Below are positions 1 to 64,000 of a DNA stretch of 64,000 nt, one piece after another. Source of the stretch: Utricularia gibba (Eukaryota > Plantae > Magnoliophyta); NCBI GenBank assembly GCA_002189035.1, contig NEEC01000011.1, positions 1,798,001 to 1,862,000 on the forward strand, in the 5' to 3' direction. Both the position numbers and the translations under genes were made by a program. The number at the start of each line of letters is the position of its first letter. The first letter of the stretch is position 1. A model generated the notes under the pieces. That model was not told the origin of the DNA, ran no database searches, and was given only the letters and a program-made list of their open reading frames with translations.

Positions 1-37
1 AAGCATGAACAGAAGATAAGGAGTGGGAAACTGGTAC

Positions 38-2490
38 TCAATTCTTGCTTGAGATGGTCCTAGTGATAAAATGATATGTAAGAAGTTACGAGTTGGTTGA
101 TTTGGAAACTGGCACTCAGTTCTTTGCATTAAGAAGGCGCTTCAATTTGATTACCTCGCTAGATTGTGTTTTGGCTTGACGGAAGAGACATCTTGCTGGC
201 TTCCATCCGTTAAGAGCAGAACAGCATCAGCAAAGCCTTTAAGACCCTATTGGCATTCAAGATAGCAGTGAGGATTTCAGAGATTGTAACCAGACGGGAA
301 CAACAAAGGAGAGGTATGATTCTTGGGATATCCAGTGGAGGTACCAATTGATTTCCAGTTATTTTGAGTTGTTCCTGGACATGGAAAAAAATGGAGAGAG
401 ATATGAGGAGAGAACAGTTGGAGATGGTGGGGGAAAAAATTACTTAACACTGGATTTCAGTTAAGAAGGTTGCTTCCACAAAAAGCCTTAAGAAAGATCC
501 ATAGGCCAAAGCACATAGCTCCCCATTGAGATGCATAATATAAAACAAGGAGGTTTTACGAACCGGAGGCATTTTTGATGTTCTTCCACCGGCAACATCA
601 CACAGGTACATGACTCCAGCATAGGCAAGTTCCTAAAACAGATAGCACATGACAGAAAAAAAAAAAAAAGAAGTCTTCAATGAATCCGAATAGAATAAAG
701 CTGCGATAAACACAAATCGAACAGAGAATGAACAAAGAGGACACCTGCTTGTTTGCTATTGAAATCAGTTTGACATCCTGCAAAATGTCAAAGCATGGGT
801 AAAAAATCATTCCATTCCGGACACATTTTGAAAGTCCACGCATGAGGTATACATCGAAGTAAACTTACCAAACCAGCAACTGTCTTTTTCAGTTCATCCA
901 CATCAAAGCCAACTTGGGACATGTCACCTCGCAAATCATTGACCTATTGCAATTCATCAATTCGTGTGACATGTGTAGACAGAGGACAAGCACACAAAAA
1001 AGTTTAGATCAGAATGGGATTCTGCATTACATCATTCCTAATTAATCGGGACATCTCCACTTGTTCATCGAGCTTTGCATCCACATTCTCAATCCTTTGA
1101 GTTAGGTGTCTTTTTGCAGCCTGATAAAAAAAATTCAGGCGTTCAGATGTCATTGCTATAGTAAAAACAAAAATAACTGCTGAAGCATGGAATATTTTAT
1201 GTTCAATTTATAGTTAACGAGTGTAGGTCACCGAACAATGAGTCCATCTGCTACGCTATAGAAAATGATGATTGATGTTCCATTTTGGACTCGCAATTAG
1301 GAGGCAGGCATCAAGGCAAACTTATGCAAGGCAGATATAAAAGAACAGAAAAGTGATGCTACACACTCACAGCAAGGGCCTCCTGAACACTTTCCAAATG
1401 CTTCGTCAAGTTGGACACAGCACCTTCCATGTTGCGCTTTGTTACATACATCAGGTCAGAGAATTTGAGGCCCTATCAATATAGAAACACAAATGAATGA
1501 AAAAATAAAATAGAATTTCCGTGCGAATTAAATGTAAAGAGAAGATGTCAAACCTTCCACCACATATATCCATAACCCAATGCTCCAAGAGCTGCAGCAG
1601 GGGCTATAAGAGCTGCTAATCCTGTCAAAAAGAAATAGTATGCTCTAGAAAACCAAAATCAACGTTTCATAAGAAAGCTTTCATAAAATAGATACAGACC
1701 CTGTCCGGAGCCACCATTTAAAACAGTAATCTGCCTAGATGGGGCCATCAGGCGAACCTCATTGGCCAACCGGCGAACCTATACAGTGGATGCAGCAAAA
1801 CAGAGATAAAGTACCGGTAAACATACAATCCAAGAAAAAGCCATTTTCTCATAAAAGAAACGTACGACAAAGCAACCATAGGAAACCAGAAAAAACGACT
1901 TGAGACTGAAAATCCTACGCATCTGAAATTCTTTGGTTGGGAAAGCCAGAACCCTTACGACCAACGAAATAGATTTTATAAAAACAGTGTCACACTACTA
2001 ATATAGAGGTAGAGTACCTGCGCAGCGATTGCATCATAATTATCAGTATCTCCATCAGAATCCCCTGCCTTTTTTTCCAACCCCTTAACTATTTTCTGCG
2101 TAACAAGTAGAACAACAATTACATGTTAATTAAATATACACAGGCTTCCACGTGCAATCTACAACCAAAGAACAGTTTACAAAAAATCAAATTCATATAA
2201 CGATCTATAATACCCCGCACAAATTGCGTACACAAGAAATTCGCAGGAAAAAGAAGACACCTGAAATCAACCCCAGAAAAGATACCTGAATTTCACCGAT
2301 TACATCGGATAATTTACCATTCTTCACCAGTATGGTTCCAGTATATCCTTTCAATTTCAAAACAAAAAAATAATAATAAAGAACGGACATCCATATGATA
2401 AGAGATCTCAAAAAGATGAATTGATTGAAGCATACCCGCTCCGGCTATGAGTATAATCCTCGAAAGGCCCATTCCGACCTGCACAGCCAT
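38..2490 (-). CDS. DUF1664-family protein, multi-exon (about 12 exons)
   Basis: Exons joined at GT-AG: MAVQVGMGLSRIILIAGA|GYTGTILVKNGKLSDVIGEIQ|KIVKGLEKK...AIAAQ|VRRLANEVR...|...LGYGYMWWK|...KGLKGFADAV...|RTISSKN*. Matches recalled plant DUF1664 proteins. ATG at 2490-2488, stop at 40-38. Confidence 0.85.
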
Positions 2491-2994
2491 GGTCGCGAAC
2501 ACCAGAACTTGCGAACAGCTCAGGAAGCCGTAGACCTGTGAATTAATCTCTTCTTTCACAAGAGCGCGACAAGCAAGTTCTGCAAAGCTAAAAACCTAGC
2601 CAAAATTAACCACAAAATAATTAATAATGTATTTGCTAGGTAATTACAGGTAAAAATAAATATTAGTGGATATTTCAAAATCGAATATTTACAGATAAAA
2701 TTTATTAAGGATTTAGATTGATACTTACATTAAAAATAATAAGAACATAATTATATTTTATATAAATAAAATACTTTTCATAATATTTAAAATTCATCAA
2801 CAAAATATATTTCGTCTCTTTTCGCAATATATTTAAATTCTACAATAAAATAAATCTTAAATACTAACTAATGTGAATTCTGTTATTGATGGTGCTTTGG
2901 GCTTAGTTCTGGATCGACCCGCACAAACCCAAAATAAGTCCAACCCGGAAGCTACAATCCGGGTTCAAGTAGTTCGTTATTGACTCATGGGAAT

Positions 2995-3590
2995 AACCGT
3001 TGGCATGGGTATGGATAAACCCAAGTTAGTTGCAAGTTGACCCGTATGGAATAGATACTAGTTACTAGTATTCGTGAAAAATGAATAACGAGTCGAGTTA
3101 ATAATTTTCGACTCGATGAATTACTATGTAGCTCATGAAAAAATAAATGATTTGTAATCTAAATTATTCCTTTTTTAATTTAATTTTATATCTTTTTTAT
3201 TTGATATTTATAATTTGATATTAATTAATTTCATCTATATTATATATTGTTAATCCCCAATATCATAAAATAGAAAATAAAACTTTATTATATTTTTTAA
3301 ATAAAATATTCAATGATCAAATAGATCATATATAAATAAAAATATTATTACATAACAAAAAATAATTGAAAAATAAAATAATTATATACAAAAAAATAAT
3401 ATAAAATACAAGTTGATGATTCCATACTCGAATCAATTCGACAAATCGATAGGTAACGAATTAATTTGGGCACGATACGAGTTAAGGATCAAAATTTGTC
3501 AACTCATCGACTCATGAACCTGTAATAGGGTCATGACTAAATGAGTCAAACTCGTTACTTAGCGAGTTACAACCCGTGCCCAAGTCTACT
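2995..3590. mobile_element. Degenerate non-autonomous DNA-transposon (MITE-like) relic
   Basis: Weak inverted ends (ttggcatggg vs cccgtgcccaagtcta), dispersed ACCCG/ACTCG-type motifs near both ends and an AT-rich core. No TSD resolved. Confidence 0.35.
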
Positions 3591-4872
3591 TGGGAAGGAC
3601 TGAGTTGCATCAATGCGTTGAATGGGTTCACACTTTCAAAAACTTACAAATTACATCAAATTTCACATTTTTATTAAGATTTACATAGTGATTTTAATAG
3701 ATTCCATGATGGTATAAAATAAGTCTAATTAAGATTTCATAAGGTTCAATAAGACCTTGCTCGATAATAATTATAATATCATTTTTGTTGTATGAGAATT
3801 AGTATATAGTCTGAATAACGTATTTCATAACTTCTACTTAATTTGAAAGTAGAAATTATTAGATAAGTAAATCTCAAATAACTAACTTTGATTTGCACTG
3901 TATTTGTTAAAAAGTTGATGACTTATTTTGATAAATAAAGCAAATTGAATTTTAAATATAAATAAAAATAAATTTAAAATAAGTAAAGTTAAATAAAAAT
4001 TTAATAAATAAATAAAAATTGATTTTATAATAAATAATTTTAATTTCTATTTTAAATTAGAAATTACAAAATAAATCGTACAAAATATATTCTTAATAGT
4101 TCACCACCAATTGAGACTCCAAATCTTCTTGATTTGAATCTATTTTGTCTAATTCTTCATTTTAAATATACCACAATCATCCAAAAATTCATATCTAAGT
4201 TATGTAATCTTTATCATTGTTGCATGGAACTGGAAAGTCTTTAAATTACTGTTCTAAACTTTATAATTAAAACCAATTTAGAATGAAAAATGCATGAACA
4301 GGTATCCATAAGAACATCTTTACCCGTTTCCAAAAATGCTGACGTTGCATTTCTGGAAACAGGGTAAACATTTTCGGAAATGAGTAATTGCGATTTCTTG
4401 TTTTTTCGGAAACTAGAAAGTGAGAATTGTCTTAAAAACAGAGTGAAGCGGAGAAGGTGCAAACTTTGGCAGAGAAGACACATGCAAAAAAATTATATCA
4501 ATTCAGACCAGAGGACTATGGAGGAGAACATAGGTGAAGTGTGTGGCAGGTGGCACCCACCACTTGCACCACCTGCAACTTTCCCCGCCTATCCCCTGCA
4601 TCACCTGCCACTTTCCCCGACTGTCCCCCCCAATTGCTTCCCAGTGCCCAGTGGCATGCCTATCCCCCATCCCCCTAATTGATTTCTCGTGCCTAGTGGC
4701 ATCCACCCACTGTGACCCCCTCTTCATCAATCGCCCACATTCGATTTTACAATTGATTTGTTTTTTTATTGATTTTACATTATTCTAGAATAATGATTAT
4801 ATCAAGGGGTTAATTGCTTAGTTTGATACTTTGTTTTTAATGCGATTTATTTAGATTTGCACTTTTTGTAGA

Positions 4873-5760
4873 ATGACTGATCGAGGACTACAATCACAAA
4901 GATGGAGTGATGCAAATAAGTTGATTATAATTTCGGCTTGATTAAATACTAGTAAGGATTCTATTCATATAACTTCTCAAAAGTAAAAAAGTTTTTGGAA
5001 GAAAGTTGTTGACTACTATCATGAAGTTGGTGACGTTTCTCGTATTGCTGATATTATAAGACATAAATGGACTGTTTGAGTCAAGATTATAGTAAATTTG
5101 GAGGTTTCATAAATAAAGTTATGGCAAGGGGAAAAAGTGGTTATAATAAGTACGATTTCAAGCAATAAGCATTGGAATTATACAAACGTGAAGAGAAAAA
5201 TATTTTGTAGACATCAAGTGTTGGGAAATCTTACGTTTAGAACCAAAATGAATATCGGTACGTAAAATTATATTTTCTATTATTTATCTATTACTTTTAT
5301 CATAATATATATGCATATATATTTTTTTATATATTTTTTTGCTAGGTTCCAAGATCATCGGATGAGGGCTTTACAATAGGAACAAATGATCCAGTGACTC
5401 CACCTTCACACACTTCTCTATGTGTTGAAAAAGAAGCAAGATCTTTAGGACAAAAGGCATCTAAAATGACTAACTCTACTTCTTTCAATAAGAAAGCATT
5501 TGGTAGATATATGAATAGTATCTCGAGACTTCGTCAAGATATTACGAAAAAGACTAATGCGATGTGACCATTTAATCATATATATTATGTGAATGTGATT
5601 GATAGGTTATTTGAAAAGGATGTAAGTAAAATGACCCTTGAACAAAGTACCATGCATGAAATGGCCTTTCAAGGTCTTGCAAAAACAAAGTTGCTAACTA
5701 GAGATAAAGATACATCGAAGGGGAACGTGGATGATGAGTTTGCAGATCTTTTCAATAATT
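4873..5760 (+). pseudogene. Harbinger Myb/SANT-like DNA-binding protein relic
   Basis: Translates MTDRGLQSQRWSDANKLIIISA*LNTSKDSIHITSQK*KSFWKKVVDYY and later KCWEILRLEPK*. Stops fall where Trp or Gln codons are expected. Confidence 0.75.
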
Positions 5761-6004
5761 GATAAACTTTATGTAGCGTTTGGTATTTGTCTTTTTTCTA
5801 TTTGAACTATGCATGCAGGATTAAATATTTCATTATTTTAATTTTGTTTCTTTATTTTGTTGATAAATGCAAAAAAAGGATTGATATCAATACAAGCATT
5901 GCAAATTAAAAGGTTTAGTTGCCATACAAATGGTTGACAGAATTCAATCTGTTTTCCTATTTAAGGTTCATGTATTCATATGGTTTCATTACTCGATTAT
6001 TATC

Positions 6005-6690
6005 ATGAATCTATCATTTCCCAAACCTTTCCATTTTTTTGTTGAGGATGACATAGATTATGAAGCAATTGTTCAAGAAAAATATAATTTATTCTTCAAT
6101 GACTCACATGAAGACACACAAGAACTTTCTCAACTACGACGTCCACGACAACAAATTGAACGCAATCGTGAATTAAGGCATGAAAGATTGGTGGCTGATT
6201 ATTTTTGCAACAACCCCACTTACACAAATGAACAATTTCGCAGGATATTGTACCATGAGTTCATTTCACTGTCAATGGTAATAATTACGACATGAGATAT
6301 TATTTGGCTGACGGTATTTATCCGGAATGGACTGTATTTGTGAAATCTATTACACTACCACAAAGTCAAAAAGCTCGTCGTTATGCTCAATTCCAGGAGA
6401 GTGCTAGAAAAGACATAGAGCGCACTTTTGAGATATTACAAAGTCGGTTTGGAATACTAACATCTTCTGGAAGAGCTTGGGAACGAAAAACATTACATAA
6501 TATGATTGTAGAAGATAACACTATGGATGAATATGAAATACCTATGATTGTTGAACCACCAAAAATTTATAGAAATGTTAGGATCAATATGCAAAGTTAT
6601 TTTGGTCGAATAGAACATTCACATAATACCGACATCCCTCGACGGCTAAAAAATGATTTGATCGAATATATTTGGACAAATTTTAATTGA
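6005..6690 (+). pseudogene. Harbinger (Plant_tran-type) DDE transposase relic with internal deletion
   Basis: The N-terminal motif IERNRELRHERLVADYFCNNPTYTNEQFRR is joined near 6245-6262, out of frame, to FTVNGNNYDMRYYLADGIYPEW...QESARKDIERTFEILQSRF. The central catalytic part is missing. Confidence 0.85.
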
Positions 6691-7109
6691 TTTTTAAATT
6701 GTTTTGTAATTTCATTTTATGATTTTATAAATTTATTTATTAATTTGAATGTTTAAAATTAAAATATATTTTGAAATCTTTATTTTAATATTAAGATTTT
6801 CGAAAATAAATACAAATACAAATGAAACTTAATAATAAAAACTCAATAACTCAATTTCCGGAAATACCATATCAACATTTTCGGAAATTGATAAAGATGT
6901 TCTAACATTATTAGTAATCCATTTTTTTTTTTACTTTCTTTTTCAAATTAAAACAAAAAGGAAAAAACCAGGATGGTTGATAGGATGGTTGATGGATGAT
7001 GTCAACAGACAGGCTCCGCAACATAAAGGAATCACAGCATGGGAGACTAGTCCCATGATAAGCCTGGGGGAGAAAAAGACCTTTCTGCTAATGAAGTGAG
7101 AAATACCAG

Positions 7110-8213
7110 TCAGCGCTTTAGCTTTCTGTTTTGTGAAGGTGTTTTGCTATTTCGGATCCGCTCTGCAGGGATTCTTGGCTGCTGGTTCTCTTGAGGTTCC
7201 GCAGGAAGTGTTGTAAGCAGAAACTTCTTGTTTGATCCAACATGATTACATATCTGCTTAAGCATGCGTCTTCCCTGCATCCATTTGAGCAATAGTTTCA
7301 TATGCGTCTTGCTGCTTAATCCATTGATCCCTGAATCCTGCAATGTTGATAAAAGAGTTTTCAAAACGCATGAATTCTGAACATGTATAATGTAGCTACA
7401 TTTATGGACGATCAAGGGCACATCTACTACGCTTCCCAGAGAACGACTGGACAAATGTTATGCAAGAAAAGAGCACAGAAAGCAGCATATTAACTACGGT
7501 AACAAGGAAATATTGCAAGCAAGATAATCATCACAGGAAAAAGCTAGAGCATTAGGATGTGATCTCTAGGATGTGGTATAAAAATTCTTTCTTAGATCTG
7601 AGCTGCTCGAATTGACTTCAACCAACTTACTTTTATCCTAGGAATTTATTCTAAAAAAACTGTACCTTCTTCCACATGATCTACAAACACTATATTTGCA
7701 TCAGAGATTGCTCTAAGAATCAATAGTGATTCAAAAGTCGGATCCCGAAGCCCACTTGAAGCATCTTATACTAAATGTAAACCAAGATTGGTGATAAAAA
7801 CAGGTAAAGATAATTAGGATCAGCTGAATGCGCCAATCCAAACCTTGATCTCTGGAAAGATAGCAAAAAAGAATGTAGATACATAGTTCTTACAGCACCC
7901 AAAAAGTGAAATCAGCAATTACACAAAAAACTAGCAAGATCGAAACACCGTCCTAACTCATACAACCACTCACCAAACATAGGAGAAAGCAACGTACCTT
8001 GGCGTGGTTCCAGGCAGTCCCGATACTCAAAGGGCCGTGGGTCTTGATGATTCCATAGAGACCTTCTGCCATGGAGGCCGCCTCTTGATATGGGACTCTA
8101 GGGTTTATTTTCCTCAAATTGGGCGCCCGCTTCCTCGAACTTGAAGAGAAATGCCTCATCATCATCGCTGCCTTCTCCACCAGCGAGCTTCCGTTGCTGT
8201 TCCACATTGCCAA
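7110..8213 (-). CDS. Small basic, probably mitochondrial protein resembling the plant mL80 family; exons 8213-7998 and 7337-7110
   Basis: Presequence-like N-terminus (MMRHFSSSSRKR). In-phase GT-AG join ...HGPLSIGTAWNHAK|DSGINGLSSKTHMKLLLKWMQGRRMLKQICNHVGSNKKF. The family assignment is from memory only. Confidence 0.7.
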
Positions 8214-8740
8214 TCTAAGCGCTTCCTCCGCACCAAGAATGAAAACCCTCCTCGAAGCTTTTGATATTTCACTGTGTAAGCTTCAAAATTTTATTTTTTA
8301 CCAAAGAAATTCACAATAAATTAATGTTTGTTTGAAAAAATAATTTCGTATATTTAAAAAATACTTCAATTTTTATTTGAACAGAATAGAATTAACTTTG
8401 TTACTAAAAAAATTAACATATTTTACTGTTCTAATTTTATATAGAACAAAAACAACGTATATTTTATTCGAAAAAATATTTTTTTAAATTTTTTTATTGA
8501 AATTGGAACTGCATCAAATATACTTTTACGTAATTATCATGATTTAATTATGTTTTAATAATTACATGTAAACCAATGCATCCAGAGAGCAGCAAAGGCA
8601 GAAACAAATAGAAAGAATGTCATTCACCGTCGAAGTCATTTTGGTAACACAAACACCCTCTCCGGCGGGAGCGAAAACTGACGACGACTCCAAACTGCAG
8701 GCAAACCAATGGCGGCTGCATTCTCCGATGCATAACCATA

Positions 8741-10532
8741 TCAAGCTTTAAAAGGGTGCCCATCGCCGGCCTTGGGCGACTCGTCGAGATGCACTTTTGC
8801 AAAATCATCCACCACCTTCTGTCGCTGCTCGTCTTCCGCCATTACCACTTTCTCCCTCGTCTTTTGGGTAACTTCACCAGCAGCCTTGGTGACTTTGTTG
8901 AAAGCACCCGTCACCCATGTTGCGCCTGTGAGAACGTACCTGTTCTTCATGATAGCGGAACCAGCAGTACTCACTGTTTGCTCTGCAGCAGCTAAGGCTG
9001 ATTTGGCCTTCTCTGAGACCTGGAGCTTCCCATCCACCTCCCGGACTTTCTCGTTCATGAGGGAGGTGCCGAGAGTTATCTTCTCGGAGAGTCCGATCTT
9101 CTTGTCGAGTGATGCGACTTTAGCAGTGGCTGTTGAAGATAACTGGAGCTTTTCGTCGAAGGACTTCGCTCTGTTCACTGCATCTTTCCCTAGGATGAAG
9201 CCCTTTGCTAGCATACCAGTCACAACATCCTCTGCTTTTTGAAATGCTGATCCAGCACCACCACCAACTTCTTTTTTCTCCGACAGCTAGCGATTCGAGC
9301 AGCATTGGGAATGTTAGAATCATGTGAGCCTAGATGCATAGATGTTCTGAAAGCATTACCTGAAAGGGGGCTGAAGCTGCTGGTGGAAGCTTGTAACTTG
9401 GATCCACCTGAATTTCCACTGCCATATCAACAATCGTAGCACCCTGGACACAGAATCAAATGACATGATTCATATCAGTTCAGAGGCATACTATTACAAC
9501 TCAAAAAATAAAGCAAACAGAGGCATTCAAGTTGTTGTCTGAAGAGCAAAGATCTTTACTGAAAGAAGAACTGCTGTCTCCGCTCCTTGTGCATCCTTGA
9601 ATGTCACATAAGCGAGTTGAGATCGTTCAGTATCACTACATAAACAAAATTATAATCAATAAAAGCAAGGAGATATGGCAAATGCAACACTAGACAAATA
9701 GTTCAACCTTTTCATTTCAACATATTCAACCTCCCCAGAAAAAGAGAAGAACTCCTTGATATCACGCTCATTCGCCCCAAGAGAGAGATTGGTGACCTTG
9801 ACAGTTTTTATCTGATGAGAAGAGAAGATAGGCTTGTAACCATCACACAGTACAGTCTTTTCAAAATTATGAAAATCGGAAGACATATCACATTTATTTG
9901 GCCTCTCTAAGCAGATTCGTTTACCAAACTTAAGCAAATTTCAAAATTTCTCATGTGGGATCAGTTGCTTTCAGCAGCAGCAGTTTTTCTTTTCAAGATC
10001 TCCAAGACAAAGAAAAGCAAAAGATCTCCTTTTATAAATATACCCCAAGTGTTCGACATCAGATATATGGTCGTGTTTTGTATAGCTACCAAAGTTTTTG
10101 CCGCCACTTTGCAGCTGAAAAAAAAAACCCCAACTCCTAATCTTACACCAATTTTCATAAAAAACCGTCCCTTATAAGGGAAGCAGTAGCGCCGACACCA
10201 ATCTGTTGATTCAAAACTAATGTCCCCCGGTTCTGAAACTTGTGTCGGTGGAATCACTAAGAAACAGGGTACCCTTCAGTGATTCACCCCTTGTACTCGG
10301 GGCCAAGTGTTAAGCATACGATTCCCATCAACACGAGACAACCGACACAAGGAACACACAAATCCCAGCCCTCGAATTAAGATGACAAGAAACCTAAGAC
10401 ACGTCTAATTTTAATTAAACAGAAGATAGCACAGATCGCTGAAACGAAGAAGAGCAAGCAACCCATCAAGTAAAAAAAAAAAAAAAAACAAGATTCGGAA
10501 AACTGAAAACTTTAGACAAAACTCACCGACAT
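8741..10532 (-). CDS. RRM protein, BPA1/BPL (binding partner of ACD11) family
   Basis: 6-nt first coding exon ATGTCG|gtgagt (10532-10527). RRM exon IKTVKVTNLSLGANERDIKEFFSFSGEVEYVEMK starts at 9811. Last exon carries MLAKGFILGKDA...KNRYVLTGATWVTGAFNKV. Confidence 0.88.
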
Positions 10533-11668
10533 CGCAACTGAGTTCCCGAAGGGGAGGAAGCCAAATCCGACGAAGATGAAAAACCACTGCGAGGGCTTCA
10601 AAAGCAAGTAGATCGCGAGGCGCGTTGACGCGTAAAGGGAATATTTGCAAAGAAAGGAGACGGATTTAGAAAGACAATTTTCTTCCGAATCGTTTACTGC
10701 GGTCATGAATTTCATTTCAGATTTTTCCACCCACCTTTTAAAAAATAATGATTAAATCATTTTGAATCATGATATCGATTGTGTTAAATTTAAATTATTT
10801 TAAAATATAAAAAATGAGTCACAATATAATTATAAATTAATTATTATTCAATTATAATTTAATCATAATTTGAAATTTGTGTAAATAAATATTTTTTTTT
10901 AAAATGATTATTTCGTGGTCTGAATCATGATTAGTTTTTTTGATGATTGAGAACATTTTTTTCTATCATTCTATTAATATCAATTAAATGAAAGTGACAA
11001 TCGTATTACGTTTTTAATATTTATTATTTTTTATTTAAAATTTTGGATTTTGAGCTTTTTTCTGAAATGCATTATTTCCAAAAAATTTTTTGAATAAAAT
11101 AAAAAAATCTAATACTTTTCTGAAATTCGAACAGTAATTTTTATGATTGTTTCCAAATTTGTAAAGCAGATGCAAATTAAATAATTGTTCAAATTATGAG
11201 ATGACAAATCGGATAAAGAAAAGAATATTCATAAAAAAATCGCGCATTTTTTTATTATTTTTTGTCGCATTGTGAGAATTCAAAAAATAAAGAATATTAT
11301 TGACCAAAGATACCAGAAATAGAAAAATGATTTTATTCCGGTTTTTAAATACCATTAAATTTTCCGTTTCCTCTTTAAAATCTGTGTGCAAATCCACGTG
11401 TCATTCTGTTATGGACTCCATTCCGACCAACAAAGCAAATCATTTTGTGCTTCTTCCTCCTGGGGGCCAAGAGGAGTCGCAGAAATTCTTCTTTCGTGCC
11501 GTTTCATTTTCCTTTTAGGGGTTTCTCATCTGCGTGATTTGGGGAAATTTGGACCGCTCGTCCTAACTCCCGAACCCATTTGAAAGGCTTTGTGTGTTTA
11601 AATTCAAGATCTTCAATTTTTTGGGTTTTTAGTGCTAGGGAAATTGTTTGTTTGTCTGGTGTAGAGTG

Positions 11669-14515
11669 ATGAGTTTCCAAGATCTGGAAGCTGGTCGTGG
11701 GGGTGTTGCGAGGAAGATGAATGGACGGCAGGATCCTACGCAGGCCGTTGCCTCTGGGATATTCCAGATTAACACGTCTGTTTCTACATTCCAGCGGCTA
11801 GTTAACACCCTTGGTACACCCAAGGACACGCCTGAGCTACGGGAAAAGCTGTTAGTGCTTGTTTTTTTATTAGTAATGTGATTGGCTCAGCTTATTTCAG
11901 ATCTTCGGTGTAGGTTTTTGAATGTAGAATCACCGTGAATCCGATGTCGATTCAATTCAAATAAAAATGGGAAATTGAAGAAGGGATGGGTAATAATCTA
12001 AAGTTAGGGAAGCAACCTGGTGTTTTCTGAATGTCGTATTGGATCACTAGTTATACATGGCGTGCTGCTGTTTGTCCCTAAAAAACAAAGGGTTGCTTCG
12101 AAATGTTTTCTGCATTTTTTTGCTATGATTTCAGAACTAGCTTACCTAAACATTTGGAGCAACTTTATTGGTGATGTTGATGTTATGACATTATCTCTTT
12201 TTCGATATAATGTACGTTATGCATTACGAATTGCAGGCATAAAACTCGTTTACACATCGGGCAGCTAGTTAAGGATACTTCTACTAAACTAAAGCAAGCG
12301 AGTGATGCAGATCATCTGCATGAAGCCAGTGTATGTTTCCCAGTTTAATATGTTTTCAGTCTACTAAACTGGAATCCTTGTCCTGTATATTATTTGATGG
12401 CTTATGTTACTGACTAGGGTCTTTTAGTTTTTTAGTCAAATTCTGGAGCTGGAGTAGAATCTTAATTTGCATCTAATGAAAATATCGAATCAAAAAAGTT
12501 GTGGCTAATGAGGGGTTTCGGGGATTTGTGTAAATCATTGATTGACGCCTCCTTTTGTTTCAGGCAAGCAAGAAAATTACTGATGCTAAACTTGCCAAAG
12601 ACTTTCAAGCTGTACTGAAGGAGTTTCAGAAAGCTCAACGGCTCGCTGCAGAGAGGGAGACAGCATACACTCCTTCTATTTACCAATCTGTTCTTCCGTC
12701 TGGGTAAGTTATTTGTATGCTCCAAGTCATGAATGCCTACCACATTGGAATTATTCTGATGACATCTAGCATAACTTGAGTACTTTGCTCAGTTTTCTAA
12801 TCATTTTTTATAAACTTGACGTTGCATGTAGCTACCCAGCTGGTGATACTGATGCAAGTGGAGATAGAAGTCCTGAACATCGTGCTCTTCTCATGGAATC
12901 TAGAAGGTATAATACAGGGACCTTGCATTTATGATAGAATAATTTAGATCCCGGCAAGTATGTGAAACCTGCTGACATATAAGCGCACCGAATTAATAAA
13001 TCAGAAAAGTAATTTTCCTTCAGAATGATCTCAGCATCTACTGCTACGTTTTTATGGAATCCAAATTCGTAGTTTTCTTTTCTCCAAAAAAGCATTGTTG
13101 GTAAGTTTCATTTATATTTAAATTTTGATGGCATGATCTCTGAGTCACAGTTTGTTGGAAATTTGTATAAAATTGAAACCGATACATGGAGTATGTTTGC
13201 AAATGGAAGACCAGATTTCCATTTTAAATCTAAGTGAATCTACTAGATTTTGGTATAGCTTTCCAACTGCGGATGCTTTGTAAAAGGCTCTGTACTTACT
13301 GTAATTTTTTTTTTATCTAGGCAACATGTACTGCTGTTGGACAATGAAATTTCTTTCAATGATGCCATAATCGAGGAAAGGGAGCAGGGGATCCAAGAAA
13401 TACAGCAGCAAATTGGAGAAGTGAATGAGATTTTCAAAGATCTTGCTGTATTGGTTCATGAACAAGGAACTATGATTGGTGAGTGTCCTGGACAGCGTTA
13501 GCAGCGCCCTGTATATTAAAACTAACATGAGTGTCTGCATTTTGATCTAGATGACATTGGAAGTAACATTGAGGGTGCTCGTGCATCAACTGTACAAGCA
13601 AAATCTCATCTTATCAAAGCCGCGAAGACCCAGAAATCAAATTCATCCATGGTGAGTTAGTAGTTTATGAGCTACGTTTGATAGCCAACTTCTCTTCTGC
13701 TTTATTTGGACATGTTCTTTACAGGCTCAGTTGTTTCCGTTGGATATGAATTTTCTTTGATTAACATTTTTTTTCATATCTGGTATCAATAATCTGGGGA
13801 TCAGGGGTGATACTGATTGTTGGTTGCACTCCTTTTTTTGTCGTGTGCAGTTCTTATTGCCGTAGTTTTGATTTAGCACTGCTTAATTGAATATCTGATG
13901 TGTTGGCGTGGAGTTGAGTTTCAGTCTTGTTTTTTCATAGATCTTATTAATCTCATGACAATTGCTGAGCTAATCTCACACACACAGCACATTGTCACCA
14001 CACACTTTGTCTTCCCATTACCGTCCTTCCCTTTTTTTTTTTTATCATACATGTACCCTACGTGAATCCTCAGTTGCTCCCACTCTATGTTCTTATCAGA
14101 GGTACCAATCTTTAAGTACCCTTTTCACTTATGAGTGATTAAGGACTATTAGTGAATATGGGCAAACTGTGAACAAGATGACAGAAGAACAGTTAACCCC
14201 ACTGTCTCCACCCACAGTCAGAGGAATTATCTTGCAGTGCACAAACGGACACATTTTCAATTTAAGGATCGCTGCGTCAAGATAGATGGTTCTTAAGCTT
14301 TGCATGTTTAATTTTCCCATAGTGGTGGAATACAGTCTGTGATAACCATGTCTTCATTTCTCAATGTGATGAATGCCAGTGATTTTTTAAATCTGGCCAG
14401 GGCATTGGACTTGCTTGAATCTCTAATGATCACACTTTCCCACTTGCAGACATGCTTGATGCTCGTGATTTTTGCTGTCATGCTTCTCATACTAACCGTA
14501 GTGTTCGTTGCATGA
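11669..14515 (+). CDS. SYP22: Qa-SNARE syntaxin, SYP2 family (SYP22-like), 7 exons
   Basis: [10 protein letters not shown]...[15 protein letters not shown]|[15 protein letters not shown]...|...[33 protein letters not shown]|...|[21 protein letters not shown] (TM exon 14450-14515). Confidence 0.93.
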
Positions 14516-15370
14516 CGATGGCTCCAAAGTATGAACATCCATGAACCGATGTTGGTGCCTGCGAAACCACCATTGTCTATTGCAGGGGAGCATGTTGTGG
14601 TTTCATATCCAGATAATGGCGCCATGCATGGATGGCACAGCAGCAGCATCGCGGGTATCTGTTGCGTTGTACATTCTCATTGTATCGTCTGTCATGATTG
14701 CCAAGAACTGCTTCCATTTTTTGAACCGTGTGTGTTGTGTACATCTCAAGGTTGCAAACTGCAATGACATTCGTTACTTCACTCTCTATTCCAGAATGCG
14801 GCGCCGTGAGCTCAACAAGCGTTGCTCTGTGTGCCCATTCTACCGCCCCAAATTGCTCAAAGTTGAAATACAACAGAGATGATGGTTAGGCATCAAGAAA
14901 CCCCTTGGAGGGTAAGTATATTTTGAAGAGAAGGGCAAGGGTCTTTTTTGTAATTTCAAATTTCGAAATTAATTATAAAAAATTATTGAATTTTACAAAT
15001 TCTCATTTTATTAATTAAATAAAAAACTAATTATAAAAAAGTTATATTATTCACTTTTAAATATAAAAAATTCTGTATTTTCATATTAAATTTTGTTCAA
15101 AAAAGAAACACCACAACTTACAAATGTAATAAATAAGGAAAAAAAACCCTCATTTTTTAAAACGATATAATATATAAAACTACTTTAGTCAAATTTAAAT
15201 AATATGATTATTAAAAAAATATGTTGATTAACTGAACTAGACGTTCTGTTAATTGATTTCACTGCTGCCCCAGTTTTTAGAAACTCACGGCTTCTTTTTC
15301 TCTCCTTCTGTGTCTTGTTCTCGGACATCGAAGAGAGTTTTCCGACGATTCCCCTCCTCCGATCACTCAC

Positions 15371-16372
15371 ATGATTCGCTATGGACGATTTACGACTGTC
15401 GAATCGTACACTTTCCGGCCAGGTTGGATCGTCTCCTCGAAATACTCCCTCCATCCGCCATCCCATCCTCATCCGCCACCGCCGTCGTATTCATACCCCC
15501 CTCTCACCATCATCCTCACCATCGTCCTCCTCGTATGCTTCTTCGTCGGCTTCTTTTCAATATACTTTTGCCGTTGTTTCATGCAGAACGTACTGTACAC
15601 GTGGCATCTACGCCACACCGCCGCCGGGACACCGGGTGGAAGACCCAACGCCGCATCCAAATCCGGCGGTCTGGATCCCTCGATAGTGCAGTCTTTCCCC
15701 ACCTTCCCATACTCCAGCGTCAAAGACTACCGGAAAGAAAAATACGGGCTGGAGTGCGCCATATGCCTCGTCGAGTTCCACGCCGCCGACATCCTCCGTC
15801 TCCTCACAGCGTGCTGCCATGTTTTCCACCAGGAGTGCATAGACCTCTGGCTCGAGACCCACAAATCCTGCCCTGTCTGTCGGAGAAATCTTGACTCCCC
15901 GGTACGCTCAGACATATTTCCAATTTGTCAGAACTGATTTTTTATTTTGATTCATTCCATGGAACATTTTTCTAGAAAACAACTAATTAGGTTTCGTCAA
16001 CAGATCCATTCTCCGTTGAAGTCTCCGGCGATCTCATTCCTCGGAGTGGAGAGCAACCACGTTGAAGACACCATCAGCATCACGATCAAGTCCGAAAACG
16101 AGCACGGCACAGAGGACGGCCAAGGGGTCTCTTCTTCAATCGGAGAACACGAAAATGATCTGCAGATCGATGTCGAAAGGTTTCCGAGATCGCACTCGAC
16201 GGGGCATTCGATCCTAAGAAGCAGAGAAGAAGAAGAAGCAAGATTCACGCTGAGATTGCCTGAGGATGTGAAGCATCGCATCATCAGAGGCCACAATTCC
16301 AGCAAGAGCTGCACCCTTTTCGGTGAGCTCAAGGAGAAACCTAGCGGCAGAAACGTACCACTTGATGAGTGA
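15371..16372 (+). CDS. ATL RING-H2 E3 ligase (ATL29/ATL30-like); exons 15371-15901 and 16004-16372
   Basis: TM segment PPLTIILTIVLLVCFFVGFFSIYFC, GLD motif, RING-H2 CAICLVEF...CCHVFHQECIDLWLETHKSCPVCR, and C-terminal FPRSHSTGHSI and FTLRLPEDVK. Confidence 0.9.
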
Positions 16373-17222
16373 ACGTGTTACTTTTTTCTATTTTTACGGA
16401 TTTTTTTTCTATTTATACCATTGTTTAATCACAATACACATAATTTGAGATGAATTCATTTCACATTTTAATCTTATGATTCGTGAAATGTTGCTTCGGT
16501 GCATATTTACTAATTTTTTTACCATTCTCTTTATTTATATTATGTTTGGTAGATATGTTTAATTATTTAAATTTTATGAATAATACATATTTAATAGATA
16601 TATTTTTTAAAATATACGTTTTCGATCGTTTGGCATACTTTCATTATATTATATTATCCGTTTTAGAAATTTGATTCTTGAACATAGGGGTTTAAAACAG
16701 CATCCAATGAACTGCCCCACTTTAAAAGTAATTATCTTGACGATTGTAAAGATTTATTTTAAAAAAACGTGTAAAATTCTTATGGTTTTATTTAATAGGT
16801 ATTTTAAAATTCATTTAAGGATTTCTTATTTAATATAATGATTTAATAAAAAAATTTAAATTAGATTGAAATTTTCATTTTAAAATGATTTTAGAAAAAT
16901 TTAAATAAATTACACATATTTATAGGAAATAAGGGAAAATGAGTGTTTTATATTACATTTACTTATGCATAATTTATTTACCATAATTAAATCTATCTGT
17001 CTAATTTATTATTATTATTATTAAAAGTGTGCAACATTTACAGTGGGCACCCCCACCCTCTCTGACAAGGGGCAGAACGCTACACCCTGAACAACAAAAT
17101 CAATAATGATATTTTATTTTTTTTCTTTCAAATTTTATTATTTATAAATAATAAATAATAGCAATAATAATCCTCTTGTCTTTCCTTTGAAGCCGCTCAA
17201 TTCTCTCTTCATGTTTACTTTC

Positions 17223-18473
17223 ATGGCTCTCGAAGCTCTCTCCACCTCCGAACTCTTGAATTACATCATCTACGACGCCGCTGTTGCTCCGGAAATCGTT
17301 CTACCCGATGTCAATGCCACACAAACACCGCCTCCTCCTCCTCCTCCGCCGCCGCCGCCGCCGTCGGGTTCTGTCGTTGCTCCCAGGAAGAAGCGACGGC
17401 GCCGGCCGAGGATTTGTAGGAACAAGGAGGAGGAGGAGACGCAGAGAATGACCCACATAGCAGTTGAGAGAAACCGGCGGAAGCAAATGAACGAGCATCT
17501 CGCCGTTCTCCGCTCCCTCATGCCGGAATCTTATGTTCACAGAGTAAGAGTGATAGAGTTCCCCTCTTGTCAACGATGAATTTAATAGCTTCCTTACAAG
17601 ATACATAATTTTGTAGGGGGATCAGGCATCGATTGTGGGAGGAGCGATCGACTTTGTGAAGGAATTGGAGCATGTTCTGCAAACATTACAAGCGAAAAAG
17701 GCCAGCGCCGCCGCGAACGCCTCCGGCGGGGAAGAGAACCCGTTTTCCCACTTCTTCTTATACCCACAAATCAGTCAGTTGGGCCATAAATACGTCTCCC
17801 AAACCAAAACCCCAGTCGCCGACATCGAAGTCGTCTTGATCGAAACCCACGCCCACATCAGAATTCTCTGCCGCCACCGCCGCCGCCGGGGCTCTCATCT
17901 CTCCCAACTCGTCATCTCCTTCCACGCCGCCGCCCTCTCCATCCTCCACCTTAACGTCACCACTCTCGAACCCCTCCTCCTCTACTCCATCAGCGCCAAG
18001 GTACGTACAACCTAATCAATATTATATACTTTCCATTTTCCATTCTCATTATCTCAACAAAGAACCCTAAACAACCCAAAACGACACCGTACGATCTAAT
18101 CCCACCTTTACATGCATCTCCATCGCAACCCAGTTGCATTTACTCTACTGAGCATAGATTCTCAGCAAATGGAAACGGAAATCTTACAGCAGCAGCAGCA
18201 GCAGCGAAGGAAACAAAACTGGAACTCTGGAAACAGACAGATGCAAAGGAATCTGCTTTTTACGCTGCGCAGATTCCACAGAGCAATCTGGGGATTGGGT
18301 TTCATGCATTTACTTCTCTCCCTCCATGTGAAAAACTGGTGTGTTTGTTTTTTTCTCTTTTGTAGGTGGAAGAAGGGTGCCAGTTCGCTTCTGCAGACGA
18401 CATTGCCGGAGCAGTTCATCACATGCTTCTGATCCTGCAGGACGAAGATGCTGCTGTAGGTTATCAGTCTTAG
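17223..18473 (+). CDS. bHLH subgroup Ia transcription factor (bHLH71-like); exons 17223-17543, 17617-18000, 18366-18473
   Basis: MALEALST... [34 protein letters not shown]|[19 protein letters not shown], followed by the C-terminal ACT-like domain ...YSISAK|[21 protein letters not shown]. Confidence 0.92.
17327..17362 (+). repeat. CCG/CCT trinucleotide tract encoding poly-Pro in the bHLH
   Basis: ccgcctcctcctcctcctccgccgccgccgccgccg. Confidence 0.8.
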
Positions 18474-18829
18474 AAATGTACTATACACCTTGTTATTATC
18501 GTATTTTCTTGAGCTTTATTGATCTAGATTTCCATTGATTTTTTTTCATGATTAAATTATGTAATTAATTAGTGACATAACACAATATCATTGGATGGGG
18601 AAATAACCAATACACTATTTTAAAAATTATAACAAACATTGGGGGTCAATTTGAAACATGTTCATCTCTACTTCATATTCATTTTGCAAAATCGTTAAAA
18701 TTTTATGAAAGAATTCATTTTTTTCAATAATTATATAAACTACGGTCATTTTGTGATGAAATTTTTGAGTATATTCATCTCTCAAATTTAGGTGGAGATA
18801 GATGACCATATTTTAAATTTATCCCAACA

Positions 18830-19220
18830 ATGATTATCTATTTGAAATAATTCTTTATTTTAAAAATAATTTTAGAAACATTCTAGTTATCACACATTAT
18901 ATTTATTCTAAAAAAAAATATAGAATAATTTACATAGACTTGAATTCTATTTCATTAGAATTACTTTTAAAAAAATATTTTTCAAGAAACAAAATCAAAT
19001 ATAAGCTCAGAGTTTATTTGAACAGTATTTTTTTCTAAAAAAAGCACTCAATAATTAATTTTTATCAACACAATTCCAAATTTTATTATGAAAAGAACAT
19101 GAATTTTAAAAGTAATTTATTATTTTCAATAAGATAAATATTTTTAAACTCATATTTTATTGAAAATACTTTTTAAAAAGTGATTTTGAACCAAAAAATA
19201 TTAGATCAAACAATCTCAAT
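18830..19220. mobile_element. One or two adjacent Tourist-like MITE relics
   Basis: Imperfect inverted ends of GTTTG/CAAAC type (gagtttatttgaac ... gatcaaacaatctc; tatttgaaat ... atcaaatataagctc) around AT-rich cores. Confidence 0.3.
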
Positions 19221-20832
19221 GGATGATTTAAATTAAAATAATCAATTATATAATAAATTATAAATCACAAACAATTAATTGAACTTAATATTTTCTAATG
19301 TAATGTATATTTTTTATGTAATTGTATTTTACATGTGATCGTACAATTTATTGAATATTTCATTTCAACAAGAAAAACCAATCTACCCACAGGTTTTCAC
19401 GCATACGGTCTTATCGACAGCCACTGGTCATGTTTTAGATTAATAAACCCTTGCAAAATAGTTATTATTTCTGGAATGAATCAGAGCCTAACATCGGCCC
19501 TCAGTGTCTTGTCGCGACGAGGAAGATAAGGACGAGGACAGAAACCAGTGAACCGGAAGTTTTCCCAGAAGCCAAATCCTCTTGTCAGAAGTCAAGAAGG
19601 AATCCGTGCAGTCTGTGGATCACCACACGCCATTTCCCCTCCTCCCTCTGCATTATCCGCAGCCCGCATACGCTTCAGAGCATCAGAATCAACCCCAAAT
19701 TTCAGAAAAAACCCTAACAGAGAAGAGCAGAAAGAGCTTCGACGGCATGAGTCGGTCTCGGGTTTCTCAGACGGCCGCTTCGAGAGGGTTTCGAAGGAAT
19801 ATCAGGGTTAAATGAGAGCGATGACACTAGAGGCTGCCACTGAGTGAAAGGAAGACGTAGCCTGAGGGTTGCATGCATGCATGCATGTGGTCCAAATGAA
19901 ATTATGCAGTTTTCTTTTTCACTACAAGGGTAAAAAGACAAAATATTTTAACAGTAGTAAATGGAACTCTGGTTTGGCCATTTCTGTTCTCTCTGTCTTG
20001 GTAGTTTTCTCAGAAGATTCTGTACCTCAGTTCATGTAGATATATTTTACTGTTAATATGTCTTTCCCGACAATGGATAGGGTGGATTAACCAATGGTTC
20101 TAAATTATCAACCAATTAACGGAATAAATACATAAAATTCATATCGTATCTTATATTTTGAATTATCTAAATTAAAAAATGATAAACGTTACTATTAAAA
20201 AATATAATTTATGAGTTTTCAACAGATACGGACGCAACTAACTAATGTATTTGATTGTTTAAGTTTGTATATGTGAAGGTTATTGAATGTGGTAAAAATA
20301 TAGTAAAAATAGTATTTAAATTTTGTAAATCTATCTAATTATTTTATTTTTAAAAATAAAAAGTATTTAATAATGAATATATTTTTAAGAAACGTCGTAA
20401 GCCCAACGAGAGCGAATTAATTCCAAGCCCAAGCCCAGGCCCAGCATAAACTTGAAGATACATTCAAATGGAAGAAAAGATGTACACGATAAGGATCCTC
20501 TCGCATCATTAATCTCCACCATCTGTAAAATTCACAAAATTAATTTTCATTATTTTACTATTAATTTCATTTTAAAAAATTTGATATAATTAATTCTCAA
20601 GATTTTAAAATAATTGCAAAACTAGTCATTACTATTTTTTAAAAAATAATTATTAATAATTTAATATCTATTATTTAAATTTCTCGATGTCGTATTCTTT
20701 CTTTTCTCAAGTCTGGAGAAAAGAAAGAAAAATTCCATGCAAAACCAAGGTTGAGAGAAAGGCATCAAATGAAGTGATTGAGTTTCGAAAATGGACCCAA
20801 TCATCCAACGTACGCTACACAACGGGGGATTC

Positions 20833-22358
20833 ATGACCCCCTTGCAAGTAACCGAGTAATCGGAACCCTAATCCTCGGCGCCGCACTCCTATCGGTCCTC
20901 CTCATTGGCGCCGGAATCTGGCTATCAACGCAGGCTTCCTCCTGCCTCAACTTCCTCCAGTGGCCCCTCATCGTCCTCGGAGTCCTCACCCTGATAGTCT
21001 CCATCGCCGGATCTGTTGCCTCCTTCCGGCGAAACTCGTGGTTCCTCGTGCTGTACCTCTGCGCGACGCCGATTCTCGTTGTGATTCTGGTATTCATACT
21101 GGGTTTTGCGTACGCTGTGACGATCAGAGGGTCGGGCCACTTGGTTCGGGATCGGGGTTACCTGGAATACGATCTGAATGACTTCTCCGTCTGGCTCCGG
21201 TGGAGGATCGGAGAATGGCACGGGATCCAAAGGTGTTTGAGGCTGGGGAAATCCAGACTGTGCGATGACCTGGATCAGGTTTATCGTCTGCCTCAAGATT
21301 TCTTTACCGCGCGGATCACTCCTCTCCAGGTATTTAGTACTTATATTTTAAATATAAATTAATTTTTGTTAATAATTAGTTTATCATAATATGTTTTAAA
21401 ATATCAATCTGGTCCAAAATTAAAATAGAAAATAAGTATCTAAAATAGTTTTTTATGAAGACTAAATATTTTTTTCTATTTTTTAAATTAAAAATCATTC
21501 ATATATGATAATAAAATTATTTTTAAAGTACTTTTATGAACATAGCTAATTCCAAATATAGTGTAAGATTAAGAGGTCGTTCGATAGGTATCAGTATATT
21601 TAAATATAGTGTAATTAAATATGTATATAATTATTTGTATATAAAATTTGATATTCGATAATAGAAGTATGAATATATAAATGATATACATATAATTAGA
21701 ACCATTTATCTATTTGTGTATACATCCCACATGCAATGGTACTTTTTAAACATGTGATTGATATAACGATGCAAAAGTGACATAAATCTTATATACTATA
21801 TTATCAAATACTTTCTAATTGTGCACATTTATTTAAAAATTTATTATTTCCATAAGTTTAATATGGTACTAATCACGTACTTAGTTTTCGTATTTTGGTT
21901 GATTAAAATACTAAAAAATATTTAATAGATTATCTTAATTAATAATATATTTTAATTATTTATATTGAGATAAATTCATATCATTTTAATATATTTTTTT
22001 TAAGACAGATGCTGTTATATATTGTTTTTTTTTTCAGTCAGGATGCTGCAAACCTCCAACAGGTTGCGGGTACACCTTCGTGAACCCGTCGTACTGGATA
22101 AACGCGACCGACTTGTCGGCCGGCGACGATTGCCGCCGGTGGAGCAACAACCAGACAGAGCTTTGCTTCGCCTGCGCTTCCTGCAAAGCTGGTTTTCTTG
22201 CTACTGTGAGGGGAGACTGGAGGAAATCCAATGCCATTGTTACAGCGGCGCTCGCCGGTCTGATCGCCTTGTACGCGGCGGTTTGCTGTGTCCTTGTTAG
22301 GCTCAAACTCCACCAACTCTTCGCTACGTATACGCAACAGGTTTTCACCCACATTTGA
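20833..22358 (+). CDS. TET1: Tetraspanin, TET1/TORNADO2-like; exons ~20833-21329 and 22038-22358; start is frameshifted, possibly a pseudogene
   Basis: SNRVIG...GAGIWL...CLNFLQWPLIVLG...VTIRGSGH...YLEYDLNDFSVWLR...TPLQ|SGCCKPPTGCGYTFVNPSYW...CASCKAG. The only nearby ATGs (20791, 20833) are out of frame. Confidence 0.8.
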
Positions 22359-22639
22359 GAGTGTTAGGAATATTATGGGTGTTGAATTGAGAGCCAAAAT
22401 GGGATTTGGATATGAGACGTGTGTTTTTTTAATATGCTAGACGGAAAAATATTACCATGGTACTTTATTTAATAATGCATTTAATTTATTAGTATTTAAA
22501 TAAATATATATTATATAGTTAAAATTCAAGTTTGTTTGGTATATAAATTTTGAATATATATGTTTAATAGATGTATGTAAAACAAAAATTTTAAAATTAA
22601 AGTAACACCCTGTAAAATTTTTAGAATTTATTTTTAATT

Positions 22640-22870
22640 TTTTAAAATTATTTTTTAAAAAATATAAATAATGGGTAAAAATATAATATATTATAAGTGT
22701 TCTAGAAAAATATAAAATAAGATATAAAAGTAGAAATAAAATATAAAAAATAATATATTCTTTACTCTTTGAAAACTAATTTTTATATAATAATTTCAAA
22801 ATTATTTTTGATAAAATTAATTTTATAATTGATATTTTTTTATAATAAAATTATTTTTATTTTTAAAAAA
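22640..22870. repeat. AT-rich dispersed repeat, copy 1 (similar to 36917-37080)
   Basis: Shares ttttaaaattatttt..aaaaa.tataaata and gata.aattaatttt.ataattgata...aataaaattattttta blocks with 36917-37080. Confidence 0.5.
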
Positions 22871-23161
22871 ATTAATAATATGTTTCAAAAATTTTCCAGT
22901 GGTTAAACATGTTTAGTAAAACCTACCTAGAATGTGAGTTGTAAATATATAGTTTGGAATGTTATACATTAATTTTGTAAAACACTCGTTTATTGCTAAG
23001 TTAATCTATCTAACATACATTATTATCAACACACAGATATTTACAATTCACCAAATTCTATACGATTTGTTTCCATAATTTGTTAGGAATTTCCTTAGTA
23101 CTATAAATACTTCCTAATCTCTCAAGTCTCACTGGACTCTATTCTCCCGCCAGAAGTTTCC

Positions 23162-24089
23162 ATGGAGTTCTTCCACATCGCAAGGTCCGTCCGCCTGAAA
23201 ACCAGCAAGGGTTTCTTCCTCTTCGCCGACAATGACGGCAAATCCGTCATCCTCAGTCGCCGGGGATGCTCCCCATCGGTGGATTGGGTGGTCCAAAATC
23301 TGGGAGGAAACTTCATCCGGTTGAAAAGTTGCTACGGGAATTATCTCACAGCCTCCCACGATCACCTTCCCTTCAACACTGGCCTGAAGGTGGTGCAGTC
23401 AATTCCGGATAGCATCGAGGGCTCCGCCGTCTGGGAGCCGGTTCTTGACAACGGCGCAATAAGGCTTAGGTCTTCGGAAGGGAGTCTACTTACGGCGAGT
23501 CAGGGGCTTCCCCCGCCGTGGCACAATTTTGTTTCGCATGGTGTTCCTCCTAAAACGACGCCGCATGACTCCGCTTCTTGGGAGATAGAAGCTGTCGAAT
23601 TCATCCCGCCTGAGTCCCCTGCGCCGCAGAAGTACGATTCACCGGACCTCCATTCGCCAGCAAGAAGCCATTCTTCCAACTCTCCATCATATGAGGTAAT
23701 CTATAGCTTTTCACATAAGATTCAAATCGAAATATAAGCCCTAGACACACATTTAATATGTTTCCAACATTGCAGGAAAGCCAATGTGATTCCCTGGAGC
23801 CTGATGAAGCATTCAGAATCTCCGAGGAGAGGGAGATTACAGTTCATTTCAAGTTATCTGAAAGGGGAAGATTCACGAGGCCCTGGGGGAGTTCACCATC
23901 AACTTCAAAGGAAGCAGCGTGGTGGAGTTGATGTGGAAGATAGAGGAAGAGTTGGGGATTCATGGGATTGCCCTTTGCCGTAGGAGTCCGGTCGACGGAA
24001 AACTGTTACCTCTCCCTTTGCGACTTACGGGCTACACCTCCACGATCATGGGCGTCGTCGTCCTTCTGCCCCCAAGAGCCTTGCCCTAG
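23162..24089 (+). pseudogene. DUF569 (actin-crosslinking/fascin-like beta-trefoil) gene with a frameshift in exon 2
   Basis: Exon 1 (23162-23695): MEFFHIARSVRLKTSKGFFLFADNDG...IRLKSCYGNYLTAS...WEP. Exon 2 from 23776 reads EREITVHFK and then stops at 23929. The conserved FKGSSVVEL...RSPVDGKLLPL lies in another frame. Confidence 0.75.
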
Positions 24090-26684
24090 AAAAGGCTCTT
24101 CAGTTTGCTTTCTTGCAATTACTTTTTTGGATCACATGCTTTGGATGCTTTCATATTAAAGGGTGCAAATGCATCCCAAACGTTTGTCTATGAGAAGTTT
24201 GTTTTTTGCACAATTATGCATGTTTTGAGGACACGCCTGCAAGCTGCGGGGTTTTCATAAATCATCTTTTACGTGTTGTTGTAAATCGAACATGAAGAAG
24301 AAGAATATATCGAACCTTAGGTACGTAAAACGGTATTCTAAAGTATTTCACGATCCCTCACAATTCAATAGATTTTTGGAGAACTACTATCTCAAAAATT
24401 AGTTGAATATTTTTTGGGATGGGTTTGCACTCCCGTGCACACCATTTCTGAGTTTTGGAGCCCTTCGAAAGCCCAACCTGATCTAACAAATTAGAAAACT
24501 AACTACGCATGAGACTCAGCTTACTCTTAAGCTAGCAATGTGAGATTGCCAACCCACATTCTACAATACAATATTCCAACACGTGTTAACATGACAAGGG
24601 AATCTGCGAATCAAACTGAGGCTCCATTCTACAGTTACCAAGGAAGAGATTTGTAAGCTTAGAAGGAGCTTCGGCTGGGCAACACTGTGGTGTGAAAAGC
24701 AGGCCATGTGCATGGATTGTGAGCCTCATTAATTTTTTACTGTCTACAAAACTTACCCTAACAACCATTAAATTTAACTCACTAGTATATTCTCGAAAAA
24801 AAAAAACTTACCCTAAACCCTAAAAAACTTACCGCCGTTCTTGCTGGTTACATGGCCCATTCGACGGCGGAGGAGAAGATGCTCTCCGGTCAAAAAAACC
24901 CAGCTCCGTTCGGATCAGAATCGCACCAATCTGATCTTAAAAAGTCGACTTTTTGCAAGTGGGTCGCACGGATACGCTTGGGGAGTTCGAATCTATTAAA
25001 AAAAAAGTGGGCATATCGTAAGAATCAGTTAATATAATTTCTATCAACCCATATTTCATTAGTTTTCTAAAAACATTGTGACAATAATTAGATTCATAAT
25101 TTTTTTTGCACCGTAAAAAAAGTAAAAGTATATGGTTTTGCATCAAAATATAAGCTATCTCGGATAATTTGTTGAAAGTGAATAAATAAATTGTTCACTC
25201 GTATCAGTTCAAATAATCAAATATATTGAAAGTATTCATTCTTAATTATTATTAGTTTATAGATGATAAATTTTTTAGTAATTTTAATAATGAATATTTA
25301 ATATTTAGTATTTTTTATTTCAAATAATATAAAATACAATGAACTTATGGTGACGAATTTCGCTTAAAAATAATAGGGTTAAAAGTAGGTTCTGCAGTTC
25401 TCCAATTTTGCTTCCTGATACTCCATTAGATCTTTCTTCCGTCCTGGCAAAGAGCACCTCCAGCACAGGGCGCCGCCATTCTTGACCTCAAATCCCCAGA
25501 AACTTCGCGTCTAAGAAACCCTTCTGTGGCTGCGGATAAATTTGATGTACTGCCGGTTTCATCCCCCCCGCAGCTCCATTTAATTTTTTTGTAGGCTTTT
25601 GCTGCGTAAACATCTCTCTGCGATGAACTTTTTTACTTTCCATTAGCTGCCCCAAGATAAAAAAAAAAAAAAAGGGAACACGAGGCACCCACATTTTATT
25701 AGAAATCTGGACACTTTTTTATTACTTTCTGAGAAATCTGATCATACTTATCGTAATTTTTTAACGTAATGTGTATTAGAAAGTGCTAGTATGATTAGAT
25801 GTGTAAATAGCCCCACATGTCTCATGAATTTCATGTATGCAATGTTAGAATACACAATTTCATCTCGTGAAATGAAATTGAAATAATCAAATTTATAAGA
25901 AATTTTCAGATCAATATTAATATATTGAGTTTATTTTTTTTTAATATAATTTATGTTTTTGTATATTTGAATTTAATGTATACTCGTCAGAACTATCGGA
26001 TTTTAAATTTCAATAGCAACAACAATAATGAGACACAAAGCATAGTGATGGAACATGATCCATTCTGTGCGCTTCTTCGTTGCTACGTCTTCATCATATC
26101 TACTTGTATATCATATCCTCATACATCATTATTTCAGTGTGATCCATGATTTGTATCCGAATAATGATGGAAAAACGTTAAACACTATGAAATCGGACGG
26201 ATCAACCACACAACATTCTTGATTTTAAGCGGTCGTTAGTGTTCAGAAACAAGGTGGATGGATCCATTCAAGCTGCGTGCAATAAGTAGACCCTTTTTCT
26301 ACTCATTGATTCCATCATTGTTTCGTACAAAACGACAAGGAGAGCCAGGGCGAAGATAAGGCCTTTTCCTTTCCACATGTCTCGCACAATCATTGTTCCT
26401 ATTTTATACACATTTTAAATACCCTCCTAGTGCTTGCCTCGCGTACACATTCATTTGGGCATGGTAAAAATGATTACTTACAACATGTTTTATTTGAATT
26501 TTTCATATTTATAAGGGTTTAAATGATTAAAGATTCGATAAAATAGTGTTTGATAAGTGATTTGGTTGGTATGTATTCAAAATTTAATATATAAATATTA
26601 AAAATAAATTACATTGTTTCTTAAAAAAAATAATAAGATCTAGACTCTTGATATATTAAACCCACATAAGAGGTAAGTTTTTAT

Positions 26685-27260
26685 TAGACTTGAGGCCGGT
26701 TCAGAATTGAATGATTTTCTTGAACTGTTGGTTCATAAACCATGAAATACTGCTGATTTCGATTTCGATTCGAAATCGAATTTCTAAACTTTGAACGGAA
26801 CCGCATGCTTTCAGTTCAAAATTGGAACTGAAAACGTTGAATTGAACTGGAATCAGACGGTTTTGAGCTCCTATAACGACTGTGAATAATGTTTAGAAAT
26901 AATTATGAAAAATAAAGAATGTTTTCAAGACATCCGTATGAATCGTTATGTCCTATAATTACCTAAAAAATACATCATTTTTTGAATATTTTTTCAAATT
27001 TCTATAACCACTATTAAAGGTACATGAGACCAATTTTTAGGCATCCATAACAGCTAATGTGTATGTCTAATAATTAATCTCTTTTTTTTAATGATTGTTT
27101 CGCATACCTTCAATGTATCATGTGAATGCATGAAAGCACACAAACCAATGACTCATCAATTTCAAAACGTTGGTTCTACGCGGGTCAAAACCATGGTTTC
27201 CTAATTCCATATATCTTGAACCAACTCAAAATTTTATAGTCCCGATTCTTTCTAGACGGA
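26685..27260. mobile_element. Degenerate hAT-like non-autonomous relic
   Basis: Begins TAGACTTGAGGCCGGTTC. Clusters of GAACCG/GGTTC/TTCGA subterminal-type motifs at both ends. Right terminus unresolved. Confidence 0.35.
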
Positions 27261-29113
27261 CATTTTTCATTTCTAGACATCTATAACGACCATTTCTAGT
27301 TTTTATAATCATATGTACAAGTGTTTAATTAGACTTTAAGAAATCAAATGCTTTTATTTTATTTTCCCAACCAAAGATATACTTTTTTTATTAAATCTAA
27401 GATAATCGACACATGTAAATGATGTATGATCACTTTTATAAATTACACGGCTTTTATGAACTGGATTCCAAACTCCCCAACTAGATCATCATCGTGCAAC
27501 GGATATCTTTCAATATTGGCCTCTATGGGAGCATTTATTCTGTATTTTCTAGTCGAATTATCCCCTTCTATACTAATATTTTTACACATTTGTCGTCTAT
27601 GAATTTAACATAAGCTTTGATTTTACATAATTATAATATATTATTATATTAGTAACCGACCAGATGCACTCGCTAGGAATTCACAGCACAGAAGGCCTCT
27701 TGGGGGCGGCTTGACCTTGGTTCCACGTGGACCAATGGAAAAGGTGCCGCGCTCTCTAAGGCCCCACCACATTGGAAGTTTAAACCAGAGTGGGCGCAAG
27801 CTTCCAAATACAGCAAATTTGTATTCTTTCAATATTTAAATCAATGCCGCGCCCCATCCCCTTGACTGACCACATAATATTTCTATTTTAAACATTTTAA
27901 AAATTCCCACATGTAGGAAAAATCTGATGAAAAACTATGCATTTATTTATCATAAAAATAATTGTATTATCCAATAACGTAAATTAATTTGAGAGTATCA
28001 AATTGCATAGAAGATATTCGTTCATTTCGTGGTTCGTGTATCGTTATAATTTTCGATTATTTGGTTTTGCGGGTTCATAATCCATATGGAAGAGTATGGT
28101 TTTAGAATAGCAGTTGGTTATGGTTGTGATCCCTACTCAACGCATGGGGCATGGGAACAGATGGAATAGCAATGGGATATGTACCACGCGTGTATCTAAA
28201 CAATTTAGAAAAATAAAAAAGCAACTTTAACTTTGATCATGTAGAAAGGGGTTGACTTTAGCATAATAAACACATTGAATCTATTCGAACTATCTTAGAT
28301 CATTTTTTTCACACATATATCTTGTTATGTTGTGGGTAAGAGAGAAACATATATATAATTGATGATAATATTTAAATTAAGTATCTAATGAATTAAGTGA
28401 TCATGTGTGAAACAAAACTATACAAGAAATGTGAATCATGTAATGACCTAATATTTTATTGTACAATATTTATATGTATTTTATTTATCTTGATTTTACA
28501 TTCTTCATTTTGAAAAAAATGCATTATATAAGATTATAGAAATTTCTTTATATAAATTGTATCGGTATCTCATCTGTAACCGATATAATATTTGATTAAG
28601 ATACTTCTACCTTTCTTTGGGTTGGATCCTTTCGCTCCCCATTAAAAATTCAGTGTTCTTGGTAAAGTTTGCCCCCACCTTCGATTATAGATTTAGGTTT
28701 GACTCTAATACCATATGTATTTTTACGATATTGTCTCTTTCGAGTATGCTATCATCTTGATTTTACCTTTATGTATCAATGTGAGATTCTTTATTTTAAT
28801 AGATAATATTCACGATTATTTTCCCTGTGTTTTAAGGGAAGAGGTGATTACAGCAACTTCCTATGAGTTTCTTGTATGGTAATTTACAAGCTTTATGCAA
28901 CTAATTTACAACCACAAACTGACTCCACAGTGCGCATTGTTTGGATCCAATGGGAGGAACCCAAACCGGCATTTCACAAATACACATCAACCAACAACTA
29001 AATTGTCTTATTTCTTTCTTTCTTTCTTCATCTTTATCATCTACTCCATGTTGTGTATGTACCGTACCAGATTCTAGACAGCAGCTGCATTGGGATGCTT
29101 TGTAAGCCTTTCT

Positions 29114-30073
29114 TTATATGGCTAGGACCCCGGTAGGGGCTCTGTGTGGAATGCCCTTTCGGCGCTTCACCGTCCGGTAGTTCGCCGGCAGGGGCGTCGA
29201 CGGTGAAAAGCTAGGGAATCCGGTGGTGGGCCGGCCGTGGCTGATGCTGCTGCTGTAGGAGTCATCAGAGTCGGCCGCCTCAAACTTGTTCTTTTTCTCC
29301 TTCTGAAAATTCTTGGATGTCCCAGCAATCTGATAAACACGGAAAAGGTCAACTTGGCGGATTCAGGGGGTAGAAAATTGGATTCGAATTATTGAATTGA
29401 GAAGAAGAGACAGGGACCTTGCAGCCCAGAGAGCAGAATCTGAATGAGTCAAGAAGGCTGCGATCACAAACGTGGCAAGTGTTCGTGACCCCTTTTCCAG
29501 GTCTGGGCTGTGGGCGCTCATTGAGGAAGACAACTTTGGCACTGTTGATTATGTATGTCTGAACAGAGGATATGTCCAAATACTTCTGGATTTCAGAAAC
29601 CCTAATCACATCATGGTAGGAGGATCTCCGAATCTGCAAAACTCAAATCTTTATCACTATAAACCCATCGGCGAACTCAAAACTCCGAGTCAACGCTCGA
29701 GAAACAGAGCAAATTTTGAGTAAGGGAGAAATTGGGGGATTGACCTGAATGGCGCGATGGTCCCTGTGATTAGATAAACAGAGGGAACAAAGAGGGCCAT
29801 TTGTGCAGTCCAGACAATACATATTACATTCGCTTTTATGGGAATCCACATGGAACTTGCACTGCCCAAAGAAGTGTTCTTTGAGCAAAGGTTTCAGCCA
29901 TGGCGGCCATCGATTGCCCTCCCCATCAGGCCCTCCAGCTCCCTGCACCACACCAAGTTAAAAAAACACAAAAATCCAGCAACCAAAAACCAGTACCCCA
30001 TACAAACCATGATTCTCCGATTGCAGGGAGGTCTGATTTCGCGAACAGGGGCTCCTCGATTCTCGATCGCCAG
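29114..30073 (-). CDS. PLATZ zinc-binding transcription factor; exons 30073(CTG)/30010(ATG)-30008, 29942-29745, 29633-29418, 29329-29114
   Basis: [20 protein letters not shown]...CNMYCLDC...CSLC...HRAIQ|[12 protein letters not shown]...[18 protein letters not shown]...FCSLGCK|IAG...[11 protein letters not shown]. Confidence 0.93.
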
Positions 30074-30689
30074 CTCAGAAACGGGCGTCAAAATTTGCGT
30101 TCCAATAGAAAGAGGAAAAGAAAGAGAGAAAGGGGGGGCGTGGGAAGGGAATGAGCAAGTGGAGGAGAAAGCACTCAGAGAAGAAATAGGGAGAAGAAGT
30201 TGACAGCAGCGCAGGTTCGGTGGGTGGGTGGGGTTGGGGAGAGCGATTTTTCTCGTTCTTATCCCTGAATGAACTCAGAGCCCATGAGCGGGGGCCTAGG
30301 CCCCCAACCAGAAGATAGATAGATGCCTTTGTCAACTCAACTACACATGAAAGACGTTCCTGTCTTCTTTGCTTTGCACATCCGATCCCTGTCCCTCTTC
30401 TCCAGTATCAATCTCTGGTCCTCCGCCCTAGTCATTCTTTGCTTGCAGTAACTTAACGGTCAAGATCCTCTACTCCGCGACACACCAGAAACTCATGGAT
30501 CCTATCATCACACGCGGGTGTGGGAACTTCAGTCAATTAATATTTACAAATCTCGACAACCGACTATATGATATATATATATATATATAATGTTTATATT
30601 AATACGAAAAATAAATGAAGAATGATCATATTGTAATGACTCTATAATATAATGTTATTGATGGGAAAATAAATCTATACACACCACTT

Positions 30690-31400
30690 GGATGTGAAAT
30701 CGGTAGGAGGTCTCAAGCCTATTCGGACGGTTTATGGCAGGCCGATACACCTCCAATATTCAGAGTTGGATAATAACGGTCGTTTTGACAGTCTTAAAAA
30801 TAGTTGAATTATAGAAATTTCAGAACCATCGACAATTATTAGAATCATAATACAGTTAACAGGCGTTTAAAAAAAACGACATCTATAAAATTCAATTGGA
30901 TCAGCTCCCCTTATAAATATAATGAAGTTCGAAGAAAAAAGATTTGAAATCTTTACATTCCACTTATATTCTTCATACTTCCTCCATTAATGAAACTGAT
31001 TTCCGACAAGTTACGACAATTTCGTGGTTTGTTTTTCCGTTTCCCGACGATTTTTAAGTAAAAATCCTTATCTCTTTTTATCTATTTTGCCCTCAACACT
31101 AACCCGAAATCGGTATTTTCCAAATCGGATTCTTCAAAACCCAATTTACAGCCCTGAAACTGGTCGAATCCAACAGGACCAATTTTCAACCGCAACAGTT
31201 ATAATCCAAAAATTGAATACATTTCAGAATATTAAAAATGATTCTATTTTATATAATTTGAATCCAAGATTAAAATACAGAAGAATCTCATTATCTCTTG
31301 TCGGAGTATTTAGACAAGACAAGCGTGTAATTATCATAACTTGCACTAAAAATGGTTATTAAAAGCCGAATCCTCCAATAAAAGGAGTTAGTTAGTCACG
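30690..31400. mobile_element. Possible degenerate LTR fragment (solo-LTR-like)
   Basis: Begins TG, contains ccgatacacctcc (resembles recalled Gypsy LTR 5' motifs) and TATA-like ctataaa/ccttataaata. Less AT-rich than its flanks. No TSD found. Confidence 0.3.
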
Positions 31401-34227
31401 CAACTGATGTGCATTTGCATTATTGGAAATCATGACTTCATCCAAAATACTGTCACAAATTATTGAGTACAATTCCCATGGCTATCTCTATTTTTGTTTA
31501 TGTTTTTTTTATTCATTGAAATCGACCTTTTAAAAATTTATTCAAAAATTTAAAATAATTTTAATAATAAATGAAAATTTACGCATATAAATTTAAAATC
31601 GTACTCTATAAATATATCTATTTTAAAAAGAATTCTATAAGTCTACAAATCACCTTTTATATTATTATAATTTTAAAAAAATTGAAGAGAAACCATAATT
31701 GAAATTATTATAAATTTATATCCTATAATCATTCACAATAGAGGGGATATAATTGGATTGATTCTAAAAATCACTAATTATAGAAAGAAGATGAATAAAG
31801 GTTTAAAATGTAGAAATAATTCTTAAAATAACCATTAATTCCATCAAAAAGAAATTATTTTTTAGGAATTATAAAGGTGAATGTTTTTTCTAGGGATAGA
31901 GAGTATTATTAAAGAAAATATTTTAATAATATATATTTAGTTTATATTTTAAGAATAGTTCTGGTAATAAAAAGAAGAGAGATATGACATGCCACGTGGA
32001 GGATTGATTGACAATGGGGGCATATAAAATAAAGTATCTGATGTGTCAAAATTCATTTCTAGATACGTGTAATCTTTTTCACTTGTTTAGAAATAAGAAT
32101 CATTTCTAATAATTTTTTTTTATTTTTAAAATATAATTCATTCATATTTAATAATAAAGATACCTATGAAATTATTTTCAGAAAAAGAGGTTGTTAGAAG
32201 TCTAACCAAAACATTTGCATGATGAATCTTACTATCTAATGTAAATCATCTAATAATATTTTGTATAATACATGAATTATTTTATTGTATAATTTATTCT
32301 TTTTGTAATATTGTATTCATTGGAACTATAACAAAAATTAACATGGATAGTATCTCATAATTTTTAATTATATTTTAAAAAATAAAAATTATTAATCTTT
32401 TTTGAAAAATCATTTCAAAATTAATTTTAACAGAATTAAAAATTATGATAGAATGATAATTATTATATATTTCAAAGAGTTTTTTAGAATGTTATTATAA
32501 AATCAATTTATGTTTGAAATGTAAAAAAAATGATTTTAAATAAATGATATATTTTATCTATATTTATTAATAATTATATTTATAAATTTATAAATTTAAA
32601 AAATACGTTTTGTATATCATTATATTATAAAAATATTATATAATTTTTGAATTATAATTTATATTGTTATTTTAATTTGAATATATTTATATTAACATTA
32701 TAATTTAAAAATTAAGTAATTAAATTATTTATAAAAAAACGAGTGTAAACAATTTCAATCTTATAATCTATTCTATAAAATCCATTTTTTTAAAGAAGCT
32801 ATTATCTTATGATTCTCATAGTGATTTTAAAAAAATTAATTTTGATAAAATAATATTCAATATATGTTTGAAAGATAAAAACAATCCTATCAAAATAGAA
32901 TTAATTTTGGGAAATTCCAAACTATTATTTAAACAAATTGCACACATTCTTCAATTTAATGGTGGTTTAGATTGAATGAAATTTAAGCATGAAGTGAACC
33001 CATGATCCTTACATGCGTCCACTTCACTTCTTGCTTAAAGAGAATTGATTCATTGATTCCAATTAAATGTCATGACATTTAATGTTTTTTTATATATAAA
33101 AGCAATATGAATAGAATATTTATCTAAGGCGGTAGAGGATGGTCAACTTGCGAACGATTTTTTATTCTTGCTACGACAACTACAAGGAATCCAATAATGA
33201 TGTTAACTGCTGGTCTGATGGAGTGGAGTAGGTTAATCCCTTTCTTGCCCAAGGTTTGATTACCATTTCCTCCTTCAGCTACACAAGCTGATGATCAGGT
33301 GGGAGGATGGAAGCCCGATTCCTCTCTTTTCCAATGGTGCTGATGCCTATGAGTATGAATAACTCGTGGACTATGTTCATCAGTATGAGTAGACTCGTCG
33401 ATTTAATTCAATTTTTTAAAATAAGAAAATATTTTGGATCAATTTAATGATTAATTATCTTTCTTTCTTTTTTTCCAACCCAATTATTAATCTCAATTAC
33501 AACCAATATTATATCAGATTTAGTGTTTCAAAGGTTTTCAGTTATATCATTTTCTATATATTTTCAATGTGGTTTTTAAATCAATTTTTTCTGCTATTTT
33601 GCTGCAAAATGGATGAATTAGAAATGTGTATATATCATATATTGTGTGATAAACTTAGTCAAACAAAATATAATTTTTTTAACTTTAGTGAGAGAATGTA
33701 CGGATAAACATTTTTCTAAATGACCTATAACAAGAGATGAATATGAGTCTTGACATGCTGGGAAGGGTTGTGATGCACCAAGGGAAGGGATTGGATAAAT
33801 AATACTTTGATTATAAATGAGAAAGAAGATGTGATTGAATATAATGATTACGTAAATTTTGTACGAAATTTTTTTTCAACGACTAGATCATATTCTTGGT
33901 AAAAATTTTAAAATTAAATGTTTTTAACTTGATCTTATTTGAGGATAGGTAAAAGTATAGATCAAAGATGAAAAAAACGTAAAAATGTGATTACTAAATA
34001 TTCGATCGTGATAATATGGAAAGTGTGCATGAGGTTCACTCCATGGTGCGCTGTGTGTAACAGCTGTGCAGCCTCAGCGCCTGGGAGCTGTGCAGGATTC
34101 GCTCAGAATTTCCCATATTGAAAACCGGTTTTGTATAGATTTATGTAGGTGGGGAGTTTCCTGTTTACAATCATCTGTGAGACAACTACTTCTTGTAGTT
34201 GAATTCTGTACAAAATCTGGTAATGAG

Positions 34228-34246
34228 TACTACTACTACTACTACT
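34228..34246. repeat. (TAC)n microsatellite just 3' of the BCM stop codon
   Basis: tactactactactactact. Confidence 0.85.
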
Positions 34247-34254
34247 AATGCTAC

Positions 34255-36399
34255 TCATTGTCTGTTTCCAACTTGGGAGTCTACTTTCAGCTTCTGAATT
34301 CTCTTCCTCAGTCTCCGCTGATGGTCATGCATCTTCCACAGACCGTGCCCCAGAACCACAGTTGAGTAGATTCCATGTGTCATCATAGGCGCCAGAATGT
34401 TGTTGGTCTGCTCCACAAGAATATGCAAATCCGATCAAATGGTCAGTCGAAAAAGGATCAAAAACCAGGGTGTTGCATGAATTTACCTGAATCCATTCAA
34501 AACCAAGGTAAAGAGCCAACAGTGATTCCAACAGAGGAGAGTATATTTTCTTCATCTGCCTTCTTTCATACCATGCTGCAAAACCAAAACTTGTAGAGAT
34601 TAAAAGCTCATCATTGCTGAGTACATGTTTCTTTCGGTTCAGACACAGAATTGCGTAGCTGAGAACTTTACCAGCAAAGAGCTTTCTAATATCTTCAGAA
34701 CGGGATTTAAGTATGGGTGCAACCACGTATGTTGGGTCTGAAAACAGATCATGGTTCTTGGTTGAGCTTTCCAAAAGCTTAAAAATGGGCACCCTTAAAA
34801 GTATACTGACCTTTAGGTGAAGCAGCAACATAGTAGAGCCAACCAGTGAGTGCTGCAGTGATCACTGCAGCGAATGCTTGTGCGAATGGTACGAATGGTG
34901 GCAATATGCCGGCCTGTAACACGATTAGAAAACGCAGGTATGATTCCTCCTTCTGTAGGAAACGAAATCGTGTCGAAACGACGCAACTATGCGGATTACC
35001 ACGGATGCCATTCCTCGAGGATCAGCTACCATGTCATTGCCCTTGAGGAAAATTTCTGCAAGTGCACCCTGGAACAACTCGGGAAGTTTTAGTTGAAAGA
35101 AAAACACAAGCTTCGAAAAGAGAATATGTGGAGAAGGGGTACCTGAACAGCAGCCCTATAGAAGAGCTCCTCGCCGACAGAGCTCGCAGCTACAATCAGC
35201 ATGAACTGCATGATATTAAAAAAGTGAAGTAAATGAAGGCAAATTGGAATCTAGCAATGGAAGTGTGAGTGATGAACCGGAATATTTACCTGCCACGCTG
35301 ACATTCCAAAGAAGAAGCTCCTCAATTCTTCATCCTCAACATCTCTGATAGCACGAGCATGTGGAGACAACTTCACAACCTCATCCTGTACCACAGCAAG
35401 CTTAGTTTTATGATTCAATAAGTTTAAGCTGCTTGCTTAAGCTTCTATTCATGCAATACAAACAACTTGCAACATTTCATACTCAGCAAAAACTTTATTG
35501 ATGTTAAAAGGGTATGAAAATGTAGGATTTTGGCCATAGAATCCCTACATCTAGAATAAAGAGGAGAGCCATGATTGGAGGAGCTGCGTAACCCAATCCT
35601 TCAACAATGGCGTCCAAGGATAGATCAAAGCCCCCATTGCAATCGATTCCAGAAATGGAGCATATAAATTTTCCTGCTAGAGCCATTGCTCCGTATATTC
35701 CTGTGGTAATAAAGCAAGCATGAGTACAAAACTATTCCATAAAGTATCCAGAAACAAAAAGGTAAGCTTTTCTTTTGCAGGAGCAATCAGAAAATATTTA
35801 GCTTTATCAGATGCAAGATGTATAACAACTGATTCGGGTCTATAGAAAGAAAGCTATTTGAAAAAGCTCTTCATTGAAATGCACAAACAGAACAACTTGT
35901 CCAAAACAATCCCCAACACCCAGCTAGTCTTTAACATATCAGCTGAAGCCATAAAATTGCAACTTCAACTAGTAGAATCCCACAAAGGAAGCAATAAAAG
36001 CTACGCAATGTTGACTCTGAACACCCATAACAATTCGAATACCCAACTAACAACCAAATAATGGAACTTTAAAAAGGTATAGAAAACTCGCAGGGAGACA
36101 AAAGACTAACCAATTCCATAACCCAGTCTCACAATAGCTCCAATTTTATCCCACACGGAAAACTCAGCAGAAGCATCATTGAAGCTCTGATTGAATGTGG
36201 TGGTCACCTCCATCGCTTGAACCCTGTAACTTCCGCCTTCCCTCTCCCTTGTCTCCACCACTTCTCCGCGTCCGCCATTGGTATCAGCTCTCACCAGCAC
36301 CTCAAACCTCCTTCTTCTCTCCGGCAACAACAAATGTCCACTATACCTACCACACCCACACAACGGCCTCGCTGTTAAGGCTACTAATGATATCTCCAT
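34255..36399 (-). CDS. BCM1: Chloroplast CAAX-protease-like (Abi/CPBP) protein, BCM1/BCM2 family, multi-exon
   Basis: MEISLV...AMEVTTT...VWDKIGAIVRLGYGI|GIYGAMALAG...ALLFILD|DEVVKLSPHARAIRDVEDEELRSFF..|..GEELFYRAAVQ|...AWYERRQMKKIYSPLLE...|TNNILAPMMTHGIY. Confidence 0.9.
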
Positions 36400-36916
36400 G
36401 GACCCAGAAACAGAGTAGGATCTCAGATCAGGAGCAAGTTGTTGGGCGATGTCCAACTAGAGAAGAAGAAGAAGTGTCGGTACAATTGATGGAGAGCATA
36501 GTTTGTGGGGCTGCGTAGATTTTTCAGGGCCAGTTGTTTCAGTGCCATTTGTGTTGCTGGTTTGCGTGGCTCCAGCGCCACACACTTGAAGATGAATGGT
36601 ATCCGTTCAGCCAATCAGAGTTCAGAGGATTATGTTCTCTGGATAACGTGGAAGGCGCCATTGAAGATTCCTATGCAAATCTCGCTTCTTGTGGATAACG
36701 TGAAAGGCACTGATGAACATTGACACTTAAAACATGACTCCTATTTTATGCATATGGAGTGGTAACAATTTACCCACTGTTCAATCTTTGGAGTGGTACT
36801 CAATTCCAATGAGGAATTTATAGCAAGGATGGAGGGTGTGTATTGACACAAAAAGGCAACGTCTTGTTAGATACAGGTAAAATTTAAATAGTATTTTGGA
36901 AAATTTTTGAAATATA

Positions 36917-37080
36917 TTTTTTTAAAATTATTTTAAAAAAGTATAAATAAAAAATAAAATTAATATACTACTTAATTTTCCAAAAATAATTTTTGTAGTA
37001 TAATTTTAAAAATATTTTTTGATATAATTAATTTTATAATTGATAGTGTTATAGAATAAAATTATTTTTATTTTTGAAAA
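36917..37080. repeat. AT-rich dispersed repeat, copy 2 (similar to 22640-22870)
   Basis: Shares the conserved blocks of copy 1 and lacks about 70-90 bp present there. Confidence 0.5.
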
Positions 37081-37229
37081 GTAAATATGTCTCTACGTAT
37101 TTCTTTGGAGTGAGGGTTTTTAAATTCTAAATTTAATTGTTGAGTAAATACGTCTCAAATGTTGTAGTGAATTTAGAATTGGAAAACTGTGCACCCTTGA
37201 TTATCTGATGTTGGATTTGAATTGGAGTA

Positions 37230-37445
37230 ATTGTTTGGGCTGCCCATGGTGAATTTTTGGGTTGGACATATTGAATTTCTGTGCTGGGCCATTTTGAATT
37301 TATGGGCTGAACCACGTTAATTCCTTGGCCAGGCCTCATTGAATTTCTGGGCTGGTAATTGGAAAATCCAAGAGATTAGAAACCGTATACGGTTGGGCCC
37401 GCTGAACAAGGGCTCAAAGAGAAACCAACTAGGGTTTTCCTAAGG
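37230..37445 (+). promoter_or_regulatory. Ribosomal-protein-type promoter: site II (TGGGCY) cluster plus telo-box
   Basis: Five TGGGCC/TGGGCT sites (~37236, 37266, 37283, 37347, 37395), partly in a repeated ttgaattt..tggg unit. TAGGGTTT at ~37432, immediately upstream of RPL28. Confidence 0.75.
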
Positions 37446-37771
37446 GTCCTTGAAATAAATACTTGAGAAGCTTTCAGTACCGGCGCTCCACGGTGTTGAA
37501 GTTTTGCTTCACTTTCCGTTTCCACCGCCTCCGCCGTGAATATAAACTGGTACTGTATCATTAGCTGGTATTGAAGATGCCTGTTTAGTTGATACGATGT
37601 TTCAAGGCTTATTTCTAGGATTGGATTGGCATGCTATTCCTTCATGGTTTGCAAATGGATTTCTGTGGTTTTTGTGCTTATCGCAATGCGCCTATCGAGT
37701 TAATAGTCTGGTAAATCGATTATTTTTTTGTGTTGTGTTTTGACTGTTGGTTGTTTTATTTTATGGCAGAA

Positions 37772-38915
37772 ATGGCGACAGTTCCGGGCCAATTGATCTG
37801 GGAGATCGTGAAGAAGAACAACTCCTTTTTGGTTAAGGAGTTTGGGAATGGAACAGCTAGCGTCAAATTCAGCAAGGAGCCCAACAATCTCTACAACGTG
37901 CATTCTTATAAATACTCTGGTTGGTTCTTTTCGTTTGCAATTCTTTTTTTTTTCTACTGTTTTTTGATCAATTATTTCCCGTAGTTTTTCAAGTTTGGTC
38001 TAAGCTGGTTGGTGTCCGAGCTGTGATGTATAATGGATTCCTTTTCTAGGACTGTCGAATACTAAAACTGTGACCGTCCAAGCTGGAAAGGATCAGTCTG
38101 TCCTACTTGCAACCACAAAGACGAAGCAACAGAAAAAACCGTCTGGTTTGCTCCACAAGAGCATTATGAAGAAAGAATTTCATCGTATGGCCAAGGCTGT
38201 GTCCAACCAGGTGGATTCTCACAGCATCCACTAGTGTAATGCTGTTTCCTTGTCTGATTGATCAAAAGGCAGTTCTTCAATTTTTATCTATGCGATGGCT
38301 GTATGTAGATATGTGGATTGATGATAATGCTGCATGAAGGAAACACAATATTCCCATCCCCACCCCCTCCATGTGTTGTTTTACGAGCAGTGAAAACTTA
38401 GCTGGACCTGAAATCCAATTAAAAAATGCCTGGGACCTGGTCATTATCACTTTGGTTTCCATTGTATGTCGCTATATGATGCTGTTTTTGCTCATAGAGG
38501 TCGTGTTTCAGTCTTGCAACTATTGTTCTTTCTTGGTAATTTGTTTTGCTACTTTATGATTTCAATCCTGCATTGCTTTGTTTATAGTCTCGTAAACATT
38601 AGGTTAGAGGCTCAGTTGTTTGGGATTTTGGATGGAAGGACTAGATTGTTGCTACATGAAGTAAATAAATTTCTTTCTTTCCTTGCTGTATACCGCCACG
38701 CGGTGTTGACAGATTGTTGTTACATGCTGTAATCCTCACTGTAAAATTGCTTTCTTTCCCTATTTTTAAACATTCTTCGGGTGATTTCACAGGTAGCAAA
38801 TAACTATTACAGGCCTGACCTGAAGAAAGCAGCACTCGCCAGACTGAGCGCTGTCAACAGAGGACTGAAGGTGGCCAAGTCAGGTGTCAAGAAGAGGAAT
38901 AGGCAGCGTGTTTAA
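37772..38915 (+). CDS. RPL28: 60S ribosomal protein L28 (eL28), 3 coding exons plus a 5'UTR intron
   Basis: [25 protein letters not shown]...YKYSG|[10 protein letters not shown]...KAVSNQ|[21 protein letters not shown]...KKRNRQRV*. Confidence 0.96.
38314..38417 (+). ncRNA. Candidate intronic box C/D snoRNA in RPL28 intron 2
   Basis: TGATGA (38319-24) and CTGA (38408-11) are closed by the terminal repeat tggatt/aatcca. Internal stem aaacaca/tgtgtt. Host is a ribosomal-protein intron. Target not identified. Confidence 0.45.
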
Positions 38916-41317
38916 TGACCACCACTGGTAGGATCCATGTTTTCCTTTTCTTGTAACCACTCGTTTTGAAGTTCCCTTTCTTTTCTCACGCTTCATAGCC
39001 TTCCAAGCATGCTTACTGTTCTTGAGATTGTTGGTTTTGCATTTGTTGCTTAATATCCTTTGCAACGCATTGTCTTACATAGTTACACAAGGATTTGAGT
39101 CTTGCCGCTCACATGGAAATGAAATGCCATTTTACTCTATGATCTATCTACACATGTCTATTTAATAAGAACACTTGGTCTTCTGTTGGGTTTTGAGTTC
39201 TAAATGATTTTTGAAGAAAATCGATTGACATTGAGTCATGAGTGTTAAAAACCTCTTCACACAAACTCCCAGAACTGTTGAGTACCTACCAATGGGTGCA
39301 ATGTTCCTGTGAATGTCTGTCTTTCTGCCTGAAGTCCAGGAGAACGTTCATGTAAACTCGGCATGTTTTGGCCATAAAAAGTGCATTCTCATTCATCATT
39401 AGCACAAAAACTACTTGCCAGGGTTACCCATGTAAGTTAGGAGCCTAGTGTTAGAATGCCGGGGACGTGTTATGGTCTCCATCTTTCTTTACTACAAGAT
39501 TTACACATCCCAATTCGCATGTTAGTATCTTTCAAGTCTGTGAAGTACCCTCCCTCTCTCTCTCAACTTGTAGTGCCTGAGCTCAAAATAGGGATGGGTG
39601 AGTTAGTTATTTCTCATCTTTGTGGGATAAGCAGAAGCCGCTTTCCAGCTTTTCAATACGCTGTGTGTGTGTAGCCTGTTATGCAGCAGAAGCAGCAGCT
39701 TTTCAGAAGCAAAAAAGTAAGTAAAACAGAGCCCTAATCGGACATAAGACTTTGGTGGCGACTGCATCACATGGGCAGGTGGCGCATTGAAGAGCAACGG
39801 AAGAAGATGGTTGAGCCAACAGAGATTTTAAGATCACACCTGCGCTGTTTAATTCTTTACTTGCTCTCTCGCCAAACAAAACCTATGCTTGAACGCAAGT
39901 GAAAGAAATCCCACACAATCACATTGGTTTTCACTACAAGGAAAAAGCAGTCGGGACTCGAGATCCCCAACATATACTATCACAAGATCTGCACAAATCA
40001 GACATCTTGCCAACCCTGGTTTGTTTATTACATTGGTTCAGACTTGGTAGTGAAACATGCATGAGTTGTTGAATTTCCTAAGTACAGACAAGTTAAATGA
40101 ACCCAAGGGCCAAGAAATCCACCAACAATCCCACACCCCAAGTCAATAGAATTGTAAGGATCCAAAATTTCACGACCCAATATGCATGGTTTTACATCTA
40201 ACTCTGTGGATGGTGGTATTATCACCTTGTTATAAACCCTTTGGATCGTGTTATAGTGTGGTATTACTCTTTGTCCAATGGAAGCGTGCATGTCTTATGC
40301 TGTAAGAGCCATCAGATAAGCCAGGAATACAGGAGCACAACTTGAACAGGCACCACAATCTGATGTTATTGAACTGTTCCAACACAAACCGCCTGATTTC
40401 GAAGATTGATGGAGATTATGAGCAGTCCCAAATGATGGTATTTTGGGGTGAAAGATCATCTATCTTAGGAGAAATTCATATCATCGCTTAGGTTACATAG
40501 GACCATAATGGCAAATCAGATGATGCAAATGTGATGTTCCCATACCCAATAACGCACACCCTGTTGTATTTAACATAGTTCAAGGCGTTTGGTGGTGGCA
40601 ACGCCTCTTTGGCCACTTTGATTCCACTGGAACCAGACGACAAACCACGGCATTCAGGATATCCCATCAAAATCCCTTTTCTGTACCCCAACCTAGTGAC
40701 CCTTCTTGTGTATCTCCTACAATCAGCGAGCGAATCAATCACGAGTCCTCACATCTTTTTCTTTAGGCAATAAAGCACACGAGTTTCTTTTTTGATGTGC
40801 TTCTTGCATTCATCAGCTTCGAAGATGATGAGTCATCGATTAATCTTCCCTAATCCTGCTGTTTAGGGTTTCAGTGAAATTTTATTCCAAGTGGAAAGAA
40901 GAAAACCTAGCTCAACAAAGCATTCTTGGAAGTGAGAAGTAACGTTCTCATGGAAATTTTATCCAAATAGAGAGTGCAACGATAGATACTACACTAAACA
41001 TAAAATAAACGAAATAAAAAGAGCTCTAAATGTTATATCATATGTCACACTCTAGATGATTTGGAACCAAAGAAATAAAAAAAGGTTTCAAATAAACTGG
41101 ACGTTCTTCAACAGAAATATTAGACAAAGTATAATTTATGAGCCATCAATAGATACAAGTACGAAGAATCAATGTCTTTGATAGACTAATTTGCATGAAT
41201 GAATAATTAATTCATTACATGTTTTACAAAATTGTATAACATAATTTTTTTCCCAAATTTTCTAAGTATAACTAAATATATTTACTTTTATTTTTTAAAA
41301 AAATTACTGATAAAAAA

Positions 41318-41321
<4 letters not shown>

Positions 41322-41369
<48 letters not shown>
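41322..41369. repeat. (AT)~24 microsatellite
   Basis: Uninterrupted ATAT run. Confidence 0.95.
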
Positions 41370-41373
<4 letters not shown>

Positions 41374-43499
41374 TGATTATTCCAACCATATTTAGTAATT
41401 CAACGAATCTATCACTACATACTGCCCATGTTTGACAATTAATACATCAGAATATCATTTTTAATTATACGTATTATTTATTAATTAATAAAAATCCCAA
41501 TATTGTCATTGAAAAAGAGAGTTCAAGTAAGTATCTTCGAAATATTCATTTTTTTATTAGTTTTCCCAATTACATTTTTTTATAATAAAAAAAAAAGGCG
41601 AAAGGGGACCTTCATCATTCATCACATTCACGGCTAAATCCAAATCCAAAACCAGAATAACTTCACACTTTATGACGTTTACGACAAAGGCTCAGAATTC
41701 AGAAGCCTTTTACTACTGAAATGGGCGAGGGTGTTGTCTCTGTTCCTGGATTCTCTTTTACTTTCTTTCTACCTTTTTCTCCTTTTCACTTTTCTTTACC
41801 GTTTGTGCTGCTCTCGGAACATTTCCAAATAATGACTGCACACTCCCTAATTCTGTCGCAGCAGTATTCACTGCTGGAAGCGAGCATGTTTGTCTCTGCT
41901 CGCTCCCCCTCCTTCATGTGGACAGATCACAATGATTCATTGTTACCCCTCAGCTTTTACGTTTGAATAAGAAAAGGTAACTTTTCAATCCCAGAAAAGT
42001 GAATCAGAGATGGATGCTTCCATCGATTACCCATCTGCGGTGCATGAAACCACACGATGTGGGCGGACGGGCGACTATTTGTCTATTGAGAGAAGGCTTC
42101 ATGAACAAAAATATTGGTGACGTAAAAGCCTTGTTTGATATCCATGTAGAAGCTATTACAAAAAATAATCTCACATCCGGAAATGAAAATATTAGGTTTA
42201 ATTTTTTTTAATATGATTAATATTTATGGTGTATTTGGACTTTAAATATGTTTGCCCAACTCACCGAATTCTTAATTTCATCATGATATTAGAGTTTTGA
42301 CTCATGACACAACTTGAGTTATCAAGATGGGGTTGGTTTTGCATTAGTTCGATTTCTAATTAAAAGAAAAATGAAATGCAATGAGCTTCAATGATAAAAA
42401 TTAGATTGATAAATTGAAATTGTAAAATATATAATAAATTATAGATTATCAGTAATGGATTGAAATTAATTTTTTTAATATGATCTATATTTTTTGTGTA
42501 TTTAGGTTTTACGTATAAACTATTAGATTTTTAATTTCAACAGAATCTTTAATTATCATAGTTTTAGAAGAAAAAAAAATTATTTCTAAACCCTAGTCAA
42601 ATCTACACTCAAATCGGCTCCATGGTATCATACCCGAACCCGACCCGAACCGAAGATACACCTTCAAAAAACATAGGAAGGCACCTCAAATTTCGCATGT
42701 TCATGTGTTTACATATGCTCGCTCGCTTCTGTAGCTGTTGCATTTCGAATTTTGTGGGTTGGTATTTTCAAAAGGCACCTGCAATGAAGGCTCACTCCCA
42801 TTCCTTCCATAAGAGAGCATTATTGATTTCGCATTCACTCTTTTCATCTCTTGTAATACACATTCTCATTATGCTGTCTGAATGAATGAATGGGTCTCCG
42901 AGTGAACAGTTCGCAATTCAGCAAATAATGCATCGTCTGGTACTCACACGACGGAAATATTCCTGAGATAAACATGAAACATGGAGCCTCAAATAATGGA
43001 GGAAATCAATGGGTTTTAATTGTGGACAGGGTCGACTCTCAGTCCGCTTCTTACACCTTTCTCGTATTGTCTTCTATTTCTCGTCAAATTTGTCGTCACT
43101 GAAATTTTTGTACCTTTCTGTTCGATGCTGCGAGCATCAAGACAACTGATGATGCCCATTATAATGTATTGCTTCAAATTTATATGGCATTATTTATTGA
43201 GAATTTCAATTTCTTTTGGAAAAATTATGAAAAATAATATATATTAAAATAATTGTCATATATTATATATTATATTTTTATTTTTTGGGTTTAATAACCA
43301 AATCCTCTTAATCGAACTATGTCGCACTAATGGTTAAGTTTAGGGAATGTTTGTCGCTTATGGGATTAGGATATAAATATTTAATTTATTTGGATTTCAA
43401 TTAAAAAATGGAATAAAGTGATTAATTTTTTTATATATATTTAGTTAATAGGTAAAAGCTTAGTATTAAGAAAAAAAGGACTGTAATTTTAAATAATTT

Positions 43500-43911
43500 A
43501 ACATTTAAATTCGACCCGTTCAATTCCGAGTTTATTTAAATTCATAAGTATGATATAATTTATGATAAATTATTATAATCTAAACATCCGAGCATATATT
43601 TTTTAAAACTACGGTTCAACCACAGTTTATCAAAGTTATTGGATTAAATTTGAACCGTTTTAAAATAATAAAAAATAAATTACAATCCAATTAATATTTA
43701 ACCAAGCTCAATTATGATTTAATGTTTTTTATAAAAATAATATTTAAAAAGTCTTTTAAAAAAACAAATAGTTCAATCACGATTGAATCTATTGGAGTTT
43801 TGATGGGATACGATGCATTAGTTCTGATATGATTGTACCCGAGAAGTATTATGCGATCAAACGACACCTTTTATTATGATTTACGGTTTTTTTTTATGGT
43901 TTAAAACACTG
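43500..43911. mobile_element. hAT-type MITE relic (right end recognisable)
   Basis: Ends ggtttaaaacactg (reverse complement CAGTGTTTTAAACC), with internal GAACCG/CGGTTC motifs. Left end not resolved. Confidence 0.4.
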
Positions 43912-44318
43912 CCCCGGAACATAGGGTTAGAGCACAAATATGCATATTGAGTAATATTAATGTGGTACATGGAGAAGAAAGGTCGGAATCCTCAATGGAA
44001 TATGTGTCGACATATACATACACTTGTCGATCCATGCACAGCACAGCATATGCTCAGAATTCAATGAAAGAAAACGACGCTCCACTGCGACCCAATCGAA
44101 CCCTAGCTAGCCAGCGCCGTTCCTTTTCTTTCTTCCTTCCTTTTTTTTTCAGCATTTTTTTATTCTAAAAAAAGCTGGAAGAAGCCTGCCTGATTCTCTG
44201 TAAACAGAATCTGGAGAAGAAGAAATCAAATCCGGAGACGTGGATAACTGATTGGGATGTGTTGTGAGTGCGTTGCACTTTTAAGAAAAACAGTGAATAA
44301 TGAACAAACCAGAGGGGT

Positions 44319-44885
44319 TCATGGAGCTGGAGGAGGCCGTTTTTGTCCGAGCCGCAGCTCCAAATCGACTTTACCGAAGGGCGGGTACCCGTGATCGATG
44401 CTGAGGCAGCCGTGGTGGGGATTGGAAGCCTCGCCGGAATGCGGCGGATCGGGGTGGGTTTTGTGGAACCCAGGCGGAATAGGAAGGAAAGAAGGCAAGC
44501 CCAGATGCGGATCAGGGGCCAACATGGAGGGTGTGATAGGAAGAAGAGAAGAGAAGCCAGCCATATGTGGATTAGGGATTAAAATGGAGCTAGGGTTAGG
44601 TAAATGGTAGGGGTTGTGGTTTCGCAGAGCCGCCGCTGCCATGAAGTCTCCGGCTTTCGGAGCCGGTAGCAATTCGTGTAGCCGGGCACGGTCACGGCGG
44701 TGGACGTTCATATGCCCACCAAGTGCTTGAGCCGAGCGAAACTCCCTCCGGCAAAAGGCACAAGTGTAGGAGCGGGGAGGCCAAGTGCAGCCCAACATAT
44801 TAGCAGCTGCATCTTCTTGAAAGGCTCGAACTTGCCACGAATCGTCATCACTGTCGCAACCGGATCTCTTGGATTTTCGGATCAT
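44319..44885 (-). CDS. Single C2H2 zinc-finger repressor (SUPERMAN/ZP1-like), intronless
   Basis: [10 protein letters not shown]...[35 protein letters not shown] and C-terminal EAR motif DLELRL. First ATG at 44885; the ORF track's 45128 start is TTG. Confidence 0.92.
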
Positions 44886-47800
44886 GAAGCCGGAGAATGC
44901 AGTGAAAGAAAACCTTGTGGGGAGGAGAACTAGAAGTTTGGTGGGTTTGTGGAGATATAAAGGAGAGATAGATAGATCGTGAACTGATATGATTGGTTGG
45001 CCAAGTTTGAGTGGGAAGATGGGGACAAAAATCTGAGCTCTCAGAAGTAGTAGTAGCAATAGAAAAAAAAAGGCACCGAAACTAAGAAGAGCAAGTAGAA
45101 GAGCCTCTTCTTGAAAGTCTATCTCCAACCAACAATCTCTTTCTCAGTCCTCCTCCCTCCTTAAATACACACACAAACACCGATGTGCTTGTTGGTGCGT
45201 GCGTGCGTGCGCCCTTGTTTCCACCACAACCAAAACTGGATGATCAATACGGTGCTCTAAACTTGAAAAACGCGCGCAGGCGGTGCAAATGGAATCTGAA
45301 TCCCCAGTGGAGCATGTGAACGAAACTCTAAACTTGGTTACAATACAAATAACTCACAATTTTATCACTTCTGTCATTCAATGTTATAAAACAAACTGCT
45401 TTTCTTTTCACGTCCGATATGAGACAGCTTCAAGTTAGCGCTCTCAGTCTCTGAATTACGCACAATTATTGAATCCTGAGTTTTCAACTTGCCCACGATT
45501 TGGGTGCCCAAGAAGTTGGCTGCTATATGAACATCAGCCTGATCCTAGTGGAGCAACTTTAGAAATGTGAAGGTGGGCAGTGTCAATTCCATTTCCGAAC
45601 GACATTCCTCGTGTCTGCGAGCGTTTTGCCTCTGAAATGGCTGGTGCTGCACAGCACAGGGCCCTCCTCTCTTCCACCCCATTAATACGTGCGGGCGGGG
45701 GGCGGGCACTTGGTTCCACCGGGGAAGACGAAGGATCAAGCAGTGAAAATTAGGGAGAGAGCGGTGAGATGAATGCAGCGCAGTAAATTCCGACCAAGAT
45801 CCGGTGAATGGGTGCGGGGTTTTAATTGGTGTGGCTGATTATTACCAGCCACTCGGTCTTTCTTCCTGGTCGGGTCCTCCTCTCTGATAGCAACAACACG
45901 CCTATCCAAAGTGGGGCCCTCAACTCCAGCCAATTCATACTCACCATAAAACCCCATAACCAACACGCCAATAACAACGACAATGCTTCCTCTTTTTATT
46001 TACTTTTTCACTGGACACGTGGCGGTGAAAAAAAAAATAATAAAAAAAAACAAGACCAAATTCTAGGTTTCCCGGGCCACATGTACGGCGGTGTGTTGGA
46101 TTATCCTTCCAAAATAATATTTCATAATTCATTCTAATAACATAAAATTATATGAAGTACGAATTATTCTGTTTTATACAAATTCACATACTCAATACAG
46201 AGATTCGTAGATATACACATAGATTTAATTACACATATTCAATAATTTTTAAATAAAAATAAAAATATATTATTATTCAATAATCCCATTAAATTTTTCA
46301 ATTATAATTTCATTTTACCATTGACGATCGTCATCAAAATTATCATTTGTGATATGTATATTTTATTTATAAATTATTTTATCATTCATAATATCTATGA
46401 TTCAAATTATGAGATATTGATTATGGAAATAAAAATGTGTTAAAACATATTAAGTTATTGTTTAACAATCTTGAGATTAAGGTTATGTTATTCATTAATG
46501 TTGATTTCGATATTTACGATTTCAGAATTTTCTTTTAAATAGTCATATATATAATATTAAAATATTTATATATTGATTTATTACATTATGACTGATCATT
46601 ACTTTTAAGCCAAGTTAATTTTTTATTATATAATTTATTTTTTTAAAATAATATATTTTTTTAATAAATGATTTGAAATAAAAATATATCTAAGTTTCTT
46701 AAATCCCTATACTCGTATCCATATATTTCCGAATTCGTGAAGCCACAATTGTGCATCACAGATAGAATTTATATTTATTAATAGTAAAATTTCTTTTTTA
46801 AAAAAATAGTTCGTATTTAAAAATAATGATTATTAAATATGAATTATTTTTTAAAAAACTATATTTAAAAATAATTATCATTTTAAAAATATATATATAA
46901 AAAACTCAACTTCTATTTCATCAGAATCAATGTATAAAAAATAATTTTCAAAAAAGTAGAATCAAAGATACCTATATAAAAGTAATCATCTTTCCATAAC
47001 ATTTTACTGTAGTATGGATGAAAGAAATTAAAGATAAATCATTTTTTAAAAAATCATCCCACTTGTTTTTAATTACTCTTACGCACTCTGAGGGAATCTT
47101 TTTTCAAACAAATATTAAACAGAATTTTTAATGTGGAGTGTAAATGTTATTAATTGAACTCCAGATAACTTCTCAACGTTACAAATATTCTTTAGACTAC
47201 CTAAGCGAATGATTTAGATAGGCTATATAATTGCCCTGTTATGCACCCCACCTTTTTTTTAAATAAGTTATAGCTTTTATTAATATCAAAATAATAGTTT
47301 GAATTTAAAATTTTAATAGCCTTTTTTTTTAATTTTAAATACATTTGTGATGAAATTTCTCAGGATGATATGGAGAAGGTGAATGATGTGTTACAAGTTT
47401 TTTTTTTTTTTTTTTTTGTTACTGAAGAAGTTTGATATCTCAGATTGGCTTTGGAAACTCCAAAATGCATTTTTCAAGGTTCCCAAGACATAATTATCAC
47501 TAACAGAAACAGAGTTTTGGAGATGTGAAAATGAAACCAATTATCACCCCACCTCCAAAACACAACTTCACATTTGTAGACTGGGAGTTATTATTTCTGG
47601 ACCAACAATCCTATGAAACGAATGCACATGAGACTACTGACTACATCCCAGTCTCTGTGTGGAATGATTCTAATGGCAACTACCACTAAATAATGTAATC
47701 AAATCAAAGAATCAGGTAATACCAGAAGATGTAATTATTAGACACAAAATCAGGTAACAAACTCAAAATTATTTCTACACTAATCTTACCACAATCACAT

Positions 47801-48206
47801 GCATCATAAAACCGACATTATTGCAAGAAACTTCCCCAAGTCACTGGAAAATATCCATAACACAAAGAGGCTCTGAACTCAAACTTGTTTCATTTGCAGG
47901 GTCTCAATGTCGAATAACTAGAGAAAATATCAGCAAGAAACCCCTAAGCAAACATGCATTGCACAAAGAAGAGGAGGATGGGTCACGGAATGCTCCAAAG
48001 ACATTTGAAGTGAGAGTGGGAATCAACATCAACTAACAACTTATTTGTTTTTCTTTTTCCTTCCTGAAAAACTTACCTTAAAAGTAGGTACACCATGAAG
48101 AATGACAAGCCCACACGAAGCTGCGTCCAATGGCAACCGCACACTCGCTACTCTTGCTTCAGGACTGTTCTTCCACTAAAGGCACACGAATGTAATTTGC
48201 AATTTT

Positions 48207-51200
48207 TCAGCACCTGATTTCATAGGAACCTGCTTTCGTGATGTAACGGACCCATTCAACAGTGTTGTAGCCACTCTTTTCCCAAACCTGAGGATGTTTT
48301 AACGATCTAAGAATTGTCTCAAATAGGAAGCCATTAAGGTCTCATCACCATACAAAGATTCATGAATACCTTGAGAAAACGAACACGAAGTCCAGAGGCA
48401 GTGAACATAGGGACCTATAGTGAAAAGGAGAACGCGAGCATGAACTAAAGTTGTGCACATGAAAAGATTCGAGGATGAAAGAGGGTTTTGTAAGTTATTG
48501 AACATGTGGTAATGAGCATACGGTTTCTTTAGTCAGAGGACGATAACGAATCAAAAGAAAGAATCCAACTATTCATTGTTACAGAAAGCTCATTTTCTCA
48601 CCCACCTGGAATTCCATCTGAATTGGAGGTCGCGTCCATGATTTCTTTTCGTTCATTGTAGATATTAGCTCTACTTCAGCACTCAGAGTTGGCTCGGTCT
48701 GCCCAGGAAATTTTCTTATCCTGCGAAATGAAGTACAAGATTAACTTAATAGACACATCATAAAAGAAATGTGATAGCAAGAGGGGTCGAGATTGAAAGC
48801 CATTTGCATCCATGTGAAATTAAATTATGATTCCCAAATGTATTGCTGAATTTTTATCTAGCAAGGCTTATATATGTTATCATATTCTGATATGCCATGC
48901 TAACATTAAAAATTACACAGCTGACTTGCCCGATAGTACACAGTTGAATTCAATTTTTTGGCACGACAGTCTTCCAAAAAAGTTCCCATGGTTATGAAAC
49001 AAAAGAGCCAGACAACATGCATAACATAAATGTAAATAGCTTACTTCCAAACCAAACAATCTATTGATGGATTATACTTTGCTCGGCCCGATGTCACCTG
49101 AAAACTTGTCTTTGCCGTTTGTTTTGGTACTGGGATCTTAACAACCACTCCGAGTGCAAACATTTTCGCACCAAAGACACTTTTTACCTGAAGTGAGATA
49201 GTTCTTTTATAGATGAGAATGCAGCAACAAATCAAGAAATAATCAAACACCAATAAAATCTCAACAACCTTAACATTTACTTCCATACGTGTTCGACCTA
49301 ATTCCTTGATAGTTGGCAAAACCCTAAATGGGAGATTTACACCCTCTGTTATACGATACCTGATACAATGGAAAAGTATATTTTTAGAGAATGCATATTC
49401 AGACAAATAAAATGCTAATGAAAGGAATCTGGCGGCTAAATAGAGATCATCTTACTTCATCAATTCAAACTCGCCATCAGGTGGAACAAAGCTAACGGTC
49501 TTCTCTGAATTGAATCTTGTAAGGTTTACACATTGATGAAAGGTTACATCATCAAGCTCTATTGTTTTCCCACTGCAAAACGACACATTATTACATCACC
49601 TAAAAAACATATCTTTACACAGAAATGGAAAAGAAAACAATAAATACTACACAAGAAAAAATAAAGAAGCACCTCTTTGCCGGCCGTGACTTAAGCTGTG
49701 ATTCTTTTTCAAGTCCAATTTTGTCATTTAAGCCCAACTTCAAATCAGGCATTCCAGACAAGAAGCATTTCATGAGGATCTTCCCGGTGACATCACATCG
49801 TAAAACAATACCTGTATGAATAAAAAAAATAGGCAGAAATGCAATATCAATAACTAATTCACTGCATTCCCCACTTTTTGGGATCACGGAAAGAGGTTCT
49901 AGATGAAGATTTTCAAAATTCAAAGAAATCAATCCTTACCTTTAGATGACATAAGGAGATTGACACTTTCCACAATATCAAGAAACACCTGTTGAGGAAT
50001 TCGAACCACATAAGGGTATAAACAACAGCAATATACAAAAAAAGGACGAGGGTTTCACACCTCATTCTTCTTATAAACCAGGCCTTCCCTTCGCCAGCCA
50101 ACCGCACCAGTCACTTGTAAAGTAGCATTAGGCACAGGTTTATCCACCGCCTTTGCAAATGAATGAGCATAAAGTCGAAGCAACGATAAGAACACAGAAA
50201 ATGATTCAACATCTACTTCATCCCATTAGAAGCAAATGGTTTCAAGAGTTAAAACCTATACAACTTTTATTGGAATAACAGACCTTGGACGAAAATGGAG
50301 AGCGGACACCTTCCTGAGTAATGTAAAGCTTCAAAATCTCAGGGGAAAGGTTTTGAGGGTAACCAAAATCCATGATTTCTGCAATTTTGTGGCCCAAAAA
50401 AAAAATTAGAATATGCACTCAACCATTCAATCAATCTAAAATGCACAAGTAATGGGCACATGAATGCAAGCCAATAAAGTTAAAAGGTGAACAATCCTCT
50501 TCCAAACTACCATCATGACCTAATGCCACGACAATTGCTATCCAAATAACAATTAACCCTCTTCTAAACAGTTATACTCCCAACCCCCTCCCTTCCTAAA
50601 TTAAAGAATGCATCAAAATACACAAGCTAAGCGAGGAACAGAGCTCCTCTGTAAGATTTCGCATCTCAGCATCCATCATATGCACCCCATGAATAACATA
50701 ATCTATTCATATTTACATAGATGGTTTGTGAAAGCTTTGAAAATTAGAAAATCAGTTTTCCAGATTCACTTGAAAAAAAAAAAGAGGAACAACATTGACA
50801 AGAAAATGAAACTGCTATGAATAAAATGGATGCAGCAGGTTAAATACCATCCAAGAGCTCGTATATCAAAACAAAATTATTGCGAATGGCATCTTCGTCA
50901 AAGGCCCCGCCAAAGTAAGACTTGAATAATGTGACTGCCTGCAAGTGAAGCAAGAGGCTGTGTGAAGCAAATAGCAAACTACAGAACACATTGATCCACA
51001 CAAAGCCATGTATCCTTCAAGAAAGGCTTAAATCACCTACTTACGGATACACCTATCACTTATGTATGCATAAACCAGTTCTTGAATGAAACTGCAGCTT
51101 CAATACGAGATTGAAATACCTCAACAACAAACTTGAATGCACAAGCGACATTCGCATTGCTGCTTACGACAATCACAATATATACGTTACTGATCCTCAT

Positions 51201-51766
51201 GTAGAAAAAGGAGCACCCTCCGATCTGCCGCACTGGACAAGTGCCAAGTTCCTTAGTTTGCATTATATGGACCCGAAAAGCATCCACCATGTTGCCTCTG
51301 AAATGCTATGCATCAATTAATCAATACGAAACAGTACAACCCCATACCATTAACATCAGAGGTTTTAAGCCACAAAAGCTCTTAAAGTAGGGCATAAAAG
51401 CTGCTGCTCCCATTCAAACGTATCCAAAACACTACCAAATGAAATTACATGAAAACCTTTCATGAAACGAATTTGATTCCCAATTGAATGATACCACTAA
51501 ATATCCTAACAAAGATACTATATTGACTGAATTCGGAGAGCAGAAACGAAAATGCTACAAGAAACACCCAGAAGTTGATTAGCTGTTGCACACAATTAAA
51601 ATTGCACACAAAATTACGGTTCACTCAGGATTCAAGACCCAGAAAGCAACAATAAGAAGATGCAACAAGCAGCAAACACAGACCCGACATCGTCGCGGTA
51701 GAGGCGATTAATCAGAACGTCTCCCCGGAGATTAAGGAAGTAAATCGCCGACGCGGCCACCGGCAT
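48207..51766 (-). CDS. AP2M: AP-2 clathrin adaptor mu subunit, multi-exon
   Basis: [28 protein letters not shown]|..[28 protein letters not shown]..|..[26 protein letters not shown]..|[11 protein letters not shown]..|..[15 protein letters not shown]|[26 protein letters not shown]. Confidence 0.96.
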
Positions 51767-52295
51767 ATCTACGATCTCGAGAGCTCAGATCCAAAAACCG
51801 GAGATCTTAGCTTAATCGATCGATTACCAAAAAACTCAAACTCGTCTCAGTCGCGAGCGACACTGCGACGTTCGATCGAGAAAAAACGTTGCATTAAACA
51901 CGCTTTTCCTAGTACACATCTGATAAATGCAGATTTAATGAAATTTTTACATTTTTTTCCCTTCTATTTTTGGTGGAATTGATTTATCGAAATTTAATGA
52001 TGTTTTCCTGGTCTTCTAATAGCATTTTTATTGATTTACGGAAATGATGATGTGGCTTTCGTTATTGAATTTTCATGAAAAAACTGAATTTCCTGAAAAT
52101 AATTTCTGCAGCATATAACCCAGAATAAAATTGGAATAAAATTGATTTCCGTTAAAATAAAAATGATTTTCCGAAAACCATATCAGTATTTCTGAAAATT
52201 ACTAAAGATGATTTTATCAGGTTGGAATTTTTTTCTAAATTCATATTATATCAATAATATCATTGAAAAATATAATATAACAAAAATTCTAAACT

Positions 52296-52382
52296 CATGA
52301 TATTAATTCCGAAACCGAAACCGTACGAACACTCTATTCCCAAACCGAATCGAAACTGCAATTCGAAACCGATTACAAGTCT
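52296..52382. mobile_element. MITE terminus fragment
   Basis: Tandem CCGAAA/AACCG motifs ending in gattacaagtcta (reverse complement TAGACTTG...), like the ends at 3590 and 26685. Confidence 0.35.
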
Positions 52383-52662
52383 ACTATTGTATCATCCTGC
52401 AACTAGCCATTCACAGCAGCAGTCTTGCTTAACAAACATTCAAACACATTCAAAAGTCATCTCTGGGACTGATAGCATGTAGTGTACAAGCAAATTTCTT
52501 TGGAAGCCTGGCAGCGGCTACATTCACATAAACAATGTAAAGAAGCAAGTGATCCTGGGAATCATTCAATTTCAACAGCAGTAGACAACCCCCCTATGGA
52601 TTTCATGTTCAAAACAGAGACAACCTCCATGTATCAGACAAGAATATCAATCCCATCCTCGC

Positions 52663-55179
52663 TTAGGCTTCCACAAATAGGAGTCGACGAGCGGGAGCAG
52701 GAGGAGCCAAACCTGGTATATCACGAATGTTTCTGTTGTGGGGGTTGACTATCTGTAAAAGCAATTGGATGGTCATGCCGGATACAAGGACAGGTGAAAG
52801 AACTTTGAAGGAAGCAGCAGGAAAGTGAAACAACACAATGATAATGCAATTATAAATGGTTGTTTACTCTTTGAAAGATTCAGGTATTTCTGTAAGACAA
52901 TAAGAAGGTTTCAATGAAAGCAAAAGTGTAGTTTGCCACGTAAACAGGAGTTAAACAAGGTATAAACATAACGAGTTTACACTTCTAAATATGAGCATCA
53001 CTCATGGTAACTTAGTGGTACTAGGTGAAGTACAATAAATTCTGAGTAAGCAATGATGGAGTTATCGCACATGTCCTGAGACTCTTTTTTGTTGGTAAAC
53101 CGCCATGGGTGGCGTTAAAGCAAAAGAAACCATGTAAAAGGAAACATACCTTAACAATGATGATAGCTATAACACCCATCACAATAAGAAAAAGAAGGCA
53201 CATGATACACCGATCAGTGGCAACCTGATAGCATAAAACTCATTGGCATGCATGAAAGACTAATTCAAAAAAGTGTCAAATTTGATTTTGTTATTGACCT
53301 GCCTACCGAGCTCTCTGACCAACTGTGAGGCCTTCTTGAGTGAAAAATGTATGGAGTCCAGTTCATTAACAATTCTGCTCATTTGTTCAGTCTGAAAGCA
53401 TGACATTATGGCAGAACTTGGTATCAGAACTGAGATACAAGTCGATTAAGGAAAACAGAAGCCGCGAGCATACACACCTGAGCCTTAAGAGCTGCAGCAG
53501 TCTCCGTTCCAACATCAACAGTCTCAAGAACAACCTACGAGAATTGAGCATTCAAGGATCACAACTCTTACTATCCATATCAGAGGACAGTGAGAGCTCA
53601 CATGAATTTATCAGTTTAATTACTTGCTCCAGTTCAATGAATAACAATTTTATTGGATATTATGCATTTACATGTTGTACGCTAGTGAATTCGAATGAAC
53701 AGAACCTTTTTTGCTCTGTTAATGGCCTGATCAGTCTCATCCATCATCTGGTTTCCTCGATCAACTAGTTGCTGATTTGTCATATCTGAAATATCACATT
53801 TTTCAGGCAAATACTAACCAATAAAACTATGCAAACCAATTACTCTTGCAAAGAGTGAATCTTCATTGAAAGTTTAGAATTTAGGCTTCAGTAATGTTTC
53901 AGATAGAGTTAGAGTGCAGGAGCTGTCTAGCAAATGGAAAAGAGAATCGGTTCTACTTGCATGGTTAGGTTTTTCTCATGGCATTGATCGTGAAGAGTTT
54001 TTTCAAATGACTGATCGCATGAAACATGACAGGCATCATCAACTGGTTTCTGCCAGGTGTTTAGGGATGAGGTTGTTCCATACTGGAGGTTTATGCAAAC
54101 AAAAACAAGTAGAATAAATATTTCCATAACAATTACCACCAGTTCTTAACTATCTCTCCCACTTTCTAAATCACTCCTTGTAAAAATTAAATCCATGAAA
54201 CGAATAATTGACATGTATTTCCTTGCAATCAAATGGATGGAATTTGCTTACTTGAAGACAGAAGCACGTTCTCTTCAGCAAATCCTTCACCTGGCCCCTC
54301 AAAGAGATCCACTCGCTTGTTTTCAAGATCATTTGTATACCTATGAATCGACAAAGGAGATAATGTCACAATGATCAAACCCCTGGCCCCAACAGGCCAA
54401 AGCATCTCCATGGCCCTGAGCCCAATGCTTCAATATGACCCATACAGCATTGCTCATAAGTTAAGCAAAGCTTGAAAAGCGTTTTATACTATCTCGAATT
54501 TGGCATTACCTTTTTTTGAGAGCTACATACGAATTCAACTCTTTAATCTGCATACAAAGACAACATATACGTAAAGAGGAAAGAGATCAGCCTTCATATA
54601 GACGGTTTCAAAAATAGTGCAAGCAACCATCGACTGCTTTTTTTCGTTCAGAATCCGGTTAGTCTCTGAGTCATTTTTGTACTCGTTTTCCTTCAACTCC
54701 CGGTCAAACTCTTTAATCAGCCTGGACCATGTAGGACGGAAGGTAAAAGAAAGAAAAAGAAAAACAGCTTGCAGCAAGAATATCGCAGCCAAAACAAAAT
54801 GCAGCTTCTGTACATGAATTCAACCAAGTACCTCTTACAGTCTCGCATCTTGTCCGTGAGCTCTTCCAGCTGCCGGCTCCGCCTACTGGAATCCTTAATC
54901 TTTTCCAACTTTTGGAACCCATTCCTTCATTACGCAATCAAGAAACCGATAAAAAAAGAAGCTCATAACTCCTAAACATCGTCATATTTCATTCCCTTCC
55001 AATTGTTTGTCACAGGCAAAATATCATTATCCACGTCAACACAATACACAACGCGTCAAACTCATTCACACATTTCAAAATGAAGCATCGCAAGCAGAAG
55101 GAAGGAAGATGACGCACCCAAGAGCTCGAAGAACATCCGAAATCTGGCCCTCAATCTCCTCGAGCTCCTCACTCACCAT
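52663..55179 (-). CDS. NPSN11: Novel plant SNARE, NPSN11-like (Qb), multi-exon
   Basis: MVSEELEEIEGQISDVLRAL|GNGFQKLEKIKDSSRRSRQLEELTDKMRDCK|..IKELNSYVALKK|..KRVDLFEGPGE..|..VATDRCIMCLLFLIVMGVIAIIIVK|IVNPHNRNIRDIPGLAPPA..RRLL. Confidence 0.92.
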
Positions 55180-56248
55180 CTCTCCGGCCGTCAAAATCTC
55201 AACTCCACGTCAAGGAGAAAACTTTCTTCGACAAAGTCAAGGCCACGAGAAAAAAGAAGCGAACAAACAAATCTGCGGATGAATCCTCTAATCGAAGGAT
55301 CAACAACGTCGCAGACGAAGAAGGAACGCAAAATGGGTCAATTTCGGATGGATCTGGCAATTCCCTCCAGGGACACGAACAGATCACCAGACGCGGTCAT
55401 CTGGTGTGAGCTGGCACCCTCGCGGTATACGAATTACAAGCATTTCCGCCATTGTTAATCCTCGGCAATCCAGTAATTGCGCCGGCGCTCTGTAATGGCG
55501 CCATACATGATACATCTAAATTTTTTTCTTTTAAACATTCTAATTATTTATTAATAATTAAATATTATACATAAAACATTAATATTTTTTTATTTCACGC
55601 AAAACTCATCATAAATTTAAAATTTAAAATTGCATATGCTGTGATTCAATTTAAATATAAAACATATGATTTATCATATTAAAAGTTGGATAATAAATCT
55701 ATTACTTTATTACATAAATTTAAATAGATAAATACTACCAATTTTATACAAAGTATTTTTTCAAATACGGCAAGAGGGTCCTTAGTAATAATTCTAAAGT
55801 TAAACATGTTTGACTTGAAATAATATGATGATGAAGTGACCTTTTGATAAGGCAGGTCAAAAATTGAGAAAATGTTATATTATAAAAATTGAGTAAGTTG
55901 AATAAATAATATCATATAAAATAAATATATATTGTTACATATTTTTAAAATTATTGTGATTAAACAAATTTCAATTTTTTAATTAATTTTAAACATATTA
56001 TTAAATATATATTAATTATAATTTTATAATAACTATTTATTTAAATACAAACAATTGAAATATATTACTAATTGAATTATACAGCTACACTCAATAGTTG
56101 CAGGGCAAACCCTTGCATATGAACAACAGTAAATTTTGTTTCGAGAGACAGGGCATAGCTTCATGCTCCACAAACCACGGTGACTGTGAAGCTTCAGAGC
56201 AATGGCTAAAAAGAAAGCAGAAAAGAGACAATTCTGAACGGTAGGGAG

Positions 56249-57661
56249 CTAATCGTTCTGTTTCTCAGCGACGGAGGACTGCGTCTCATCCTGCCAACTT
56301 GCTTGCCATTGCTTATCATAGAATGTGGTCTCCTCCACCAACTTCTTGATTGTTTCAATGTCTTGATTCTTTCTGATGAGGAGAACGCCGCCCACAGCAA
56401 CAAGCAGCAGCGTTTTGCAGAAGAAGTTCTCCATCTGATCAACGAGGCCGACGCCGGTGAGGCCGTCCACAATGTATGCCATGAAGAAACCGATCATCGC
56501 AGCTCGCCCTGCACAGCGCTTCAAGTATGAATCATGGGGTAACTTCGATTACATACTGAGGTTAGCAGAGCAAACCATTGAGCAGTTCTGCTTCAGGAAG
56601 ATGGAATCTTTTCATCCACGCCCACCAAGGAACTATGGAGGTGTCGAAGGTCACCGGATCTTCGTTGCTGGATGACTGAGGATTGTCTTCCATCCACTTC
56701 CTCCTCTTCACTTCTGTATGAGTCACGGAAGCATATCAGAAAACGCCCTTCACTCACTCTTGAACTCTGTGGCTATACTCCATTATCAATGTCAGAGATC
56801 AACAAGAGGGAATGTTTCAGTTATGGGCCTTGTTCTTTGATATTTGTTTCGAAACATTTTGCAACATACTGCAAAACAGCCCTCAGCTATCTTCCGAAAA
56901 CATCAAAGAAGAAGAAATTTTGGAATGTTTAGGAAAACTGACACTTTGAATCAAACAAAGGTAGCAGCTTTAATTAGAAGACTACAAGCAAAAGGAATTT
57001 ACTGAAACAGCTAGTTCAACAGCGACATTTATGGGTAAAGAGAAGCAAGAATTCAATAGGCATAATGGTATAGAACATGGCTTGCTGGACCATAAAGCTT
57101 CCCAAGTATTGCAAATCCCCATTATACCAACAAACAGTTACATAATCTCCAGCAAGATCAATCTCTGGTAGTTTCGACACTAACAGCACCTTAACATCAA
57201 GATTTCCTCGAAATGAGAGCACAGGGTAACTCAAAACACAAAATCAGATTAATACCATCTCCCATGCAATCCAAAAAACAAGAAAAATCAAGCAAAATGA
57301 AATGAAATTCATGGGTACCAGCATCAATTACAGCATCCCAGTTGGTTTGGCCGTCTTTGGTGAACTGAGTTAGGTCCCAAGTACCCCCTTTCCACCTCGC
57401 GTCATGAAATCCATTCTTACCCGCAGGCTCATCATCCGCTACCGCAGTCGCCACCGAACCGTTCGAGCTCACAGCAGCCTCGTCTGCCGCCGTAGCGGAT
57501 ACCCCAGATCCGGTGTCAGCAGCCACTAGTGAACAAAATTGCAAATTTCTTGAACCTCCGATTGAAATATACGGTCGGAGAGGCAATACAGTTTTGGTAT
57601 GGGAGTGTGTCGTGGGTGAAGCCAGAGCTCGGAAGCTGGGGGAGAAACCCGTCACTGCCAT
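56249..57661 (-). CDS. LIL3: Light-harvesting-like protein 3, 3 exons
   Basis: Transit peptide, then [30 protein letters not shown]|[12 protein letters not shown]...[20 protein letters not shown]|[12 protein letters not shown]...YDKQWQASW. Confidence 0.95.
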
Positions 57662-58733
57662 AGTGTAGATAACGAGGAAGAGATGAAGCCTCAGGATGAT
57701 ACGGCTGTCCTATGTGGCTGCATTCAGCTTCAGGGGGATTTTATAATATCCTTTATTTTTTAAAAAAAGCTTAAACTAAATTCTTATTTTATAAAAAAAA
57801 TTAGAAACAAAATCAACCAAAAAATATTTAATTAAATAATTTAGCTTTAGATTTATTATTTAAACGTCGAGTGATAAGCACCGAAAGTGAAAAAATAATT
57901 TTTTTCTTTATGCATTAAAAATTACCACATTTGTGAGCTCGAAAATGCCACATCTTTATTTCATTCACAAAAATATTTCAGATAATATCATAATAAATAA
58001 TAATATATCATATATATTTATTGAATAATTTTATGTTATCTTATAGTAAGAAAACAATATTAATTAATATATCATATTAATATTCCATTTATTTAATTCA
58101 ATACTTGAATCTAACATATTAAGAAAAATATTCAATACAATTTACTCAAATGTAAATTCTTATTAAGATATCTCATTATTTTAGAATAAAAAGGATGAAA
58201 AACATTTCAGGCAAATTGAATTTCTTCTATATAACTATTTGAAAAAGTACGATTTATGAACTATCAATTGATACGAGTGCAAGAAATCAATATTTTCGGA
58301 AGACTAAAATAGTATTAATGAATAAATAATCCGTTGTAGACTATAAAATTGTATAAGCATAATTTTTTATTAAATTTTGTAATTATATTAAGATATATTT
58401 AATATTTTTTAAAAAATTAATCATAAAAAAAACATAAACCCACAGGTGTGGAGTGCTAGAAAGGCATGAAATTTTTTTATAATGTGAAATTCAGTATTAT
58501 TACTTTCTTTGAATTGGAAGAAAACATGAACATGTGAAATTGAGTGCACCATGTTACATGTTTGACCAAGATGATCAAACTCTAAGAAACCCGTTGACCA
58601 AGTCATGGGTCAACCCGTGAACCGACCCGCGGGAGGAACTACGTGTAAGGTATATATATGACTCCCATTTCACAATTGAACTCGCCGCTCCATTTGCCGG
58701 AGCTCTGCAGCTGGAAATGGTTCCTGAGGTTTA

Positions 58734-60594
58734 CTAACTCGTCTTAAACGGATGGTAAATCTTGAGATCGTTGATCACTCCGGCGAAGGAGCCGACGGCG
58801 GCGACGATCGAGATGACCAGACAAACCATGCTCAGAGTCTGCAAGCAAACCCACCTCGTCCCCCACTTGGGTATCTTCCTTTGCCGTATGTACATCTCCA
58901 CCGGGAAGTAGACCGTCAACGGCCAAAACCCGAATGCTCCCAGGATTCCGACGACGTCGTTGAAGAAGGGCATGATCATCGAGATGACGGTGGTGATGAC
59001 GACGAAGATACTGCGCCAGACCAGTCGGAAGAGGTTGAGCTTAAACGCCAGCAGACCCGGGATTTTGATCGGGAACTCTATGTTTCTGAACCGGTTGTTT
59101 GGGAACCAATCGGCGAACACTTTTTCAAGGAAGGCGAAGAGCGGCTGACAGAAAACTTGATAAGCTCCGACGAGATGGATGACGATGGCCACGTTGGCGA
59201 TGTCCAGAAGCCAGTAAGGGTGGTAGAACCCGAAGCCGGTGAGGAGATTTCCCGGCGCCAAATCGCCGAACGCGGCGTACCCGAAGCAGCCGCAAGCCAT
59301 GTAGAAGATTGTCGTCACGGCCACGCTCATCATTGTTGCTTTCCTCATCGTCTTTTGCTCAGAAGGAGGCGCTTTCACCGTATCCTGTTAACATAAACAC
59401 TGTGAAATTGAGTGATTTCTGCTACACTGAAAAAAATACGAACAAAACACACCTGAATTTCAATGAGAATCATGGAGTAGGAGTAAGCGAAGGCGATTGC
59501 TCCCAGAGCTTGGAAGCTTCTCCAAACTTTGTCCAGTTCAGTGACAGTGCCGACGCTGATCCCGGTGACCGTCCCCTTCACCATTCCATTTTCTGCCATC
59601 ACATCGTTAAAGACACAGTTGAAATGCAGAAAATCATCTAACAGAACTCATTGCATAGTTTTCCGGTAACCAGACGCACCTACAACCATTGCAATACCCA
59701 GTCCAAGTCCGATGGACGAGTAGGTGAATGACATAACCGCAGCGACGATGGAAAGCCACCAAATTTGGTCGAAATCAGGGATCTGGGAGAAGATGATCTC
59801 CATAACTCCGAACGCGATCATGTACGGGTTGCTGGATACCCTGCACGGGCTCGCATCCCCTCTCGAATGGAAACAGTTCGACCTCTCCACCGCCCTGTCA
59901 TCTCAACTGGTTCGATCAACTCTTTTTACGCAGACGCTATCGCGAAAGCTTAATGTACTCACATCATGCTAATGGAGGAAGCAATGGTGTATCCAATGGC
60001 AACCCCGAAGAGATTCAAGTACTGCACTGCACCACAGAATTTCACCTGGATGCCACCCAAATTGGATCTGACTGCATCCATGTAAGTGTAGTTGCGTTTT
60101 CCGGTGTCTGGATCTCCGCTACGGTAGCATGTTGCGAGAAGGGCCGAAGTGTAATACGTCACGAAGGAGAAGAGAAGCATGACCACCGGACCAGCTACCC
60201 AGCCGAGCTGCGCGACGGCCCACGCCAACGACAAGACGCCGGAGCCGATGACTGCAGTGATGATATGGGCGCTCGCCGTCCACAGAGTTCCTAAAACCAA
60301 CAAAAAGCGATCAACAAACCGTGCCAAAGTGAGAAGAAGCACATGCTCCCATTTGAGTGCTCACCGGTTCGCTTAAGGCGGCCGTCATCGTCGTAGAACT
60401 CCGAGTCCACTGTAGAGCTCAAGGTTACATCCAGAACCTGGTGGTTGTGCTTCGCCACGCCCGTGGAGTCACTCATCTTCTGCATGTTGAACATGGTAAG
60501 AATTGTTTCCAATTCACAAACCATCTGATAAAAAAACAACAACCAGCACAATTGTACCAGAAAACAACGACCAGGGAGAGAATGTTACCGTCAT
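58734..60594 (-). CDS. AAP: Amino acid permease (AAP2/AAP3 clade), multi-exon; start may be 60594, 60524 or 60476
   Basis: DDDGRLKRT|GTLWTASAHIITAVIGSGVLSLAWAVAQLGW...FAYSYSMILIEIQ|DTVKAPPSE...GILGAFGFWPLTVYFPVEMYI...LKIYHPFKTS*. Confidence 0.93.
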
Positions 60595-60654
60595 GGGGGT
60601 AGATGTGGTGAAGTTCTGGAAGATGTGCTTTGGTTTCTGGTAGATAAGAATGCG

Positions 60655-60664
60655 TATTTATAGG
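60655..60664 (-). promoter_or_regulatory. TATA box of the AAP gene
   Basis: Reverse complement reads CCTATAAATA, about 60 bp upstream of the first ATG. Confidence 0.6.
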
Positions 60665-60894
60665 TGGAAGAGGAGGATTGCTGATAAAGCCATGGCTCTG
60701 TGTATCATCAAGGCAAAAATGGTCCTTTTTGCTAGGTGTTCCATAAGATACTAATCATGTTCACGCTAACCATTCTCCTCCATTCTTTGGCATTAGAAGA
60801 AGAATACGGTTCCCCCTTTCACCTTTATCGTAGCACCCCACGGATCCACGCACCCACCTTAACCACTTTACTATTCAGCCTATGCATAATCAAC

Positions 60895-60948
60895 CAAAAC
60901 TCAAATTAAAACCAAAACCGAAATCGAAATCGAAACCAAAACCCAAAT
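60895..60948. repeat. Degenerate 6-bp tandem (AAACCG/AAATCG/AAACCA)
   Basis: aaaaccaaaaccgaaatcgaaatcgaaaccaaaacccaaatc. Confidence 0.6.
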
Positions 60949-62589
60949 CTAATAATGATATGCATTTAAGTTATTTATATTTAAATAAACATACGGATTA
61001 ACATTAAAAGTTTGATAATATTATATATGATAGATGTGTCTAAAATAAATTAGTTATAAATTGAGTAATTTAATAAAATACACATAATTTTGAAATACGG
61101 GTATTTTAGAAGTTTGTTTGTAAAATAGTCGTATATTATTAAAATAGCTTGCTAAACATTCATTATTATCAACATACAAATGTTTAAACTGTAAAATCAA
61201 TCTAAATGGCATAGTAAGTATTTTGTCATTGATATTTTTGTATAAAAAATTATTTTTTAATAATTTTAAATTAATAATGAATACAAAATTTTAATAGTAA
61301 TTTTTATTCAATAAATATTTTTTTATTTCTAAAAATAAAATACCTGTATTATAAATTTTGATTAATACTTATTCCATAGGATTTTATAAAAAATTCAATA
61401 AAATAAGTATATAGTCACATTAGTTTAGATTATCAAATAAATTAATTACTCCAATTCTTACCCATTATTATCTTATAAATTATAATCTTTTCAATAATTT
61501 CTATAATGAATATTTAACTCACTTGAGTGTTTTTCGTGTTTTAACTTTTAAGTAAATCGTATTATTTTTTAATTACCACTATCAATAACAAACAAACAAA
61601 ACAAGTGGTAACCATAATCAAGGCATATATTCCAAGTAGTTGGGGCTTATCTTAAAGATTATTCCCCAGGAACATTTTGAATTTTCTTCTTCAGCCACAG
61701 AATCCTACTTAAACGAAGCCAAGAGGACTTGAAATTGCTGACGTGGGATGATAAAATATCTATAGTAAATAGACATTTTCTATTTTTAGAAAAATAGCCA
61801 GCAGTTTTTTTTATGAAGTCATTTTCATTAAACATGCAATTATTATTTTTATTAAATATTTCACCAGTCTTATTTTTTACTAAATATTTCAAATTTAGTG
61901 CATAAATTTAATAACATTTATTTTAAATAAATGATTACAAAGCAATAGAAATTCTGATTGGTTATGGATTCCAACTAAACATGGTAAAGAAAAAATAATA
62001 ATAATAAGTGGAATCATACAGTGCAGAAGATGCTGGTCAAAAGGCACAATCATTTTCCAGAATAATTCCAAATCATATACTTCATAATATTAATTTAATT
62101 GAATAAATACCACATTAATTTAAAGTTTTGTTTCGCCGCTTTTGTTTCTGAAAAAGGATACTTAAAAAGTTTTGTTATCACATACGAATGATTTTTACTT
62201 TAAAAATAGAAAAAAATCTAAAAATATTTTAAAAAGTTGGAAAAAGTTAATTTCTATTTTATTATAATGTTTTATAAAAAATTACTTTTTGAGAAATGGA
62301 ATCAAATAATAATTAAATTAGAAAAAGTCAATTTCCATTTGATCATATTTCTCAAAATCAAATTTCAAAAAGTTTTTAATAATAAAAAGAAATTTCATAT
62401 TTTTTTATCTTTTTAAAAATAAAAAAATATTCTAAACAAAGTGCCAATATAGACATGAATGTAGGTCAACGGGCAAATTGTTTTTTTTTTCAATTAAAAA
62501 AACAGTAGTTGACCATTTCTCAGAAGGGCCCACCCATGCAGCCCCAACCGGATCAGACCGGGTTTTGAATGCACTGCGTGACTCGGGAC

Positions 62590-63783
62590 TTAGTTGTCAA
62601 TGTTCATGAAGTATTGTTGAGGTATAGAGGGAGGGCAGTACTTCTTTGCCACAAATTTGTACTGTTCGAAACAAAAAAGAGACAGCAATCTGTTAGCTTG
62701 GGTTATGAAACGGTGATTAAAGTATCAAAATGAGGTGCTTGCTGCTCACCTTATGCTGGCTGTACTTCTCCCTAACGGCGGGGAGAGAGGAGGTTTCGTT
62801 GTTGCAGACCAGGCCGTGCAATGCCGAAACGCAGTCCAGCAAGTGATGAGGCTTATAGAGAGTGTAATGAGCCAGGGTGGGGCTCTGAAATGCATCAAGT
62901 GTAAGAAGAAAGAATTGAGGGGAAATCAGTGTGGATGCATATGAACGTGCGTACCCATGGTCTCTTGGAAGGAAGAAGAATGAACTTGGCCAGGAAGATT
63001 GATGAGGCTGCTATTAATGATGGTGCAAATCGGAGCATGGTGTACTGCAACAGGGAAAGCTCGGCGATGTAGTTGGCCAGGCACTCCAGCAGCAACAGTG
63101 GAGTCTTCGATGTAGACGCAGCAGCCAGCTATATGGAAGGGAAAGAGCGTTTAGTGTCAACAAAGATGATGATATTAATTGTATGAAGTCAGGAGGATCC
63201 AATGTACCTCATCAACGTCTTGTGCGGCACGTATAAACCGCCTAAAAGAGAAAAGATTGATATGAATGAAGATCACATTTCACTAGTTTTTTTCTGTTAT
63301 TCAGGGAAACAGGACAAGGGACACTACCTCAAGAAGCATTTAGTAGTCGGGGCTGTCATTTCAAATTTGAGGTAGTTCAGAACACGGGACTCCATTTCCA
63401 AAACCTGATAAATTGACTGTTTTTTAAATCTGCTGTTCTTGCGCACTCAAACCATAGATAATTGTATGAGGGGAGAAAATCACCTCATCTTTGAAGTATG
63501 TATTATCTGTAATGTAGCAAAACTCCTCTACTTGTGGCGCACATATCTCTTCATATTTTCTGAAAGTTTACGCAAGTGAAAACTCTAGGATTCTGTTATC
63601 AGAGAACTACAAGTAGCCATTAAGAGTAACATTATTGAAGGAATCTTACGCTGCAATCATCATGCAAGCTACCCCAACCAATTGCAATCTTTGCCTATCC
63701 ATAGGATTTCCAGAGAGATAGCGATCGATGTAGTTCACTGTCAAATATAATGTGTCCGGAACCAATCTGTATTCCTCGGCTAC
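62590..63783 (-). CDS. CYCA1: A1-type cyclin, 3' exons only (5' part lies beyond the window)
   Basis: [37 protein letters not shown]|..[21 protein letters not shown]|..[26 protein letters not shown]|..[12 protein letters not shown]|[14 protein letters not shown]. Confidence 0.92.
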
Positions 63784-64000
63784 CTGGTAACGACAGAATC
63801 AGTTCAAACACAGCAGCGAGATGAAAAAATAAAAACTTTTGTTGTGTTGGGTCATGAAATTTAAATATAGTAAAAAGTGTTTTAATGTTACTCAGATGGG
63901 ATAGGGATATATACATGGTATAGGGATATATTTAATTGATAAATTATAATTAGAATGAAAATATCTTTATTATTTTTTGATGTAAATTGATGAAAGAAGA

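Follow-up and report, generated by a model that had tools for sequence, protein, structure and literature searches.

A PLATZ gene predicted to start translation at a CUG codon that most of its orthologues share

In Arabidopsis, translation of FCA starts at a CUG, and the search that accompanied this finding looked for CUG followed by G together with conserved sequence running down to the main AUG (Simpson et al. 2010, Plant Cell 22:3764), as related in a later study (PMC6380273). According to this later study, the 14 regions of this kind (Simpson et al. 2010; Vaughn et al. 2012, RNA 18:368) include AT1G21000 and AT1G32700 (PMC6380273), which are AtPLATZ1 and AtPLATZ3, respectively (PMC6172764). 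CUG-initiated extension in PLATZ genes has already been predicted before. The extension filter of van der Horst et al. 2019 was a dN/dS below 0.4; AT1G21000 failed their purifying-selection filter, and AT1G32700 was found to be conserved only in Brassicales (PMC6380273). Roles in stress and growth traits have been ascribed to the family members AtPLATZ1 and GhPLATZ1, and the name RITF1 appears in records of the orthogroup studied here. Among the papers listed by our literature searches, none pairs PLATZ with CUG or near-cognate initiation beyond the mention of AT1G21000, and none deals with the breadth of a CUG start across the orthogroup or on its consequences for annotation.

Here, we analysed a window of 64,000 nt (the whole stretch of DNA under study) which contains, on its minus strand, a gene for a PLATZ protein of the AT4G17900 or ‘RITF1-like’ orthogroup. 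The full-length product of this gene probably starts at a CUG at 30073-30071, and this reading is based on the invariance of CTG GCG among orthologues, the coding-type variation of the extension, the end of conservation at the start context and the lack of any upstream AUG in the mRNA. Like AT1G21000 and AT1G32700, the window gene is a PLATZ gene in which a CUG followed by G is in frame with, and joined by a conserved peptide to, the main AUG. As described, the two Arabidopsis genes differ from it in that one (AT1G21000) did not pass the selection filter and the other (AT1G32700) is conserved in Brassicales only, whereas here conservation extends from magnoliid to asterids. Moreover, the only Arabidopsis sequences among the close relatives were the AT4G17900 product and a 226-aa protein of the ATG type (P0272), which suggests that AT1G21000 belongs to a sister clade. 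The closest named Arabidopsis homologue is AT4G17900 (AtPLATZ11), which has the same N-terminal peptide and an exon 1 that ends in ...RRIM at the intron; its annotated first codon, taken from the protein record, is Met, whereas the window gene and most orthologues outside Brassicales have CUG.

Other described systems are more distant. FCA (AT4G16280) is also a plant nuclear regulator, and its full-length protein is made from a CUG that precedes the first AUG and has G at +4. It encodes an unrelated protein, however, and a published summary says that it ‘consistently uses’ this CUG and rates the conservation of the site as poor (PMC6380273), whereas the CUG predicted as the start of the PLATZ gene is deeply conserved. 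POLgamma2 and other dual-start plant genes have a CUG and an AUG used by leaky scanning, as is proposed for the window gene, and in both cases two in-frame starts could give proteoforms that differ by an N-terminal peptide (PMC6380273, PMC7605272); the extension of the POLgamma2 type is an organelle-targeting signal, whereas the 21-residue PLATZ peptide has no recognisable targeting signal.

The gene has four exons and spans 28877-30156, as determined from the window sequence and contigs of spliced RNA, and all features below are on the minus strand. A CT-rich, AUG-free 5′ leader (30074-30156; contig ends at 30156 in X1 and 30149 in X5) precedes the proposed initiation codon CTG (30071-30073), which is followed by the N-terminal extension of 20 conserved codons (30011-30070), delimited by alignment to homologues and by pN/pS, and by an ATG (30008-30010) that is the last codon of exon 1. 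Intron 1 (29943-30007, 65 nt, GT..AG) is removed in the X1 contig, which joins 30007/30008 to 29941/29942; loose contig ends at 29943 were seen in X1, X5 and X10 and read GGAGAATCAT on the gene strand. Exon 2 (29745-29942, 66 codons), bounded by contig joints and up to 84% identical to PLATZ proteins, carries the first zinc-binding motif and is followed by intron 2 (29634-29744, 111 nt; joint 29633-29745 in four of four runs). Exon 3 (29418-29633, 72 codons) encodes the PLATZ domain and matches PF04640 with E = 1e-32 and 113 bits (cut-off 25) over profile positions 1-78 of 79. Intron 3 (29330-29417, 88 nt; joint 29329-29418 in X1, X5 and X10) separates it from the coding part of exon 4 (29114-29329, 71 codons plus TAA at 29116-29114), which gave tblastn matches to the C-termini of homologues, and the 3′ UTR occupies 28877-29113 (contig ends at 28877 in X1 and 28880 in X5).

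PLATZ proteins as a class bind A/T-rich DNA in a zinc-dependent manner. Two motifs are said to have been described for them by Nagano et al. in 2001, namely C-x2-H-x11-C-x2-C-x(4-5)-C-x2-C-x(3-7)-H-x2-H and C-x2-C-x(10-11)-C-x3-C. In the translation, exon 2 reads CKFH-x11-CLDC-x5-CSLC-x3-HRDH (C-x2-H-x11-C-x2-C-x5-C-x2-C-x3-H-x2-H) and exon 3 reads CHVC-x10-CSLGC (C-x2-C-x10-C-x3-C), and both Cys/His zinc motifs of the family are thus present. In the promoter region, about 400 nt upstream of the 5′ end seen for the PLATZ transcript, lies a (TA)n microsatellite (30562-30600); this repeat and those at 29002-29037 and 30103-30134 were skipped when RNA contigs were placed.

On the minus strand, exon 1 reads ...ttctgag CTG GCG ATC GAG AAT CGA GGA GCC CCT GTT CGC GAA ATC AGA CCT CCC TGC AAT CGG AGA ATC ATG, directly followed by the donor gtttgt. 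The first-pass annotation, made from the letters of the DNA, had described an exon 1 reading gagCTGGCG with the CTG at 30073-71, G at -3 and at +4, and an AUG only as the last codon before the intron, all of which the sequence matches exactly, with the two G at 30076 and 30070. The ATG at 30010-30008 abuts the GT donor, is the sole ATG of leader and exon 1, and after splicing has A at -3 and G at +4. Upstream of the CTG, the reading frame stays open back to a stop at -204 nt, with zero in-frame ATGs between. Within 300 nt 5′ of the CTG, ATGs occur at -275 and -212 only, and both are upstream of the transcript ends seen.

Contigs of four public runs, from organism A and the related organisms B and C, were placed on 28600-31600. 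All three introns were found as contig joints (CT..AC on the plus strand, corresponding to GT..AG), and since the contigs are without them, their source is spliced RNA. Two contigs of organism A, X1 (study P1) and X5 (study P2), span 30007-30156 and 30007-30149 with 0 differences from the window. Thus the CTG is preceded by at least 76-83 nt of mRNA, all of it AUG-free, this being a minimum 5′ reach that is compatible with a true transcription start elsewhere and with shorter transcripts starting 3′ of the CUG. Because the leader is ATG-free, no AUG of the mRNA comes before the one that ends exon 1, the proposed start of a short form. The contigs of organisms B and C cover at most 10 letters of exon 1, with the CTG outside their reach. 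Their sole differences from the window lie in exons 2 and 3, at 29775 (B, T>C; Leu TTA>TTG) and 29601 (C, C>T; Arg AGG>AGA), and both are at third codon positions and synonymous by reading.

The RNA bears directly on two other explanations of the CTG. The C at 30073 could stem from a mistake in the assembly, or from a mutation private to the sequenced individual that recently disabled an ATG, and CTG does differ from ATG by a single C/A change. The same base was found in RNA contigs of two separate studies, so it is not an assembly error, and CTG is present in 11 of 12 orthologous loci of other families, so we give this explanation next to no weight. Alternatively, an unseen upstream exon with its own AUG could be spliced at an acceptor of the form ...YTCAAG/CTG, making the CTG an internal leucine codon. 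An AG does precede the CTG in the window and in eight other CTG loci, the remaining three having AA, the stretch before it is pyrimidine-rich in the window, and the X1 contig has 23 unmatched letters past 30156. Against such an exon, however, contigs of the two studies are colinear with the genome for 76-83 nt through the site, with 0 differences and no joint; the 23 letters join at 30156 without a preceding AG, are ATG-free and gave no match anywhere in the 64-kb window when up to 3 mismatches were permitted. In addition, transcript-derived Logan records (P0168, P0209, P0223) run from non-conserved leader straight into ...FKLAIENQ, and in-frame stops lie 42 nt (Paulownia) and 60 nt (Asimina) upstream. 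We therefore regard an upstream exon as very improbable, and initiation at the CUG itself as the preferred reading. The 23 letters, which read AGTGCAGTGCTCCGATATACGGG on the gene strand, are regarded as adaptor sequence or as a chimera of the assembly; since they end in GGG, a template-switch adaptor is conceivable, and a capped 5′ end would then lie near 30156.

Homologues were collected with exons searched singly. Exon 2 alone, searched against 1.84 billion representatives, gave 476 hits, and the AT4G17900 product (P0003) was then used as the query of a word search. The N-terminus of this product (P0003/P0151) is MAIEDQENTIREIKPKNRRIMGAGGP, and the 21 codons that start with the CTG and end just before the ATG align to it (MAIEDQENTIREIKPKNRRIM/GAGGP). 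The N-terminus that the first-pass annotation had given for Arabidopsis-type homologues, MAIE... before GAGGP, is thus correct, and its alignment of the 21-codon extension to a conserved N-terminus holds against AT4G17900. The extension is also homologous to the annotated N-termini of many other PLATZ proteins. Records from eudicots, a magnoliid and Proteales have three types of N-terminus: MAI[ED]NQ...; (F)K-L-AI[ED]NQ..REIKPKNRRIM after unrelated leader-like sequence; and MGAGGP.

DNA was read at 12 orthologous loci of a magnoliid, Proteales, rosids and asterids, with the window as a 13th sequence. The start codon reads CTG GCG in 11 of the 12 (Fragaria, Gossypium, Glycine soja, a second locus in Glycine max, Pisum, Cichorium, Eucalyptus, Macadamia, Asimina, Paulownia and Sesamum) and ATG GCG in one (Mikania); with the window counted, the first codon is CTG in 12/13 and ATG in 1/13, and the second is GCG in 13/13. 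The comparison of start codons across orthologues had been proposed in the first-pass annotation, whose statement that homologues carry Met is correct for Arabidopsis and some other lineages but not for most orthologues, which have CTG. Position -3 is a purine in each of the 12 CTG sequences: the window has G, the 11 others have A. At -2, A is present both in the nine CTG sequences of the base-by-base alignment and in the remaining CTG loci that were read. In contrast to CTG GCG, each of the two invariant Arg columns of the extension uses 4-5 different codons. Upstream of about -6 from the CTG, base identity collapses.

Within the extension, variation is of the coding type. Its length is 60, 63 or 66 nt across loci, and thus every indel is a multiple of three. 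From the CTG to the terminal ATG, which is present in 13/13, zero stops and zero out-of-frame ATGs were found in 13/13 sequences, and an in-frame upstream stop without an intervening in-frame ATG is present in the window and in 6 of the first 8 loci. The pN/pS ratio, calculated pairwise as a simple proportion ratio of the Nei-Gojobori type rather than by a codeml test, was 0.30 in the extension (9 sequences), compared with 0.88 where this frame was continued upstream; pairs that include the window gave 0.39 in the extension. Compared with the other species, the window extension has diverged further, by the changes Q>R, E/D>G, K>R and K>P and by an inserted Cys. Together with the G instead of the usual A at -3 and the pN/pS of 0.39, this divergence makes a weakened constraint on the extension possible in the window lineage.

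Thus, a near-cognate codon in good context is followed by a stop-free in-frame extension, the upstream transcript is AUG-free, the extension appears to be under purifying selection and conservation starts at the conserved start codon, as is expected of a conserved non-AUG 5′-extended main ORF in the sense of Simpson et al. 2010 and van der Horst et al. 2019. The CUG initiation put forward in the first-pass annotation gains support from CTG GCG in 11/12 loci, from the pN/pS of 0.30 versus 0.88 and from the AUG-free leader. The observations that could have spoken against it turned out otherwise: the RNA has CTG and not ATG at this codon, the contigs begin 76-83 nt upstream of it, and the ratio in the extension is low.

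These data also bear on the simplest alternative, namely that translation starts only at the AUG at 30010 and that the upstream similarity is an untranslated relic of an ATG-started N-terminus or a regulatory element in RNA or DNA. In its favour, translation starts at an AUG by default, this AUG has a strong context (A at -3, G at +4), several orthologues have models of the RefSeq type that begin with MGAGGP, and the window extension is somewhat diverged. However, a relic would decay, but the peptide has been kept from magnoliid to asterids, with variation of the synonymous type (0.30 versus 0.88 upstream), indels in threes and neither stops nor out-of-frame ATGs in 13/13 sequences. Third-position wobble is not expected of a nucleotide element, no conserved structure was found, and CTG and ATG replace each other at precisely the same codon. 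A start at the AUG only is thus improbable in our view, and initiation at the CUG is retained as the better account.

In the mechanism that we propose, ribosomes would scan the AUG-free leader of about 80 nt, and part of them would initiate at the CUG with initiator Met-tRNA, favoured by its context (a purine at -3 and GCG as the next codon). This start would yield a protein of 231 residues that includes, at its N-terminus, the 21-residue peptide conserved among orthologues. Ribosomes that do not initiate at the CUG would next encounter the AUG 63 nt downstream, which is in frame and in a strong context with no AUG between, and initiation there by leaky scanning would yield a form of 210 residues without the peptide. 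Both protein forms would be made in this way. An RNA structure that boosts use of the CUG was also considered and was rejected on two results: RNAalifold on nine exon-1 sequences detected no conserved hairpin after the CUG (3 pairs, -0.41 kcal/mol, no covariation), and leader plus exon 1 of the window fold no better than shuffled sequences (z = +1.14).

The 21-residue peptide would act, as we infer, as a short interaction or regulatory motif. The influence on localisation or stability that the first-pass annotation had suggested may likewise exist. The first-pass annotation had called the extension a basic peptide; this is true of its core in orthologues, KPKNRR, but less so of the window, which reads RPPCNRR and replaces two lysines relative to REIKPKNRRIM. 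Since the core has this form in the window and a clearer basic stretch, KRRKGIPHR, is located at the C-terminus, we did not assume a role of the peptide in nuclear import.

If translation starts as predicted, the AUG-only model would fall 21 residues short of the full-length protein, both for this gene and for most orthologues, and expression constructs with the AUG-only form would omit a peptide conserved since before the magnoliid-eudicot split. Public proteomes mishandle the conserved start in three ways: the model begins at the downstream Met (MGAGGP...), it begins at a far-upstream ATG, or the CTG is written as M. As to the last, the Pisum (P0188; L009:1001-1060) and Sesamum (P0157; L011) records begin with M (MAF... 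and MAI..., respectively) where the genomic codon is CTG, and thus a leading M in protein records is not trustworthy. In both records the coding sequence was taken to begin at the CTG and this codon was rendered as Met, which hides the non-AUG start. In the Glycine max record P0187, ‘MLAF’ corresponds to AAG CTG in the DNA. In many models of the orthogroup, ...KLAI[ED]NQ comes after 20-100 residues that resemble leader sequence and are not conserved (P0158, P0161, P0171, P0174, P0180-P0184, P0190, P0195, P0196, P0201, P0202, P0206, P0218-P0220, P0227, P0232 and others), and these N-termini from far-upstream ATGs are likely to be spurious.

Annotated residues also affect how often the start codon seems to have changed. 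A tally of Met and Leu taken from protein records (41 M versus 36 L, 13 changes) was discarded as an over-estimate, since two of three checked ‘M’ records are CTG in the DNA. States were recounted from Leu read internally, loci verified in DNA, and RefSeq or TAIR models, which generally start at ATG. On a quick tree of homologues without the window gene, in which deep branches are weakly supported, at least six changes between CTG and ATG were counted. Lineages with ATG (Brassicales, Juglans, Prosopis/Neltuma, Salvia, Amaranthus and Mikania) are nested among lineages with CTG, and SH-aLRT support is 98% for an Asteraceae clade in which Mikania has ATG and Cichorium has CTG. The presence of ATG in at least six separate lineages among CTG ones is an argument that either codon can serve as the start. 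Judged by these codons, CTG is the usual state of the orthogroup and not an oddity of the window genome.

A broader interpretation can be offered tentatively, and we hold it to be possible rather than probable: CUG would be the ancestral and prevailing start of this PLATZ orthogroup, with CUGGCG pre-dating the magnoliid-eudicot split, AUG would have replaced it independently in Brassicales, Juglandaceae, mimosoid legumes, Salvia, Amaranthus and Mikania, and the weak start would have been kept elsewhere because the ratio of long to short form is regulated, e.g. by start-codon stringency under stress. If this were true, lineages that switched to AUG would have lost that regulation. The natural alternation of CUG and AUG among close relatives offers ready comparisons for the purpose of the weak start codon.

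Two further arrangements were noticed among the orthologues. In Myrtaceae, the Eucalyptus locus (L005) and four records (P0203, P0205, P0215 and P0242) have an in-frame ATG 15 nt 5′ of the CTG (MQHFK-L-AIENQ), and this upstream AUG may have taken over there, with CTG GCG still kept. Exon 1 of Macadamia (L006) and the Proteaceae-like records P0237, P0256 and P0263 carry an extra in-frame ATG (..PT-M-KEIKPKNRRIM); the in-frame Met of Macadamia is the only extra ATG in the extension among the sequences read. Some Proteaceae-like records begin at this ATG, which is possibly a third start site in Proteaceae.
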